This document shows positions 1-64,000 of a stretch of DNA of 64,000 nucleotides, piece by piece; positions within the stretch are counted from its first letter, which is position 1, and each line of letters starts with the position of its first letter. The notes beneath the pieces were generated by a model. The model worked only from the letters and a program-made list of their open reading frames with translations, was not told where the DNA came from and did no database searches. The stretch is taken from positions 2,912,001-2,976,000 of the forward strand of contig JBKAGP010000001.1 in assembly GCA_046290465.1 (NCBI GenBank). Direction: 5' to 3'. Position numbers and translations under genes: made by a program. This DNA is from Planctomycetota bacterium (GTDB lineage Bacteria; Planctomycetota; UBA1135; UBA2386).

Positions 1-617
1 TCCGGCACGGCAACCTCGGTCTCGACGCCACGTGCAACGCGCTTGCGCACCAGCAGGAGACCGGTCTTGCCGCGCACCTCGATCTTCCAGGCGAAGCCCG
101 GCAACATCGGCATCGTCGCGCTGCCGTCCACGACCTCGAGCGTCGCGCGGTAGCCGTTGCGCGTGTAGCACGAGGCCACGACTGTCAGCGGCGCCTCGTC
201 CGCCCACGCCTCGAAGCCACCGAAGGTCAGCTTCGGCGCCGCGAACGGCTCGGCCTCGTGTAACCGCACCGGCGGCCCGGGCACGACGTTTTCGGCCACG
301 GCGGTCATCATCTGGACATCGCCGTCCGGCCAGTGCGCCCACACCGAGTAGCCACGGCCACGCAGGCACTCGGCACGAAACCGCCCGCCTGCGTCTGTTT
401 GCACGACCACATGATCGAGCACGCCGATGTCGAAGCGCGCCGGCACGGGACGCGAGATCAAGACCACCGTCGCGCCCGCGCGTTTGGCGCCGCGTTCGTC
501 CTCGACCCAACCGAGAACGGTCCCGCGATCCAGATCCTTCGCCGCCTTCTGACCCGGCAGGACCGCAGCAACGAGGAGCCCGAGAATCACCGAGAAGGAC
601 AGCAGGCCGAGGCGCAT
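1..617 (-). CDS. Secreted protein with carboxypeptidase-regulatory-like beta-sandwich (runs off window start)
   Basis: Not in ORF track. Manual translation from ATG 617 gives MRLGLLSFSVILGLLVAAVLPGQ (signal peptide)...GWVEDERGAKRAGATVVL...QTDAGGRFRA; frame open to position 1. Confidence 0.65.
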   Translation of the reverse strand, partial: MRLGLLSFSVILGLLVAAVLPGQKAAKDLDRGTVLGWVEDERGAKRAGATVVLISRPVPARFDIGVLDHVVVQTDAGGRFRAECLRGRGYSVWAHWPDGDVQMMTAVAENVVPGPPVRLHEAEPFAAPKLTFGGFEAWADEAPLTVVASCYTRNGYRATLEVVDGSATMPMLPGFAWKIEVRGKTGLLLVRKRVARGVETEVAVP

Positions 618-642
618 CTTCGCCACGATACCGCAGCCGGAC

Positions 643-1272
643 TCAGTGGGCGCGTGCCTCCGCGGCCGCCATGCCGCGATCGTGCAGCCGCCCCAACAGC
701 AGCTGTGCCAGCGCGGCTCCCGACACCGCCATCGTCATGTCCCACTGGGCGTCCCACGGGTCCCCCTGGTGGCCCAGCCACTCGGGCCCCGCGTCCGGGT
801 AGAACAGCAGCACGACCCACATCTCGAGCAGTTCGTAGGCAGCGCTGAATCCCAGGCAGCAGCCGACGCACAGCCAGAACACGGTCCAGCCGTTGTGCAT
901 GCCGCGGCGTCGCACCAACCACTCCTTGAGCAGGATCGCCGGCACGAAGCCCTGGAAGAAGTGGCCGAAGCGATCGACCGGGTTGCGCTCGAAGCCGAAC
1001 AGGTCCATCACGAACTGCGGCACCGGCACCTCGGCGAACGTCCAGCGACCGCCGACGCACTGGATCAGGAAGAACCAGGTCAGCAGCACGTACGACAGCG
1101 TGCTGAAGCAGAACCAGCGTCGCCGCACCACGAACACCAGCATCACCAACAGCAGCGGCAGCACTTCGAACGCCCAGGTCGGCTTGTCGGGTGCGCCGAG
1201 CAGCGACCAGATCGCGCCGGCGACGCAGACGGCCATCAGCACGGCAAACGAGCGGTCGGCGGCGGACTTCAT
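643..1272 (-). CDS. DUF2238 (YjdF-like) inner membrane protein
   Basis: Multi-TM; motifs RNPVDRFGHFFQG, AAYELLE, GHQGDPWDAQWDM. Confidence 0.85.
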   Translation of the reverse strand: MKSAADRSFAVLMAVCVAGAIWSLLGAPDKPTWAFEVLPLLLVMLVFVVRRRWFCFSTLSYVLLTWFFLIQCVGGRWTFAEVPVPQFVMDLFGFERNPVDRFGHFFQGFVPAILLKEWLVRRRGMHNGWTVFWLCVGCCLGFSAAYELLEMWVVLLFYPDAGPEWLGHQGDPWDAQWDMTMAVSGAALAQLLLGRLHDRGMAAAEARAH

Positions 1273-1370
1273 CCCGACAGGCTAACGGACCCGCCGCACG
1301 CGGCGCGAGCCCGCCGCCCCGCGCCGCCATGCGAAGTTGCCAGCGCCGCGGGCCCGACGATACTGGCGCG

Positions 1371-1901
1371 ATGCTCGCGCTCCGACGCCTGGCCGCCTAC
1401 GCGATCGACCACCTGCTGTTCTCTTTGTGGGTCACCGCGGCCATCGCCGTGGTCGTGTCGCTGCAGGACGGTGCGCCGACCTGGACCGACGACCCGTGGC
1501 GATCGCAGGCGTTCGGCGCGCTGTTCACGACGCTGCCGTTCTGGCTGTACTTCACCTGGTGCGAAGCGAGCCCGCGCGGCCGCACGCTCGGCAAGCTGGC
1601 GCGCGGCCTGCGGGTGCGCGACGCGCGGCGCGACACCGCGCCGTCGCTCGGCTCCGCCGCGCTGCGCAGCGCCGTCAAGCTGATCCCGTGGGAGCTCGGC
1701 CACACCGCCGCGCACCAGCTGCTCGCCGCAGGCCTCGGCGACCGCGAACCGCCGACGTGGGCGATGGCGCTGTCGTACGCCTCGATGGGCCTGGCCTTCG
1801 TCTACGTCGTGATGCTGTTCGTCGGCGACGGCCGCGCGCCGCACGACCGCATCGCCCGGACCCGCGTGGTGGGCCCTTCGAGGCGAGGCACCAAGGACTG
1901 A
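1371..1901 (+). CDS. RDD family membrane protein
   Basis: RRLAAYAID, GRTLGKLARGLRV, HDRIARTRVV; start trimmed to ATG 1371. Confidence 0.85.
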   Translation: MLALRRLAAYAIDHLLFSLWVTAAIAVVVSLQDGAPTWTDDPWRSQAFGALFTTLPFWLYFTWCEASPRGRTLGKLARGLRVRDARRDTAPSLGSAALRSAVKLIPWELGHTAAHQLLAAGLGDREPPTWAMALSYASMGLAFVYVVMLFVGDGRAPHDRIARTRVVGPSRRGTKD

Positions 1902-1909
1902 CCCGCGGA

Positions 1910-3208
1910 TCAGTTCCGCGGCCGGAACGCGTCCTGCGAGCACAGGTAGCTGTAGCGCTCGGAGAACGCCTCGGGCGTCATGTTGGCGGCCTGCGCGATC
2001 GCGGCCAGGCGATCCGCGTGCGCGAAGTCGTCCGGCTCGAGCCGGATCTGGTACTCGCGCGCGACGCGGTAGGCCTCCGACTCCGGGTTGACCGTGCGCA
2101 CCCGCGGCCGGCCGGTCGCCGGATCGTTGAACGTGCCGAACCGCAGCGGCACCAGTTCGCCGCGCTGGATCGTCACCATCGCGCCGACCTCGTCCTGGCG
2201 GCCGCTGCGGATCAGGCCGCGCAGGTAGTCGATCGCGCCGTAGCCGAGGTCGCGGGTGTACTCGATGTCGAACGGGATCGGCGGCGCACTGCGCAGCTCG
2301 TAGCCGATGTTCTTGGCGACGATCGTCACCTGGTGGCCGTTGTCGGCGAGCCGCTTGCGCACGATGTCCGTCAACAGGCGGTGCAGGTGCACCTCCGACA
2401 GACGCACGTGGCCGTGGTCGTCGCGTTCGCCGTGCGGCATCGCCTTGTCGAGGTCGTCCGCCGGGAACCGCAGGCTCAGACCTTCGGCCATCACCGCGAC
2501 CCCGAACGGCCGGCCGTGCGCGATGCGCTTGTAGATCGACGTCTCGAGGATGTCGACGACGTGGTCCAGCCGGATCGGCTGGTCCGCCGGGAAGTCCTCG
2601 GGGATCACCGTCAGCGTCGCGCCGGCCGACTTGCCGATGCCCTGGGCGAGGTGGCCCGCCTGCCGCCCCATCGCGACCACGAAGAACCAGCGCCGCGTCG
2701 TCAGCGCGTCGGTCATCAGGTTGGTGACCTGCTCGGCGCCGACGTGGCGCGCGGTCTGGTAGCCGAACGTCGGCACGTCGCCGGGCAGCGGCAGGTCGTT
2801 GTCGATCGTCTTCGGCACGTGCGCGACGCGCAGCCGGCCGGCCGCCGCCTGTGCGACCACCGCGGCCGAGTAGCCGGTGTCGTCGCCACCGATGGTCAGC
2901 AGCGCGTCGAGTTCGAGCTCCTTCAGCGCCCGCACGGTCGCGTCGAGCTTGTCGGGCTGCTTGGTCGGGTTGGCCCGTGACGTGAACAGCACCGAGCCGC
3001 CCTGCAGGTGGATGCGGCTGACGTCCTCGACCGTCAGCGGCTGCACGTGCGACGTCTCCCCCTGCATCAGCCGCGAGAAGCCGTCCGGGATGCCGACGAC
3101 CGTCCAGCCGGAGTTGATCGCCTCGATCGTCGCCGCGCAGATGACCGAGTTCATACCGGGAGCAGGACCACCCCCGCAGAGAATGCCGAGCTTGACGTTG
3201 TCGCCCAT
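1910..3208 (-). CDS. pfp: Phosphofructokinase family, probably PPi-dependent
   Basis: GGGPAPGMN, GGDDT (Asp typical of PPi-dependent enzymes), PKTIDND, MGR, GYELR. Confidence 0.85.
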   Translation of the reverse strand: MGDNVKLGILCGGGPAPGMNSVICAATIEAINSGWTVVGIPDGFSRLMQGETSHVQPLTVEDVSRIHLQGGSVLFTSRANPTKQPDKLDATVRALKELELDALLTIGGDDTGYSAAVVAQAAAGRLRVAHVPKTIDNDLPLPGDVPTFGYQTARHVGAEQVTNLMTDALTTRRWFFVVAMGRQAGHLAQGIGKSAGATLTVIPEDFPADQPIRLDHVVDILETSIYKRIAHGRPFGVAVMAEGLSLRFPADDLDKAMPHGERDDHGHVRLSEVHLHRLLTDIVRKRLADNGHQVTIVAKNIGYELRSAPPIPFDIEYTRDLGYGAIDYLRGLIRSGRQDEVGAMVTIQRGELVPLRFGTFNDPATGRPRVRTVNPESEAYRVAREYQIRLEPDDFAHADRLAAIAQAANMTPEAFSERYSYLCSQDAFRPRN

Positions 3209-3277
3209 ATCGGGCGGTTGGGTTACCGGCACGCCCGCTGCTTCGCAACGACGCGCGCCGCAATCGTGGCGCGCCGC

Positions 3278-3904
3278 TCAGCGACCACCCATCGAACCCG
3301 CCACCGCACCTTCGCAGCTCGGACAGTCCGTATCGCCCCAGGCCTTCATCCGGCCGGCCTCCTGCATCGAGCGCAGCAGTTCCATGCCCTTCTTGGAGTG
3401 TTCGCGCAGTTCGTCACCCCATCGCCGGCGTTCGTCGTCCGTCAGCCGCAGCAGGTCCATGCGCCGATCGAGCCAGCTCTGCACCAGTTCGTGCAACGCC
3501 TGCAGCCGCACCTTCAGGTCGTCGCTGCGGAACGCACGCCGCTCGGCATCGGACAGGCCCTTGCCCCAGGTGTTGCCGCCGTGCTTGAACGACACGAAGT
3601 CGGGCCGCGCGCGGTAGTGACGGAACGCCTCGAGCACGTAGATGCAGGTCGGGCAGCCGTAGACGAAGTGCTGCCACTCGCCGTCGCCGGCGGCGAGCAC
3701 GCGATCGACGGTGCCGTTGTCGACCCCGTCGACGTAGAGACCCTCGAGCGTCGCGTAGAAGATCTCGTGACCCATGTCGACCTTGCGACGCGGCTCGGCT
3801 GCAGCCGGCGCAGGGTCCTGCGCGACTGGCGACCCGGCTGGCGACCCGGCTGGCGACCAGAGACAAGCGGACATCACGATCATTGCGGTGGTCAGGGTCT
3901 TCAT
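3278..3904 (-). CDS. Secreted hypothetical protein with two CxxC motifs
   Basis: Signal-like N-terminus; GCPTC and DCPSC; codon usage like neighbours. Confidence 0.7.
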   Translation of the reverse strand: MKTLTTAMIVMSACLWSPAGSPAGSPVAQDPAPAAAEPRRKVDMGHEIFYATLEGLYVDGVDNGTVDRVLAAGDGEWQHFVYGCPTCIYVLEAFRHYRARPDFVSFKHGGNTWGKGLSDAERRAFRSDDLKVRLQALHELVQSWLDRRMDLLRLTDDERRRWGDELREHSKKGMELLRSMQEAGRMKAWGDTDCPSCEGAVAGSMGGR

Positions 3905-4106
3905 GGTGGTCTCGCTGGACGTCGCCAACCGGACGTCGATATGGGCCGGTTGTTATCCGACGCGCTCCTCTTTCGGGCCACGGCAACGGGCAATCAACCC
4001 GGCCTTCGCACCTTGCGTGTTTGGTGAGCTACGCTCCAATGTCTGGCCAACCTCACGCTCGACCACCCCCCGGCGTGAGGGGCTCAATACTCACTTCCAC
4101 TTGCAC

Positions 4107-6047
4107 ATGCACAAGCATCTCCTCCTGGCGGCCGCCGCGGCCGCCGCTCTCGCGTCGATGGCTTCGGCCCAAATCGGCCGCGAAACCCTCGTCATCGACC
4201 TCGAAACCCCGACCGGCGGCAACAACGGCCACCTCGGCTGCGCCTACGATCTGATCAACGGCCGCATCTACACCACCTCGCGCGGCAACGGCACCGCGAC
4301 GGTCGGCCCGCACACGATCAATGTCTGGGACACCTCGGGCGCGCTGCTCACGTCGCTCGGCCAGACGCCGGCGTCGGACGCGACCACGTGGGGCTACCGT
4401 GACGGCGCCAGCTCGATCGTCGGCCAGGTCTTCTTCGGCTGGGACGGCGGCATCGACGTCTACGACGTCGACCCGACCACCGGCAACCTGCTGCCGGCCG
4501 CCTCGCTGATCGCCGCTGGCGGCGTCACCGCGCTGACGCAGCCGAGCCCGACCGATCCCGGCCTGATCACCAGCGCCGCCGTCGGCGGCACGCACCGCGC
4601 GCTGGCCTTCAACTTCTACGGCAACGGCGGCTTCGGCTCGTTCTTCGTCGGCAACTTCGGCGGCGACATCTTCGAAGTCGACGCAGCCGGCAACGTGCTG
4701 AACCAGTTCCCGAACACCAGCGCCATCACCTGGTCGTCGTACGGCTTCGCGCTGGACGACAAGGGCGACGCCGACGAGACCAACGACACGCTGTGGATCA
4801 ACGCGGCTCCCAACGCCAGCCGCATCGTCGAGTACTCGATCGACCGCATCAACCTGGCGCTGACGCCGACCGGCCTCAGCTTCGACCGCAACCAGCCGGG
4901 CACCGCCCAGGGCGGCCTCGCGCTCGTGCCGGGTGGCCTCGACGGCCGTAACTGTGGTTACGACCTGATCGGCGTCGACCAGGGCACGCCCGACACGCTC
5001 GCCGGCTACCGCGTCATCCAGTGGGAAGGCTCCGACCCGGCCAACGAGCCGCAGCTGCTCACCGGTGTCGACGGCGGCACGCTGTCGGCCGACGCGTCGA
5101 TCGCCAACATCGTCACGACGACCCTCGAGGTCGACGTGCAGTCGGCCGGCACGGCCGGCCTGCCGTACGTGCTCTACGCTGACGTCGAGCCGTTCACGGC
5201 GCGCGCTCCGGGTCCGCTGCCGTTCGTCGGCGCGTCGATCTGGGAGTTCGCGTTCCCGAACCTGACCGGCGTCAGCGCCGGCACGTTCGTCGGCGGCACC
5301 CCCGCGGTGTTCCCGAACTTCCTGACGACGGTGCCGGCCGGCACCAGCGTGACCTGGCAGGCGTTCTGCATCGACGTCTCGGCGCCGGTCGCGGCCTGTG
5401 GCCAGAACCTGACGTTCCTCGGCCTGCCGTGGGCGGCGTCGACGATGGCGAGCCACACCCGCGGCGTCGACCCGCAGGACATCGCGACGATCCGCGCGAC
5501 GGGCGCGAACTCGTTCAACAACGACACCACGTCGGGCTTCTTCTCGATCACGGCCGACGCCAACTCGGCCGCCGACCCGATCGTCTCGGTGACGTTCGAC
5601 TGGGCGACGTCGAGCAACCCGGCGCAGGGCACGATGGTGTTCGACACCGACCAGACCGGCATGGCCAACACCTTCTGGGAAGGCAACGGCGGCGGCTGCG
5701 GCGGCACCTACCGCAACGGCTCGGACGTCACGGTCGGCCTCGACTACACCAACGCTGCGAACAACCTGTTCGACACGGCCACGTGCGCGGGCTCGATCGC
5801 GCACTGTGAGGCCACCAACCCGACGACGGCTCCGACCTACCAGACGCTGAAGTGGCACTTCACGCCGGGCACCTGGGTGCCGGGCACGGTGTTCGAGTTC
5901 GACATCGACACCGATGGCGGCGCCGGCATCACCGGCGACGCGATGGCCGGCATGGTCGTCACGGTCGAGACCCAGAGCGGCGCCATCTACACGGGCGAGC
6001 TGCAGGTCGACCTCGCGACCCCGCAGTCGAGCTTCGTCAAGCTCTAG
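4107..6047 (+). CDS. Large secreted beta-rich hypothetical protein
   Basis: [22 protein letters not shown] signal peptide; Gly/Thr/Asn-rich; strongly C/G-ending codons. Confidence 0.8.
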
Positions 6048-6056
6048 GAAGCCGAC

Positions 6057-6086
6057 CGGCGCGCGCCCCGTTGCGGGCGCGCGCCG
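6057..6086 (+). terminator. GC-rich hairpin downstream of the secreted-protein gene
   Basis: 12-bp perfect stem CGGCGCGCGCCC/GGGCGCGCGCCG, 6-nt loop; no U-tract. Confidence 0.35.
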
Positions 6087-6253
6087 CACGCCCCGCGGCC
6101 GTCTGGCCGCGTGCGGGCGCACCGTGGCGCGTAGCAGCGCACGAACGGGAGCAGTCGCGGCAGAAGCCTGTGCGACTCGATGGACGCGGCCCCTATGATC
6201 CCGCGACCTGCGCTGGCATCGCCCGCGCCCTCTCGTCTCCGCACCCACGTTCC

Positions 6254-7294
6254 ATGAGCAACACGTTCCCCAAGCTGCACAATGCCGCCTGGCCGGGCCT
6301 CGTCGGCAAGGAAGAAGGCACCGACAACCCGCCGATCCCGTTCGAGCAGATGCTCGAGTGGACCGCCAATGCCGAAGTGAACGGCAACCGGTTCGACGGC
6401 ATCGACCTGTTCCTGTCGCTGCCGCACACCGACATCGACTCGAGCAAGGACGACCTGAAGGCGCTCGCCGAGCAGGTCGCCGGCAAGGGCCTCGTGGTCG
6501 GCTCGCTGGTCGCGCCGGTCTGGCCGCCGACCGGCGGCGGCTCGGCGATGGGCGACGAGAGCGAGCGCAAGGCGTTCTTGACGCAGGTCGAGAAGGCCTG
6601 CCGGATCGCGCGCGACCTGAAGGAGCTCGGCATCCGCCCGTACGGCATCGTGCGCATCGACTCGGCCGCCGGCGTCGGCGACTGGGCCAAGGATCCGGAC
6701 GGCAACCAGAAGATCCTCGCCGACACCTTCCGCAAGGCCGCCGACATCGCGCAGGACCACGGCGAGAAGCTCGCCGCCGAGGGCGAGATCTGCTGGGGCG
6801 GCATGCACAGCTGGAAGCGCATGCTCGAACTGCTCGAGCTGACCGACCGCAAGGGCACCGTCGGCTTCCAGGCCGACATGGCGCACACGCTGCTCTACAC
6901 GCTCGGCTACAACGCGCCCGAGGACCGCATCCTGCCCGAGGACTACGAGTGGGGCGACCGCGACGGCCTCGACGCCGCCTACACCGAGATGACCGCGGCG
7001 CTGCGGCCGTGGGTGCTCGACTTCCACGTCGCGCAGAACGACGCGACCGTGTTCGGCTCGGGCTCGCACGACAAGACCGGCCGCCACTGCCTGCCCAAGG
7101 ACCCCAACGGCAAGCTGGACATCGCGCACTACGCCGGCTTCTGGCTGCGTGAGAACGGCCAGCCGACCAAGGCCGTGCAGCACCTGTGCTGGGACGGCTG
7201 CATGTTCCCGAACAAGGTCATGCAGGACCCGCAGACCTGGAACGACATCCTCGAGGCGATGCTGGCGGTGCGCGACGCGCACGGCTGGTCCTAG
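6254..7294 (+). CDS. Sugar phosphate isomerase/epimerase (xylose-isomerase-like TIM barrel)
   Basis: [31 protein letters not shown] metal-ligand pattern. Confidence 0.8.
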
Positions 7295-7305
7295 GAGCGA
7301 CCACC

Positions 7306-8889
<1,584 letters not shown>

Positions 8890-8893
<4 letters not shown>

Positions 8894-10071
8894 CGCGGCA
8901 GCGGGGTGTTGGGCGCCACCGCGTTGTCGGGCCACGGGAAGTCCTCGCCGAACACCAGCAGCCGCTGGTAGCTCTCCGGCACGAAGAACGACTCGTCGAC
9001 CTTGCCGTCGTCGCCGGTCACCGCGGCGAGGTCCAGCCGCAGGTGCCTCGCCAAGAACGGGTACGCCGCCATGCGCTTGCTGGTGCCGTAGTCGTGGCCT
9101 TCGTCGGCGAAGTGCGCGTTCTGCACCAGGTCCTTCTTGCCGTAGAGCTCGTAGACCCGCTGCACGTACGGAAACTCGACCCTCGGCGTATTGAGCGTCC
9201 AGTCGCCGCCGTTGCTGACCATCAGCATCGGCCGCGGCGCCGCCATCGCCGCGATCTCGACGTTGTTGGTCTTGTGCCGCGCGCTCCAGTGGATCGGCAT
9301 GCCGCTCTCGCACACGCAACCGCCGAAGAAGTGCGCCGAGATCTGGCACACCGGCACCGCAACGCGCACGCGCTCGTCGACCGCCGTCAGCAAGAACGTC
9401 TGCGTGCCGCCGCCCGAACAGCCGGTCATGCCGATGCGCTGCGCGTCGACGTCCGCCATCGCGACCAACAGGTCGAGCGCACGCATGCTGTTCCACGTCT
9501 GCAGCCGCAGCACCTCGGGCGTCGCACGATGCGACCAGCCGCGCTCCTTGGTATCGCCGTAGCCGACCATGTCGTAGGCCAGCACCACCGCCCCCATCTT
9601 GGCCAACACCGCGCAGCGCGCCTGCCGCGCCGGCGCGAACCGACCGTTGTGCCCGTGCGGGCTCAGGATGCCGGCGAGCTTGCCCTCGGACCTGGTCGGT
9701 CGATACAGCGAGCCGGTGACGTAGAAGCCCGGCGCGCTCTCGAACGCAACCTCGCAGACGGTGTAGTCGCCGTGGTCGCGCCGGTCGGTGAACCGCGGCC
9801 GCAGCGACGTTCGCGGCGGCAGCTCGGTCAGCCCCGCGCCGGCGAGCAGCCCCGCACGCAGCGTCGCGCGCCGCTCCTCCCAGCCGGCGCGGTCGTCGTA
9901 GGTCGACGCAAACGCCGCCAGCTCCTTTGCGGCGTCGGGCTGGGACTGCGCCGAGCCGACCCGCAGCTCGGGGGCCGGCTGCTGCGCCGCCAGCGCAGAC
10001 CACAACGAACCGACCAGAACCAACGACCGACCCAGAACCAACAACCAACGAGGTGCCATGGCGAACGCCAT
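8890..10071 (-). CDS. Alpha/beta hydrolase, acetylxylan-esterase-like, secreted
   Basis: GCSGGG nucleophile elbow, [18 protein letters not shown]. Confidence 0.85.
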
Positions 10072-10169
10072 GCTAGCGGGCAAAGCCCCGTCCGCACGCG
10101 GACACGCCGCTTCCGCGATCACGGTCGGCAGCGCGTCCACTACATGGACGCGCTCCTAGTGCGCCGCCG

Positions 10170-11465
10170 CTACCGATGCATGCGCAGCGCCGCCGACGCG
10201 CACGCCGCGACCTTGCGGTCCTCGTGCCCGACCAGCCGTTCCAGCTGCGCGCGCGCCTCGGCCGAGAGCCGTTCGAAGCGTCCGGCGACGATCGCCAGCT
10301 CGCACAGCAGCCGCGCATCGTCGCTGTCCATGCGGGCGACGACGACCTGCTCGACGCGCGCCTGGTCGCCGGCGTCGATCTCGATCCGCGCCAGCGCGCG
10401 TGCCGCCCGCCGCTGCGCGTCGATGCCGCCGACCTCGAGCAGGAGCACGTGCGCCAGCGCCGAGATCGACATCCCGTCGGCGACGTGCGCCAGCGAACGC
10501 GCCGCCGCCAGCCGGATCATGCCGTCGTATTGCTCGACGAACCGGAACTTGCCGGAGAAGCCCTCCTGCAGCCGCCACTGCACCTCGAGGTGCTCCGGGT
10601 GCTCGTCGAGCATCGCGCGATGCAGCGCGTTGCGCACCGCCGGCGTCGCGTGCCCGCGCAGCATCTCGGCGGCGAGTTCGCGCACGTAGGGACTGCCGTC
10701 GTCGAGCAACGTCAACAGGTCGGCCTGCGACGCCTCGCGCGGCACCTCGAGCCGATGCAGCAACCGCGCAACATCGCGCGTACTGTAGGTCGGCCGCCGC
10801 CGGCCGCCGAGGCCAGGCCCGGCCGCCGCCGCCGGCCCGTTGTTGACGAACGCCTTGAACAGCACCGCGCGCCGCGCATCGTTGCGCTGCCGCTCGGTTC
10901 CGTAGGGCGCCAGCGTCGCGACCGTTCGCATCGCCGGACCGAGCAGCGGATCGTGCACCTCGCTGCCGATCACGACCATCGTGACCGCCGCCAGCGCCTC
11001 GACGCCGCGCGGCCCCATCGCGTGGAGCGCCTCGAGCACGTGCTCGCGCGGCGCCTTCTCGTCGGCGAGTGCGCCGATCATCGCCCGGACCTCGGCGGCG
11101 CCGCCGCGGGCCAGCGCGCGCACCGCCTGCCGCCGCGCCCCCTCGTCGCGCAGCGCTTCGATCCACGCCTCGGGCGAACGCCCCTGCGGGTCCTGCAGGT
11201 CCTCGGGGGCGAGGGTCGCCTCGTCGCCCCCGCCGCCGTCGCCGCGCGACCACACCGACAGCGCCGTCACCACGCCGATCGCCAGCACCGCCGCGGCCAG
11301 CAGCCAGCGCGACGCCGGCCGCTCGGGGATCGCCGCGACCGCGTCGGCCGGCTGCTCGAGCCGCGCCATCGTGCGCGCCACCAGACGGTCGTCCGGCGTC
11401 TGCCCTTCGACCTCGGCCAGCATCGTGTCGAGCAGCCGTTCTTCGAGTGGTCCTCGTCCGCTCAT
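10170..11465 (-). CDS. Single-TM HEAT-repeat protein, probable anti-sigma factor
   Basis: ATGA-coupled to the ECF sigma; TM WLLAAAVLAIGVV; HEAT-like repeats (VRELAAEML, RLAAARSLA, RRAARALA). Confidence 0.65.
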   Translation of the reverse strand: MSGRGPLEERLLDTMLAEVEGQTPDDRLVARTMARLEQPADAVAAIPERPASRWLLAAAVLAIGVVTALSVWSRGDGGGGDEATLAPEDLQDPQGRSPEAWIEALRDEGARRQAVRALARGGAAEVRAMIGALADEKAPREHVLEALHAMGPRGVEALAAVTMVVIGSEVHDPLLGPAMRTVATLAPYGTERQRNDARRAVLFKAFVNNGPAAAAGPGLGGRRRPTYSTRDVARLLHRLEVPREASQADLLTLLDDGSPYVRELAAEMLRGHATPAVRNALHRAMLDEHPEHLEVQWRLQEGFSGKFRFVEQYDGMIRLAAARSLAHVADGMSISALAHVLLLEVGGIDAQRRAARALARIEIDAGDQARVEQVVVARMDSDDARLLCELAIVAGRFERLSAEARAQLERLVGHEDRKVAACASAALRMHR

Positions 11466-12040
11466 CGCACGCTCCTCCGAAGGCATTCCCGCAGGCTCTG
11501 CCGCACCCGCTGCAGCGCCGTCTTGACGCCGTTCTCGCGGATGCCGAGCGCCGCGGCGACGTCGGCACGCGACCGTTCTTCGCCGTAGAACAACCGCACC
11601 AGCGTGCGGCTGCGTTCGGCCAACTGATGCACGCACGCGCGCAGCGCCTCGACCCGCGCATCGCCACCGTCGTCACCGGCGGCCTGCGCAAAGACCTCCT
11701 CGGCAAGCCGAGCACGCTGCTCTGCAAGCCGAGCATGCCGCTCGGCCAGCCGTCCCTGCTGGCGCCGGCTGCGCAGCCACAGGTGCCGCGCCGTCTGCCG
11801 CAAGAACGCGGCGACCTCGCGCTCGTCGCGATCGCCGGTGCCCTTGCGCAACGCCACCAAGAACGCCTCCTGCGTCAGGTCGTCGGCCTCGTCCGCCGTG
11901 CATCCGAGCACCCGCAAGAACCGCCAGACGCCCCGCACGTGCCGGCGCACCAGCGCTTCTTCTGCGACCCGCGCCGGGGCGGCTCGTGGCGCGGCGCTCG
12001 CTCGGGGAGTTCGCGGCATGATCAGCGTGGAAGAACCCAT
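11462..12040 (-). CDS. ECF RNA polymerase sigma factor
   Basis: Region 2 ADDLTQEAFL; region 4 SRADVAAALGIRENGVKTALQRVR. Confidence 0.85.
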   Translation of the reverse strand: MGSSTLIMPRTPRASAAPRAAPARVAEEALVRRHVRGVWRFLRVLGCTADEADDLTQEAFLVALRKGTGDRDEREVAAFLRQTARHLWLRSRRQQGRLAERHARLAEQRARLAEEVFAQAAGDDGGDARVEALRACVHQLAERSRTLVRLFYGEERSRADVAAALGIRENGVKTALQRVRQSLRECLRRSVR

Positions 12041-12084
12041 CGCGACCTGCTCGCCCGCGACGTCCGCAGGGTATTCGGCGGAGT

Positions 12085-13581
12085 CTACTTTCGGCGCGGA
12101 TTCGGCGCGTCGAGCGCGCGCTGCGCCAGATAGCGACGGTGCAGGTCGGCCAGCACGTCGGGGCGTTCGCTCGCGAGGTTGCGCTGCTCGCGCGGATCGT
12201 CGGCGAGGTGAAAGAGCTGCCAGTCGCCCGGACGCTGCGGCTCCTTCTTGCCGTAGCGCACGATCTTCCAGTCCCCGAGTCGCAGCGCGCGCCGGTTGCT
12301 GCCCGAACTCCACACCCAGTAGAGTTCGCGCTCGCCAACGCCGGCCGCCGCCCACGCGGCATCGTCGCCCATCATCAGCGGACCGATGTCGACGCCGTCG
12401 ACGCCCGCGGGCGTCGCGCCGCCGCAGATCCGCGCCAGCGTCGGCAGCCAGTCGATGCAGTGCACCGGCTCGTCGACCTCGCGCGCCGGCACCTTGCCCG
12501 GCCACACCGCAAACCCCGGCACGTGCACGCCGCCTTCGTAGGTGTCGGTCTTCTTGCCGCGCATCGGGATCGGCTGGTTGAAGTCGGTCAGCTTGAGGTC
12601 GGCGGGATAGGCGTTGCCGCCCCAGCTGCCCTGCGGCCCGTTGTCCGACGTGAACAGGATCAGGGTGTCGTCGCGCTGGCCGGTGCGCTGCAGCGCGTCG
12701 ACGACCTGCCCGATCGCGTGGTCCATGTGGTGCACCGCCGCCAGCAGCAACCGCTTCTCCGGGTCCTGCTCGCGCTGGATCAGCCCCTCGGGGTCGTGGA
12801 ACCACGGGATCTCGTTCTCGTCGAGCCAACGCTGCGGATCGTCCGGATCGAGCTGCGTCGGCCGATCGACGAAGCGACCGCGCTCGTCGAGCGGCGTGTG
12901 CACCGCGTGGAACGCGAGGTAGAGGAAGAACGGCTCGTCGCGCTTCTGCTCGATCACGCGCACCGCTTCGCGCGCGGTCAGGTCGGTCGCGTGGGTGCCG
13001 TTCTCCCAGCCGGGGATGATGCGGTCGTCGCGGTGCCAGTTTTCGGCGAAGCGGCCCTTGCGGTAGCGGTGGTCGTACATGCCGACCGCGCCGGCGAGCG
13101 AGCCGTAGCTGTGGTCGAAGCCGAACCGGGTCGGCCCGTGTTCGACCGACGTGCCGAGGTGCCACTTGCCGACCAGGTAGGTCGCGTAGCCCGCATCGCG
13201 AAACATCGAGCCGAGCGTCGGCGTGCCGATCGGAAAGGCGGGCGCGTTGTTGGCCTGCTGCGCGTGCGGCCCGAAGCGCGACGGGTAGCGGCCGGTCATC
13301 ACGGCGACGCGCGTCGGCGTGCACTGCGGCATCACGTAGTGCTGGGTGAAGCGCGTGCCAGAACGGGCGAGGGCGTCGAGGTTGGGCGAGTAGACGGCGG
13401 GGTTGTGGTAGCCGATGTCGCCCCAGCCCTGGTCGTCGGTGACGATGACGAGGACGTTGGGGCGGGTGGGGTTGATGGGCTGCGTGGGGCTGGCCGACTG
13501 GGCGAGAAGGTGCGGGAGGGTGGCGGCGAGGGCGAGCAGCGGCGGGAGCAGGGTGGGCGTGGCGATGCGGCGGCGGGGCAT
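12085..13581 (-). CDS. Arylsulfatase (formylglycine-dependent)
   Basis: TDDQG, CTPTR, GKWHLG, SDNG, signal peptide. Confidence 0.93.
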   Translation of the reverse strand: MPRRRIATPTLLPPLLALAATLPHLLAQSASPTQPINPTRPNVLVIVTDDQGWGDIGYHNPAVYSPNLDALARSGTRFTQHYVMPQCTPTRVAVMTGRYPSRFGPHAQQANNAPAFPIGTPTLGSMFRDAGYATYLVGKWHLGTSVEHGPTRFGFDHSYGSLAGAVGMYDHRYRKGRFAENWHRDDRIIPGWENGTHATDLTAREAVRVIEQKRDEPFFLYLAFHAVHTPLDERGRFVDRPTQLDPDDPQRWLDENEIPWFHDPEGLIQREQDPEKRLLLAAVHHMDHAIGQVVDALQRTGQRDDTLILFTSDNGPQGSWGGNAYPADLKLTDFNQPIPMRGKKTDTYEGGVHVPGFAVWPGKVPAREVDEPVHCIDWLPTLARICGGATPAGVDGVDIGPLMMGDDAAWAAAGVGERELYWVWSSGSNRRALRLGDWKIVRYGKKEPQRPGDWQLFHLADDPREQRNLASERPDVLADLHRRYLAQRALDAPNPRRK

Positions 13582-13917
13582 GGGGGCAATGTCGCAGGAA
13601 TGATCGGGGTTGCCCAGCATCGCGGCGGCTGGGACCGCCGCGGCTCCGCTCACCGGGCCAACGCGGCGGAGTTCGGGGCCGGGCAGGGCGAGCAATACGT
13701 AGAGAGGGTGGTCCCGGCGGGACGAGCGCGCGCGTGCCGTTCGCAGCATTCGCGCAAGTCCCTTGCTTACAACGCACTCCGGCGGCGCCAGAGCAACGAC
13801 CGGCGCGCCCGATGCCATCGTGACTTGACGGTCCCGGCCGGGGCACAGAAGATTTCCCATCCTCTCGTCTCGCCCGGCCGCGTAACGCGACCGAACCTCA
13901 CACACCAGGGAACCTCC

Positions 13918-14394
13918 ATGCGCATCGAACCGGTCTACCTAGTCGCCCCGAAACCCGAGCAGAAGAACGTGCCCACGCGGCGCGCGTTCTTGATCGCCGG
14001 GGGAACGTTCTTGGCCGGGCTGGGCCTCGGCGGTGCGTGCGGGTTTGCGGCGGGTTCGCGTGGGTCGGGTAAGGGTGAGGGCGCGGTGGAGGAGCGGCTG
14101 GAGCCGACTGGGAACGCGGAGCTCGATGAGCTGCGGCGGTTGGCGGTGGAGGCTCCGGTGGAGGAGTTGATGGAGAAGGCGACTGCCTTTCTCGACCTGC
14201 TTGCGCAGAAGTACGACTCGGACAAGATCGGCTGGCGAGGCGCAGACCGCATTGCCGATCAGCTGCTAAATGGGCCGGCCCGCTCAGACGGCCGCCTCCT
14301 TGCTCGCTGGCTGATGCAGGTCATCGAACGTCGCGACTCCAAAGAGGCACAAGCACGCCTCAGGCTTCTGCCTAGACTCGCCAAGGTTCGCTAG
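13918..14394 (+). CDS. Hypothetical protein with Tat-like RR motif and TM
   Basis: PTRRAFLIAGGTFLAGLGLGG; ATG 13918. Confidence 0.6.
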   Translation: MRIEPVYLVAPKPEQKNVPTRRAFLIAGGTFLAGLGLGGACGFAAGSRGSGKGEGAVEERLEPTGNAELDELRRLAVEAPVEELMEKATAFLDLLAQKYDSDKIGWRGADRIADQLLNGPARSDGRLLARWLMQVIERRDSKEAQARLRLLPRLAKVR

Positions 14395-14657
14395 TGCAGG
14401 GATCTGGCCACATCAAGGTATCCGCCACCGCCGTGCCCGGAGGCACGATTCAGGTGCAAGTCGGATCCGGTGTGTCCACAGTAGAGGTCTCGCTCGGCGG
14501 AGCCGGCGACACCAAGTCATTCAACGTGCCGGACAGCGGAAGTCTCTCCGTTCCAGTCCCGGCCGGTGCAACCGGCGGCATGGTAGTCGCCGTGTCTATC
14601 GGCAAGGGGCTCGCCAAGAAGATCATCTTGGTCGAGATCCTCTCAACTTCTCCGTGA
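14394..14657 (+). CDS. Small beta-rich hypothetical protein
   Basis: Start overlaps the preceding stop; fills the gap to the next gene. Confidence 0.5.
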   Translation: MQGSGHIKVSATAVPGGTIQVQVGSGVSTVEVSLGGAGDTKSFNVPDSGSLSVPVPAGATGGMVVAVSIGKGLAKKIILVEILSTSP

Positions 14658-14676
14658 CCCACCGAGTGCCCACGTC

Positions 14677-15756
14677 ATGAGATTCCTAGTGCCGTCCATC
14701 GCCTCGCTCGTAGCCGCTGGCTTAGCGGATCAAGCAGTCAGCCAGAACCACTGCGTTGTCCCGAGCGCCTTTGCGACGACGGATGCACCGCGCTTCTGCG
14801 CGCTCCCGGGAGCTGCCGACCCATTCCGCCATCAGATCCTCGTCGGCCCAAGCCATTTGTCACCCATGGTCGGGAAGGCGATCACAGCGATCGAGTTTCG
14901 CCGATCGGCTGACTCAGACATGTTCAATGGAGGTGCCATTCACCTCGACCTGCAACTATCAACGTCTCCACTTGCACCGCTGGAGACCTCCGAGCTGTTC
15001 GCCAACAACGCAGGCTCGCAGCCCGTATCGGCGTTCACTGGGCAGGTTGCAGTGCCGACATCGCCCGCAGCCGTCGGACCGAACGTGCCATGGTCCCCCG
15101 ACAACGTAGTGAAGATTCAGCTGAGCGCACCCTTCGCCTACACCGGAGGCACGCTATGCATCGATCTCACTGGCACGCCAGTAGCCGGACAGGAAGTCAA
15201 TTGGTGGATGGCTGACGCGTGCTTCGAGAGCGTGACGGGAAGCACGATTGACCTCGGCGGTGGGTGCGGCAACTTCGGAGGAGCAACATCGCAGTGGAGC
15301 ACAGTCGACAAACGGTCACTCGTACCTGGCGGCTATGCGCACTTTCGGGCCTTCGGCACTCCTTATGGGCTTAGCATTGCGGCGTTCGGCGCGAAGAGCC
15401 CCATTGGAGTTCCGCTGGCAGCACTTGGCTTCAACGCACAAGCGGGTTGCGACCTTTACTTGTCAACATTCGAGTCGCTCATGGCCGGGCTGTTCATCCC
15501 CGACCCTGCACTTCCTGCTCGCGGTGGACGAAGCGACATCACGTTCAAGCTTGTGGCAGACCCACTCCTATTGGGCGCCAGCATGACCACGCAGTGGCTC
15601 GACTGGACGCAACAGTCGACCAGCAACGCGATCGAATGGACAATCGCATCGTCCGTCCCCACGCTTGACATGGCATTGGTGGAAGGCCATCCCCAGTCGT
15701 CGGAGGGTCACGTTTCGACCTACATGGCCCACGTCCTCCGCTTCGAATACCAATAA
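14677..15756 (+). CDS. Secreted hypothetical protein
   Basis: Signal peptide MRFLVPSIASLVAAGLADQAVSQ; 359-aa open frame with relaxed GC3. Confidence 0.7.
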   Translation: MRFLVPSIASLVAAGLADQAVSQNHCVVPSAFATTDAPRFCALPGAADPFRHQILVGPSHLSPMVGKAITAIEFRRSADSDMFNGGAIHLDLQLSTSPLAPLETSELFANNAGSQPVSAFTGQVAVPTSPAAVGPNVPWSPDNVVKIQLSAPFAYTGGTLCIDLTGTPVAGQEVNWWMADACFESVTGSTIDLGGGCGNFGGATSQWSTVDKRSLVPGGYAHFRAFGTPYGLSIAAFGAKSPIGVPLAALGFNAQAGCDLYLSTFESLMAGLFIPDPALPARGGRSDITFKLVADPLLLGASMTTQWLDWTQQSTSNAIEWTIASSVPTLDMALVEGHPQSSEGHVSTYMAHVLRFEYQ

Positions 15757-15758
15757 CC

Positions 15759-16577
15759 CTACCCCTGACACCCCGGGCACCAATACACCCGCCGCCCAGC
15801 ACTCTCCCCCTTCACCACCACCACCCCACACACCCGACACCCCTTCCCCGCGCGCGCAAACACATAATGCCGCCGCTCCCGACGCGGCACCCCCTCCGCC
15901 TCCAACCTCCGATTGTCGTCCGGATCGTTGGTCACCCCCTTCAGCCGGTACGCGCGCCGCGCGATCTCCAGGATCGCATCCGCCAGCGCCGCGACCTGCC
16001 CATCCGACAGATCCTTGGGCCGCAGCTCCGGCACCAGCCCGCTGACGAACAGGATCTCGCTGCGCAGGTAGTTGCCGAGCCCGCTGACGAACCCCTGGTC
16101 CAACAGCAGCGCCCCGAGCGAACGCCCGGCAAATCGCGCGTCGCGCAGTCGCTTGCGCACCGTCGCCGCCCGCACCTGGCCCGACAGCACGTCCGGCCCG
16201 AGCTTGCTCAAGAACGGGTGGCCTGCAAGCTCTTCGTCCGCGAGCACCTCGATCTCCGAGGCCGAGTAGAGCAGCGCCGACCGCGTCTCCGTGTGCACCG
16301 CAAAGCGCAGCTGGCGGTTGGTCTTGGGCTCGCAGCCGCGCGCGACCACATACCACCGCCCGTAGAGCTGGTTGTGCGCATAGACGTTCCACCCGCCCTC
16401 GAACCGCGTCAGCAGCGCCTTGCCGCGTGATTCGACCGCCACCACCTCACGCCCGCGCAGCATGTCCGCATGCTCGGCCAGCCGCGCAAACGCAAACCAC
16501 ACCTCCTCGGCGCGCTTGCCACGCAGAGCGCGCGCGATGCGGTCGGCCTCCTGCCGGATCTCGGGCCCTTCGGGCAT
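15759..16577 (-). CDS. nei: Endonuclease VIII (Fpg/Nei DNA glycosylase)
   Basis: N-terminal MPEGPE, RGKALL, H2TH GLGNYLRSE, C-terminal zinc finger CRVC...CPGCQ. Confidence 0.93.
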   Translation of the reverse strand: MPEGPEIRQEADRIARALRGKRAEEVWFAFARLAEHADMLRGREVVAVESRGKALLTRFEGGWNVYAHNQLYGRWYVVARGCEPKTNRQLRFAVHTETRSALLYSASEIEVLADEELAGHPFLSKLGPDVLSGQVRAATVRKRLRDARFAGRSLGALLLDQGFVSGLGNYLRSEILFVSGLVPELRPKDLSDGQVAALADAILEIARRAYRLKGVTNDPDDNRRLEAEGVPRRERRHYVFARAGKGCRVCGVVVVKGESAGRRVYWCPGCQG

Positions 16578-16621
16578 GCCAACATGCTTCGCCCACAGCG
16601 GCGCGACGGACGCGCCCGAAG

Positions 16622-18295
16622 TTAGCGAACGACCACGCGCTGCGGTTCGGTCGTTACCACCACCGCATCCGAACGGCGCCCCTGGCGGAAGCTCTGGACC
16701 ACTCGGACACGCATGCCCTTCCCGCCCGGCGGCGCGAGCAGCACGCACCGGCCCTCCGCATCCGTGGTGGCGCGCGACATCGCGCGCCACGGCAGCTCGC
16801 CGATGCCGTCCGGCATGCCGGAGAGCCGTTCGCCGCGCAGCCACACGACGTCGAGCCGGTGCCGCGAGAAGTTGGCCGGCAGCGCCAGCTGCACCTGCTG
16901 TCCGGCGACCGGCAGCCCATCGTCGTCCACGATCGTCAGCGGCATCGCGACCATGCGCTGCAGGCGCACCTCGAGCGGCGCCTGGCCCTCGGCCGCGTGC
17001 ACCGACACCAACCCGCACGTCCAGCGAAGGTCCTCCGGCACCACCGCGACCCACGTCGGCCCCGCGGCGACACCGACGTCGAGCCGACCATCGCGATGGC
17101 GGCCCGCCGCGCGCAGCTGGGTGCAGAACCAGCTCGTCCCCGGCACCCAAGTACGCACCGCATACCGTTCGATCGGCGCGCCCGAATCGGCATCGACGAC
17201 CCGCAGCGGGACCGCATCCCAACGCCGCAGCGGGACGACCACGTCATGCTCGCCCCACGCGAGCTCCGCCGTGGCTCGCAGCGGCTCGCAGTCGCCGCAT
17301 CCGTAGAGCTTGACCCGCGGCATCCGCGAGACCCCGTCGAACTGCGGCAGCACAAACGTCCCGTCGGGCCCGGTGACGACATCCATGTCGAGGTCGGCCG
17401 CGCGCGGCAGCCGCATCGCCACGCCCTCGACCGGCAGCCCGTGCTGGTCGACGCAACGCCCGGCAAGGTAGGGCCGCCGCGCCACCACCAGCGTCACGCT
17501 CTGGTCGGATTCTTCGGTCAGCAGCAGCCGCGACGGCTCGGGGCGCAGCGCCGGATCGACCGGGACGACCTCGACGGTTGACGACCACAACCGCTCCGGC
17601 ACGACGAAGCGGCCGTGCTCGTCGCTCTGCACACGAATCCGTTCTCCGTAGCGCTCCTCCCACCACACGCGGCAGAACGGTGCTGCCGTCATCGGCTGGT
17701 CCGGATACGGCTCGGGCGGCGGCTTCCAGCCGGGCGTCGGACCGGTGGGCCCCTTGCCAGCACGCATCCGGCGACGAACCACCAGATCGAACGCCATCTT
17801 CTGCGGCCTGCCGTCGCCATCCCTCACGACCCCGCGCAGCGCGACGCCGCGCATGCACGAGAAGGCACACCAATAGGTCGCGCCGGCGCGCAGCGAGCCG
17901 GCCCAATAACGATCCCGCGCGCAGTCGGGATGCTCGAAGCGCAGCTCGACCTCGACGCCGGGGCGGGCCAGCACGTCGAGTTCGAACACGCCGTCCTCGC
18001 CGGCCAGGACCGACGGCCGCCGCCGCAGGTCGGCGTCGTCGCCCGGCTCGACCGCGCCGGAGTAGATGGCCGTGACCTTGCAGCCGGCGAGCGGCTGGCG
18101 CGGCCGCTTCGAGCAGCAGAAGCCGACGATACGGGCGTGTCGCGGGCTGGCTGGCTTCGCGGTCGACGGATCCTGGACCGTTGTGCGCGCCGCACACAGG
18201 TCGGTTGGTGGCGATGCCGCAACCGCAGCCAAGAGCAGCAACATCGGCCAGCAACGCCACCACGGCCAACGGCCACGCAAATCCAAGCGCATCAT
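16622..18295 (-). CDS. Secreted protein with repeated carboxypeptidase-regulatory-like domains
   Basis: Repeats of GxVxDxxGxP...TDxxGxF type; hydrophobic N-terminus; the ORF-track extension to 20092 is antisense shadow. Confidence 0.65.
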   Translation of the reverse strand: MMRLDLRGRWPWWRCWPMLLLLAAVAASPPTDLCAARTTVQDPSTAKPASPRHARIVGFCCSKRPRQPLAGCKVTAIYSGAVEPGDDADLRRRPSVLAGEDGVFELDVLARPGVEVELRFEHPDCARDRYWAGSLRAGATYWCAFSCMRGVALRGVVRDGDGRPQKMAFDLVVRRRMRAGKGPTGPTPGWKPPPEPYPDQPMTAAPFCRVWWEERYGERIRVQSDEHGRFVVPERLWSSTVEVVPVDPALRPEPSRLLLTEESDQSVTLVVARRPYLAGRCVDQHGLPVEGVAMRLPRAADLDMDVVTGPDGTFVLPQFDGVSRMPRVKLYGCGDCEPLRATAELAWGEHDVVVPLRRWDAVPLRVVDADSGAPIERYAVRTWVPGTSWFCTQLRAAGRHRDGRLDVGVAAGPTWVAVVPEDLRWTCGLVSVHAAEGQAPLEVRLQRMVAMPLTIVDDDGLPVAGQQVQLALPANFSRHRLDVVWLRGERLSGMPDGIGELPWRAMSRATTDAEGRCVLLAPPGGKGMRVRVVQSFRQGRRSDAVVVTTEPQRVVVR

Positions 18296-18442
18296 CGAAA
18301 CGTTCCTTCTGGATCGGCGGCGACCGAGGCTCCACCTGTAGCGCACCGGCGCCGCATCGACCACCCCCGCCGCTGCATCCACGTGCGCGGTGCCCGCGAA
18401 CCCGCGGACCGCTCCGCCGATCCGGCGACGAACACCCCCGCC

Positions 18443-20206
18443 ATGCGCACGACCCTGCAGACAGCCTTCCTCCTCGCCGTGACCAGCCTCCCGGCCGCCG
18501 CCGCGGCGCAGTCCTTCCGCCTCGACTTCCAGGACGGCGTCGGCTCGTGGAGCACCGTGCTCGACGGCGTGATGGGCGGACGTTCGACCGGTCGCGTCAC
18601 GCAGCCCGAGGCCGGCGTCCTGCGCTTCACCGGGCGACTGTCGCTCGAGAACAACGGCGGCTTCTCGCAGATGCGCACTGCGGTCGCTCGCGGTGCGCTG
18701 GCCGGCGCCGAGGGCATCGAGCTCGACGTGCGCGGCGACGGGCGCAGCTACAAGTTTGACATCCGGCAGAGCACGGTGCGCATGATGGCCGGCGCCTACC
18801 AGCAGGAGTTCGCCACCAAGGACGGCGAGTGGACGCGGGTGCGCCTGCCGCTGACCGGCTTCACGCTCTACAGCTTTGGCCGCAAGGTCCGCCGCGCGCC
18901 GCCGCTCGACGCCAGCAAGATCGAGTCGCTCGGCATCACGCTCGCCGACAAGAAGGCCGGCAGCTTTGCGCTCGAGGTGCGTTCGATCGCCGCCTACGGC
19001 GCCGACGCCAGCCCCGGTGATGGCGGCGACGCTGCCGGCAGTGGCGGTGACGACCTCGCGTCGGTCGCCAGGAGCGCCGGCCTCGACACGCTGCTGCGAC
19101 TGGTCGAAGCCGCCGGCCTCCCCCTGCCGCAGACGCCGGTCACGATCCTGGCGCCGACTGACGAGGCGTTTGCCGCGATCCCGCGCGAGTCGTTGCGCAA
19201 CCTGCTGCGGCCGGAGTCGCGCGAGACGCTGCGCCTGATCCTGAGCCACCACATCCTGCCGGCGCCGCAGGCGGCCGGCGACCTGCTGCAACGCCGCACG
19301 CTGACCAGCCTCGCCGGCCAACCGCTCGCCGTCGACGACGTCGTGCGCACCGTCGGCGGCGCCGGACTGGTCGCCACCGACGTGCGCTTCGACGGCGGCC
19401 TGGTGCACGTCGTCGACACCGTGCTGATGCCGGAGACGCGTTCGATCGCCGAGGTCGCCGCCGCGACGCCGGAACTCGCGACGCTCGTCACCGCCGTCAC
19501 CACCGCCGGCCTCGCCGAACAGCTCGGCCCGGACAACGGACCGTGGACGGTGTTTGCGCCGGTCGACAGCGCGTTTGCCAGGTTGCCGAACGGCACGCTC
19601 GCAACGCTGCTCGAGCAGGGAAACCGGCGCCAGCTCACCGAGATCCTCGGCCTGCACGTCGTGCCCGGCCGCATCGCCGCGCGCGACCTGCTGGCCAAGA
19701 AGCAGCTGACGACGCTGATGGGCGCGCCGATCGAATTGCGCCTGGTCGATCGCAAGCTGCAGGTCGGCGATGCCACGATCGTCACGACCGACGTGCAGGC
19801 CGCCAACGGCGTCGTGCACCTGATCGACCGCGTGCTCACCGAGCCGGCCGGCGGTGGCGAGCGCGGCAAGGACGTTCGCCAGCTGCAGCCGCGCGAGCCC
19901 CGCGCCGTCGACGTGTCGACCGAAGCGATGCGCGTCTACGAAGCCGCGATCCGCCGCGGCGCGGGCCTGTGGAACGACGGCAACCGCGACGGCTGCGCCG
20001 CCGTCTACGAGGTCGCGATCCTGTCCATGATCGCGCTCGGCCGCGACCGCCTGCCGGCTGCCGTGGTCGAGGTGCTGGTCGAGGCGAGCCAACGCGGCGG
20101 CCGACAGGATGCGGTCCAGGCCGCCTGGACCTATCGCAACGCGCTCGACGAGGTCTACCGCCGCTTGCGTAGCGGCGCGGAGCCGCAGCGCCGCGACCAG
20201 CGGTGA
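18443..20206 (+). CDS. CIA30-family domain fused to two fasciclin (FAS1) domains
   Basis: DGVMGGRS, LENNGGF, GDGRSY (CIA30); TILAPTDEAF, TVFAPVDSAF, NGVVHLIDRVL (FAS1). Confidence 0.9.
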   Translation: MRTTLQTAFLLAVTSLPAAAAAQSFRLDFQDGVGSWSTVLDGVMGGRSTGRVTQPEAGVLRFTGRLSLENNGGFSQMRTAVARGALAGAEGIELDVRGDGRSYKFDIRQSTVRMMAGAYQQEFATKDGEWTRVRLPLTGFTLYSFGRKVRRAPPLDASKIESLGITLADKKAGSFALEVRSIAAYGADASPGDGGDAAGSGGDDLASVARSAGLDTLLRLVEAAGLPLPQTPVTILAPTDEAFAAIPRESLRNLLRPESRETLRLILSHHILPAPQAAGDLLQRRTLTSLAGQPLAVDDVVRTVGGAGLVATDVRFDGGLVHVVDTVLMPETRSIAEVAAATPELATLVTAVTTAGLAEQLGPDNGPWTVFAPVDSAFARLPNGTLATLLEQGNRRQLTEILGLHVVPGRIAARDLLAKKQLTTLMGAPIELRLVDRKLQVGDATIVTTDVQAANGVVHLIDRVLTEPAGGGERGKDVRQLQPREPRAVDVSTEAMRVYEAAIRRGAGLWNDGNRDGCAAVYEVAILSMIALGRDRLPAAVVEVLVEASQRGGRQDAVQAAWTYRNALDEVYRRLRSGAEPQRRDQR

Positions 20207-20216
20207 GCCGCCGCCG

Positions 20217-20981
20217 CTAGAACTTGCCGCTGTTGCCGGTGTCCGCGGGGATCACCTCCGCGTTGACCCACCGCTCGACGATGATCCCGTCCTCGAGCCG
20301 AAACAGGTCGAACACCGCCTGCGCCTCCCCGCCGACGTCGACCTCGCAGTAGGTCACGACGAAGTTGCCCTGCCCAAGCAACCGAAACAGGTTGCCGTAG
20401 TGCACCTCCCGCGCCGCAAGATCGTCGACCCAAGCCTGCCGCCCATCGGCGACCGCGAGATCGTGCTGCACGAGATCCTCGGCCACGAAGTCCCCCATCT
20501 CCTCGTGCGCGCCCCCGAGCAGCACCCGTTCGAAGAACGCGTCGACGAGTTCTTTGTTGGCCTGGGTCCGATCCAGATCCCGAACCTCGGTCGGCCCCCC
20601 AAGCTGCGAACGCCCGTCGCCCCGAGCAGCCGCCCACGGCGAGATCACGTCCCAGTGCTCGACGATCTTGTCGTCTTCGTCCGTGTCGAACATGTCGGTC
20701 GTCACCCACCGCGCCTCCCCCTCGTTGAGATCCTGCGACACCTGGCAGAACACGTAGCGCCCATCCTCGATCGCCCGCACCACCCGAATGTCCCGCTTCG
20801 TCCACCGCTCGAGGAACGGCCCGAAGAACGCCAAGAACCCTTCGCGCCCGTCGGCGACGCCGGTCGAGTGCTGCGTGTAGCGGGCGCCGGTGAAGTCGTG
20901 GATGGCGTCGTGGATGTGGCCGTCGCGGATGCCGTGCAGGTAGAGGTTGAGGGCGTTTTGGAGTTTGGGGGTGGGGTGCAT
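20217..20981 (-). CDS. Tandem SnoaL-like/NTF2 domain protein
   Basis: YTQHSTGVADGREGF, KIVEHWD; second repeat VQHDLAVADG...IVERW. Confidence 0.85.
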   Translation of the reverse strand: MHPTPKLQNALNLYLHGIRDGHIHDAIHDFTGARYTQHSTGVADGREGFLAFFGPFLERWTKRDIRVVRAIEDGRYVFCQVSQDLNEGEARWVTTDMFDTDEDDKIVEHWDVISPWAAARGDGRSQLGGPTEVRDLDRTQANKELVDAFFERVLLGGAHEEMGDFVAEDLVQHDLAVADGRQAWVDDLAAREVHYGNLFRLLGQGNFVVTYCEVDVGGEAQAVFDLFRLEDGIIVERWVNAEVIPADTGNSGKF

Positions 20982-21079
20982 GGGGGGATGGTTGGGTGGT
21001 GGTGGCGGAGTGGTCGCGGGGTGATGGCGGGGGTGGGCGCGGGGTGCTGGTGGGGTGGGTCGCGGGGGCGCGACGCGCG

Positions 21080-21108
21080 TTGCATCGGTGGGTTGGCGTG
21101 TCTACGAT
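21080..21108 (+). promoter_or_regulatory. Sigma70-type promoter of tRNA-Gly
   Basis: TTGCAT-17 nt-TACGAT ending 10 nt before the tRNA. Confidence 0.55.
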
Positions 21109-21118
21109 GCGCGGGCGC

Positions 21119-21193
21119 GCGGGTGTAGTTCAGTGGTAGAACGTCAGCTTCCCAAGCTGAATGTCGTCGGTTCGATCCCGATCACCCGCTCCA
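21119..21193 (+). tRNA. tRNA-Gly (anticodon CCC), CCA encoded
   Basis: Full cloverleaf: acceptor GCGGGTG/CACCCGC, D-arm GTTC/GAAC, anticodon arm TCAGC-TTCCCAA-GCTGA, T-loop TTCGATC. Confidence 0.97.
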
Positions 21194-22511
21194 TTCCTTC
21201 CAGGGACTTACGCGCGACGCGCCCGAAGCTCCCCTTGCCGTGTGCCAGTTTAGTGCCAGGAAGTCCGCGGAGCTGTGAGCGGCTGCCACCACCACCGCCA
21301 CGCGGTAACCGTTCGACCGCGTCTCTCAGATCGTCGCACACGAGGTGCGCGTAGACACGAGCTGTCAGCTCAGGCGAACTGTGGCCCATGAGTTTCTGCA
21401 CCTGGTGCAGGCCAACGCCGGCACGGAGCAGTCGCGTTCCGTAAGTGTGCCGCAGGGCATGGATGTCGAGCTTCTGGCCCGACGCGTCGATCTTCTCGAG
21501 CTCGGCGCGGTCGAGCAGCCGGTCGAAGATGCGCATCGCGTTCCGGCTTTGCTTGCCCCATGGCTCGCCCCGCGGGGTCAGGAAGATTCGATCGCCGTCC
21601 CCGGGCACGTCGCCGAGTAGCTCGGTCTGGAGTTCTCGCAGCGCGACGAGCTCCTGGACCAGCTCTTTGCGGATGGGGTTGGTTTGTTCGCGACCTGACT
21701 TTGCCGTCTCTGCGCGCAGCCGAAGCGTCGCGCTTTCCTCGTCGAGGTCCTGCCAGACGGTCTGGCTGAGGGCTCCCCAACGGGCGCCGGTCTCCACGAG
21801 CGCGAGCCAGAGAGGGTACTGCGGCACCCGATGCGAGCGCTCGCGGCCGGCGTAGCGACTCCCCTTCGTGCCGTTCTTGATCGTGCGTTCGGCCGCCACG
21901 TGGCGCGCCTGCTCGGCGTCGTCCTCGATCGCGGCCGTGAGGAATCGTTCGATCTCTGCTTCCGTGAGGGCACGCCGACGGTAGCGCTGGTGCTTCTGCC
22001 CCTGCGGCAGTCGCTTGAGCTTCGCCAGCGGGTTCGATGCGATGACGTCGCAGTCGACCGCCCACCGCAGCATCCCCTGGACGGCCGCCACGTCGAGGTT
22101 CGCGGTCCGGTTGGACGCACCGTCTTCGATGCGCCGGCGACGCCACTCGAGCAGGTCGCTCGTCTGCAACTCCGAGACACGCCTGGCGCGCAGTCCCCCG
22201 AGCACGCGCTTCAGTCGGCCTTTCAGGTTGCTCAGGTGCCCGGCACTGACCCTCTGCTCGAGATCGGATTCGTAGAGTCCCCGAACCTCTTCGAGCAGGC
22301 GGTCGTGGGACTCCTCGCGACCAAGCCCGGCGAGCTCGAGGTCCCGCCGACGGATGATGTCTCCGAGTTGACGCTCGGCGACCCGCCGATCCGTCGAAAG
22401 CACCTGGCGGCGCCGCTTACCGCTCGCGTCGCTCCAGTCTCCCACGTAGACCGTGCCACGTTTGTTCCGCCGCCTGACGAGGCGCCCACGTCCGATTGCG
22501 CGGCCTCTCAC
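21144..22511 (-). CDS. int: Tyrosine recombinase/integrase
   Basis: ETGAR, AKSG, HALRH, MGH, VYAH catalytic set; GTG 22511 overlaps the upstream TGA. Confidence 0.93.
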   Translation of the reverse strand: MRGRAIGRGRLVRRRNKRGTVYVGDWSDASGKRRRQVLSTDRRVAERQLGDIIRRRDLELAGLGREESHDRLLEEVRGLYESDLEQRVSAGHLSNLKGRLKRVLGGLRARRVSELQTSDLLEWRRRRIEDGASNRTANLDVAAVQGMLRWAVDCDVIASNPLAKLKRLPQGQKHQRYRRRALTEAEIERFLTAAIEDDAEQARHVAAERTIKNGTKGSRYAGRERSHRVPQYPLWLALVETGARWGALSQTVWQDLDEESATLRLRAETAKSGREQTNPIRKELVQELVALRELQTELLGDVPGDGDRIFLTPRGEPWGKQSRNAMRIFDRLLDRAELEKIDASGQKLDIHALRHTYGTRLLRAGVGLHQVQKLMGHSSPELTARVYAHLVCDDLRDAVERLPRGGGGGSRSQLRGLPGTKLAHGKGSFGRVARKSLEGMERVIGIEPTTFSLGS

Positions 22512-22870
22512 CGGTTCAGCTCCTCGGACATGCCATCCAACCACTCCTCGATCGTGCGTACGCGCCACCGCTTCGAGCCACCGAAGCGAATCGCTGGCGG
22601 CAGGTCGCCGGCCTTCTCCAGTCGACGGACGGTCCGCACGTCGCACTGAAGCAGCTCAGACAGATCGCGTTCGGTGAACATCTTTCGCAGGGTCGGACGT
22701 GTACGCAGTCGCTGCTCGATCTCCTCGAGCTTCTTCTCCAGGGTGTCTTCGAGCTGAGCCATGAGGCTTGCGATCACATCGGAGTGTCGCGCGCCGGCAT
22801 CACCATCAGGCACGGATGGGAGAAGGCGATCGCCCTCATCACGCATCGAATCTGGAGAGAGTTCACCCAA
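22508..22870 (-). CDS. AlpA/excisionase-like HTH protein
   Basis: FTERDLSELLQCDVRTVRRLEKAGDLPPAIRFGGSKRW; directly upstream of int. Confidence 0.8.
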   Translation of the reverse strand: MGELSPDSMRDEGDRLLPSVPDGDAGARHSDVIASLMAQLEDTLEKKLEEIEQRLRTRPTLRKMFTERDLSELLQCDVRTVRRLEKAGDLPPAIRFGGSKRWRVRTIEEWLDGMSEELNR

Positions 22871-22871
22871 T

Positions 22872-24290
22872 CTACCAACCTCGCTTCTTCTTCGGAACAG
22901 ACCCTTGGATGGCCGCCCTCAACACCCCCCTTCGCTGTTCCATCGTCTGGACGGGAGTTCGATTACTGACGTAGTAGGGACCACGATTCTCGCTTTGCCT
23001 GCGTTTGATCCTCCGTGCCCGTTGCGAGGCCTCCATCGCACGGACTCGCCGATGGGCCTCCTTCAACGTCGCGGAGGCGAGCCCACCAACCAATCGTTGA
23101 CACGTGATGAAGTGCTCGAGTTCCTCGATGTCCTTCTCGTAGGCCTCATAGAACCTCGCGAGCAGCTTTGCCGTAGATGCAGGAACCTCCCCGCCTAGAC
23201 AGTCCTCTTCAATCCGGTCGAGGTCCGCGCCGCGCCCTTCATCAACCTTCCGGACGAAGTTGCTTGGATTCGCCCTCGATCTCGTGACGACCTTCCATGC
23301 CTTCATGAACTCCTGGTCGCCCGTTTGCCGGACATAGTGCAGGACCACTTCGCGAATCGCATCACACCCGATCACGGGGGGCGTCATCCTCGCCAATTCC
23401 CCCGGAGCGATGAACGTGTATCCGTTCAGCCTCGGGCTGACGAGCTTCAGCATGCCCTTCCGGCCAACCGGTTCTCCCGAGGCGTCGCGAGACTCCGAGT
23501 CACTCGTTCCATCCGTGAAGATCTCGACGGTGAAGCTGCGCCCGGTGCTCTCGTGATTCCGTGCCGTTCTCTCGGCTCCCGAGCGCATTGCGCGCTCGAT
23601 GCGCTCGGCTTCGGTGATGCTCGGCCCCTCGTCTTGCCGCGGGCGCAGACTCGAAGCATCGAGCAACCCCAACTCGAAGAGAACAGCTGGATGCTCGACA
23701 AAGTCACGCAAGGAGCTGAGGCGCGCCACCTCCGCCTTCCGCTTCGAGAGTCGCTGACGGGCAGCTCGGACATGTTCGATCCACGCGCGCACGGAATCCA
23801 AACCGGCCTTGTCGCGCACCACGCCCACGTCGCCGCTGAGAAGACGTTCGAGGAACGACCTATCACGCGCCTCGAATCGCCGCAGCAGCGGATCGATCTC
23901 GCCTCCCTCCACTGGCTTGGGATCCGGCGCGGGTGTCGGCGCCGGCGTAGGGTCATCAACCTGACCGCGCTCTTGGCCGCCCGCATTCGGCAGTTCCGGA
24001 TCGCCATTCAGAGCGCGAACCACAAGGAAAACGATGGCGAGAGCCGCGACCACGATCACAGCGGTCTTCGCCCGGAACGCAACATTGGTAGCCATACCCC
24101 ACAGAATGCCGTTCGCAACCACTTCCAGGAAGGGCGTGCATCCGAACACACACCCGTAGATGAACACCGAAGCGGCGACGAGCAGCGACGACACCATGCG
24201 CCGCCGCTCGTCCACGCCCCACACCGGCGGCGGAGGCGCTTTCGCGTAGCGCACCTCCGGACGCATCAATCGCTCCTGCAGCAGCGTCAC
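22872..24290 (-). CDS. Hypothetical membrane protein (N-terminal TMs, Pro-rich linker, soluble C-terminus)
   Basis: Hydrophobic segments at aa ~33-93; PTPAPTPAPDP linker; start overlaps the vWA stop. Confidence 0.7.
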   Translation of the reverse strand: MTLLQERLMRPEVRYAKAPPPPVWGVDERRRMVSSLLVAASVFIYGCVFGCTPFLEVVANGILWGMATNVAFRAKTAVIVVAALAIVFLVVRALNGDPELPNAGGQERGQVDDPTPAPTPAPDPKPVEGGEIDPLLRRFEARDRSFLERLLSGDVGVVRDKAGLDSVRAWIEHVRAARQRLSKRKAEVARLSSLRDFVEHPAVLFELGLLDASSLRPRQDEGPSITEAERIERAMRSGAERTARNHESTGRSFTVEIFTDGTSDSESRDASGEPVGRKGMLKLVSPRLNGYTFIAPGELARMTPPVIGCDAIREVVLHYVRQTGDQEFMKAWKVVTRSRANPSNFVRKVDEGRGADLDRIEEDCLGGEVPASTAKLLARFYEAYEKDIEELEHFITCQRLVGGLASATLKEAHRRVRAMEASQRARRIKRRQSENRGPYYVSNRTPVQTMEQRRGVLRAAIQGSVPKKKRGW

Positions 24291-25126
24291 GACTGCTCCT
24301 TCCCTCTGAACGCCTCGAGCAAGGCGACCGCGGACTGGTCGGAGATCTGGCCATCGCTGCGTTTCCTCTCGAGGAGCGCCACCGCAGAGCCTCCCAGCGA
24401 CTCCGCCACCGCCGCCTCGACGGCGGCGATCAGACCATCGCCCTCCTCCACGTTCTGGAAGTCGACGAACCGCCCACCGGTCTTGCTCGCGATGTCACGG
24501 TATTGCTTCTCCGCCGGAGCATCCCTCCCACACCGAACCATGAAGCAGCGAATCTTGGCCCCACTCAAACAAGCGAGGATGCGTTCATGAGTCATGCCGA
24601 ACTCGCAGAGATCGATAGAGTCGTGGTCTCCTGCGAACTCGGGAACGAACTCCTGCGCGTATCCGTGGGACGCATGGTCGCCGACGCAGACCAACACGCG
24701 ATTCCGCGCCACCCAGGGCAGTTGGCTGGCGAAGAGCAGACCGGCACCAAGGGCCTCAACCGAAGTGTCGTTGCCCTCGGTGAATCCCGCACCGTCGACG
24801 AACTTCCGCAGCTGGTCAACTCGGCTCGCCCCGATGAACTCGCCACGTGTGGGACCGCCATCACCGAAGAAGGCGAACGGCGTCTGGCACGTGTGGTCTC
24901 GGTAGAAGCCGAAGGTCATCCGCAGATGTTGGTGACGAGCTACCAGGCGTCGCAGAAGCTCCATCGAACGCGTCTTCACCGCATCGATGAAGGGCTCCAT
25001 CGATGCCGTAGCGTCCGCAAGGACCGCCACGTCGACCCCGCTCTCAACTCGGAGCGCGCGTGACTGCGAGAGAAGGGAACTGCTGGTCAACGCACGCCTC
25101 GTTGATCGGATCGTCGGGAACTTCAT
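24287..25126 (-). CDS. von Willebrand factor A (vWA) domain protein
   Basis: MIDAS-like DATASM, FYRDH, VCVGD, IASKTGGRF; ATGA overlap at 25123-25126. Confidence 0.85.
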   Translation of the reverse strand: MKFPTIRSTRRALTSSSLLSQSRALRVESGVDVAVLADATASMEPFIDAVKTRSMELLRRLVARHQHLRMTFGFYRDHTCQTPFAFFGDGGPTRGEFIGASRVDQLRKFVDGAGFTEGNDTSVEALGAGLLFASQLPWVARNRVLVCVGDHASHGYAQEFVPEFAGDHDSIDLCEFGMTHERILACLSGAKIRCFMVRCGRDAPAEKQYRDIASKTGGRFVDFQNVEEGDGLIAAVEAAVAESLGGSAVALLERKRSDGQISDQSAVALLEAFRGKEQS

Positions 25127-25959
25127 GATCGCGCTCCTTCTTGCCCCTGAAGAGCCTCCCACTGCGAGTTGACGTAGAGGAAGATCGCATCGAAGGCGTC
25201 GTTCAACCACGCCAGGTCAAAGGACGGACGGGTGTCGCTGTGGAACTGCTTCACCAGATCCCGCCAGACCTTCCTGGACTCACCCTGCCCTGCCTCCGAG
25301 CCAAAGGTCTCCCCCGGGTCCTCCGGTAGCGCAACCCTGAGCACCGGGCCTCCGTCTTCCATCCCAAGAGTCGCCAGGGAGCCATCCAGCGACTGCAGAA
25401 GGCGAGACACCCGCTCGTCCCACTGCTCACACCGAGCGAGGAAGGCCTCGTATCGCTCGCCAACAGGGAAGAAGCTGTGCTCAAGGAACTCGAGGAAGTC
25501 CCCACGGGCGGCCTCGATGTCACGTCGGGAATCACGCAGATCCTCGACGAACTTCAGATCGGCACCGGCCTCCGCAAGACGCAGCCGCTCGCGCAGGTCA
25601 TTCAGCTCTCGGTGCAGCTCGGCGTTACGAGTGCGTTCCGCTCTCAGATCCTGCTCGATCTTCTGCTTATCCACGACAGCATCGAGCGCTCTCCCATCCG
25701 CCACGAACGCCTGGTGCTCCAGGCCCTGCATTCGCTCGCGGCTCTCGTTGGCCCGCCTCTCCAGGTCGATGACCCAGAAGGCCAGGATGGACAATGCGCC
25801 AACGACCAACGACGCCATCGCGGCCGGCACGACCCCAGCCCCCTCGGACGCCATGACCGCGACGCCGAGGCTTGCGCAGGCTCCCAGACCGAAGAGCCCC
25901 ACCGCCCCGATGACCCGGGACCTCAAGCCATCTGGCCACGCTACGCGGAACCTCACCAT
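25123..25959 (-). CDS. 2TM-coiled-coil protein with C-terminal J-domain-like segment
   Basis: Two N-terminal TMs, long heptad region, C-terminal RKVWRDLVKQFHSD...FLYVNSQWEAL. Confidence 0.65.
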   Translation of the reverse strand: MVRFRVAWPDGLRSRVIGAVGLFGLGACASLGVAVMASEGAGVVPAAMASLVVGALSILAFWVIDLERRANESRERMQGLEHQAFVADGRALDAVVDKQKIEQDLRAERTRNAELHRELNDLRERLRLAEAGADLKFVEDLRDSRRDIEAARGDFLEFLEHSFFPVGERYEAFLARCEQWDERVSRLLQSLDGSLATLGMEDGGPVLRVALPEDPGETFGSEAGQGESRKVWRDLVKQFHSDTRPSFDLAWLNDAFDAIFLYVNSQWEALQGQEGARS

Positions 25960-27461
25960 GGCAGACGAACGCCTCCATCGCGCATCTTCTTCTCGCCGCC
26001 GCTCGACGGCGGCGGGATCTTGAGGCGCGCATAGTCCGCCGCACCCCAGGTGTAGCCGATGTCTTCCTTCGTCAGCTTGCGTCTACGACGCACGTTCTCG
26101 TTGGGCGGCTGCTCGCCCAACATCTGCTTGATGAACTTGCCATCGACCTTCTTGCGCCACGCCCCAACCATCGGAGCACGCGCGACGACCTCGTAACCGT
26201 TCCCAAGGGAGGCCTGCGGGAAGTCCTGAAACTCGTAGGGGTAGACGTTGTGATCCTCGCGCAACTCGTGACCGATCGTTGTGCTCCGGCCTTGCGGCGA
26301 CTTCGTGTCGGTTCGCTTCTCCTGCCAGAACACGTGCTTTCCGAAGAAGCCCGACAGCCACTCAGCCGCATCAGGTGACGCAAGCCGTCCAACGCAGAGG
26401 TTGCCGATCTGCCCGACTGCCTCGCTGGCCTGCTCTCGTCCGCCGAAACGGGCGATCAGGCCGCCTGGGTCCTGAATCGTCGCCGCTGTCCGAACGCCCT
26501 TGATGCGCCCAAGGAGAAGCGCCTCTCGGTAGGAGGCGAGAATCGACTCCGGCGTCTCGTCGACGAAGAGGAACGTCTCATCGACGGGGTAGTTCTCAGC
26601 CCGATCGCGCAGCCGAGCGACGAGAAGACGGAACACAAACGAATTCCACGCCTCGATCGTCTTGGAGTTCCTTGACGATCCCCTGAGGACGATCACCCCT
26701 CCCGAGTTCAGCCATCCATCCACCGTGATGTAGTGCTCTGCCCGCCGCTCGAGCAAACTAGCGAGACGCCATGGCCCCAGCTTGACGTTCAGTGTCTGCA
26801 GCATGTTCTGACTCGCCTCTACGCCCTTCCTCAGATACTCGCGAAGCAGGCTCTTGCCGCGAGGGTGCAGCTGGAGGACGTGCCGCAGGAGGGACTCATC
26901 CCCACACGCGATAAGAAGGTCGTAGAGAAACCAATCGCCTCCGCGCAGCTGTAGCGTGTGCACGATTGCTTCGAGCAGCTGTTGAGCTGCTGGGGTGAAG
27001 AAGTCATGCGACTTCTTCGAGTCCTCGATCATCATGTGGGCGAGCTCCTGACCGTCTTCCGGCGTCACGCAGCTCTTGCCCAGATGCAGAGCGATTCCGC
27101 TCTCGCTGTAGGCATGAAGGTCGATCAGGTACTCAGGCGGGCACCACCCAAGCACGCTCGGCATTAGGTCCTCGCCCTTCGCGTCGAAGATTACGATGCG
27201 ACAGCGAGGACGCACCCGACCATCCCACGGCCTCGCACCCAGCACGTTCCGAAGCAACATCCGTAGCTCCAGCGTCTTCCCCGAACCGGTCTGGCCGAAG
27301 TACATGAAGTTCGGAGCCAGACAACCATCCGGAAGGATGTTCCCCGCAAAAGGGTAGGCCGCCGACAGGCGTAGACGTTTTAGTGCCTCCGGACAGGTCC
27401 GAGCCATCTGCGACAACGAAAGCAGTTCCCCGCTCTCAATAGGATGCGGAGTCGGGGTCAT
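25953..27461 (-). CDS. Type IV coupling protein (TraD/TrwB-like ATPase)
   Basis: Walker A GQTGSGKT, IFDAKGE, Walker B LFVDE, AAEWLSGFFG; next to the relaxase. Confidence 0.85.
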   Translation of the reverse strand: MTPTPHPIESGELLSLSQMARTCPEALKRLRLSAAYPFAGNILPDGCLAPNFMYFGQTGSGKTLELRMLLRNVLGARPWDGRVRPRCRIVIFDAKGEDLMPSVLGWCPPEYLIDLHAYSESGIALHLGKSCVTPEDGQELAHMMIEDSKKSHDFFTPAAQQLLEAIVHTLQLRGGDWFLYDLLIACGDESLLRHVLQLHPRGKSLLREYLRKGVEASQNMLQTLNVKLGPWRLASLLERRAEHYITVDGWLNSGGVIVLRGSSRNSKTIEAWNSFVFRLLVARLRDRAENYPVDETFLFVDETPESILASYREALLLGRIKGVRTAATIQDPGGLIARFGGREQASEAVGQIGNLCVGRLASPDAAEWLSGFFGKHVFWQEKRTDTKSPQGRSTTIGHELREDHNVYPYEFQDFPQASLGNGYEVVARAPMVGAWRKKVDGKFIKQMLGEQPPNENVRRRRKLTKEDIGYTWGAADYARLKIPPPSSGGEKKMRDGGVRLPW

Positions 27462-28105
27462 GAATCATCCTCCTCGCCCCGGAAGCTCCGGATGTGTTCA
27501 TCGCAAGCGGCGCGAGCAACCTCTTCAACCTGCGACGCTCCAAGACATCGGTATCCCGCGTAGAGCGGGGTCACCTCTTCCGCTGTGACGGCGAACTGGG
27601 CGTAGAAGCTGGCCAAGAGCAGCGGCAACGTGACGGCCAGTGCGAGACCATGCGTCGACCAGTAGCCATCTCTGATGTCTCGCAGGTCGGCATCGACCAG
27701 CAGGAACGTCACCGCCACGGCCAGGGCGTAGCCGACCAGCACACGAACGAAGGGGCGAAGGTGGTGCCACAACCTCCGTCGAAGGTCGATCTCTCGCCCG
27801 TCTCGCGCACAAAGCGTCCCGTGAAGCAACGGCGGCAACGCGCCGAGGATCAGGAGGATCTCCGGCCAGTAGTAGAGGACCGTTCCTGCTCGCCCTGCCC
27901 CGCTGACGATCCCCAGCCTCCCCCATGACAGGCACGACCAAGTCACCAACCAGGCCGGGAACAGGACCACCGCACACTCGGCGAACAAGCGGACGCCCGT
28001 CCCCACCGTGTCTGGCAGCACAACGCCGCAGGGGCTCGGGTCCCGCCTCGCGATGCGGTCCAGCCTCATGCTGATGAGCTCGTAGGCCAACGGGTGCGCA
28101 TCCAT
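27458..28105 (-). CDS. Hypothetical membrane protein (~4 TM)
   Basis: Hydrophobic segments; start and stop overlap both neighbours. Confidence 0.65.
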   Translation of the reverse strand: MDAHPLAYELISMRLDRIARRDPSPCGVVLPDTVGTGVRLFAECAVVLFPAWLVTWSCLSWGRLGIVSGAGRAGTVLYYWPEILLILGALPPLLHGTLCARDGREIDLRRRLWHHLRPFVRVLVGYALAVAVTFLLVDADLRDIRDGYWSTHGLALAVTLPLLLASFYAQFAVTAEEVTPLYAGYRCLGASQVEEVARAACDEHIRSFRGEEDDS

Positions 28106-30786
28106 CACAGCCTCACCCCCAATCCCGGCGACTGGGACTGACGCCACGCCTGATCTTCCAGCTGCAGCTGGTCCTGGATCGTCGTCGCAAGCTCCTCCCT
28201 CCGACTACGCTGCATGCTGCGGGACAACTCGGCGAGCCCCTCTCCAACCGCGATCTCGTGCGTGTAGACATGGAGGTCGTGCGCCTGCCTGGTCAGCGCC
28301 ACGTAGCTGAGTTCTGCGTCCAGATTCCCCGGATCGGCTAGCACGAGTGCTCGATCCACGGTCTTGCCCTGGACACGGTGGATCGTTGCCGCGAATCCTA
28401 GCTCGACGTGCGGATACACGCGCAGATCGACGTCGGCAAACAGTTCGGCCCCGTTGCGCCCCTCTCGATCAAGACGCACGCGCAGATGACGACCGCTCGC
28501 AGCAACGACCTCTCCGAAGTCTCCGTTCACTACGCCACCGGGCTTCTTTGCCCACAAGCGCCCCCGCCCACCGAACGCAGTGACGTCAACTCGGAACGAG
28601 TTGCGGCGCAGCACGACGCGGTCACCGAGGTGGAAGCACAACGGAGAAGCTCCAGCGCCCCGATACAGCTTGGTGCCGCGCTCACCGAGTTCCACGGGCG
28701 CACCGACCCGCTCGCCACGCTCGATTCGGGCCTTCTGCACCTGCTCGTTCAGCCGAGTAACTTGCGAGCGCGTCGATGCGATGATCAGCGTGTCTCGCCT
28801 CTGACCGGCCCCATAGGACATGTAGCGATCGACACAGGCGTTGATCGGACTCTCCTCCCCACCGCAGACGTGGAGTCTGTCGTGTTCTGCGAGCAGGCGA
28901 AGCGCCTCGTCGGCCTCGCGACTGCGGACGTGACCGCTGAGAGCCTGCATCCACGGTTGCTCCCGCTGCCTCCAGTTCTTCTTGAGCTCGATGTGGCCGA
29001 CCAGATCCGCGAGCCTTGAGAACAGAGAGGCGCCTGAAAGCACAGGACCAAGCTGGCGCTCGTCACCACACAGGATGACCTTCGCCCCCGCTTGCTTGGC
29101 CCTATCGATCACCTTGGCCAGCTTGCGGAATCCCACCATCGCAGCCTCATCGACGACGATGTAGTCGCCCTTCCGAACCTGCATGTGCGACGGGTTCCAG
29201 GTCATACTCCTCGGGTTGACCAAAACCCGCAGGAGCATGCGCACGTGATGGCGCAGCGCTCTTGCCGGCACCGAATGCGACAGGCGCTCGAACCGGTCCA
29301 CGGTGAACGTGCTCTCGATCCGCGCTCCGGCCGCCAGCTCCTCGCGCGCCACACCTGTCGGAGCAAGCCCGATCACGCGTCGCCCCTCCGCATCTGCCGC
29401 CGCCACCAGCGCGGCAAGCAGCCGCGTCTTGCCGGTCCCGGCCGCCCCCTTGAGGACCTTGATAGCGCCCTTCGTCCCAGCGAGGTGCTTCAACGCTACT
29501 CGCTGCTCCCGATCCAGCCCGAGACGCCGAGCCACCTTGTCGAGCTGCTCTTCGCGAACGCGGTGCCCCGCCGCCTTGTGCATTGCCTCGGCATTCGCCA
29601 GGGCGTCCACCTCCACCCCGTAGTTCTCGCGAGTGGTGTAGAGCACGCTGCCGCGTCGCTCGCCCAGCCTGTGAACCCGCTCATCGTTCTGCAACACGTG
29701 ATCCACCGCCCGTACGACATCGCCGATCCGCGCATGACCACCTCGGCATGCATATGCGGCGACCCTCTGAACGTCGGTCTCGCGGAAGGAGGAATGTTGC
29801 GCGGCGACCTGACCGACCGCCCGGCTGGCAGCTCGCCGCGCATTTGTCCGGCTGCGGTCCAGGTTTCCCTTCGCCCGCCATCCGAACAGCCTGCTGATGC
29901 TCTGCTTCGTCACGCCATACCGCGACGCTGTCGCCCGCCACTCGCCGACCAGATCGTCGAAGGAACGCTCGATCTTGCTCGGCCGGATCCGTAGCTGGAT
30001 CGCCTCGCGGGCCTTCGCCGACTCGTATCCCAACTGCCCCGCCTTCTGCAGGAGCTTCGCCCGCGCCTTCGAGAACTCCTTGAGGACCTCTTCTGGAATC
30101 CCGCAGAGCTCGAAACCGTCTTTCGTCTTGCGGACCGCGAGCCCTTCGGCCCGGAGCCGCGAGGCCAACTCGGACGTCGCCATCGCGCCCAAAGCCATCT
30201 TCGCCTCGTATAGCGAACGGCTCTGCAAGGAACCCCAGGTACCGTCCTGTCTCAGGCCGGCATTGAAGATCACAACGTGGCAATGCAGCTGCGGATCCCC
30301 GTGGCGAGACTCGATGTGCCAGAACTTCACGACCACGAGTCCGGCAACCTGTTCGGAGCGCATCCCACCCTTTCCTCTCCGCGCCTTCACCACGTGGTCT
30401 TCGATGTGTCGGACCAGTGAGTCAACCGTCTCGTTCACCGCCCCCTGCACAGTTCGGCGCACGTCGTCGCTACCGAGCAGAGCAACGACGCTGACGCTCT
30501 TCGGGACGCTGATGGTCATGTCCCAAGCCGCATCACTGTCGTCCCCGTAGTTCTGACGCAACTGCTCGGCTTGAGGGCCAATCGCCCTACTCATGTCCGA
30601 GAACCTCTGCAACGTGACCTTCTCACCAAGCAGATCCAGTTCGTCTGCCCCCACACCCCCAAAGACGGGGACCGCACCGTCCTGCAGCAGGTAGCGCAGA
30701 AAGCGAAGTTCGTCACCTTCGCGCTCGATGTCCTGCCTGTGGTAGGACACGAGGTTGCCGGATCCCGATGACATGGAGACGAGCAT
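28105..30786 (-). CDS. MOBF (TrwC/TraI-like) relaxase fused to RecD-like helicase
   Basis: DMTISVPKSVS, HIESRHGDPQLHCH (HUH motif), FSKAR; helicase GAAGTGKT, VDEAAM, GDERQL, TIHRVQGKT, YVALTR. Confidence 0.93.
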   Translation of the reverse strand: MLVSMSSGSGNLVSYHRQDIEREGDELRFLRYLLQDGAVPVFGGVGADELDLLGEKVTLQRFSDMSRAIGPQAEQLRQNYGDDSDAAWDMTISVPKSVSVVALLGSDDVRRTVQGAVNETVDSLVRHIEDHVVKARRGKGGMRSEQVAGLVVVKFWHIESRHGDPQLHCHVVIFNAGLRQDGTWGSLQSRSLYEAKMALGAMATSELASRLRAEGLAVRKTKDGFELCGIPEEVLKEFSKARAKLLQKAGQLGYESAKAREAIQLRIRPSKIERSFDDLVGEWRATASRYGVTKQSISRLFGWRAKGNLDRSRTNARRAASRAVGQVAAQHSSFRETDVQRVAAYACRGGHARIGDVVRAVDHVLQNDERVHRLGERRGSVLYTTRENYGVEVDALANAEAMHKAAGHRVREEQLDKVARRLGLDREQRVALKHLAGTKGAIKVLKGAAGTGKTRLLAALVAAADAEGRRVIGLAPTGVAREELAAGARIESTFTVDRFERLSHSVPARALRHHVRMLLRVLVNPRSMTWNPSHMQVRKGDYIVVDEAAMVGFRKLAKVIDRAKQAGAKVILCGDERQLGPVLSGASLFSRLADLVGHIELKKNWRQREQPWMQALSGHVRSREADEALRLLAEHDRLHVCGGEESPINACVDRYMSYGAGQRRDTLIIASTRSQVTRLNEQVQKARIERGERVGAPVELGERGTKLYRGAGASPLCFHLGDRVVLRRNSFRVDVTAFGGRGRLWAKKPGGVVNGDFGEVVAASGRHLRVRLDREGRNGAELFADVDLRVYPHVELGFAATIHRVQGKTVDRALVLADPGNLDAELSYVALTRQAHDLHVYTHEIAVGEGLAELSRSMQRSRREELATTIQDQLQLEDQAWRQSQSPGLGVRL

Positions 30787-30798
30787 CTGCTGCGTGGT

Positions 30799-31032
30799 CT
30801 AGTTGGCGCTGAGGTGGAAAGCGGAACTGCGACGCAGGCGTTGCCCTTCGCACCGGGGCGCTCGGTGCGGCGTCCTCATGGCAGCCCGTTGGATGTAGCC
30901 AACGAGCTCAAGAACCAACTCATCAGCCATGAAGTGCGGTCGCACGAGATGGCCCATCCCGCCCCATCTGCGCAGACCGTCTCCCAGCTCCAGATGGACA
31001 GACGCTGGCTCCTGTGTCCTCGGTGACATCAT
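30799..31032 (-). CDS. Small hypothetical protein
   Basis: Exactly fills the gap between the RHH gene and the relaxase on the same strand; no motif. Confidence 0.35.
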   Translation of the reverse strand: MMSPRTQEPASVHLELGDGLRRWGGMGHLVRPHFMADELVLELVGYIQRAAMRTPHRAPRCEGQRLRRSSAFHLSAN

Positions 31033-31035
31033 CGT

Positions 31036-31395
31036 TCAGCTCCCGTTCATGTCGTGGTTCGGCACCGGCATCACGGGCACCTTCTCCTTCACCCACTTGT
31101 TGACGGCCTTGCGGCCGACGTCGCCGTCCTTAGCGAAGTTCAGCAGAATCGCCTCGCCGAACGCCTTCTGACGCTCGCCCAACACAGCCACTGCGTGCAG
31201 CAGCTGGTTTGCTACGAGGCCTACGCCGCCAGCTGGTGACTCGACCTCCCGGCCTTCCACGCCGATCGCGTCAGCAAGCAAGTCGCGAATCACCTCGGAG
31301 AGCGACTTCCCGGAGCGCTTGGCCCTCAGCATGAGTTCGGCGTACATGTCCGAGTCCAGACGAACGGAGGTCACCTTGCCGCTGAGATTGGTCAT
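31036..31395 (-). CDS. Ribbon-helix-helix protein, probable relaxosome accessory (TrwA/MobC-like)
   Basis: VTSVRLDSDMYAELMLRAKRSGKSLSEVIRDLL; ATGA overlap. Confidence 0.8.
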   Translation of the reverse strand: MTNLSGKVTSVRLDSDMYAELMLRAKRSGKSLSEVIRDLLADAIGVEGREVESPAGGVGLVANQLLHAVAVLGERQKAFGEAILLNFAKDGDVGRKAVNKWVKEKVPVMPVPNHDMNGS

Positions 31396-31913
31396 GCGTT
31401 TTCCTCGACGGTGATGGCGTCGGCCCACACGGCCTCGAAGTTGGCCTCGTCTTCCTCGTCCTCCGTGAAGATGGCGAGGACCTCGACCGCATTTGGGTAA
31501 CCCCCGAACGTCGGGGCCGTCGCTCGCGCGGCGATCGAGTAGCCGCGCATCCGGACTTCCGAGATCACCCGATCCCAAACCGCTGCTCGAGCCCCAGACC
31601 GCACACCATCGATGAGCAGCACGAGGCCACGCCGGTCGCTCAGCGGACGCACGAACCTAGTGGTGCGCCCAGGATCGACGGCCAACTGTGACCAGGCCAT
31701 GGAAGCCGCAATGACCTCAGGATCGTCCGGCCTAGCTGGCCAAGCCTGATCGAGGTCATCCTCCTGATCCGCTGCCATGATCAAGCCACGATGGACCAGT
31801 TCGCTAATCGCGGACGAAACGCTCAGGCCTTCCCGTCGGGCGAAGGCAACGAGGTCGCTATGCAGGCCCAGGTCGAGACGACAGGCAACAGTGCGCAAGG
31901 CGAACCTGCTCAC
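31392..31913 (-). CDS. RHH domain fused to an unknown domain
   Basis: VACRLDLGLHSDLVAFARREGLSVSSAISELVHRGL, then a domain paralogous to the next gene. Confidence 0.7.
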   Translation of the reverse strand: MSRFALRTVACRLDLGLHSDLVAFARREGLSVSSAISELVHRGLIMAADQEDDLDQAWPARPDDPEVIAASMAWSQLAVDPGRTTRFVRPLSDRRGLVLLIDGVRSGARAAVWDRVISEVRMRGYSIAARATAPTFGGYPNAVEVLAIFTEDEEDEANFEAVWADAITVEENA

Positions 31914-32284
31914 TTGCCCTCCTCAGCGATGACCGCGTCAGCCCACAGCTCCATGAACAAGGCCTCTTCGCCGCTGTCATCGCAGAAGATGGCGACGACC
32001 TCTGTGGCTCCGTCGTCAGCCTTGCCGCTGCCGGTAGGCGCGCTTGCTTGAGCGGCGACCTCGTATCCGTGTTCCTGAGCACTCGAGATCACCCGGCGCC
32101 ACACCCGCTCCCTGGCCGGACGCGGCTCTCCGTCGACGAGCAGCATCAGCCCTCGCCGATGTGCAGTTGGAGGAACGAACCGAAGACGACGCGGCTCAGG
32201 GGTGAAGAGGTGGACCCACGCCATCGCACTCGCGATGCCGTGGTAGTCACCCGGTCCGATGGGCCTTCGCTGTGAGCGCGTCAT
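31910..32284 (-). CDS. Hypothetical protein, paralog of the C-terminal domain of 31392..31913
   Basis: Shared AMAW/SMAW, RRGLxLLxDG, VWxRVIS, GYxxAAxAxAPT, EVxAIF, WADA. Confidence 0.7.
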   Translation of the reverse strand: MTRSQRRPIGPGDYHGIASAMAWVHLFTPEPRRLRFVPPTAHRRGLMLLVDGEPRPARERVWRRVISSAQEHGYEVAAQASAPTGSGKADDGATEVVAIFCDDSGEEALFMELWADAVIAEEGK

Positions 32285-32294
32285 GCCCTCTCTA

Positions 32295-32360
32295 TACTGG
32301 CACATTGTGCCAGTAACAACCCGAAGGGTTAGATCGGTCCGCGTTTACAGGCGTTTACAA
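32295..32360. promoter_or_regulatory. Candidate oriT/operator region upstream of the mob operon
   Basis: Perfect IR TACTGGCACA-T-TGTGCCAGTA (32295-32315), AACCC-GAA-GGGTT hairpin, tandem GCGTTTACA x2 (32341-32359). Confidence 0.45.
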
Positions 32361-32397
32361 CGATCGGGTATTCCGCCCAGGCGGCCGGCAAAGTGGA

Positions 32398-33252
32398 CTA
32401 GGCATTCGATTCCTCAGCTAGCTCGAGCCTAGGGAGGGCAACCGACGCCTTCCCGATTCGCTGCCGCCCGTTTGCTTCGGCCACTCGGAAAACGAACCGA
32501 CCAACGGGGCATCCCGGAGACTTGACGTGGTAGAGCACCCCGGGCTTGCCAGTCTTCGGATCCTTGAGGTGCAGGTCGCCAAGCCCCTGCAACAAGAGAC
32601 GAAGCCGGGCAGCGAAGCGAGAGTTCGACTCGAACGACCCGAAGTGCCCGATCGCGTCGCCCGCACCGTGCACCTGTTCGTTGACCGCGTCCAGCCACGC
32701 CTGGACATCTCGCCTAGCAGGTTTGAGATCGCCGGTGACAACAGCCCAAGCTGCTCCCGCAGCACGTTCGAACGCGTCATCGAGGAGCTTCGCCGGTGCC
32801 ACGCGACTACGGTCAGCCAACTCGCGAGCGCTTGAGTCTGCATCGCCGGCGATTGCCGGCAACTGCGCAAGAGCCTCCCCGCGTCCGGCTAGCGAGACCC
32901 TGTAGCGCGCAACATCGGCTACCTCGATACGCAGGAGCTTTGCCTCGCTGAGAATCCCGAGGCACGCCTGTGCCTCAACGTCATCGATGCCGAGCGCCAA
33001 CGCGACGTCCGACAAGCTCGCACCTCCACGATGGTCAACGGCAAAGAACCAGCTCAGCATTCTCCTCAACAGAAGCGGGCGCTCTCCCTTGATGCTCGTA
33101 AAGAGGCTCGCAGCCTCACCACCTTCGCCCCGATCTCCTAGCCGGTCAGCCTGCTGCTTCCCTATGACGAACTCATCGCCCGCCCTCGACTGGCTTGTAG
33201 CCTCCTCGGAAGCAACGCTCTTCGATCCGTCGTTCTTCTTCTGTTTGCTCAC
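32398..33252 (-). CDS. Hypothetical protein with winged-HTH-like segment
   Basis: ASLSDVALALGIDDVEAQACLGILSEAKLLRIE. Confidence 0.6.
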   Translation of the reverse strand: MSKQKKNDGSKSVASEEATSQSRAGDEFVIGKQQADRLGDRGEGGEAASLFTSIKGERPLLLRRMLSWFFAVDHRGGASLSDVALALGIDDVEAQACLGILSEAKLLRIEVADVARYRVSLAGRGEALAQLPAIAGDADSSARELADRSRVAPAKLLDDAFERAAGAAWAVVTGDLKPARRDVQAWLDAVNEQVHGAGDAIGHFGSFESNSRFAARLRLLLQGLGDLHLKDPKTGKPGVLYHVKSPGCPVGRFVFRVAEANGRQRIGKASVALPRLELAEESNA

Positions 33253-33580
33253 GATCTACGCCATCTGCATCCGGTCTGCGCCGAGGCGAGCCTAAGACCC
33301 CCGACGCGGATGGCAAAGCACACCGACCCGAGAACCGTGTCCGACAACGCGTAAACATCGCGCCCCGCCACGCTCGTCGCGTTTACACCGGCAACTCCGC
33401 TCCTCGCCCCGACTTCCCCCGATCCGCCCGCACTGGGCGTAAACACGCCGTTGACGCCGCGAGTCACCATCACGTCTCGACTTACCGCAGGACACCGCCG
33501 CGGCGTCCGCACCGCCAGGTGCATCGGGTGTGTTCCTTGTTCCTCGTTCCCTGTTCTTCGCATGGGCTATAGGGGGAGGC

Positions 33581-33973
33581 ATGGTTCTAGAACATCATGT
33601 CACGGGACTGCGCGAAGAACGCCAACGCCTGCAGGCGGAGGCCGACGGCGTAAGGGCGTCACTCCTGAAGCTCGAAGAGCAGCTGCAGCGCGTCGAAACG
33701 GCGCTCGCCGCGCTCACGGGTAGCGAGAAGGTCAAGAAGAAGAAGTCGGCCGGAACCGGCGTGAAGACCACGGAGGTCATCGCAGAGATGGCGGCGCTGC
33801 TGCAGGACGGAGCGCTTCACGAAGAAGAGCTCTCGAAGCGCGTCGCGGACAACCTGAAGGCGAAGGGCAAGACGCGAACAGGTCTCGCGCTCCGCTTCAG
33901 ACAGGCGCTGAAGCACGAGAGCTTCGAACACAAGGGCGACGCCGTGGCGCTCGCTCCGAAGCGCCAGGCGTAG
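33581..33973 (+). CDS. Small coiled-coil plus basic (wHTH-like) protein
   Basis: RBS GGGGGAGG; heptad N-terminus, KKVKKKK linker. Confidence 0.7.
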   Translation: MVLEHHVTGLREERQRLQAEADGVRASLLKLEEQLQRVETALAALTGSEKVKKKKSAGTGVKTTEVIAEMAALLQDGALHEEELSKRVADNLKAKGKTRTGLALRFRQALKHESFEHKGDAVALAPKRQA

Positions 33974-33986
33974 CCGCTTGCTTGTG

Positions 33987-34688
33987 CTACGACGTCTTCT
34001 CAAAGACCACGCAGTACTCGTGCTTGATGGGGACGTGCTTCATGCGCGCGTAGGTGCGTCCATCGGACTTGCAGTTGTGCTGCGTCTTGATGATCACCGA
34101 CCGCATCGCGCCCAGGCATGGCTCCATGTTCATCACGTCTCTGCCTAGCGCGTAGTAACCACCCGCTCGCCGAACATCCGCGACCAAGACGGCGAGGTGT
34201 CCACCAAAGGCAAGCGACTCGTAGGCGTTCCGCAGGCAGACCGTCAGCTTCGTGATGAACCGCTTGTAGTGGGCCTCCGAACTCAGGTCTTTCTCGCCAC
34301 CACCGTAGCTGACGATGTTGAAGTAGGGCGGGTGCACCCACACGAAGTCGAACTCACCTCGCGGCTGCTCCTCGTAGAGGTCGAAGCCCTTCTTCAGGTC
34401 GCCGCCCCAGTAGCGGATTCGACTCCCCGTCGCCTCGTTGAGCCCCGCAATGACGTCTCGGGTCGTTCCGGAACCCATCATCGGGTCGGCAACCCGTTTC
34501 GCGCGGTAGCGCAAGACGAGCTCCTTGAACAACGTGCCATCGCAGTTGCCCCGGTAGCGAGCGTCACCCCAGAGGTTGCACCGCTTGGGATAGGACACTA
34601 CCGAGCTAAGTCCGGCCGTCGCTGCGTAGGGCGACACCTCGTTGCTCATGGGGTCGAGGGTTGGTGTTGATGTTGCGTTCTCTCTCAT
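33987..34688 (-). CDS. Orphan DNA amino-methyltransferase (N4-C/N6-A type)
   Basis: DPMMGSGTT SAM-binding motif, HPPY catalytic motif; RBS AAGGAGG. Confidence 0.85.
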   Translation of the reverse strand: MRENATSTPTLDPMSNEVSPYAATAGLSSVVSYPKRCNLWGDARYRGNCDGTLFKELVLRYRAKRVADPMMGSGTTRDVIAGLNEATGSRIRYWGGDLKKGFDLYEEQPRGEFDFVWVHPPYFNIVSYGGGEKDLSSEAHYKRFITKLTVCLRNAYESLAFGGHLAVLVADVRRAGGYYALGRDVMNMEPCLGAMRSVIIKTQHNCKSDGRTYARMKHVPIKHEYCVVFEKTS

Positions 34689-34706
34689 GCTTTCCTCCTT
34701 GCATGC

Positions 34707-34899
34707 GGCCCGCCCCCTCACCCGAAATGCTGTTTCCCGGTGAGGGGCGCAGGCGGTTCTTCACAGCGCGCTGAGAACGCCGAGCCCCTCCCGAAGGAAA
34801 GAGCCAGACTGAGCGCCTGCCTGCAGGCGCACCAGAAGAGAGAAGCGGCGCGCGGAAGCACCGAAGCGTTGCACGGACCGTGACAGCTTCGCTGGCGCG
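34707..34899. repeat. Structured intergenic element, copy A
   Basis: Colinear similarity to 35396-35583; hairpins GAGGGGC/GCCCCTC and GCGCCTGC/GCAGGCGC; ends in CGTGACAGCTTCGCTGGCGCG. Confidence 0.8.
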
Positions 34900-34963
34900 A
34901 GGACGTGCTGCGAAGGAGCGTGCGCACCACGTGGAGAAACGGTGCGCGAACAACGCCATCGCC

Positions 34964-34993
34964 TGCACGGGCCGTGACAGCTTCGCTGGCGCG
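34964..34993. repeat. Extra copy of the 30-bp terminal motif
   Basis: TGCACGGGCCGTGACAGCTTCGCTGGCGCG, 1 mismatch to 34870-34899. Confidence 0.9.
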
Positions 34994-35086
34994 TCGACCG
35001 TGCTTGCGATGGCGCACGCGCACGATTGAAGCGGCGCATCTCACCCCCTAAGCGGGAAGCCAGCGTGCGCTGGCCTCCCTCGAGGA

Positions 35087-35377
35087 TCAGTAGTCTGCCG
35101 GCAACAGCACCGTCGTCGCCGACCGGTCCGCCTCCGTGATGATCCAGAACTTGGTTCCCGCCGAGCTCCGGTAGACCGAGAACAGCCGGAAGCCCTGCTT
35201 CAACGACAGGTCGTTCTCCTCCCAGTCCTCGGGACAACACTCGCCCCAGTCTCCCTGCACATGGCGGCCCAACGCCGCCTGAATCTCGTCAGGGGGAATC
35301 GCTGCCAGCGCCGCCGGCGTGCTCACAAGACGTCCTAGTGGGAACGTCCGGCCTCTCTTGTCTTCGAATGCATCCAT
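35087..35377 (-). CDS. Small plasmid/ICE-associated conserved protein
   Basis: FPLGRLVSTPAA...RHVQGDWG...FWIITEADRSATTVLLPADY signature; RBS GGAGG. Confidence 0.8.
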   Translation of the reverse strand: MDAFEDKRGRTFPLGRLVSTPAALAAIPPDEIQAALGRHVQGDWGECCPEDWEENDLSLKQGFRLFSVYRSSAGTKFWIITEADRSATTVLLPADY

Positions 35378-35395
35378 GTCGACCTCCGTCGTTTG

Positions 35396-35583
35396 GGCCC
35401 GCCTCCTTCCCCGGTCACGCTTTCCCGTTGAGGGGTGCGGGCAGTTCTTCGCCTCGGCCTCAGAACGCCCGCACCCCATCAGGGAAAGCAGGACGACCGT
35501 GCGCCGTTCGTCGGCGCACCTACCTGGAGAACACGGGCGCGAGCCGCGTGCTATGCAGGTGGCGTGACAGCTTCGCTGGCGCG
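35396..35583. repeat. Structured intergenic element, copy B
   Basis: GGGGTGCGGGC/GCCCGCACCCC, CTTTCCC/GGGAAAG and GTGCGCCG/CGGCGCAC stems; same 21-bp terminal motif. Confidence 0.8.
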
Positions 35584-35696
35584 GCACGTGCCACACGCAG
35601 GGCGAGCGCACCGAGCCGTCATGCCGAGCTGCTGCAGCCGAGCGCGAAAGCGCCCGGCGCCAACAAGGGCGCCGGGCAGGTTGGCAAGGCGTGTCG

Positions 35697-35966
35697 CTAC
35701 TCGCCGTCGTCCGCTTCTGCCTCGGCGGCCTGCGCCGACTGCATCAGCATGTACGAGTGGACCTCGTTGGCGACCTTCGCCAGCAGCAGCAGGTCCTCGC
35801 GCCCGAAGCTCGAGGACCGACGCCAGCTGCCTTCCGAATCCCGGTAGAGCGTGTGGAAGCTCGCCGAGTAGAAGCTCCCACCGTTCTTGGCCTCGTTCTG
35901 CCAGATGGACGCCTTCACGCCGCCCATCCTGATCTCGTGCACTGGTCTGTTGTTCTCTTCCATCAT
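35697..35966 (-). CDS. Small conserved protein, putative PC4/Whirly-like ssDNA-binding fold
   Basis: PVHEIRMGGVKASIWQN...LYRDSEGSWRRSSSFGREDL; RBS AAGGAGG. Confidence 0.7.
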   Translation of the reverse strand: MMEENNRPVHEIRMGGVKASIWQNEAKNGGSFYSASFHTLYRDSEGSWRRSSSFGREDLLLLAKVANEVHSYMLMQSAQAAEAEADDGE

Positions 35967-36285
35967 TTCCTCCTTCAGATGGTTGGTTACACGTCTGTTC
36001 GGAGGGCACGCGCGCGCCGAGGAGGCGCCGGGTCAAGGAGGAACGCAGGCCGAAGGCCGAGTAGTCCTTGCACGCGGCGACCGACAGGCGCGAGAACGGC
36101 CCGGGAGCAGACGTGTGGCCATCCCTGAAGATGACGATGGCAGACCGAACGACATGTGCACGGAACCGAATGGGCGCGAAGGCGCCGCCGGAGACGAGGT
36201 GCCAGGTGGAGCGCGGTCGCTGCTTGCCTTCTATCGGAACATCGGAAAGAACCTGGTCGCCCGTTTCGGGCGACGTGGGTTTGGA

Positions 36286-36552
36286 CTACCGCTTCGGCGA
36301 AGTCGCACGCAGGAACGCCTCACGGAGTGCTTCTGCCATCGGCAGGAGCTCCGCGACGCCCAGCGACTGCGACTCCTTCCACTCCTCGCCGTCCTTGTAG
36401 AGACGGGTCGGGACGAAATTGAGCATCTCGCCGTTCTGGGTCTTGTTGAGCCAGACGACGACCTTGCAACGGCCGTAGCGAACCTCATCGATCGGTCGCT
36501 CGGCCTTCTGGGTTTGGCGGTCCTCGGGACCACCGGGAGAGCTGTAGCTCAT
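36286..36552 (-). CDS. Paralog of 35697..35966
   Basis: PIDEVRYGRCKVVVWLN...RLYKDGEEWKESQSLG; RBS GGAGG. Confidence 0.7.
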   Translation of the reverse strand: MSYSSPGGPEDRQTQKAERPIDEVRYGRCKVVVWLNKTQNGEMLNFVPTRLYKDGEEWKESQSLGVAELLPMAEALREAFLRATSPKR

Positions 36553-36648
36553 ACGCATACCTCCATTCGGTTGCGCAGCGCTCCGGCTCTACCTGGCTGT
36601 CCTTGGTTATGAGCCGCCGGCACACGCGTGTGCGGTAGCACACTCGCG

Positions 36649-37587
36649 TCAGGCCACGGCCTCGGCCCACGACTCCCGCATCTGCCTCGCCCGCTCCTGA
36701 ATCCGCAAGAACTCCGGGCACCTAGACCGCACGGTTACAGACGGCACCGGATCTGCTCGCCGAGCGCTCGCCGGCCTCGGGTTCGCCAACATCGCCACCA
36801 GTGCTCCGCCTCTCTCGACCAACGCAAAGGGGAAGCCTCTCCTGTTGAGGATCTCTGTTTTGGGATCTCTGTTATCTAGCGTTGTCGAAAACGCATCAGG
36901 GGCGTTGTCAGAAACCGGCGGGGGCGTTGTCGTTTTTTGCCGCGAGCGCCATCGCCGACCTACATGCGACGTCATCGTCACCAGCGAACCGTCGACGAAC
37001 AGACAGCCGTTGGCGTTCTCATTGGCCTGCCGTACCTCGAGTGCCTGCAGGTAGCCGCGCCGCCGCAGCCTCTCGACGGCTCGACATAGCGTCGACCGCC
37101 CACACCCAGAGAGCGCAGCCAGGTCCGCGTATCGAAACCGCGCGTAGCGCTCCCCCTCCAGCAGGCGCGCCCGTCGCTGCCGCTGCTTGAGCCGACGCAT
37201 GCAGTAGTAGAGCAACACGATCGCCTCCGAGCACGCGGCCTGACCCGTCGCAATGTGCTTGGCCATCTTCCGTGAGACCGCGACCTTCTTGCCGCCCTTC
37301 GGGGTGCCCGCCAGCAGGTCACCGAGCTCCTTCTCGAGGCGCTCGATGCGACCGCGCGACAGCTGCTTCGCAGTCGATCGCTTGGCGTTCACGATACGCT
37401 GCATGTCGACGCGACTGCGTGCGTGAAGCGCCCGCTTCTCGAGCATCGCGGCGAAGACGCGCATGCGGTCTTTGCCCAACCGGCGTTCGCGATGCGCGAC
37501 GAGGATCGCCTCCAACTCCGCACGCGTCGCGACGGTGTAGTTGCCCTGGAACTCGTTCCGTTCGATTCCATTCTTTCGTGATGTCAT
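36649..37587 (-). CDS. Basic wHTH protein, possible replication initiator
   Basis: RYADLAALSGCGRSTLCRAVERLRRRGYL HTH; divergent from parA; strong RBS. Confidence 0.6.
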   Translation of the reverse strand: MTSRKNGIERNEFQGNYTVATRAELEAILVAHRERRLGKDRMRVFAAMLEKRALHARSRVDMQRIVNAKRSTAKQLSRGRIERLEKELGDLLAGTPKGGKKVAVSRKMAKHIATGQAACSEAIVLLYYCMRRLKQRQRRARLLEGERYARFRYADLAALSGCGRSTLCRAVERLRRRGYLQALEVRQANENANGCLFVDGSLVTMTSHVGRRWRSRQKTTTPPPVSDNAPDAFSTTLDNRDPKTEILNRRGFPFALVERGGALVAMLANPRPASARRADPVPSVTVRSRCPEFLRIQERARQMRESWAEAVA

Positions 37588-37932
37588 CCTCTCCTCCGAT
37601 GGATGCGGGAGCAGGCATGCGACACAGGTCGCCTCGATAGAGGCGTTGACGAACGCGGCGGAAACGCGCTAGGGTCGAACTGTCAGCTACGAACAGGATC
37701 CACGCGGTCCTCCATGCAAGAGCAGCCCATGCGGCTGCTTTTTCTTTGCCCGATGGGCAACGTCCGGTCCTACATCGGCGCCTCCCCAAGTTGATTGCAC
37801 GGCTCGCAACACGAGCCCGATCTCACCCTTGCCCAGGTCGACGATTCGCGCAAGACCCGTTCTCGCCTGCATCCCGAGAGGCGTCACCGATGGGCGGCTC
37901 CAACGAAGTCGCGCACTTGCCAGAAGAGCGAC

Positions 37933-37960
37933 CTAGCAAGCTAGCTACCGAGCTTGCTAG
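37933..37960. promoter_or_regulatory. Inverted repeat upstream of parA (candidate parS/operator)
   Basis: CTAGCAAGCT-N8-AGCTTGCTAG perfect 10-bp IR. Confidence 0.55.
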
Positions 37961-38045
37961 CACGCCACCTCGCTCACTTTCCATCTTGCGTGCTCGCTCG
38001 ATCTGTGAGCAAACTGCGAACAGGGCATCAACTGAGGAGGGCACC

Positions 38046-38714
38046 ATGATCATCTCGTTCGTCAACCAGAAGGGGGGCGTCGGCAAGTCGACGCTGTCCT
38101 TCCACTTCGCCTGCTGGCTCGCCGCGCGGGGCCGCGCCGTCGGCTTCTTCGACGCCGACACACAGCGCTCGTCTTCGCGCTGGATGGCAGCGCACGAGCC
38201 ATGCATGCCGCTGGATGCGGTAGACCTGACGCGCCCCAACGACATGCCGCGCCAGGTACTCGAACTCGCAGAGGGCCTCGAGTTCGTCATCTGTGATGGA
38301 CCGGGCGGGCTGGGGGAGGTCACCCGCACGCTGCTCGTGCTCTCGGACCTCGCGGTCTTTCCAATATCCGCATCCTTTCTCGACGCCGAGGCGCTGGCCG
38401 AGGCGAAGTCCCAACTTGACTACGCGACCAGCATTCATCCTGCCACGCCTCCGCTCGCCACGGTCGTCCTCAACAAGGTCCCACGACGCTCACGACTCGC
38501 GCGTGATGCGCGTGAAGCCCTCAGCTCGCTAGGCATCGCCGCCTTAGAAGGTTCGGTCCGCGACCTAAACGTGTTCAAGATCGCACCGCAGAACAGAACG
38601 ACAGTCTGGGACCTCGGACGCGCCGGTCAACACGGCGGCGCCGACCTTGAGATTGTGTTCGACGAGCTGATGATGCTCGTGGAGCAACCACGAGCGGAGG
38701 TGGCACATGGCTGA
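38046..38714 (+). CDS. parA: ParA family partition ATPase (short, type Ib)
   Basis: NQKGGVGKST, DADTQRS, ICDGPG; RBS GAGGAGG. Confidence 0.92.
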   Translation: MIISFVNQKGGVGKSTLSFHFACWLAARGRAVGFFDADTQRSSSRWMAAHEPCMPLDAVDLTRPNDMPRQVLELAEGLEFVICDGPGGLGEVTRTLLVLSDLAVFPISASFLDAEALAEAKSQLDYATSIHPATPPLATVVLNKVPRRSRLARDAREALSSLGIAALEGSVRDLNVFKIAPQNRTTVWDLGRAGQHGGADLEIVFDELMMLVEQPRAEVAHG

Positions 38715-39042
38715 ACGCAAGATGTCCGACGCTCTGACCGGCGACCAGAACCCGCCGGCCGTCGGAGACGTCGCCGCGAAGCGACGAGCATTCCTCGACC
38801 CGGAAGTCGGCGCCTTCATTCGTAGCGGCCCCGCCACGAACACACGAACGGCTCCGGCGACCTCCGCGTCTGCCGCCGCAACGCATCCGGACATGCAGCT
38901 CAACACCCGCGTCCCCGCCGACATCTACCAGCGTGCACGTCGAGCTGTCTTCGAGTGCAGGATGAGCGAGGTCGAGCCAAGCACGATTCAGGAACTCGTC
39001 AGCCAGGCACTCCATGCAGAGCTGAAGCGACTGGGATTCTGA
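38707..39042 (+). CDS. Small partition partner, RHH-like (ParG-like)
   Basis: Overlaps the parA stop; flexible N-terminus then QLNTRVPADIYQRARRA...IQELVSQAL. Confidence 0.65.
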   Translation: MAERKMSDALTGDQNPPAVGDVAAKRRAFLDPEVGAFIRSGPATNTRTAPATSASAAATHPDMQLNTRVPADIYQRARRAVFECRMSEVEPSTIQELVSQALHAELKRLGF

Positions 39043-39842
39043 CAGCCCCCGCCAAGCGGCCTGCGCTGGCTGCTGCGCGGTGACTGCCTGAGTTGGTCTC
39101 TCACGCGCGCGTGATGAGAGACCAACACAGACGTCCCGTTCACGACAAGCCATCCGAAGTCCCGGCCGAGCCGAAGCGTCGCGAGTCCGAGCCCATCGCG
39201 GCCGACCAGAACACCTCGCCCGACGACGACCAGGATCGAGACGAGCCAGACCCGCGCCAAGCCGCGCAGATCGAAGCCTTCCTTGCCCAGCAGCGCGCCG
39301 CGATGGGATTCACCTGAAGCGACTGCTGACTCCCGGTCCGGGAGTAGTCACCGGGCGGAGGAAAGAACCGCGCCAGGCGCTTCGCGCCCGCTTCGCCCTT
39401 CGGGTCACGGTTCTATCCTCTTCGCCCTACACAACTGTCGATCCACGCTCAGATGCCAGAAGGCCCTCCCTCTGAACTCACCTACGGCAACTGCGCCGAC
39501 CAGAACAACCGGGCTGCGCACCGCGCCCGCCGGCGTGGCCCTGCCTTCTGACGAAGGCCCACACCGACGAACGGCTCCAACGGCAGCTGAAAACTCGACG
39601 ACGCCGATTTGCGTAAGGAACCAGGACGTGTCACTCTCGAGGTGTTGATGCTCGGGTTCGCCTGGGCAGTGTTCTTTCTCTGCCGCCTTCGGGCGGCAGT
39701 TTCTCGGGTAGTCCGTCCAATAAAGGTTCTGAGCGTCGTTTCGACGCTCACCAGACTGCGCATCCCCTCCGGACCTGGGGTTAGCGACTCGTCCGCCATC
39801 GCGGGCGCGGCGCCAACCCCAGGCCGCAACCAAGGAGGCGGA

Positions 39843-40388
39843 TTGAAACGCAGCAAGAAGAAGAACGACGAGGCGCACCAGCGCACTCTCCCCCCATCGC
39901 CGCTCGCAGCGCCGATGATCAGGATGCTCGAGACGAAGCTCGAGGTCCCGAACAGCTATGTGCCACCGGGACCGCTCCGGAGTGCACTTGACGTTGCCAA
40001 GATGATGCGCGAGCTCATCGGTGAGGCTGACCGCGAGCACTTCGCCGCCCTCTACCTCAACACGCGCCACTTCGTGACTCATGTGCACATCGTCTCGTGT
40101 GGCACACCCCAGGCCACGGTTGTTCACCCTCGGGAAGTGTTCAAGGCGGCCTTCCTGGCCAATGCCGCGGCACTCATCGTCGTGCACAACCACCCATCCG
40201 GAGACGTGCACCCGTCGAGTGACGATCGCGCGATCACAGAACGCCTGCGCGAAGCGGGTCAGCTACTCGGTATCGAGCTACTCGACTCGGTCATTGTCGG
40301 CCCTGGTGAGGAGTTCTATTCCTCAGTCGAGGGATGCGTACTCCGCATCGCAACCGACAGCACAAAGGAGGTTGCCGATGGATCCTGA
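39843..40388 (+). CDS. radC: RadC-like JAB domain protein
   Basis: REHF, VHPREVFKAA, HNHPSGD, LLDSVIVG; TTG start after AGGAGG (alternative ATG 39915). Confidence 0.9.
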   Translation: MKRSKKKNDEAHQRTLPPSPLAAPMIRMLETKLEVPNSYVPPGPLRSALDVAKMMRELIGEADREHFAALYLNTRHFVTHVHIVSCGTPQATVVHPREVFKAAFLANAAALIVVHNHPSGDVHPSSDDRAITERLREAGQLLGIELLDSVIVGPGEEFYSSVEGCVLRIATDSTKEVADGS

Positions 40389-40952
40389 CCGTGCGCCAGC
40401 CCGCATCGCGGATGCTAGCTGCAACGGTCACGATGGTTCGCCAGCCGCCCCGAAGTGGTCCGAACTGTTCGTAATCGCCTCTTATTGACGAAGAGATAGG
40501 TCATGCTCGACGAGTGGTTGCGCCGTGGTTTCCCGCGCATGGCGGCCATACCACGTTCCGTTGCTTGATCCCCGCTCCGATTTGTTTGGCCAGGCTGGTC
40601 GCGTCCCGCGACGCCATCGCCTGACAGGCAGAGCGGTTGAGACCACAGGTTGTTCCTGGACGGACTCCCGCACTCTCTCCCGTTCAGTGCTAAAGCCCCG
40701 CCCACGGCTGCCTCGTGATCCTTCCCTCCGACCGCGTTCCGTCGCACCCAGCGAGCCCCGTGCACGCGCCGAACATGAACGAGCGCACGTGACAGTTTCT
40801 CGCATCAATCCAGAACTCCTTAGCCAGAGCCTTCCCGAACGCGCCCCGTAGAAGTACGACCGGATGTTCGCAGAGGTAGTTGCTCGCAACCCGCCATGTC
40901 GGCACAGCTTCTGCCCGGGTATCTGGGGCCTCGAACCCCTGGAGGCATCGCA

Positions 40953-43244
40953 ATGCTGAAGAAGGTTGTTGCAATCAAGAATGTCGGCAAGTTTCGCAAC
41001 TGCGGATCTTCCGGAGATGTCCAATTTCGACGCGCGACACTGATGTTCGCGCCGAATGCGCGGGGCAAGACCACCTTGTGTGACATCCTTCGGTCGCTCC
41101 GCACGGGTGACGGTTCCTACATCATGGGAAGACAGACGCTCGGCTGCGCTGACGGCCCAGAAGTCGAGCTCCTCACTGAGGCCGGCAAATGCGACTTCCG
41201 GTCGGGGGGATGGACAGGCACGGTCGCACACCTTGAGGTGTATGACTCACGCTTCGTGAACGACAACGTCCACGCGGGCGAATGCGTTGGCCACGACCAG
41301 AGGCGAAACCTCTACAACGTCATCCTCGGAGAAGAAGGACTCGAACTGAAAGAAGACTGCGATGCGAAGGACGCAGCTAGTCGCGAAGCGATTCGGGAGG
41401 AGAAAGAGAGACAGGCCGAAGTCCAGAAGCTCATGCCGCACGCGATGGCGGTGGAGAAGTTCTTGTCACTTGAGAAGGGCGATGATTTCGATACCAAGTT
41501 CGAGGAGGCGAAGCGCCGCGTCGCACTGCTCGAAGCCTCGACCGAAGTTCAGGGGAAGAGCCTGCTATCGACAGTAACAATTCCGACCTTCCCTGCTGGG
41601 CTAGCCCAGATCCTCGGATCAACGCTTGAGGATGTCTCGGAGAACGCTGAGGCGCTGATTCAGGAGCACGCCACCAATCACATGAGGGCTACGGATGAGT
41701 CATGGCTGCACCAAGGCGTGAACCTGATGCTTAACGACGATTGCCCGTTCTGCGGAACGCTGCTCAGTGGTCGAGAGCTTCTAGCAGCCTACCGAACCCA
41801 CTTCGCCGGGAGTTACCGAGAGCACAAGGCCGCGGTGGAAGCATGGAGGGCCAGGCTCGACACGTTTGTGAGCGAAACCACGTTCCTCCGGATTCAGCAG
41901 ACGCTCGATGGCAACACCAGGCTTCTGGAAGACTGGAGAAGCTACCTCACCACCGATGAGCAGCTCGAGCTAGACGTCGACGCCCTCAGCGAGAGCCTCC
42001 TGTCCTTGCAAAGCGTCGCCCGAGATGCCTTGGCAAGGAAGTGTGAGGCGCCGCTAGAGGCAATCGATATTGCTCTGGAACTGAGTGCGGCAGAGGAAGC
42101 AGTCGCTCAGGCACGGTCCTCGGTGATGGCTTACAACTCGGCCGTCGAGAGGGTCAACGCTGCAATGCGGGCCAAGCAAGAGGAATCGCGCAAGGGAGGC
42201 CTGACGGAGGCAAGACAAGACCTTGCCGAACTCGCGGCGACGAATACTCGAGCGGGGGCGGAGGCAACAGCAGCATGCCAGGAGCTACTCGCCGCACGGA
42301 CCAAGAGAGCTGCAGCTGACCTCGAGAAGTTGAAGGCAAAACAGAAGCTCGAGAATTACTCCGAGAGCGTCTTTCAACGCTACGAAAAGCGCATCAACGA
42401 GTATCTCAAGAGGTTCGGCACATCCTTCAGAGTTCGAAAGACGGCGGCCGAGTTTCCGGGCGGGAAGCCTCGCACGACTTATTGCCTAGCCATCGAGGCG
42501 CACGAGGGTTCATGGGAGGAGGTGAGGCTAGGGGACCTCAAGACGCCCAATGACCAGGCGTCGTTCAAGAACACGCTCAGCGCAGGTGACAAGAGCGCTC
42601 TTGCGTTGGCGTTCTTTTTCGCTCAGGTCGAGGCGAGTCCAAACCTGGCGGACAAAGTGGTCGTGCTGGACGACCCCTTTACTAGCCAGGATCGCGGGAG
42701 AAGAGTCTGCACTCAGCAGAGCATCAGAAGGCTCGCCCAGAAGACACGCCAAGTTGTCGTTCTGTCCCACGACCCCAACTTCCTAAAGCTCATATGGGAC
42801 GAGTTGCCCGCGGCCGAGAAGAAGACACTCCAGCTCACTGAGCTTGGCGGCGTGATGGAGTGGGACATCGAGAGCGAAGTGCTTGAGGAGTACTATCAGA
42901 ACTTCACGACACTCTGGAAGTACTGCGAGTATCGCGATGGCAGCCCCGAGAGTGTTGTGAAGACAATGCGCGTCCTGCTGGAGAAGTACCTTCGGTGGAA
43001 GTTGCCGAACCAGCTTGACGCGAAGGGATGGCTCGGCGACTACGTGAAGGCCATCGCGGACGCCGACGAAGGATCTCCGCTCGCACAGGCCAAGTGCATC
43101 CTCGAAGACTTGGAGGACCTCAAGGATTACGCGAAGCGATACCACCACCCACAAGACGATGGCACGAGCAGCGGGCAGTTGGTCGATAGCGACGAGCTCG
43201 CGACCTATGGGAAGCGAGCTCTGGAACTCGTGCAGAAGTTCTAG
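40953..43244 (+). CDS. Rad50/SMC-like ABC ATPase with zinc hook, RloC-like (AAA_13)
   Basis: Walker A APNARGKTT, coiled coil with CPFC, signature LSAGD, VLDDP, LSHD; C-terminal helical domain RVLLEKYL...KRYHH. Confidence 0.8.
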   Translation: MLKKVVAIKNVGKFRNCGSSGDVQFRRATLMFAPNARGKTTLCDILRSLRTGDGSYIMGRQTLGCADGPEVELLTEAGKCDFRSGGWTGTVAHLEVYDSRFVNDNVHAGECVGHDQRRNLYNVILGEEGLELKEDCDAKDAASREAIREEKERQAEVQKLMPHAMAVEKFLSLEKGDDFDTKFEEAKRRVALLEASTEVQGKSLLSTVTIPTFPAGLAQILGSTLEDVSENAEALIQEHATNHMRATDESWLHQGVNLMLNDDCPFCGTLLSGRELLAAYRTHFAGSYREHKAAVEAWRARLDTFVSETTFLRIQQTLDGNTRLLEDWRSYLTTDEQLELDVDALSESLLSLQSVARDALARKCEAPLEAIDIALELSAAEEAVAQARSSVMAYNSAVERVNAAMRAKQEESRKGGLTEARQDLAELAATNTRAGAEATAACQELLAARTKRAAADLEKLKAKQKLENYSESVFQRYEKRINEYLKRFGTSFRVRKTAAEFPGGKPRTTYCLAIEAHEGSWEEVRLGDLKTPNDQASFKNTLSAGDKSALALAFFFAQVEASPNLADKVVVLDDPFTSQDRGRRVCTQQSIRRLAQKTRQVVVLSHDPNFLKLIWDELPAAEKKTLQLTELGGVMEWDIESEVLEEYYQNFTTLWKYCEYRDGSPESVVKTMRVLLEKYLRWKLPNQLDAKGWLGDYVKAIADADEGSPLAQAKCILEDLEDLKDYAKRYHHPQDDGTSSGQLVDSDELATYGKRALELVQKF

Positions 43245-43506
43245 ATGAGTTGGTCGACGCGACTAGCCCACTGGGCAACAGCAATCCTCGAGCGGACCCT
43301 CAGCCGCCTCATTCGATCTTGCGATGGTTGCCGTCCTCCCCTTAGAGCTTCACGGGAACACAAGAGGGCTGCGCTCGCCTGAGGAGCGGCATCCTTCCGG
43401 GAAGCCACAGCTATTGGGCTAGCCACTTTCTCCCTCAACCCAAGACCGCTCGCAACCCGCCGACTTGAGTAGCCCTCCGATCCATGAGACCCTCAAATCA
43501 GGAGGG

Positions 43507-44187
43507 ATGATGGAGAGGAAGCTCGCTTGGTTTCCATTCACGACAGCACAGGTCGAGATCGCACTCGGCTTGGCCGGACTCGGTGCTACAGCGGCCTCGT
43601 TACTCGAGGTCCCGGGCCCAACGGTCGCGCTTGGAACGGCGGGCTTCCTCCTCCTCACCTTTCTCGTCGGGCTGCTTGCCGCTGCTTCCGGCAACCGAGT
43701 GGCGCGTGTGCACCTCGATGGGGCCCTGCACGGGCGCGGCTACGCGGATCTGTTCCGACACGCCCACCGCAGCCTGCTCCTCATCCATCTCGACGACGAC
43801 GCGCCTCACGATGAGCTCTTGGGCCTCTACCGTCGACTGCTCGAGCGCGGCATCGAGATTCGTCGCCTGATCTTCGTACGTCCTGACCACCGTCAAGCCG
43901 GAGTTCGCTGGATCCGCGAGTTCGGGCCGCACGAGCTTCTTCGCCAGAGGTTTGTCGAGACCGCGTCGGGGAACCCGCTCCCGCTGAGCTTCGCGGTCGT
44001 CGATGAGGACGCCGTCCTGATCGCCGTTCCCGGATACCACCCAACCGAAACGGAAACGTTCGGGGACGGCCTCGTGCTACGACACCTGATCGAACTCCGA
44101 CATCCGACGATCACTCGCGCATTCCTCGAGGCCTACGAATCTGCCTGGAGGCGAGGTACGCGGCTGGAGGACGACTGCCTGGCGTAG
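43507..44187 (+). CDS. 2TM protein with C-terminal PLD-like (non-HKD) domain
   Basis: Two N-terminal hydrophobic helices; LERGIEIRRLI, FAVVDEDAVLI, FLEAYESAWRRG pattern. Confidence 0.6.
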   Translation: MMERKLAWFPFTTAQVEIALGLAGLGATAASLLEVPGPTVALGTAGFLLLTFLVGLLAAASGNRVARVHLDGALHGRGYADLFRHAHRSLLLIHLDDDAPHDELLGLYRRLLERGIEIRRLIFVRPDHRQAGVRWIREFGPHELLRQRFVETASGNPLPLSFAVVDEDAVLIAVPGYHPTETETFGDGLVLRHLIELRHPTITRAFLEAYESAWRRGTRLEDDCLA

Positions 44188-44253
44188 TCGGGCGCACGGT
44201 CCGTGGCACGCGAATCAGTGCACGGCTACCGACCTCGCGGTCACGCTCGATTC

Positions 44254-44505
44254 TCACCGCTTTCTACGCAAACGCCGATCCAGCTCCTTGCTGAACTCAA
44301 CGAACGGCACCCCCAACCCGCGACACCACTCCCGCACCTCGAGGATGTCGAGCCGCCGCTCACCGTTCTCGGATTTGCTCACGTAGGACTGGGGCACCCC
44401 GAGACTCTCCGCCAAGTCGGCCTGAAGAGTCCCCTCACGCTCGCGTAGCTCGCGCAGCAGATCCCGAAGCACTCGGTACTCGGGCGTATGGGTGGACTTG
44501 GGCAT
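44254..44505 (-). CDS. XRE-family HTH regulator
   Basis: LRELREREGTLQADLAESLGVPQSYVSKSENGERRLD. Confidence 0.9.
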   Translation of the reverse strand: MPKSTHTPEYRVLRDLLRELREREGTLQADLAESLGVPQSYVSKSENGERRLDILEVREWCRGLGVPFVEFSKELDRRLRRKR

Positions 44506-44540
44506 CTGTGGAGTCTCTGCACCGAATCCTACTTCCCCAC

Positions 44541-44569
44541 TTGGCATATCCCAGTTTCGGATCTAGCAT
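44541..44569 (+). promoter_or_regulatory. Sigma70-like promoter with an operator-like IR in the spacer
   Basis: TTGGCA-17 nt-TAGCAT, 9 nt before ATG 44579; ATCC-N7-GGAT at 44548-44562. Confidence 0.5.
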
Positions 44570-44578
44570 CTAGACCGT

Positions 44579-46009
44579 ATGGCCGTCCTCCGAGAAGCCG
44601 TGACCCCACCAGAGGTCCTCTTCGTCCACGCCCCCTACCCCGGCCGTCTGAAGTTTCGCGCGGTGCCGAGCAGCATGTTCGCAGCTGCCGGCCCCTTCGT
44701 CGTAGCCAACCCGAAACGCCAAGTGAGCTACCTCGACCCCGGCAGCCCGACCGCCGAGTTCTACCGGCACCTTGAGGGTCTGCTCGCGACCGGGCGAGTA
44801 CGCGCGCTGTGCATCTCGACGTCTACGGCAGCCATCGAAGAAACGGCGCGGATCGCCGCAACGAGCTCCCTCTTCGCGCCTGAGACCCTCGTCATCGTAG
44901 GCGGGCCACACGAGAACGACATCGGCACCAAGACCGCCAACCGACTCCCCGGTGTGCACATCTCGATCGGCGGCGAAGCACCCTCGGCCCTGCAGGGCGT
45001 GCTCGAGCTGTATCTGACAGACAATCGAACGGCAGCGGATTTCGCGCGGGACCTGCACCCGGGCGAGCTCGACGAGGCCACCACCTGTGGGGTGTTCACG
45101 GTCGCGAACTGCAACTGGCCCGCGAGGGTCGAGTTCGACCGCGGCCCCAGTCGCTTCCGCGACCCGCGGCCGCTCGTGGTTCCCGAGAGCTACCCACGAT
45201 TCGACGTGTTCGAGGCCCCGTCGACGATTCCGCTCATGGTCTCCCGTGGCTGCTCGTATGGGCGGTGCACGTTCTGCGCGGAGGCCAACCGGGATGGCAG
45301 CGTGTTCCGCACAAGCGACTACGGATGGGTCGAAGAACTGGCCGACCGTGTCCCGGACGCCGCACTCTACTTCCAGGACAGCATCTTCCCGGCCGGCAAC
45401 GGCTCGAGCTCCGAACTGCTTCCGCTACTACGCGGTCTCGACCGCGAATGGGGCTGCCAGGTCTACCTGCCGACCCTCACCGAGCGACGCATCGCCGAAC
45501 TCGCTGACCATGGTTGCACCTACCTCTATGCCGGCATCGAATCGGGCGCTCCGGACGTGCTCGAGGGCATCCGGAAGCCGCAGCTGCAGCCAAGACTGGT
45601 CGCGGAACGCACGAAGTGGATCGCGAAGCAGGGGCCGCGGGTCGGGCTGTCGCTGATGTTCGGCTCGATGTCGACCAAGGGGGTCGTTCTCGAGAACAGA
45701 CGGTCCCTGAACCTGACTCGCGACCTGACCGATGCGGTCCGCGACACCGACGTCAAGGTCGCCGGGTTCTATCCCAACGTGCAAACGGTGCTGCCAGGGA
45801 CTCAGCTCGCTCGCGGGATGGCCGAGGCGGGGCACCACCTGGACTTCTACAGCATGCCCCGGGCACCGGTCTTCGACGGCCTGGAAGACGGAGGGGTCGG
45901 CTACAACTTCCTCACGGTCGGCGGCCCATCCGCGAATGACCTCGCGCTTGCCGAAGACATCGTCGCGACCGCCCGCGACATCCAGACGGTCGGAGTGTGC
46001 TCATGGTAG
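44579..46009 (+). CDS. B12-binding-domain radical SAM protein
   Basis: VIVGGPH; SRGCSYGRCTFC (Cx4Cx2C); YFQDS, GIESG, LPGT. Confidence 0.85.
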   Translation: MAVLREAVTPPEVLFVHAPYPGRLKFRAVPSSMFAAAGPFVVANPKRQVSYLDPGSPTAEFYRHLEGLLATGRVRALCISTSTAAIEETARIAATSSLFAPETLVIVGGPHENDIGTKTANRLPGVHISIGGEAPSALQGVLELYLTDNRTAADFARDLHPGELDEATTCGVFTVANCNWPARVEFDRGPSRFRDPRPLVVPESYPRFDVFEAPSTIPLMVSRGCSYGRCTFCAEANRDGSVFRTSDYGWVEELADRVPDAALYFQDSIFPAGNGSSSELLPLLRGLDREWGCQVYLPTLTERRIAELADHGCTYLYAGIESGAPDVLEGIRKPQLQPRLVAERTKWIAKQGPRVGLSLMFGSMSTKGVVLENRRSLNLTRDLTDAVRDTDVKVAGFYPNVQTVLPGTQLARGMAEAGHHLDFYSMPRAPVFDGLEDGGVGYNFLTVGGPSANDLALAEDIVATARDIQTVGVCSW

Positions 46010-47493
46010 TGCCTCATCCGAGGCATGCCCGGCTTCCGCTGTCGCGCCCTCCGGAGCTCGTAAGGGACCTCGACCGGATCATCATCGGGCAGGACCATGC
46101 GAAACGTGCCCTGGCGCTTGCCGTGTACCGACACCAGCTGGGCCTCTCGGAGGCCTCCGAACACAACGGTCCAGCATTCGGCGCTCAGCACGTCTTGCTC
46201 GTAGGCCCAACCGGCTGTGGGAAGACCCGAATGGTCCGAGAGCTCGGCCGTCTGATCGCCCCCCCCATCGCCACGTGCTCCGCGACGAATCTCGTCGAGG
46301 TCGGCTATGCGGGCGAACACCCAGACAGCATCGTGCACCGACTGCTGCATGCGGCCGATGGCGACGTGCGCCGAGCGGAGCGCGGGATCATCTTCATTGA
46401 CGAGATCGACAAGAAGCGCCGGTCGACCGACGGCTCGAGGGACATCTCCGGCGAAGGCGTGCAGCAGTCCCTGCTGAAACTGATGGACGGCGCCAAGGTT
46501 GCCATCCGCCGAGAGGGCGAGACGACGATGGTCAACACTCGCGGGATTCTCTTCGTGTGTGCCGGCGCGTTTCCTGGGATGGAGGAGATCCTCGATTCCC
46601 GCCACCGACGAGGATCTCTCGGATTCACAGGCATCCAAGGTGATCCCGGCCCGGTCTCCCCGGAGCTCGAAGGCCACGGAGCGCTCGTCGAGTTCGGCAT
46701 GATCCCGGAACTTCTCGGGCGTTTCACGACCGTCGCCCACCTGCGCCCGCTGACGCTCGACGAGCTCGAACGTGTACTCTCGGACTCCAAGGCATCGATC
46801 ATCCGCAGCACCCAAGCGTTCGCCGCGAAACACGGTGCCAAGCTCTCGATCTCGAAAGGAGCCATGCGAGCCATCGCCCGACGTGCGCTGTCCCTTGGGA
46901 CCGGAGCTCGAGCGCTGGACCGGGTCGCGACGAAGGTTCTCGAGCCGACGATCTGGCGCCTCCTTCAGGAGCAGAGGCCCGTGCATCGGATCGAGGTTAC
47001 CTGCCGGACGGTGGACGAGGGACAGAAGGCCCGTTTCCACTACGGAGCATCGACGCGAGCTGCGAAGGAGGACCGCCCGGCCCTCCCACCGTTCGTCACG
47101 CGCGAGTTCGGCCGTGTCGATGGAATCACGAACACGAGGGGCTGGACGCACGATCAGATTCGCGAACGGCTCGAAGAGGTCCTTCCGAGCCTCGAGGTCG
47201 ACGCGGCTCCCAAGTCTGCCAGGACTTGGTGGCAACGATTCGTGGACGCGCGCGAACCCGATCCGCGCGTCGTGCTCCGCGTCGCGGAAGAGCTGACGAA
47301 GAGGGAGGCGACTATCGCCGAGCTCTTCACCGCATTCGTCTGTTCGGCGACGAACAGCATCCAGGGGATCTTCCACTACCTGGACTACAAGCGACTGAAG
47401 GACGAACTGGACCGGAAGCCGAAGGTGAAGCCATCTGAGAACGGGGCGCGAGACGCGCAGGATCTCGGCCTCACAGATGGTCCGCGGAAGTAA
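46003..47493 (+). CDS. ClpX-like AAA+ ATPase lacking the zinc-binding domain, with C-terminal extension
   Basis: IIGQDHAKRAL, GPTGCGKT, FIDEIDK, RDISGEGVQQSLLK, LGF loop, IPELLGR, TGARAL. Confidence 0.88.
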   Translation: MVVPHPRHARLPLSRPPELVRDLDRIIIGQDHAKRALALAVYRHQLGLSEASEHNGPAFGAQHVLLVGPTGCGKTRMVRELGRLIAPPIATCSATNLVEVGYAGEHPDSIVHRLLHAADGDVRRAERGIIFIDEIDKKRRSTDGSRDISGEGVQQSLLKLMDGAKVAIRREGETTMVNTRGILFVCAGAFPGMEEILDSRHRRGSLGFTGIQGDPGPVSPELEGHGALVEFGMIPELLGRFTTVAHLRPLTLDELERVLSDSKASIIRSTQAFAAKHGAKLSISKGAMRAIARRALSLGTGARALDRVATKVLEPTIWRLLQEQRPVHRIEVTCRTVDEGQKARFHYGASTRAAKEDRPALPPFVTREFGRVDGITNTRGWTHDQIRERLEEVLPSLEVDAAPKSARTWWQRFVDAREPDPRVVLRVAEELTKREATIAELFTAFVCSATNSIQGIFHYLDYKRLKDELDRKPKVKPSENGARDAQDLGLTDGPRK

Positions 47494-47662
47494 ACATCGA
47501 CGGACGGCCGCATCCGAAGGCGATCCGCGGCAGGGGCTTCGCGACGTGTGCGCGTTTACAGAACCGAGAGAGCCTTCGGGTGGGATTCCCGCGGTGCATC
47601 CGCGACCTACCGTGGTTTGGACGTGCCCAGCGAAACCAGGCCCACATCAGGAGACGGCAAGC

Positions 47663-47947
47663 ATGATCCCACCACACAGTCCACGAGATCGCGATCCCGG
47701 CCAAGTAGTTGGCGCCCGCGAGTTCGCCTGCGACCTGCTACGGCTGATCGCATCATTCGATTCCCTCAGGCGCCAACGCGATGTCAACCGAGCCGTCGCA
47801 GACGGGGTGAGTTCGGCGCTTCAGCTTCTCCCGGACTCGGGCCTCGAGTCTCTCATACATCTGCTCGCTTCGTTGCAGAGGAGTGCGAGCACTCACGTGA
47901 CCACGAGCAGGGGCCGGCCGCCAGAAGGGACGCATCACAACAACTAG
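47663..47947 (+). CDS. Small hypothetical protein
   Basis: AGGAG upstream; helical; ends 10 nt before the DUF5131 gene. Confidence 0.4.
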   Translation: MIPPHSPRDRDPGQVVGAREFACDLLRLIASFDSLRRQRDVNRAVADGVSSALQLLPDSGLESLIHLLASLQRSASTHVTTSRGRPPEGTHHNN

Positions 47948-47957
47948 AGGGTGACCG

Positions 47958-48680
47958 ATGAGCCGATCGACAATCGAATGGACCAACGCCACGTGGAACC
48001 CGGTGACGGGCTGCACGAAGACCAGTCCAGGCTGCAAGCACTGCTACGCGGAACGCATGGCAAGGCGCCTACAGGCGATGGGGCAAGCCAACTACGCGAG
48101 GGGATTCCAGCTCACGCTCCAGGAGCACATGCTCGATATCCCACTGCGCTGGCGGAAGCCCCGGCTCGTGTTCGTCAACTCGATGAGCGACCTGTTCCAC
48201 AAGGACGTGCCGACATCGTTCATCCAGCGCGTGTTCCGAACCATGGAGCAAGCGCCTCAGCACACGTTCCAGGTCTTGACGAAGCGCGCGGATCGACTGC
48301 GAGAGGTCGCCCCTCAGCTGCCCTGGCCTGAGAACGTCTGGATGGGCGTGAGCGTCGAGAACGCCGACTACCTCGACCGGATCGACGACCTGCGAACCGT
48401 TCCCGCCAACGTCCGCTTCCTCTCTCTCGAGCCGTTGCTGGGCCCGCTAACCGAGATCGACCTGACCGGCATCGGCTGGGCCATCGTCGGCGGAGAGTCC
48501 GGACCTGGCGCACGGGCGATGGACCCCGAGTGGGTTCGGGATCTCCGAGACGCCTGCGCGGTCGGTGGCGTTCCGTTCTTCTTCAAGCAGTGGGGAGGCA
48601 CGAACAAGAAGAAGGCCGGCCGCCTACTCGACGGAAGGATCTGGGACGAGATGCCGTCCCGGGGGCCAACTCGCGCGTAG
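47958..48680 (+). CDS. DUF5131 (phage Gp37/Gp68) family protein
   Basis: [51 protein letters not shown]. Confidence 0.92.
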
Positions 48681-49207
48681 CGTGCTGGCGTACTGACAGT
48701 GCATCTTTGGAATATGACGAGATAGGTGGCGGGTTGGCGAACATCGCACCCTTCAACCGACGAACCGGCCGAGCGGGCCATTCTGCGTATTGATAGAGGC
48801 GCGCGTCACGTTTCTGCATGTGCACTTGCCGACAGGGCGCGACAGCGATGAGATAGACAACCGCTGCGAAGGAGAACGTCATCGATCCCATCGTGGCCAC
48901 ATGACACACCATGAGCCGGGGTTGTCCGCACGGACACAGAGCACTTGACTCTCCTTCTTCCCCTTTTCCCGGTGCTTGCCCCGGCTCACTTTCCTCTCCA
49001 CGGATGACCGATCCACTCGAGCACTTCGGCGAGCAACAAGATGCTCGAGCAGCATCGCGAACTTCTCCTGCAGCAGCGCCGAGATCGTGCGCAGCCATCA
49101 GTCGAGATCGATTCCCCCCTGGGCGCTCTGGACCGTGCGTCGACTGCTGTCACGGGCTCGAAGAACCAAGCCCAATGCTGCCAGCTTGGATGCACGAGGG
49201 GTAGCGC

Positions 49208-50020
49208 ATGCGAGACCTTGGCCTCGAAGTTGAGACCGTGACACGCTGGTTCGCCGAAGAGCAGCGATCGCCCTTCGTGCTTGTGCGTGTTCCCGACGAG
49301 CACGCTGCTGCTTGGTCGGACGTCCTTGGTGTCTCAGTCCGTCGGTGCTACATCGATGACACCGTCCTCAAGGCGCGCGTGCAGGCAACCGGTTGCCCTC
49401 GGTCGGAGATCGTCGCCGCGAGGCTCCCGGATCCAGGTTCGACGATGTCAGGGGACTTCGGCGAGATACTGGTGTTTCTCTACCACGCAGCTGCCGAACG
49501 CGATGTCGACCTCATTGGCCCAAAGAAGTGGCGCCTGAAGCAGGACCGAACAAAACCAGCGCCACACTCGGATGTCGTTCACTTCGTGCTGCCGAGCTGG
49601 CCACGCTCCTCGACCGAGGACCGCATCCTGTGCTCTGAGGTAAAGACGAAGGCCACGGCCGGAGCCTCATCACCGATTTCCAAGGCGATTGATGACTGCG
49701 AGAAAGACCGAACCAGTCGATTGGCGAAGACCCTAGTTTGGCTGAGGGAACGTGCGCTTCATGAAGACCTTGGCAGCACGACCATCGATCACCTCGACCG
49801 CTTCATCAAGGCCACGGACCACCCCCAAGCCAAGAAGTGCTTCCACGCCGTCGCGGTCATTTGCGAGAACCTCGTGGACAACGAACTGGCAGACGCGCCC
49901 GACGAAGCGCCTGCAGACCACACGGTTGTAGTCATCGCAGTTCCAAACCTGAAGGAACGCTACGAAGCCGTATTCGACGCCGCTCATGCCACCGTCGCGG
50001 AAGCGGGCGGTGAGACGTGA
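49208..50020 (+). CDS. hamA: Hachiman HamA-like nuclease (DUF1837)
   Basis: GDFGEIL, SDVV, EVKT nuclease-like motifs; GTGA-coupled to a Ski2-like helicase. Confidence 0.75.
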   Translation: MRDLGLEVETVTRWFAEEQRSPFVLVRVPDEHAAAWSDVLGVSVRRCYIDDTVLKARVQATGCPRSEIVAARLPDPGSTMSGDFGEILVFLYHAAAERDVDLIGPKKWRLKQDRTKPAPHSDVVHFVLPSWPRSSTEDRILCSEVKTKATAGASSPISKAIDDCEKDRTSRLAKTLVWLRERALHEDLGSTTIDHLDRFIKATDHPQAKKCFHAVAVICENLVDNELADAPDEAPADHTVVVIAVPNLKERYEAVFDAAHATVAEAGGET

Positions 50021-52995
50021 GGGCAACTCTGGCAAAGTGGGTCGGTGACGCTGACGCCCTTCATCACGTGGAACGGTTCGGCTCCTCGCAGCCGCCACTA
50101 CAGCTGAGCTACATCAGGTCACGAGGCGACGACTACTACATTTCCCTCGTCGGCGAGCTCTTCGACAGGCTCCGTGAGCCCTACCGCGATCCGGTCGACT
50201 GGTCACGCCTGGGCAACGCCATCACTCAGGCCGGCGGCGTAGGAGAAGCTCGGGCAAACGCCTACTCCGGTATCATGGCGGCCGAAGCCGCCATCTTTGC
50301 TGCGGCCGCGTTCTACTTCGGCGGTTACTCTGCATCGGCCTACGTCACGTTGAAGACCTGCGACCCGGGTGCCCTCGATGACATTCAGCTCGCGTGCTAC
50401 GAGCTGCTCTCACGTCCACCGGCGATCAGGTCGGCACGTGTGCGTACCCTTGTTGGCGGCGTTCGAAGAGGGAACCTTGAGGTGCTTCGGGCGGAGGGCG
50501 AGTACGCGACTGAGAAGGAGGCATCTGCACTGCACACAGATTCCGGTGAGTGGATCGGCTGGCGGCTATTCGGGCGGGTCCTCTCCAAGTTCGAGCGAAC
50601 TAACGTCCGTGCAGTTCTACCCGATGGCGAATCGGGATTCTGGGACCCGCTAGTGCGGTCGTTCCTCAACCGGACCCCACCTACCTGGGATTTCTTCCCC
50701 TCGCAAATCGATGCCATTAGGAGCGGCCTGCTTGGAAGCGTGGCCTCATTCTCCCTACAGATGCCGACAGGCGCGGGAAAGACAGCTCTCTCTGAGACCC
50801 TCCTCTTTCACCACCTCAACCGCAACCCGCAGGATGTGGCCATCCTGCTCGTCCCCTTTCGCTCGCTCGCGGCAGAGCTTCGCGGCAGCCTTGCAAAGCG
50901 CTTGAGCAACATGGGCCTTCCCACCAGGTGTGCGTATGGAGGTACCGTGCCCACCGGCGAAGAAGTCAGAGACCTCGATGCAGCACGCGCGATCGTCGCA
51001 ACGCCTGAGGCACTATCGGGCCTGCTCAGCGCAGAGCCGGACTTCTACTCCCGAGTATCCCTCGTCATCTGCGACGAAGGGCACCTCCTCGATGGTGAGG
51101 CGCGCGGGGTCGGACTTGAGTTGCTGCTCGCCCGCATGCGCGCCCGCGAGAAAGGCCCGCCAAAGTTCGTCTTCGTTTCCGCGATCGTCCCGAACATCGA
51201 GGAGATCAACGTGTGGCTTGGCGGCACGGATCAGACCGTCGTTCGCAGTGACTACCGCCCGGCTCTCGCAGAGTTCGCAGCGCTGCAGGTAGCTGGCAAA
51301 GGCGCCGCCATGACGGTCGCGCTTCAGCTTCACCCACACCAAGCCGCATCCACGTTCTCTATCGAACGATTCCTGAGCCGTGATGACTTTCGCCACCGCA
51401 ATCCCACTACGAACCGGCTGAACACATACCCTTTCAAATCTGTGAAGGCCCAAGCCATCGCAGCAGCACGGAAGTCGCTCTCGATGGGGTCCGTTGCCGT
51501 GTTCGCGGCCAACAAGAGAGGCACTCAGGGAGCCGTAGGGCTCGCTCATGAACTCCTCCAACAACTGGCGAGCCTGCTGCCCCTGCCCGCCCCCATGCAG
51601 TTCGTCGGGGATGCGGTGAAGCTGCAGTCGGCAGTTGAGCACTTCACCCTGGAATACGGCGCTTCCTGGGTGGGCACACGAACACTTGCGGCAGGAGCCA
51701 TACTGCATCATGGAGACATTCCGCAAGAGAGCAGGGAAGTCGTGGAATCGCTGATTCGCGACAAAGACGTTCGCCTTGCCATCTGCACCAACACTTTGGC
51801 GGAAGGCGTCAACCTGCCGATCAGGACGTTGGTCCTCTACTCCGTGCAGCGTCGTGGCCCCAACGGAGCAGCAGAGAACCTGCTCGCGCGCGACATCAAG
51901 AACCTCGTCGGGCGCGCTGGACGAGCTGGGGCAACCACCAAGGGGCTGGTCATCTGCGCCAACCCTGGACAATGGCAACTTGTCGCCCCCGTGGCCGAGC
52001 AACAGCCAGGCGAACGCGTCTCCGGGGCACTGCTCGAGTTGATGGGGCGCGTCGAGTCAGCACTGAGCCAGCGGAGCATCACCCTCACAAACGACATCCT
52101 TGAGGGTGCGACGGCGCTTCACACTCTGATCGACGGCATCGATGCAACGCTTATCGATCTTGCCGCCGAGGAGCTAGGCGAAGATGAACTCGTGCGCATG
52201 GCCGGAGAGCTTTCGAGCCAGACTTTCGCGGCCCGCCAAGCTCAACAAACGACCACGGCACTGATGAAACAGGTGTTCGAGCTGCGTGCTCAACGCGTGG
52301 CAGCCATCAAGGGAGCGGGGAGACTCGCATGGATCCGAGAAACGGGTACGCGAGCACGAATGCTGGAGTCGGTGGAGGTCAATCTGTTACCCATGCGACA
52401 ACGCTGGGATGACATCGAAACGCCAACCGATCCGGAGTTGACAGAGACACTGCTGGTCTGGGCGTGGGGCCTTCCCGAGGTAGCCGAGGCACTCGACGAG
52501 GCCTACCGGGGATCCCCCCCATCGCGGTCGAGTTTCGCCAGGATCTTGGAGGCGTGGATCGACGGCCGATCTCTGGCGGAGATCGCCAGCCAGACGGAAA
52601 CCGATATCGACACCATGCTCGGCGTTCATTCCCGGGTCGTCAGCTACGTCCTCCAGGTAGCCGTCGAGCAGGGCATCGGGCTGCTAAGGAAGCTGCTCGA
52701 CGCGAATAACCTCGAACTGTCTAAGGCCGTTGCGGACTTCCCCGAGCACCTACGCTTCGGTGTCCCAACGCCTGCCGGAAGATTGCTCGCAGCTGGCGGA
52801 GTCAGGCACCGACGAGCTGCTGTAGCGCTTGGCCGCAGCCCTGAGCTTGCGTCGGATCGTGGAGATGACCGAGAAGCCGTCCTCTCCGTAGCCCGACACC
52901 TGCTCGAAGACCGCGAAAGGTGGCTGCCTTCGATGGGGACTCTGGTGCTGGAGAACACGATACTCGACCTCATGGCTGCGCGAGGAACTGGATAG
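50017..52995 (+). CDS. hamB: Hachiman HamB-like SF2 (Ski2-like DEAD/DEAH) helicase
   Basis: MPTGAGKT, DEGH, SAI, HHG, TNTLAEGVNLP, GRAGRAG. Confidence 0.8.
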   Translation: MRATLAKWVGDADALHHVERFGSSQPPLQLSYIRSRGDDYYISLVGELFDRLREPYRDPVDWSRLGNAITQAGGVGEARANAYSGIMAAEAAIFAAAAFYFGGYSASAYVTLKTCDPGALDDIQLACYELLSRPPAIRSARVRTLVGGVRRGNLEVLRAEGEYATEKEASALHTDSGEWIGWRLFGRVLSKFERTNVRAVLPDGESGFWDPLVRSFLNRTPPTWDFFPSQIDAIRSGLLGSVASFSLQMPTGAGKTALSETLLFHHLNRNPQDVAILLVPFRSLAAELRGSLAKRLSNMGLPTRCAYGGTVPTGEEVRDLDAARAIVATPEALSGLLSAEPDFYSRVSLVICDEGHLLDGEARGVGLELLLARMRAREKGPPKFVFVSAIVPNIEEINVWLGGTDQTVVRSDYRPALAEFAALQVAGKGAAMTVALQLHPHQAASTFSIERFLSRDDFRHRNPTTNRLNTYPFKSVKAQAIAAARKSLSMGSVAVFAANKRGTQGAVGLAHELLQQLASLLPLPAPMQFVGDAVKLQSAVEHFTLEYGASWVGTRTLAAGAILHHGDIPQESREVVESLIRDKDVRLAICTNTLAEGVNLPIRTLVLYSVQRRGPNGAAENLLARDIKNLVGRAGRAGATTKGLVICANPGQWQLVAPVAEQQPGERVSGALLELMGRVESALSQRSITLTNDILEGATALHTLIDGIDATLIDLAAEELGEDELVRMAGELSSQTFAARQAQQTTTALMKQVFELRAQRVAAIKGAGRLAWIRETGTRARMLESVEVNLLPMRQRWDDIETPTDPELTETLLVWAWGLPEVAEALDEAYRGSPPSRSSFARILEAWIDGRSLAEIASQTETDIDTMLGVHSRVVSYVLQVAVEQGIGLLRKLLDANNLELSKAVADFPEHLRFGVPTPAGRLLAAGGVRHRRAAVALGRSPELASDRGDDREAVLSVARHLLEDRERWLPSMGTLVLENTILDLMAARGTG

Positions 52996-53278
52996 CAATC
53001 GCGGCTTCGGGCGGATCTTCGCCCGCCCCCGGGAACCTCAAAGTCGGTACCGCGCGGTCCCCTGCCTGCCAGTCGTGCCCGATACTTGGAGCACGCCGAT
53101 TCGCCCGAACAAGGCGCTAGGCAGAGCGGTCACCGGTTGATGAGCGCCAAGACCCAGGTGAGCACCCAGGCCACGGTCAGGTAAGCCACAACCCTGCATC
53201 GAGCGCGCCCGCATGCGGGACATCTCCTGACAAAGCTCGCCCAAGGGACGCCACACCGAGGACAGACGCGTGGAGTTC

Positions 53279-53947
53279 TCATGCTTTGCCGCCGCAGGGC
53301 CCCACCCCATCGATCCCGAACGGTCTTACGACCGTGCGCCGTAGCCGCAAACAGTCGACCGGCAGCTTCCCCAGCCCGGCGACCTTGCGCTCCTTGTTGA
53401 CGGCTCTGAGGAGCGAGAGAAGCTGTCGGCGAACAGGTGCATAGGGCTCGAAGCCGAGGTACTGGAACTCCGCAGCAACCTGTCCGACCGACCGTCGACG
53501 TGCTAGCTCGAGCAGGTAGGCCTTGAGGGAACGGTAGCGCTCCGGGTGGATCCGAACCGAAACATGCCATCGCCGATCAGCACCACGATGCCAACCGATC
53601 GAGTAGCCGCCGAAAGCGATCGGCTGGAGCCGAACGTCCCTGACCTGCGAGGCCGAGTGCTCCTCGTAGAACCGATGGCCCTCTCGCGGCTCGGTGGCAC
53701 ACAACACGAAGAACCGCCGAAACCGGATGTACTGGACGTTGGGCAGACCCGCCCGCTTGCGCCGCGCACGGACGAACTTCGACACGCCGAGCTCGTAGCG
53801 CTCGATCATCCGCTCGTCCACGGCGCGTGGGTCCTTGTGCGGTGGGATCTCACCGACGACGTAGTGATGGTAGCCGTGGCGGACGTAGCAGCACGCAAGC
53901 TGCTGGACGAACCCCGCCACGGACGTGGCTTCACACCTGTAGTTCAC
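53279..53947 (-). CDS. Highly basic hypothetical protein
   Basis: YRCEATSVAGFVQQLA...RARRKRAG...FEPYAPVRRQL; GTG 53947 chosen, start uncertain. Confidence 0.7.
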   Translation of the reverse strand: MNYRCEATSVAGFVQQLACCYVRHGYHHYVVGEIPPHKDPRAVDERMIERYELGVSKFVRARRKRAGLPNVQYIRFRRFFVLCATEPREGHRFYEEHSASQVRDVRLQPIAFGGYSIGWHRGADRRWHVSVRIHPERYRSLKAYLLELARRRSVGQVAAEFQYLGFEPYAPVRRQLLSLLRAVNKERKVAGLGKLPVDCLRLRRTVVRPFGIDGVGPCGGKA

Positions 53948-55492
53948 AACTGCACCTATCAACTTCCTGGCACCTCTCCGCTCCACAGAACGGACAAGTG
54001 CGGAGCGTTTACGGGCACGCTCCAAGCCGCTGAACCTTCCGGCCAGCGACCATCGCCCAACCATGTTGATCACCTCCTTGGCAACCTCGTTGCGCGCATA
54101 CCCACATTCCAGATCGCACGCCCGCAGGGCGTGTCCAATCCATGATGGTTGCGCTAGACCTCCTTGCGACGGCCGCCGGATAAACCTCCGGCGTCCATCG
54201 TCATCCTGTCGCCGCAGGGGGCGGCTCCTCCCGGAGCACTTCCCTACCCCCTGCAGCCACAAGTCGTGCTTACCAAGCAACCGTCACCTCGAGTGACGTT
54301 TCGTTCGCTCGTCGCTGCTTTCGTCGTCGCTGTGCTCGCCGGGGCCAACCGGCGTGCGCGAACGCGGGTCCTGACTGCCTTGCCAGGAAGAAGTCGCACG
54401 AAGACTCCTTCGAGACCCTTCGGTCTCGCCACCGCTCGGGCTCCCGCCCGACTTCTACTTGCAGCTCGCTCCCAGACTCGAGCCTTTGAATCACCTGGTC
54501 GACAGCCAGGCACCGGGCACCTCCCCGGCAGCTCGAGTCCTTCCCCGATTAGTGGACCACGTCGAAGCATGGGTCACGTTGCTAGCGGCGTTTCACGCCG
54601 CGGCACGAGCCCGTGAAGCCTAGTCTCCCGACCGGTGCTTCACTCTCCCCGGAGCAGGTCCTCCGGGATTTCAGGCGGCAGAATGCAGAAGCTCCGCCTT
54701 ACAGACCGGACAGGTGCGTTCGCAGTTCGGCACCGTCTCCCATGCTTCTGACCAGCAAGCCCTCGCGGGCCTTTCACCGTTGAACTTTTCACGGCCGAGG
54801 GACTTTCCCTCGGTCCCCGGACTTGTCAGGTCCGGTCGATTCGCCTCGCGGCGATCGAGCTCCCGGCGCTGGCTTGCGTTGAACGGACGCGGTGTCGATC
54901 ACGACAACCGGGCCCGGACCCCGCAGGTGGATTTGGCAGCACGCCTCTTCCTCGCTTGCTCGATGGCACCCGCCACGACGGACGGGCAATCGCACGAGTC
55001 ATGCCCGTGCGGGGCAAGCGGGGTGTCGGCGCCTTCGCTACCTCACCAACTTCGTCATCCACGACCACTCGGAGTTCCACCGCGTGGCGTGTCTCGGTCG
55101 TCCCGCCTCCGAAGCGCGGGATCACCATGAGATAGAATGAGCGGATTGACGTTCGACGCATGTTCGGGAGAGGGGCACCGCGCCCCTCGGAACCGATCCC
55201 GAGAGCGCGGGCGCCAAGGCCCGATGGATTCGAACGGATTACTCGCTCAAGCCTCTCTCGCACTGGACGAGCCCGTCTCCGGGCATCCAGCGCTACGAGC
55301 CAACATCACGGCAGGCGGTGAACCCTGCCCCCTTAGCCTGGTGGCTACCAGGTTTGCCGGGTGATGCTGCGGCACTTCGAGGCGACGTCAGACCGTGTTT
55401 CGAGTTCTGACGACGAGGAGCCCCTGTGGAGCTCCATGAGACCAGGGTACCATGACACGCAAGGCCTTGGCAAAGCGCCGCCACACCGGAGC

Positions 55493-56053
55493 ATGCAAGG
55501 CAGCCAACATCAACGGAGAACCACCATCATCGACTCGGAACTCAAGCGAGCGGCATACCACGAGGCCGGCCACCTTGTCGTCATGAGGCATCACGGAGTA
55601 ATGATCCGCACAGCCATCGCCCGGACGAATGGCGACGGACGCGCGAGCCACTACGAACCGCCTCAAGACGATCTTGGCACCCACCTCGATCTCTACATGA
55701 GCGGCCCCGCTGCAGAGTGCCTCATCGGCGAAGAGCTAGCCCCTCCGAACCCCGCCGAGCTCATCGACCTCCAGAGCCTTCCTCCCATCAGGTGTCCGGA
55801 CCACCTGGAGGCCATGTGCATCTTCAGAGAGAGGCGGCCTGACGAGGGGTTCGGAGGAATGTCCAAAGCCCTCTGGGAATCGCACAGGAGATGCCACGAC
55901 ATCTTGGCGCTGCAGGGCATTGCGCTCCAGCATGTCGCCGAAGCCCTTCACACGAGGCCGAACAAATGCGTGCCCGGCCACCTGATCGACCGAGTTCTGG
56001 ATGAACACTGGATGCACGGCCCCGCCTTGGGCAACGAGGAGCCCCTCGCATGA
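55493..56053 (+). CDS. Stand-alone M41-like HExxH metallopeptidase domain protein
   Basis: RAAYHEAGHLVV, SGPAAE, VAEALH; no AAA domain; start uncertain. Confidence 0.65.
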   Translation: MQGSQHQRRTTIIDSELKRAAYHEAGHLVVMRHHGVMIRTAIARTNGDGRASHYEPPQDDLGTHLDLYMSGPAAECLIGEELAPPNPAELIDLQSLPPIRCPDHLEAMCIFRERRPDEGFGGMSKALWESHRRCHDILALQGIALQHVAEALHTRPNKCVPGHLIDRVLDEHWMHGPALGNEEPLA

Positions 56054-57186
56054 CGTCCGTTTTCATCAGTTCCGTCATGAGTGGCATGGAGGACATGCGC
56101 GCGGCTGCCGTAGCGGCGTGCGAGTCCGTTGGCGTCGACCTCATTCGCGCGGAGGACTTTGTAACCGACGGGGCAACGCCTCGAGGAGCTTGCCTTCGCG
56201 GCGTTGCGCAAGCCGATGCAATGATCCTCCTTCTCGGCCAACGATACGGGGCGAAACTAGACAGCGGGCGATCCGCCACGGCGGAGGAGTTCGCCGAAGC
56301 CAAGCGGCACAACAAGGACATCCTGGTCTTCAGGACAAGCGCCGACCCCGAATCGGATCAGTCTGCATTCATCGCCGAGGTTGGCGCGTGGCAAGGCGGA
56401 CTCTCCTACAAGCTGTGCTCGTCTTCCATTGAGCTGCAGAAGGAGCTTGTCCGAAGCCTGTTGCAATGGAGCTCCGCCCCACCGGTCGGAGACATTGACC
56501 GCCGAGTTAGCAGCAACTTGTCCAAGGTCGTCCCATCGACCAACTCAAACTACCTCGGAAGCGATCCACCTCGGCTCGCGATCTCGTGGACCCCGAGCCA
56601 GCCGCTCATGCTCAACGAAGACGTCGTCTTCGATCACCTCCCCGATGTGGCTGGCGACCTTCTTGTCGCCGGCCCAACCAGACTCCTCGACGCGCGCCCG
56701 ACCCATTCGACCGAGCCGGACGGAATTGCGCTCCAAAACCGCGACCAGGAGCCCCCCATGCTCCGTGGCTGGATCGGAACGGACCTCTCCATTGCTATCT
56801 GCGTCGGAATCGTCCAAGGCCACTCGCACAATCACGACGGGATGATGACTCCCATGTTCTTCCTCTCGCCGAGCGACCTCCACAGAGCAACAAGCAGGCT
56901 GCTCGCATTCGTAGGTGCAGTGCTCGGCCACGTGGACTCCGATCGACGGTGCAACGGTGGGCGTATTCAGTTCTGCCTGTCGGGAATGGGATCCCGAGTG
57001 ATTGGCGAAGCGCAACCGGGCCAGTCATCGTTTCAGGTGAACATGCACAACGGCGGACGAGACGGCGGCGACATCGTCACTCCGGCGCATCCAGAGGCCA
57101 TCGTGAGATCCCAACTTGCGGCTGAGAGCGCCGCAGTCGAACGAGTGCTCAAGAGACTGATCCGGCAGTGCGGCGGGGGATCATAG
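56050..57186 (+). CDS. DUF4062 domain protein with unknown C-terminal domain
   Basis: VFISS, CLRGVAQAD, LLGQRYG, SATAEEFAEA; ATGA overlap with the peptidase. Confidence 0.85.
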   Translation: MTSVFISSVMSGMEDMRAAAVAACESVGVDLIRAEDFVTDGATPRGACLRGVAQADAMILLLGQRYGAKLDSGRSATAEEFAEAKRHNKDILVFRTSADPESDQSAFIAEVGAWQGGLSYKLCSSSIELQKELVRSLLQWSSAPPVGDIDRRVSSNLSKVVPSTNSNYLGSDPPRLAISWTPSQPLMLNEDVVFDHLPDVAGDLLVAGPTRLLDARPTHSTEPDGIALQNRDQEPPMLRGWIGTDLSIAICVGIVQGHSHNHDGMMTPMFFLSPSDLHRATSRLLAFVGAVLGHVDSDRRCNGGRIQFCLSGMGSRVIGEAQPGQSSFQVNMHNGGRDGGDIVTPAHPEAIVRSQLAAESAAVERVLKRLIRQCGGGS

Positions 57187-57293
57187 CCCGACAAGCAACC
57201 GACATCGGCGCCCCAGGGGAAGTCTCGAACGCGACCGGAGGGCCGAACGCGGAAACAGAGCCCAAGCGAGAACCTCCTCTGAGGCGACGCACG

Positions 57294-58613
57294 TCAATGT
57301 CGCCGTCCCGGAGTCTGGAGCAACCGCTCCAGCACGACGGTCGCCGCCAAGTCTCCCGTCACGTTCACCGCGGTTCGCGACATATCAAGGATGCGGTCGA
57401 CTCCCAAGATCATGGCCACTCCACCGGCCGGGACCCCGATGCCCTGAAGCACTGATGCCAGGATGACGATGCCGACTCCAGGAGTGCTCGGCGATCCAAT
57501 CGAAGCACCGATCGTCGTGCAAGCCAGCAACGCCATCTCACCGAGGCTGAGGTCCACACCAAACACCTGGGTCATGAATACGGCAGCAGTCACCTGATAG
57601 AGCGCTGTTCCGTCCATGTTCACGGTCGCTCCAAGCGGAATGACGAACTGCACGACCGGTCGTGACGCCCCCAGGCTTTCCTCTGCGATCTTCATCGACA
57701 GCGGCATAACGGCGGCAGAACTCGAGGTGGAGAACGCAAGCAACTGCGCATCACGAATGCGGGCGAGAAACTGCAACGGCCCCTGCTTCCCCAACCACCG
57801 CACGAGCAAGGAGTAGACGACGATCAGTGCTACGAGTCCAAGAAGGACGGTCGCCACGTAGGCCCCAAGCCCCGCGAGGGCATTCGCTCCAGTACGCGTC
57901 ATCACTTGCGCCAAGAGCCCAAAAACCGCAACTGGTGCAAGCGCCATCGCCCACCCGACAACCTTGAGTGCAAGCTCCTGCGTCGCCTGGAGAATCCGAA
58001 TGAGGAGTTCGCGGGACTCGGATCTGAGCCCTACCAGCGCGACGCCAACCAACATCGCGAACACCACCAACTGCAGCATGCTTCGGTGAAGAAGAGCGCT
58101 CGACGGATTGCTCGGAATGATCTCTGCAATGCGTTCGGGCAACAGTCTTGATGAAGCCCCCGTCTCGACTGGCATGCCCCCCTGATCGGTGACACCATCG
58201 AACGACGCACCATCGACGAGGTGACCTGGCCCGATCAGGGTAGCAAGGGTGATCCCGATCAGCACCGCGATACAGGTCGTCGCTACGAAGTAGGGAAGAA
58301 CTCGGAGCCCCACGCGCTTGAGAAACTCCGCTGACCCACCAGACGCGATCCCCAGGATGACCGACGAGAGCACCAGCGGCACGACCATCATCTGGATCAG
58401 CGCCATGAAGACATGACCCGGCAAGGCCAGCCAGCACGCAATCAGTCTCGCGCCGCTCTCCGCAAAGAGACCACCTCCCGAGGGGGAGAGGGCCAAGCCA
58501 ACGCCCACGCCCAGCGCCATCCCTATGAGAACCTGCAGCCATAGGCGACTCCGAACGTAAGCCGCAATGCGCCGCAAGAGCCCTTGTGACCCTACTTCAC
58601 GATTTCTCATCAT
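57294..58613 (-). CDS. Dicarboxylate/amino acid:cation symporter (DAACS)
   Basis: AFSTSSSAA, GATVNMDGTALY, DRILDMSRTAVNVTGD; RBS AGGAGG. Confidence 0.93.
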   Translation of the reverse strand: MMRNREVGSQGLLRRIAAYVRSRLWLQVLIGMALGVGVGLALSPSGGGLFAESGARLIACWLALPGHVFMALIQMMVVPLVLSSVILGIASGGSAEFLKRVGLRVLPYFVATTCIAVLIGITLATLIGPGHLVDGASFDGVTDQGGMPVETGASSRLLPERIAEIIPSNPSSALLHRSMLQLVVFAMLVGVALVGLRSESRELLIRILQATQELALKVVGWAMALAPVAVFGLLAQVMTRTGANALAGLGAYVATVLLGLVALIVVYSLLVRWLGKQGPLQFLARIRDAQLLAFSTSSSAAVMPLSMKIAEESLGASRPVVQFVIPLGATVNMDGTALYQVTAAVFMTQVFGVDLSLGEMALLACTTIGASIGSPSTPGVGIVILASVLQGIGVPAGGVAMILGVDRILDMSRTAVNVTGDLAATVVLERLLQTPGRRH

Positions 58614-58840
58614 GCCTCCTGGAAGCGCTCCGGGATGCACAGCATCCCGCCGATGAATCCCAGCCGCGCGGCATGACTTGCTCCCTATCGCCTCGCAACT
58701 CCAGCCGACTCACGCAGCGGCGAGGTCTCGCCGACACAATCCAGAGTGATCAGGCTTCGGACCGAAAGCGGCGACATGCATGTAAGTAGCCCCGCAGTCG
58801 CAGCGGCGAGACCTCGCGGCCCCAGCGCTGCGCGGGCCCC

Positions 58841-59143
58841 CTACTTGCGCTTTGCCGACTGCCCAGCGGCGTCCATTCCCGCAAGCAACTGCTCTACAGT
58901 TGTCGCATTGGGGTCAAGGCTGACGACGATATCGGCCGAACCAGGCTCGACCTCGATTCCCGACACGCCAGGGAGCTTGGTCACGGCACCACGCACGGTG
59001 GCGGCACAACCGCCTCAAGTCGGCGTCTTGTCCAGGACAAGGTGGACTTGGGTAGACGTGAGCTGAGAGTCGTGCTTGACCGTGCTGCAGCCAGCGAATG
59101 ACAGCGCGACGATGACTGCGCAGGCAATCCAGAGATGCTTCAT
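58841..59143 (-). CDS. HMA-domain lipoprotein with in-frame TGA, probable selenoprotein (U43-G-G-C46)
   Basis: MKHLWIACAVIVALSFAGC...LVLDKTPT-TGA(59015-59017)-GGCAATVRGAVTKLPGVSGIEVEPGSADIVVSLDPNATTVEQLLAGMDAAGQSAKRK-TAG. Confidence 0.8.
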
Positions 59144-59254
59144 GATTAGGGTTCTGGGTGTTGTTGGATGAACCGAGACGCAAGCCCGAAACGCAGGGCT
59201 GCACAAGGCCATCCGCAACCACCATGCCACGCCGAGCAGCTAGCACATGACTTG

Positions 59255-60019
59255 CTACCCCGGCGACTTGCGCGCTGCATCGACAACCGCAATGTACTTC
59301 GCGGGATTCTCATCGATGTTCGCAAGGCAGTCTGGACAACAAACCCGAATCAGGCGACCCGCGACAACAGCTTCCAGGTACGGGGGCGCAGGCAGGCCTA
59401 TCGGACGACCACTCACGGGGCAGCTACTGAGGCCGTAGCCGTCTGCCTGGGAACGCGCGGCAGCCCTGCTCAGAGCATCGAGGAACTTGCTCGGCCCCTT
59501 CATGACGGCCTCCCTCTCGTCGCTCGAATCAACCCTGACGAGCCGGTTGCCTACGACGAACTCGACGGGGCGTGCCGGCAACTGCCTCCCGGTCACGACT
59601 GAATCCCTCATCGCGTAGATCCCCTCCTGGTCCGCTACGATCCACCGGTCAACCTCTGCAAAACTGCTCACCAGATCCTGACCGAACAACCGCGAACACT
59701 GACTGCAACAGAACCGCACCTCGCGACCGCCGTAGGACTTGATGAGCCCAGTCTTGGTCACGGCCAAGTCCTCACCTGAAACTGGGCAGGTGGCGAACGG
59801 GTAGGGGTCACCGATCCTGAAGTAAGGCCGAGAGACTCGAAACGCACTCGGCGCAATGCGGTTGCGAACTCCTCCCGCACCCGAGCCACGGGGCGCCGCG
59901 CACGCAAGAAGGAACACGGCGAGCACGATTGCCACCCCCGAGACCGAAAGGGACCGTGCGAACGAGCGCCAGAAGCACCGCCGAGACCAGCGTGCTGGAC
60001 AACCATTATTGCAACGCAT
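59255..60019 (-). CDS. Exported TRASH/YHS-repeat metal-binding protein
   Basis: YPFATCPVSG...REVRFCCSQC and CPVSG...RVCCPDC; LLAC lipobox-like; start uncertain. Confidence 0.75.
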   Translation of the reverse strand: MRCNNGCPARWSRRCFWRSFARSLSVSGVAIVLAVFLLACAAPRGSGAGGVRNRIAPSAFRVSRPYFRIGDPYPFATCPVSGEDLAVTKTGLIKSYGGREVRFCCSQCSRLFGQDLVSSFAEVDRWIVADQEGIYAMRDSVVTGRQLPARPVEFVVGNRLVRVDSSDEREAVMKGPSKFLDALSRAAARSQADGYGLSSCPVSGRPIGLPAPPYLEAVVAGRLIRVCCPDCLANIDENPAKYIAVVDAARKSPG

Positions 60020-60209
60020 CGCGACACAAAGACAGCAACGTGCGTGCCTCGCCGCGCAACCCTCGATCACCGCCCACCGACCACCACGGGGACAGCCCAA
60101 TTCGCACGGCCATCCCGGCAACGAAACCTGTCAGCGCCGTCGCTGTCCGGCCAAACACATGGCGGCCGAGGGCACCGCCACGCGTGGCGGCTCAGCGCGC
60201 GCGGCCTCA

Positions 60210-62474
60210 TCAACCAGCCGACCCGAACGCACGTAGCCGCAGCGCGTTGACGATAACCGACACCGAGCTCAGGCTCATCGCAGCGGCCGCGATCATCGGA
60301 CTCAACAGCCAACCCGTGAACGGAAACAGTACGCCCGCAGCCAAAGGCACACCGGCGGCGTTGTAGCCAAACGCGAACAGGAGGTTCTGCTTGATGTTCC
60401 GCATCGTCGCTGCGCTCAGCTCGCGCGCACGCACGATGCCTCGCAGGTCGCCCCTGACGAGCGTCACGGCGGCGCTCTCCATCGCGACGTCCGTTCCTGT
60501 TCCCATCGCGATGCCCACGTCCGCCTTCGCGAGCGCAGGCGAGTCGTTGATGCCATCGCCGGCCATCGCCACCTTGGCGCCGCCTTCCTGGAGTTGCTCG
60601 ATCGTCGCGAGCTTCTGATCGGGCAGAGCATCGGCGATCACCTCGTCGATGCCCAGTTCTCGCCCGACGGCTTCGGCCGTTGCCCGGTTGTCGCCGGTCA
60701 ACATCACGACGCGCAGACCGGCACCGTGCAGGGCGCGGATGGCCTCCGGCGCGCTGTCCTTGATCGGGTCCGCGACTGCCAGCATGCCGATCAGCTGCCC
60801 ACTCGCGGCCAAGAACATGACCGTGGCCCCGTCACCCTGCAGCCGGGCGGCCCGAGTACGGTCCGCGTCCGACGCGGCCACGCCGATCTTTTCCATCAAC
60901 GCGAGATTGCCAAGGGCGACATCCTGTTGCTCGACCCGGCCCATGACGCCCTTGCCCGTCACGGACTCGAACCCATCGACGCCCGACAACTGGATCTCGC
61001 GCTCACTCGCACCCTCGACGATGGCGCGCGCGAGTGGGTGTTCGCTGCGCGTCTCCAGGCTCGCCGCCAGTCGCAAGACGGCGGACTCGTCTGCTCCGGC
61101 TTCGCTGACGACCTGCACGTTAGTCAGTTTCGGCTGTCCGAGCGTCAGCGTGCCGGTCTTGTCCACGACCAATGTGTCGATGGCACGAAGGCTCTCGATC
61201 GCCTGTGCGTTGCGGAACAGCACGCCCAACTGCGCGCCCCGCCCCGTCGCCACCATGATCGACATCGGCGTCGCCAGGCCGAGCGCGCACGGGCAGGCGA
61301 TGATGAGCACGGCAACCGCGTTGAGCAGCGCATAGGCGAGGCGGGGCTCCGGCCCCCAAACGCTCCAGACGACGAACGCGAGCGCCGCACACGCGACCAC
61401 GATGGGAACGAACCAGGCGGCGACACGATCGGCAAGCCGCTGGATCGGTGCTCGGCTTCGCTGTGCATCGGCGACCATCTGGACGATCTGTGCTAACAGC
61501 GTTTCGCCGCCGACCTTCTCGGCCTCGATGGTGAGGCTCCCCGTCGTGTTGACCGTTCCGCCGATCACCTGATCGCCCGCCGCCTTGGCCACGGGGACCG
61601 GCTCGCCCGTGACCATCGACTCATCAACGGTGCTGCCGCCCTCGACGACGATGGCATCGACCGGAACGGCCTCGCCGGGACGAACTCGCAGGCGATCCCC
61701 CTTTCGGACGGACTCGACAGCGACCTCCTCCTCTGCGCCATCGGAGCCGATGCGCCGAGTCATCTTCGGCGACAGATCGAGCAACGCCCGGATCGCGGCG
61801 CCGGTGCTGCTGCGCGCGCGCAGCTCCATGACCTGACCGAGCAGCACGAGCGCCACGATCACCGCGGCGGCCTCGAAGTAGACGGCCACGCCGTGCGCTC
61901 CACGGAAGCCCTCGGGGAACCAATCGGGCGCCACGAGCGCCAGCACGCTGTAGACGTACGCGACGGAGACGCCGAGCCCAATCAGCGTGAACATGTTGAG
62001 CTGCCAACGCCTGACGGATTCCCAGCCCCGCACCAACAGCGGTAGGCCCGCCCAGGACACCACCGGCGTCGCGAACGCCAGCTCCAGCCAACGTGAGAAC
62101 CCGCCAAACAGTCCATGGATCGGAGCGCCAGGGAGCACCATGTCCCCCATCGCAAGCACGAGCAGCGGGACGGCCAGCACCGCGCTCCAGACGAAGCGGC
62201 GCCGCATGTCGCGGTACTCGGTATCGTCCGCCTCAGCGCTCGCATCGACGGGCTCGAGCGCCATGCCGCAGATGGGGCAGGTTCCCGGCCCTGCCTGCTC
62301 GATCTCCGGGTGCATGGGACACGTGTAGGTGTCAGGGGGCGCTGGTCGACCGGCCCCCGCGGTGTGACCTCTAGCAGGATGGAGGCCATGACCATGCCCG
62401 TCGGCGTTGGCGTGCTCGCCCCCATGGCAGCAGGTCTTGGCCTCTGGGGCGTCGTGGTGAGATTCATCTGACAT
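60210..62474 (-). CDS. copA: Cu(I)/Ag(I)-translocating P1B-type ATPase
   Basis: His-rich N-terminus, YTCPMHP, TGEP, ACPCALG, DKTGT, HP, GDGIND, YN and MxxSS motifs. Confidence 0.93.
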
Positions 62475-62554
62475 GGGATTCCGTTCGCTTTGCATGTCCA
62501 CGCTGACGACCAGACTGGGCGAACGTTACACCTACCGTGCCAGAGGACGCCCCG

Positions 62555-63109
62555 TCAGGCCTGCGGCGGCCTCGCGCAACTGCAGTCGAGGCAGCCGTGC
62601 TCGGCACATGTGCGACAGGTGAGCTGCACTTCCCGCCGCAGAGCCGCTCGAGCGCGGTGCAGGCGAACGCGGGCACTCCCAGCACTGACGCCGCGATCCT
62701 TGGCGACCGCCCCGACGGACCGGCCCTCCAGATCTACGAGCCGGACAAGCTCTGCATAGTCCGGATGGATGAGCGGCAACAACCCCTGGATGCAGACGCA
62801 GACGTCGCGCTGCCGTTCGGCATCCTCAGCTACCTGGAGGAGGTCGGAGTCAATCTCTAGGCCTGGGTGCCCCTCGGACCGCCGGCGATGCCGATCCACG
62901 ATGGCATTTCGGAGGATCCGGTAGAACCAGGCAACGACGTTCCCCTCCTCGCCTACGTCGACGACGCGCTCGACGCCACGCGCAAACGCGTCCTGCAGGA
63001 TCTCCTCGGCCTCATCCCGCGATGCTACACGGCGCTCGAGAAACGCCAGAAACTGGCGACGACTGGCGAGCAGGATCAAGAGTCGCTTATGGCTTTCGGA
63101 ATCGGTCAT
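62555..63109 (-). CDS. CorE-like metal-responsive ECF sigma factor
   Basis: ECF regions 2 and 4, CxC linker (DVCVC), C-terminal Cys-rich CRTCAEHGCLDCSC; upstream of copA. Confidence 0.85.
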   Translation of the reverse strand: MTDSESHKRLLILLASRRQFLAFLERRVASRDEAEEILQDAFARGVERVVDVGEEGNVVAWFYRILRNAIVDRHRRRSEGHPGLEIDSDLLQVAEDAERQRDVCVCIQGLLPLIHPDYAELVRLVDLEGRSVGAVAKDRGVSAGSARVRLHRARAALRREVQLTCRTCAEHGCLDCSCARPPQA

Positions 63110-63331
63110 GACGTTGAGGCCCGTGACCGTACCGGCTGTTCGCCATCATCGAGTCTCCTTCTTCCGCCTGGGATCACACCTCACCTTGGTCGTCCGACGG
63201 CACGCGCCTTGCTGAAGCGGGTCGGAATCACCTTGCGCGCGCCAGCCCAACGCTGCCGCGACGGCTCCAACATCACGATGGCGATGTACGCCAGCACTCA
63301 TCCAAACCCGCCCAAAAGAAGGAAACCCAAG

Positions 63332-64000
63332 ATGTCATTGCTCCGCTCCGCGATCTGCGCCGTAACTGCGATTGCGCTACTGAGCGCACCGACGGCCGCG
63401 CAGCATGGCGGCCACCACGACCACCCGGCGCCTCACCAGAAACCGACCACCAAGACCTCGAGAACTGGTGACCCCTACCCGTTCGCCACCTGCCCAGTTT
63501 CCGGCAAGAAGCTAGGAACCATGGGCGATCCCTTGGTGAAGGTCTACCGAGGGCGCGAAGTCCGCTTCTGCTGCGGTGGTTGCACCGGCAGCTTTGAGAA
63601 GGACCTCGACAGCAGCTTGGCCAAGCTCGACCAGAAGGTCATCGCAGACCAGCGCCCCATCTACCCGATGTCGAAATCGGTCGTCTCGGGCAAGAAGCTC
63701 CCGAAGAAGCCTGTCAACCTGGTCCTCGGCAACCGGCTCATCCTGTTGGCTGATGCGAAGGAGAAGGCAACAGCGCTGAAGTCACCCGGGAAGTACCTGA
63801 AGCAGCTGGACGCCGCCGTGAGCTCTGCGCAGGGAAAGAGCTACCCGTTGCAGAAGTGCGTAGTCAGCAACGAGCCCCTGGACAGCATGGGGAAACCAAA
63901 GGATGTCGTCATCGCCGGTCGCTTGATCCGCATCTGCTGTTCAAGCTGCGCAAAGAAGCTCGACAAGACGCCCTCCACATTCATCTCGACGATTGACAAG
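63332..64000 (+). CDS. Exported TRASH/YHS-repeat protein, paralog of 59255..60019 (runs off window end)
   Basis: Not in ORF track. MSLLRSAICAVTAIALLSAPTAAQHGGHHDH...GDPYPFATCPVSG...REVRFCCGGC...CVVS...RICCSSC. Confidence 0.85.
   Translation, partial: MSLLRSAICAVTAIALLSAPTAAQHGGHHDHPAPHQKPTTKTSRTGDPYPFATCPVSGKKLGTMGDPLVKVYRGREVRFCCGGCTGSFEKDLDSSLAKLDQKVIADQRPIYPMSKSVVSGKKLPKKPVNLVLGNRLILLADAKEKATALKSPGKYLKQLDAAVSSAQGKSYPLQKCVVSNEPLDSMGKPKDVVIAGRLIRICCSSCAKKLDKTPSTFISTIDK

Follow-up and report, generated by a model that had tools for sequence, protein, structure and literature searches.

A recurrent three-gene module encoding a radical SAM enzyme in a defence context on integrative mobile elements

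The window analysed here, a stretch of 64,000 nucleotides from a Planctomycetota bacterium (GenBank assembly GCA_046290465.1, contig JBKAGP010000001.1), carries a block of four genes for a two-transmembrane (2TM) protein, an XRE-family repressor, a B12-domain radical SAM enzyme and a ClpX-like unfoldase (Table 1). The block lies on an island that has a tRNA-Gly gene adjoining an integrase gene, together with genes for a T4CP, a TrwC relaxase, ParA and RadC, and a GC content of 0.58–0.67 against ∼0.70 outside. A preliminary description of the locus had reported the four genes, a 7-nt overlap between two of them, a promoter-like site with an inverted repeat in its spacer, and the island context, and all of these are present. 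It had also placed the block between an RloC-like gene and Hachiman. PADLOC confirmed HamA and HamB of Hachiman on the island, but the gene called RloC-like proved to be a PDC-S06 match (2.6e-70), and a DUF5131 gene intervenes before Hachiman. Because a ∼97%-identical variant lacks the PDC-S06 gene, we regard that gene as separate cargo. The host genome has its own canonical clpP-clpX, and no ClpP gene was found on the island.

Table 1. Features of the block and its surroundings (positions in the window)
Feature	Position	Strand	Basis or remark
2TM PLD-fold protein gene (core)	43507-44187	+	ORF; hydropathy; AF2; Foldseek; co-occurrence
XRE-family HTH repressor gene	44254-44505 (longest ORF up to 44547)	-	HTH_3; conserved ATG; 83 aa
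Divergent control region	44506-44578	.	promoter-like site and inverted repeat; cross-locus conservation
B12-domain radical SAM gene (catalytic core of the module)	44579-46009	+	Cx4Cx2C; AF2; homologue family
ClpX-like AAA+ unfoldase gene (add-on)	46003-47493 (alternative start 45997)	+	NF003745; E. coli ClpX alignment
DUF5131 gene	47958-48680		between the four-gene block and Hachiman

Comparison of 50 related loci showed that the conserved core consists of the 2TM gene, the divergent XRE gene and the radical SAM gene. Co-occurrence in other genomes had been set in advance as a test of the block, and it was found for these three: among the informative loci (non-duplicate, with at least 1 kb upstream) 26 of 28 had the 2TM gene along with the radical SAM gene, and in 36 of 41 loci the radical SAM gene was immediately preceded by a homologous divergent XRE ORF, whereas the ClpX-like gene was found in only 6 of 27, in two clades; since the loci are related and form ∼14 lineages in a tree, these counts overstate independence. 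The four-gene unit originally proposed gives way to a three-gene core with an optional unfoldase, and it is this core that recurs as a genuine module on integrative mobile elements. The association of the 2TM and radical SAM genes outlasts an inversion (L006) and three insertions between the 2TM and XRE genes (L002, L029/L044 and L032), and 16 of 50 2TM homologues apparently share a source genome with radical SAM homologues, as judged by an indirect match of records. The module is rare, the radical SAM family being present in 2 of 401 Planctomycetota genomes sampled and not found in the phage, viral-contig and plasmid collections searched. MAGs classified as Planctomycetota and as Myxococcota carry near-identical copies, and decayed fragments adjoin Gabija genes in two loci (L013 and L016).

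The radical SAM protein is, as far as its sequence and model indicate, an orphan with a class-B-type fold. In the window copy its Pfam matches to Radical_SAM (3.5e-5) and B12-binding (PF02310; 1.2e-3, 19.1 bits against a cut-off of 32.1) are both under the cut-offs, the B12-binding match being recorded for most homologues, and NCBIfam gave weak matches only, with no curated family reached. At least 167 homologues were found, with 120 listed at E ≤ 1e-105. The cluster motif C225-x4-C230-x2-C233 was invariant in 22 sequences, and is thus Cx4Cx2C as against the canonical Cx3Cx2C. The AF2 model (pLDDT 92) has the full class-B architecture: its barrel matches known radical SAM structures, and its N-terminal Rossmann-type B12 domain aligns from residue 9 with TsrM, CysS, OxsB, MgmA and AprD4. 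The two-domain architecture, over residues 9–476, is common to MgmA (9ccb), TsrM, TokK, CysS, OxsB and AprD4 at Z 21–24 (VIA Z scores: AprD4 24.2, MgmA 23.5, CysS 22.7, TsrM 21.6, OxsB 21.3), although sequence identity is only 11–18%; AprD4 and MgmA, to which the window protein is also close in size, tie within 1 Z unit as the top structural neighbours. Unlike these enzymes, it is encoded on a mobile element under an XRE repressor and in neither a biosynthetic nor a methanogenesis setting. Binding of cobalamin and methyl transfer, for which no sequence motif is diagnostic, are predicted only; AprD4 itself (6fd2) is, by its entry title, a B12-domain diol dehydratase and not a methyltransferase.

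The XRE protein exceeded the Pfam cut-off for HTH_3 (PF01381; 1.5e-12, 47.8 bits against 23), and its PADLOC matches (HTH_VI 1.1e-8, capH 3.3e-6, Control_protein 6.4e-6) reflect generic HTH similarity. The gene is divergent, as previously described, but its start is better placed at the ATG at 44505 than at 44547, because that codon is kept in 6 aligned loci. In the control region a promoter-like TTGGCA-17-TAGCAT (44541-44569, + strand) was the sole site found by a promoter scan of 4.8 kb, in which 0.5 were expected, and because 9 nt separate the end of its -10 element from the radical SAM ATG, the mRNA is probably leaderless or nearly so. An inverted repeat, ATCC-N7-GGAT (44548-44562), lies inside the promoter spacer, and the control region also has outer arms of a GATCCTA...TAGGATC type. 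Both promoter and repeat are kept across the window, L002, L003 and L022, and L004 has a compensatory ATTC-N7-GAAT. Small XRE HTH proteins likewise adjoin the genes they regulate in XRE-controlled defence cassettes (restriction-modification (RM) control proteins, CapH of CBASS, AbrR of Ambrosia), and C-protein/XRE cassettes have a palindromic operator in the promoter, as seen here. In contrast to RM control protein and CapH cassettes, the genes regulated at this locus are neither RM nor CBASS components.

Where it occurs, the ClpX-like gene is closely joined to the radical SAM gene. The two overlap by 7 nt in the window (46003-46009, ATGGTAG), and in each of the 7 distinct loci with a ClpX-like gene its start codon overlaps the radical SAM stop codon or lies right next to it. 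The gene is an add-on of certain lineages, and its translation is presumably coupled to that of the radical SAM gene. Because it is missing from about three quarters of the loci, it cannot be essential. The protein falls below the equivalog cut-off of NF003745 (9e-84 over residues 15–349; 281.7 against 359) and below that of TIGR00382 (244.6 against 370.75), and its PADLOC matches are weak generic ATPase ones only (DolB 1e-3, mad8, IetA). Its AAA+ module aligns with residues 55–414 of E. coli ClpX (8e91; 1e-63), with which it shares Walker A and B (GPTGCGKT, IFIDEIDK), the pore-1 loop (GYAG), the sensor residues and an LGF at the aligned IGF position; GY.G, (L/I)GF and Walker A/B were invariant in 6 homologues, and docking to ClpP by the (L/I)GF loop is predicted only. 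It differs from ClpX in lacking the N-terminal C4 zinc-binding domain (the match starts at ClpX model position 59–66, with no N-terminal Cys cluster) and the RKH loop (a 7-residue gap in the 8e91 alignment), and in carrying an extra orphan C-terminal domain of ∼150 aa, for which there was no family match and no usable Atlas match. Its place on an island and its coupling to a radical SAM gene also set it apart from the canonical clpP-clpX elsewhere in the host.

The 2TM protein has two hydrophobic helices (hydropathy peaks at residues 14–35 and 34–65; helices 12–31 and 36–59 in the AF2 model), which form an N-terminal hairpin bearing a conserved WFPF motif. Foldseek matched the model to PLD-fold structures, namely the TrmBL2/TrmB C-terminal domain, NucT, Zucchini, Nuc, PLD2/3 and FAM83 (E 6e-9 to 1e-5), a call of moderate confidence given a pLDDT of 75.7. 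It is likely to be membrane-anchored with a cytoplasmic PLD-fold domain, and shares its fold both with single-domain PLD nucleases (Nuc, NucT, Zucchini) and with non-catalytic domains (the TrmB/TrmBL2 C-terminal domain, FAM83 DUF1669). The description as 2TM and PLD-like stood, but H-x-K, and with it the HxK(x)4D catalytic motif, is absent from the family alignment: on the strand ending at invariant D165, residue 158, in the place of the H, varies, and Ser160, in that of the K, is invariant, a placement read off the alignment and not from a structural superposition. Apart from the TM hairpin, what distinguishes the family from its PLD-fold relatives is its own set of invariants, H-x-DDD, RR, H, QR, S, D and RH (H93, D95–97, R118–119, H141, Q146, R147, S160, D165, R191 and H192). 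The family is small: of 1.84 billion sequences represented, 83 representatives reached E ≤ 1e-3, and none of them has a fusion hinting at function. The 2TM gene forms a separate transcription unit and tolerates adjoining insertions.

Of 30 loci examined, 17 had PADLOC matches to known or candidate defence genes in the fetched ±6 kb; the other 13 had no known defence neighbour. The homologues appear to lie outside metabolic or RiPP clusters, on mobile elements beside defence genes: Hachiman, PDC-S06, RM II/IIG, DISARM DrmB/C, Druantia DruE, BREX BrxL/PglZ/PglX, Gabija, AbiE, ThsB (a Thoeris-type TIR) and a Cap2-like E1-E2-JAB (CBASS-like). The module rides conjugative or mobilisable elements. 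Because these often carry defence genes as cargo, the association with defence is confounded. The predicted absence of PADLOC matches was borne out for the 2TM and radical SAM proteins, which no family in PADLOC-DB v2.0.0 (2023) matched at E ≤ 0.01, and literature searches found no such system. Prokaryotic viperins are likewise radical SAM proteins in a defence-island context, but they match the barrel only (Z ∼13), without the B12 domain. Ophion, which the accessible part of its preprint gives as an OpnA radical SAM protein with PHP and PRTase partners (bioRxiv 10.1101/2025.09.30.679545), shares that context as well; on the same account its composition differs, and those partners are absent here. 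The view of the block as an undescribed module in a defence context stands, while calling it a defence system goes a step further, by association.

The reading towards which we lean, tentatively, is that the module acts as an anti-phage or anti-MGE defence system. An XRE dimer on the ATCC-N7-GGAT operator inside the promoter would silence the near-leaderless transcript of the radical SAM (and ClpX-like) genes, and once infection or entry into a naive cell had lifted repression, radical SAM enzyme would be made in a burst. This enzyme would perform SAM-derived radical chemistry, probably C-methylation or other C-H functionalisation with predicted use of cobalamin, on a target that may be a protein rather than a small metabolite; we propose a protein because the coupling to an unfoldase and the structural tie with the protein-modifying MgmA are the only clues to substrate class. 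Where present, a ClpX-like hexamer may select targets by its orphan C-terminal domain instead of a zinc finger, and may unfold them for modification or pass them to host ClpP via the (L/I)GF loop. The 2TM pseudo-PLD protein, from its own transcription unit, would be the membrane partner, as a sensor of a phosphorylated ligand or as a membrane effector.

Several features of the elements invite other explanations. In the window the module is downstream of genes for an orphan N6/N4 methylase, ParA and RadC, and its strand runs away from the genes for the TrwC relaxase and T4CP; RadC lies within 6 kb of the module in at least 14 loci, and ArdC adjoins it in L005. That the module is usually near RadC, ParA, an orphan methylase or ArdC, with its + strand away from the relaxase, counts against a defence role, as such genes are typical of leading regions, where anti-defence genes concentrate. 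The module might then serve anti-defence or establishment: upon entry, before XRE accumulates, a burst of radical SAM enzyme would disable a protein of host defence or stress response, by modifying it or, with the unfoldase where present, by unfolding or ClpP degradation, until repression ends the burst. A divergent repressor and near-leaderless promoter would suit such zygotic induction. We consider this unlikely, however, in that none of the proteins was seen to resemble a known anti-defence protein, the leading region is deduced from gene order with oriT not located, and bona fide defence systems (Hachiman, BREX, DISARM) share the stretch and the strand. To our knowledge, a membrane-anchored partner is also untypical of known anti-defence genes. 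Radical SAM enzymes, moreover, go unmentioned in the accessible part of PMC11541004.

The divergent pairing of the XRE and radical SAM genes, and the finding that elements bearing the module always have ParA, RadC, relaxase or replication genes, would also be expected if XRE were the repressor of the element itself and the operon of radical SAM and ClpX-like genes belonged to the programme that induces or maintains the element, with no role in phage conflict; a ClpX paralogue with a predicted ClpP-docking loop might, for example, act as an anti-repressor feeding XRE to ClpP. Against such a circuit, which seems to us quite unlikely, the transfer genes lie 13–18 kb from the module on the opposite strand, the unfoldase is missing from most loci, and a radical SAM enzyme has no obvious role in a switch of this kind. 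Furthermore, 9 of the 401 genomes sampled carry another gene that recurs on such elements, the 222-aa ORF found in the window at 53279-53947, and because the radical SAM family was not found in 8 of these 9, elements of this general kind appear to manage without the module. A metabolic or envelope cargo, in which the radical SAM and PLD-fold proteins together modify a small molecule, such as a lipid or cofactor, at the membrane and the defence neighbours are unrelated, is to our mind very unlikely. The best weak NCBIfam matches of the radical SAM protein do include hopanoid HpnJ and lipid/ladderane-type B12 radical SAM families (∼1e-5 each, far under the cut-off), and a PLD fold with a 2TM anchor recalls phospholipid enzymes. 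AprD4, tied with MgmA, acts on a small molecule, which weakens the clue to a protein substrate. However, the 2TM protein lacks the HKD motif, the module is rare and patchy, and tight repressor control with a coupled protein unfoldase would be unusual for such cargo. No biosynthetic, precursor peptide, peptidase, transporter or tailoring genes recur beside the module in the 30 annotated loci, although very short precursors could escape detection.

Within the defence reading, a more specific proposal, which we judge highly improbable, is that the B12-type radical SAM enzyme is itself the immune effector: radical C-H modification of a buried residue would disable a phage or host protein, which the ClpX-derived unfoldase would open or feed to ClpP, and the pseudo-PLD protein would sense or execute. 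Were it true, immunity would gain its first B12-class radical SAM enzyme, which would also be the first of the protein-modifying radical SAM enzymes to have an unfoldase of its own.

Each of the four genes lies within 43507-47493 as the preliminary description had it, including the 7-nt overlap between the radical SAM and ClpX-like genes, but the proposal that the four form one unit held only in part: the 2TM and XRE genes accompany the radical SAM gene, whereas the ClpX-like gene is found at just 6 of 27 loci. We compared related loci encoding relatives of the radical SAM protein (19 from genomes and 31 from metagenomes; L numbers below). Of the 41 whose upstream sequence extends to 250 nt or more, 36 have a small ORF homologous to XRE, divergent from and directly upstream of radical SAM, the five others being three decayed radical SAM fragments (L013, L016 and L019) and two outgroups (39% and 27% identity). 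For 2TM we counted loci in which the radical SAM N-terminus is intact and upstream sequence reaches 1 kb or more, leaving out L031, L042 and L044 as duplicates of L003, L018 and L029; 26 of the 28 have the gene, the exceptions being L026 and L046. The link between 2TM and radical SAM survives rearrangement, since the 2TM gene is inverted in L006, following XRE on the same strand, and is separated from XRE by a 360-aa ORF in L002, by a DUF4145 gene in L032, and in L029/L044 (2170-5128) by RadC, a GT2 glycosyltransferase, and a second, SPASM-type radical SAM gene. In L017 and L018 the 2TM and radical SAM genes seem at first to form fusion ORFs, a reading we rejected since the two tblastn matches lie in different frames. 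Because the loci are kin, with roughly 14 lineages on the tree, these counts exaggerate independence; independent support came from the 16 of 50 homologues of the 2TM protein whose longest contig equals in size that of radical SAM homologues. From these co-occurrence counts, and because the ClpX-like gene is found in a minority of loci, we therefore conclude that the conserved core is 2TM, XRE, and radical SAM.

Features of the module and its surroundings (window positions unless a related locus is named)
Feature	Coordinates	Strand	Remark
tRNA-Gly(CCC) gene	21119-21193		start of low-GC stretch; adjoins tyrosine integrase
35-nt direct repeats	34870-35588		three copies
AAA_13 ("RloC-like") gene	40896-43244; L001 885-4663	+	PADLOC PDC-S06, 2.6e-70
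2TM protein gene	43507-44187	+	
XRE HTH gene	44254-44547	-	plain HTH_3 protein
Promoter-like site	44541-44569		TTGGCA-17-TAGCAT; inside 73-nt XRE/radical SAM intergenic region
Radical SAM gene	44579-46009	+	
ClpX-like ATPase gene	46003-47493	+	its ATG and the radical SAM stop share 7 nt (ATGGTAG)
DUF5131 gene	47958-48680; L002 9371-10099; L024 9761-11955	+ (window)	Gp37/Gp68, radical-SAM-related
222-aa ORF	53279-53947	-	unannotated
Two-gene pair	55361-57186	+	just past Hachiman

The ClpX-like gene was counted over loci, duplicates excluded, whose downstream sequence extends to 1.2 kb or more; L001, L002, L003, L017, L018, and L020 carry it, and L023 has a partial copy. On the radical SAM tree these loci fall in two separate clades, implying two changes, and a single change sufficed in 0 of 200 bootstrap trees. 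In every locus that has the gene, its start adjoins the stop of radical SAM or overlaps it (1-13 nt), and loci lacking it have no consistent gene 3' of radical SAM. We therefore take the unfoldase to be an add-on of some lineages, translationally coupled to radical SAM. The protein aligns with residues 55-414 of E. coli ClpX (1e-63) and shares with it Walker A/B, a pore-1 loop (here GYAG), and LGF at the IGF position, GY.G and (L/I)GF being invariant among its homologues; unlike ClpX, it lacks a zinc-binding domain, shows a 7-residue gap at the RKH loop, and carries ∼150 extra C-terminal residues, and it scores under the ClpX equivalog cut-offs. The C-terminal domain had no Pfam match and, in the ESM Atlas, no usable feature match (structural TM ≤0.34), and ClpX homologues of GenBank phages match the AAA+ core alone, up to residue 362. 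Elsewhere in its genome the host encodes a canonical clpP-clpX pair, as well as a second ClpP, and no ClpP gene was found on the island. A 156-aa ORF at 47477-47947 was rejected as a gene, being low-complexity, of low GC3, and frame-broken in L002.

The XRE protein shows only generic similarity to the HTH_VI, capH, and RM control-protein models of PADLOC, and its start, conserved in six loci, lies at 44505 (ATG), giving 83 aa (ORFs elsewhere are 81-98 aa). The promoter-like site between XRE and radical SAM is the sole one in 4.8 kb, against 0.5 expected, and 9 nt separate its end from the ATG of radical SAM, from which we infer a leaderless or nearly leaderless mRNA. Its spacer holds the inverted repeat ATCC-N7-GGAT. 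Promoter and repeat are near-identical in L002, L003, and L022, while the flanking proteins are just 65-84% identical, and in L004 both arms have changed (ATTC-N7-GAAT); this conservation and the two-arm change support the repeat as a candidate operator bound by XRE.

The radical SAM protein matches Pfam Radical_SAM and B12-binding under the cut-offs for both, and its top NCBIfam matches (∼1e-5) compare with cut-offs of several hundred bits, so that it falls in no curated family. Searches returned at least 167 homologues at E ≤0.001, with E ≤1e-105 for all of 120 among the matches listed, and the protein belongs to a tight family without a name. Across 22 aligned members 71 columns are invariant, including C225-x4-C230-x2-C233, GGPHE, and YFQDSIFP. 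Its AF2 model (pLDDT 92) is alignable with class-B-type enzymes from residue 9 to the C-terminus (Z scores: AprD4, 24.2; MgmA, 23.5; CysS, 22.7; TsrM, 21.6; OxsB, 21.3), and Foldseek ranked MgmA, the methyl-coenzyme M reductase glutamine C-methylase, first; viperins reach a Z of only ∼13, their match being confined to the barrel. The earlier label of B12 radical SAM is thus right as architecture, cobalamin use and substrate not being readable from sequence. No radical SAM relative turned up when viral contigs were searched with profiles of the radical SAM and 2TM proteins, nor among PLSDB plasmids or GenBank phages, and the ESM Atlas gave generic B12-radical-SAM clusters only, two of them mostly viral. 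At its C-terminus (window ∼46004-46006), 9 of the 22 aligned members end exactly at a conserved Trp and 2 more end one residue later, and in others the Trp is internal and followed by a tail; this residue may be a docking or recognition feature.

The 2TM protein consists of two hydrophobic helices and a cytoplasmic PLD-fold domain (AF2 model, pLDDT 75.7), for which Foldseek returned TrmBL2/TrmB, NucT, Zucchini, Nuc, FAM83, and PLD2/3 at E 6e-9 to 1e-5. No HKD signature is seen in the family alignment, in which H93, D95-97, R118-119, H141, Q146, R147, S160, D165, R191, and H192 are invariant and the N-terminus bears a WFPF motif. An exhaustive HMMER search of 1.84 billion representatives found just 83 relatives at E ≤1e-3 (33 of them ≤1e-30), of about equal length in all but one and with no informative fusion among them.

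As had been expected, neither the 2TM nor the radical SAM protein corresponds to any PADLOC model; PADLOC did confirm Hachiman (HamA and HamB) beside the block. A gene does lie upstream where an RloC-like neighbor had been described, but its PADLOC match is to a candidate system. In two public runs a ∼97%-identical variant has contigs in which 40673 is joined to 43477, bypassing this AAA_13 gene, and which are then colinear through 2TM, XRE, radical SAM, ClpX-like, and DUF5131 into HamA; it is thus cargo independent of the module. A near-identical public assembly has the AAA_13 gene broken up by an IS256/Mutator-family transposase gene. The DUF5131 gene between block and Hachiman matches the PADLOC candidate components PDC-M41B/M30B (2e-121). 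In L024 a PDC-M30A (GMT-wHTH) gene precedes a DUF5131 gene of the same family, and no A partner was found in the window, where DUF5131 looks like an orphan B component. Its membership in the operon is unsupported, given a 464-nt gap after the ClpX-like gene, its absence from that position in L003, L017, and L018, and its own PDC-M30A partner in L024. Within ±6 kb, named or candidate defense genes occur at 9 of 18 genome and 8 of 12 metagenome loci, and 13 of the 30 have no known or candidate defense neighbor. These neighbors comprise type II/IIG RM, DISARM DrmB/DrmC, Druantia DruE, BREX BrxL/PglZ/PglX, Gabija GajA/GajB, AbiE, a ThsB-type TIR, a Cap2-like E1-E2-JAB protein, NsnA, PDC-M30, PDC-M54, and PDC-M55.

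The block had been placed on a mobile island, and the sequence around it agrees. Against a GC of ∼0.70 for the window, ∼21 to 60 kb is a lower-GC stretch (0.58-0.67) carrying, besides the integrase at tRNA-Gly, a TrwB-type coupling protein, a TrwC relaxase, an orphan N6/N4 methylase fragment, ParA, and RadC, which identifies it as an integrative mobilizable or conjugative element. No att direct repeat of the tRNA-Gly end of at least 18 nt was found within 21-61 kb. ParA, RadC, ArdC, replication initiators, and relaxase-like helicases are also present at related radical SAM loci. The radical SAM family occurs in 2 of 401 Planctomycetota genomes sampled, counting this one, which has a single copy. 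Module and flanks are nearly identical between L009 and L014 and between L017 and L018, in MAGs labeled Myxococcota/Polyangiaceae and Planctomycetota/Brocadiaceae, which indicates either very recent transfer across phyla or, if binning was in error, misassigned mobile contigs.

Other parts of the island merit description. The direct repeat TGCACGG.CCGTGACAGCTTCGCTGGCGCG... (spacings 94 and 590 nt) sits between the methylase fragment and ParA, and its copies could be iterons, parS, or oriT-type sites. The 222-aa ORF, with no Pfam, NCBIfam, or PADLOC match, flanks the module on one side or the other in 14 fetched loci (∼9 distinct elements) and occurs in 9 of the 401 genomes, and is probably a backbone gene marking one edge of a cargo insertion zone; we rejected it as a fourth module component because its distance to the module is variable, it takes either flank, and 8 of the sampled genomes have it with no radical SAM family detected. 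The gene pair past Hachiman encodes a 230-aa protein and then a 378-aa protein with N-terminal DUF4062, had no PADLOC match, and is possibly a further cargo cassette.

Taken as a whole, the module fits an accessory conflict module under repressor control. Because of the many unrelated defense systems adjoining it, its patchy, cargo-like distribution, its decay beside Gabija, and its TM-anchored partner, we rank a defense system first, tentatively and at short of even chances. The main rival, an anti-defense or establishment function, is rather unlikely; it is favored by a control design that suits zygotic induction and by the position of the module, which lies downstream of the orphan methylase, ParA, and RadC and is oriented away from the relaxase. 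That the module is a control circuit of the mobile element itself seems less probable again, and lipid or small-molecule chemistry is the reading to which we give least credence. The mechanism proposed for defense is one that we infer throughout, and the idea of a protein as the radical SAM substrate is drawn solely from the coupling to the unfoldase and the near-tie with MgmA.

As had been claimed, no described system of this composition emerged from the literature searched, which took in text of two preprints on modularity-based discovery; the candidate tables of one of these (10.1101/2025.09.30.679545) could include something similar. Ophion (radical SAM, PHP, and PRTase), the one radical-SAM system encountered there, has only the superfamily in common with the module. 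We file the module as undescribed, yet within the known repressor-controlled accessory or defense-island modules of mobile elements. Its 2TM pseudo-PLD protein and its radical SAM clade are two orphan families. Practical work faces limits: B12-type radical SAM enzymes are difficult to express, and the module is both rare and known solely from MAGs of uncultured Planctomycetota, Myxococcota, and the like. The strict pairing of 2TM and radical SAM nevertheless offers a concrete, testable handle on both families. The ClpX paralogue is a natural experiment, in which the zinc finger has been exchanged for a C-terminal domain and the ClpP-docking loop retained, and bears on how AAA+ unfoldases gain new substrate specificity. 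If a role in defense or counter-defense is true, a B12-domain radical SAM would be a new enzyme class in the chemistry of element-host conflict, and the module would also represent a new use of a ClpX-type machine.

Follow-up and report, generated by a model that had tools for sequence, protein, structure and literature searches.

A predicted selenocysteine-containing HMA lipoprotein encoded on a mobile element with copper genes in a Planctomycetota bacterium

Within the window, by which we mean the whole 64,000-nucleotide stretch of DNA from a Planctomycetota bacterium that was analysed, lies a complete gene for a protein of 100 residues whose in-frame TGA at codon 43 is, judging from the sequence comparisons set out below, very probably recoded as selenocysteine (Sec). 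The product would be a lipoprotein with one HMA domain in which Sec stands at the first Cys position of the metal site. Taken as a whole, we favour with good confidence the reading of an intact Sec-HMA lipoprotein gene on a mobile element, whose likeliest job is the capture of Cu(I). The recoding had been proposed in an original prediction, and it is borne out by the sel genes of the host, by the pairing of TGA with Cys among homologs, by a covarying hairpin and by purifying selection downstream. The gene represents a known kind of selenoprotein in a version not yet catalogued; both UGA recoding and the presence of Sec in HMA domains have been described before. The coordinates of all features are collected in Table 1.

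Table 1. Features of the Sec-HMA gene, its surroundings and the mobile element (window positions)
Feature	Position	Strand	Basis
Sec-containing HMA lipoprotein gene (predicted, U43), complete, 100 aa	58841..59143	minus	sequence, Pfam, AlphaFold, Foldseek
Signal peptide and lipobox F-A-G-C, Cys19 the predicted lipidation site	59087..59143	minus	sequence, conservation
HMA domain, residues 31-99, ferredoxin-like beta-alpha-beta-beta-alpha-beta	58847..59053	minus	AlphaFold, Foldseek
TGA, codon 43 (predicted Sec43), first Cys position of CxxC metal site	59015..59017	minus	homolog alignment
Cys46, second ligand of the UxxC site	59006..59008	minus	invariant in 32/32 homologs
Candidate SECIS hairpin, 6-bp stem, 5-nt loop CGUGC (58997-58993)	58987..59003	minus	covariation, published models
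Dicarboxylate/amino acid:cation symporter, downstream	57294..58640	minus	profile match; not conserved beside homologs
YHS/TRASH-domain protein, upstream, start uncertain	59255..60121	minus	weak Pfam TRASH and YHS matches, below cut-off
CopA-type P1B ATPase	60210..62501	minus	TIGR01511 590.7 bits, cut-off 397
CorE-like ECF sigma factor, internal CxC and Cys-rich C-terminus	62555..63109	minus	sequence, Pfam
Second YHS protein, divergent	63332..64000	plus	sequence
tRNA-Gly(CCC) and left attachment repeat	21119..21196	plus	50-bp identical repeat at G000:C1:3010588-3010637
Tyrosine integrase	21144..22445	minus	PF00589
TrwB/TraD-like coupling protein (25953-27305) and TrwC relaxase (28105-30786)	25953..30786	minus	PF10412, PF08751

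Results

The reading frame and its TGA codon

The gene is read on the minus strand, which the original prediction had not specified, from an ATG at 59143 to a TAG at 58841; a plus-strand reading of the same interval yields nothing. Past the TGA the frame runs on for 57 sense codons, which complete an HMA fold as had been claimed: the Pfam HMA (PF00403) score of the read-through, 38.9 bits, exceeds the curated cut-off of 24.8, and the metal site reads T-U43-G-G-C46. In public gene calls the protein is cut off at the TGA (P0003), a word-indexed protein search recovered the truncated N-terminal product alone, and the full-length read-through sequence is absent from a collection of 15 billion proteins. 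The early stop of the gene calls and the missing full-length protein speak for a nonsense pseudogene or a sequencing error, a reading that can be regarded as effectively refuted. The codon is unchanged in contigs from three independent runs belonging to three studies and is thus not a sequencing error; this comparison took in 4 of the 24 listed runs, and the fourth contig, from an RNA library, has four differences, of which three are listed and none of those three falls on the TGA. The same RNA-library contig (58926-59186, depth 2.6) does not count as evidence of expression. Moreover, the TGA is retained in 35 homologous domains down to about 30% identity, the hairpin behind it covaries, and the frame downstream of the hairpin is under purifying selection, which for practical purposes excludes a pseudogene: between L011, which matches the window's protein at 99%, and L013 we obtained dN 0.067 and dS 1.51, and in five other pairs dN/dS ranges from about 0.07 up to 0.23. 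Across the SECIS codons dS is lower in 5 of the 6 pairs.

Homologs and the pairing of TGA with Cys

Matches were found in 28 of 61 genomes of relatives, and one TGA is present in 41 of the 49 matches. That the TGA replaces the first Cys of the metal motif, as first proposed, agrees with the 39 distinct domains drawn from loci L011-L049, where the column holds TGA in 35, all of them UxxC, and Cys in 4; two of the Cys-form domains belong to lipoproteins of the same build, and full-length Cys lipoproteins occur in the protein library (P0121, P0129, P0151, P0152). A profile search of 401 genomes of the phylum gave 73 that match at E 1e-8, the distant matches being mostly Cys domains, with UxxxC and UxxU variants as well. 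The selA gene is present in 8 of 8 TGA-bearing genomes tested from the phylum set and absent in 3 of 12 Cys-form genomes tested. When 1.84 billion proteins were searched, multi-HMA ATPases dominated, and four single-domain matches stood among the best 150. The homolog tree was built on few columns, 30 of its 70 branches are open, and no order of Sec and Cys changes is claimed from it.

Other exported Sec-HMA variants are scattered through the phylum (L091 and L092 in G208 and G118, L093 and L095 in G352 and G433, L094 in G320); the types seen are UxxU, UxxxC in tandem pairs and a two-domain U/C protein. The host itself has two paralogs, L017 (G000:C1:3251155, plus strand) and L018 (3216888, minus strand), with U-A-S-C-C and U-L-Q-C and the same hairpin, as well as an HMA-like small protein, L054 (G000:C1:1516270, plus strand), whose motif G-U-G-G-T lacks a second Cys and which also has a CGUGA-loop hairpin.

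The SECIS-like hairpin

The hairpin is 17 nt long and occupies positions +12 to +28 after the UGA, starting 11 nt downstream of it. The mRNA stem quoted in the original prediction proves correct, with six base pairs, an apical loop that begins after 17 nt from the UGA and a G at loop position 2. In the accessible text of PMC13188914 the bacterial SECIS model has a loop of 3-9 nt, a stem of 4-16 bp, a spacing of 16-37 nt and a G within the first two loop positions, all of which the hairpin fits (loop 5 nt, stem 6 bp, spacing 17 nt, G at position 2). The E. coli geometry, a 17-nt upper hairpin 11 nt after the UGA (PMC8659212, accessible part), is shared as well; compared with that fdhF-type element, which likewise has GU early in the loop, the window's hairpin is without the bulged U and the stable lower stem, and its loop is the 5-nt CGUGC.

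Neither single-sequence folding nor RNAalifold lends the hairpin support: in the former its stability does not exceed that expected by chance (z-scores -0.6 to +1.1), and the latter yields no consensus pair. Its energy, -7.3 to -8.1 kcal/mol depending on the fragment, is borderline against the -7.5 criterion in the accessible text of PMC13188914. The minimum-energy fold favours a competing hairpin at +1 to +15 in 3 of the 4 fragments folded, which during decoding of the UGA would lie mostly inside the mRNA channel of the ribosome. Despite these folding results the hairpin is kept because of its pair counts, its codon coupling and its shifted-register copies. On 32 distinct rows of homologs, 90.6% of cells are paired compared with 79.2% after shuffling, and two-sided changes are found in 22 cells compared with 5.4 in shuffles, a value that 0 of 500 shuffles reach; the outcome is not to be read as a probability, since the tested structure was derived from the same related sequences. 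Registers slid along the hairpin are at most 53% paired. The codons tell more than the pair counts: Thr ACC goes with Arg CGT in 22 of 22 loci and Ala GCC with CGC in 6 of 6, which is an A-U to G-C swap and occurs in several tree branches, and CGT is used at 28 of 35 hairpin Arg sites, whereas elsewhere in these genes 5 of 44 Arg codons are CGT. Four loci without the original register have regained a CGUG(A/C) loop at a site 4 nt downstream.

Loops of the CGUG(A/C) type also follow TGA codons in unrelated candidates of the host, for example a rhodanese, and the host's selD has a related CGGGC loop. Ten host selenoprotein candidates (G000:C1: 3673738, 5113979, 2896767, 2746927, 3811962, 1298630, 5433827, 3355753, 3818597 and 6461678) include thioredoxin-like W-U-x-P-C with GGUC loops, MsrA-like G-U-F-W-G, rhodanese and AhpD-like proteins, and two kinds of loop, GGUC and CG(U/G)G(A/C), appear to be in use in this host. 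The hairpin alone is not diagnostic, as a genome-wide scan for TGA with a CGUG-loop hairpin yielded 371 matches among 102,599 TGAs, mostly noise. Filtering for coding sequence left 116 candidates, 35 of them with a hairpin, and these form a rough list because the scan missed the present gene itself. A short IUPAC pattern was discarded, controls having matched as often as targets.

The selenocysteine machinery of the host

The gene had been predicted to depend on host sel genes outside the window, and selA, selB, selC and selD were all found in the genome: selA, selB and selD score above their model cut-offs, selD has an in-frame TGA of its own, and selC is a tRNA-Sec of 72.8 bits over all 91 positions. 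That the UGA is instead read through as Cys or Trp, by a variant code or by a hairpin-guided Cys-inserting tRNA (such tRNAs exist), would suit the Cys that stands at the TGA column in homologs, but it is highly improbable in view of the tRNA-Sec score and the intact SelA and SelD; in addition, TGA serves as the ordinary terminal stop in many family members, and Trp stands at the TGA column in none of the homologs.

A further claim, that dependence on Sec limits the hosts in which the gene works, is weak because, of 61 genomes from the host's genus, family and order, 60 have selA; such a limit could matter outside this order alone. One Planctomycetota relative has an RpoB 89% identical to the host's. 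The bin G452 contains the TGA gene, and selA, selB, selC and selD are undetectable in it. We considered it as a transfer into a host without Sec and rejected this: the contig that bears the element has a flank with matches in 6 of 7 genomes of the host's family, while the RpoB of the bin shares 47.5% identity with that of the host, and a flank typical of the host's family beside the RpoB of a distant lineage means that the locus (L012, G452:C119) is probably mis-binned.

The lipoprotein signal and the HMA domain

The lipoprotein signal was judged by inspection and conservation, as a hydrophobic stretch ending in a lipobox Cys, and the lipobox first noticed in the sequence is indeed present, with F-A-G-C ending at Cys19. 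This residue is invariant in 32 of 32 aligned homologs, and the host encodes LspA (signal peptidase II); from the sequence we infer that the product is exported and lipid-anchored at Cys19 on the periplasmic side. AlphaFold, run on a 32-row alignment, gives a pLDDT of about 92 across residues 31-100, and the best Foldseek match among solved structures is MerP 1osd (E 1.8e-5, rmsd 1.7), Cys being substituted for Sec in both. In the predicted structure, U43-x-x-C46 stands at the start of helix 1, which comprises residues 44-55. Other residues replace both the Met in GMxCxxC and the aromatic residue in loop 5 of CopZ/MerP-type domains, position 95 being Glu or Gln in 29 of 32 sequences.

The copper neighbourhood

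The CorE-like and CopA neighbours named in the original prediction are both confirmed. The ATPase scores well above its TIGR01511 cut-off (Table 1) and carries the motifs CPC, YN and MxxSS, which we take to be of the Cu(I) type. The sigma factor has the CxC and Cys-rich tail that define ECF44 in the accessible text of PMC4937300. The upstream YHS/TRASH protein lies 111 nt before the start of the HMA gene, and past the window edge there follow a multicopper oxidase, TolC, CusB, CusA, a double-Sec HMA gene and further RND pumps. A promoter scan found none, and terminators are at chance level (4 versus 4.7). Both divergent YHS paralogs share a 38-bp inverted repeat (window 59775-59812 and 63467-63504), which breaks short-read contigs. 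The double-Sec gene (L014/L050, G000:C1:2991650-2992290, minus strand), on the same element beside cusA, encodes an exported protein in which an HMA unit occurs twice in nearly the same form; both repeats have their own in-frame TGA (GMT-U-GGC) and their own hairpin of 8 bp with a CGUGA loop.

Among the 38 Sec loci with wide flanks, from which three Cys loci were left out, copper-gene homologs are nearby in 11 and missing from 27, some of whose flanks are ended by the contig. Ten of the 11 copper-linked loci counted or placed are in or beside the window gene's weakly supported clade, which has copper genes beside 10 of its 14 members and shows three or more gene orders in which it adjoins a multicopper oxidase, CusA or CopA. 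Of the metallochaperone for Cu, Ag or Hg originally envisaged, the copper part therefore stands in part, in 11 of 38 loci and in a closest clade that is mostly copper-linked, and for mercury there is no indication, no mer genes being seen among the annotated genes of the element. One further Sec-HMA lipoprotein gene, L065 (G033:C1:6721000-6735000), has neighbours whose sequence starts, compared by eye, resemble those of nitric oxide reductase and copper nitrite reductase, and its setting is possibly one of copper supply.

Fold and neighbourhood together suggest a Cu(I) chaperone or buffer, a role to which we give an even chance. Somewhat short of even is the alternative that the protein is a real selenoprotein with another task, either a general soft-metal buffer of the envelope (Zn, Cd, Hg, Ag) or a small Se-S redox shuttle, its place in a copper cluster being secondary. 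Such a task would agree with the 27 loci lacking copper neighbours, which include both chromosomal paralogs of the host in their non-metal settings, with the absence of the canonical Met and loop-5 residues, and with MerP as the closest solved fold; most catalogued UxxC proteins, moreover, are thought to be redox proteins according to the accessible part of section 7 of PMC13188914. It fits less well with a fold that is HMA and not thioredoxin, with the recurrence of copper genes next to the window clade, with a second Sec-HMA gene of the element adjoining CusA, and with the lack of annotated mer genes there. Cu(I) capture remains the reading that we prefer.

The mobile element

The island had been called mobile, and this holds: it is an element of 77.5 kb and lower GC, running from window position 21119 to G000:C1:3010637, with the tRNA-Gly at 21119-21193. 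The tRNA site, direct repeat, integrase, relaxase, coupling protein and its occurrence in unrelated flanks mark it as an integrative mobile element, and its transfer appears to have been recent. It also encodes ParA; among 10 left-arm proteins, 4 of them without a Pfam match, no mating-pair (T4SS) genes were recognised. In G451, a distant member of the Planctomycetota whose selB region is 75% identical to the host's, the element recurs with 99.97-100% identity over the three stretches tested, about 40 kb in all, and the flanks differ. A length difference of about 1.4 kb is implied in the untested parts, so the two look like separate copies, and shared-sample effects may underlie their near-identity. 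G452 and G453 also have related elements (84-91%) at tRNA-Gly. About 30 kb past the element end there is an older degenerate repeat (C1:3040241-3040288). The element also has a Hachiman-like defence pair (HamA and a DEAD-box helicase; window 49208-52995, plus strand); a B12-binding radical SAM protein, a ClpX-like ATPase and a DUF5131 protein are encoded nearby.

Discussion

The predicted protein shares features with several known systems and differs from each of them. In catalogued P1B ATPase selenoproteins the UxxC lies in the N-terminal HMA domain, and with these the setting of heavy-metal transport is shared; the HMA domain in the window is stand-alone, has a lipoprotein signal and is predicted to face the periplasm rather than the cytoplasm. 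The UxxU metal-binding (seleno)protein NF041115 is also a small HMA-like selenoprotein, to which the match is weak (E 3e-7; 30.5 bits, cut-off 95), the window protein having UxxC rather than UxxU, and a lipobox. The MerT/CopZ fusion-like selenoprotein NF045683 has an HMA-type domain too, whereas our protein, at 100 aa, is without the MerT part (16.7 bits, cut-off 375). MerP (TIGR02052; PDB 1osd, 1afi) has the same fold and metal-site position and is likewise exported (32.8 bits, cut-off 92.55), but the context here is copper rather than mer; CopZ (NF033795) again has the same fold and metal-site position (30.5 bits, cut-off 91), but is cytoplasmic and without a signal, whereas the window protein has both signal and lipobox. 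Unlike either, it carries a predicted Sec for the first Cys and a predicted lipid anchor, and is without the GM before the motif and the loop-5 aromatic residue.

Two selenoprotein sequences named "Mercuric transport protein MerP" in the GOS survey (PMC2398784, accessible text) are HMA-type as well; they were compared by description, and an overlap with the present family is possible. Table 1 of a 2026 review, which covers 119 families, lists P1B ATPase UxxC, MerT-type, UxxU metal-binding and 2Fe-2S CopZ-like selenoproteins, and a stand-alone UxxC HMA lipoprotein is absent from it. A literature search found no description of the family in the accessible parts of its sources, among them 10.1101/2022.07.06.499078, PMC9312934, PMC1976440 and PMC13326102, and Planctomycetota are not mentioned in the accessible text of the 2026 review or of the BSepDB paper. 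BSepDB or Haft and Tolstoy 2025 could already cover the family.

We envisage the following mode of action. The SelB of the host would bind the 17-nt hairpin 11 nt downstream of the UGA and deliver Sec-tRNA to it, and the product would be exported and then lipidated at Cys19. A short flexible linker would carry its single HMA domain, in which U43 and C46 would form a selenolate/thiolate pair at the usual metal site. Sec would keep the first ligand deprotonated and avid for soft metals. The gene travels with CopA, multicopper oxidase and Cus pumps in the window copy and in most of its nearest relatives, and the tethered protein may capture Cu(I) released by CopA at the outer face of the inner membrane, where the metal would be buffered or passed to the oxidase or to a Cus pump. 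The family is a lineage-wide one, most of its members away from copper genes, from which a tRNA-Gly-integrating element has acquired this gene.

It is possible, if rather doubtful, that the element, as a carrier of metal resistance spreading among Planctomycetota, uses Sec-based envelope metallochaperones (two genes with three Sec codons) as working parts of a copper-efflux relay. If so, copper tolerance would depend on the selenium supply and on a host SelB that recognises the CGUG-loop hairpin; full function of the element would be confined to hosts that decode Sec. According to the accessible text of the 2026 review, a direct role of Sec as a metal ligand is unconfirmed for most predicted cases. 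The soluble domain of 70 residues, which occurs naturally in Sec and in Cys form, offers a convenient test of Sec as a direct ligand of soft metals. The family is predicted to consist of small exported selenoproteins that occur throughout the lineage and are truncated or missed by gene callers, and the window gene presents a clear case of Sec-dependent genes travelling as the cargo of a mobile element.
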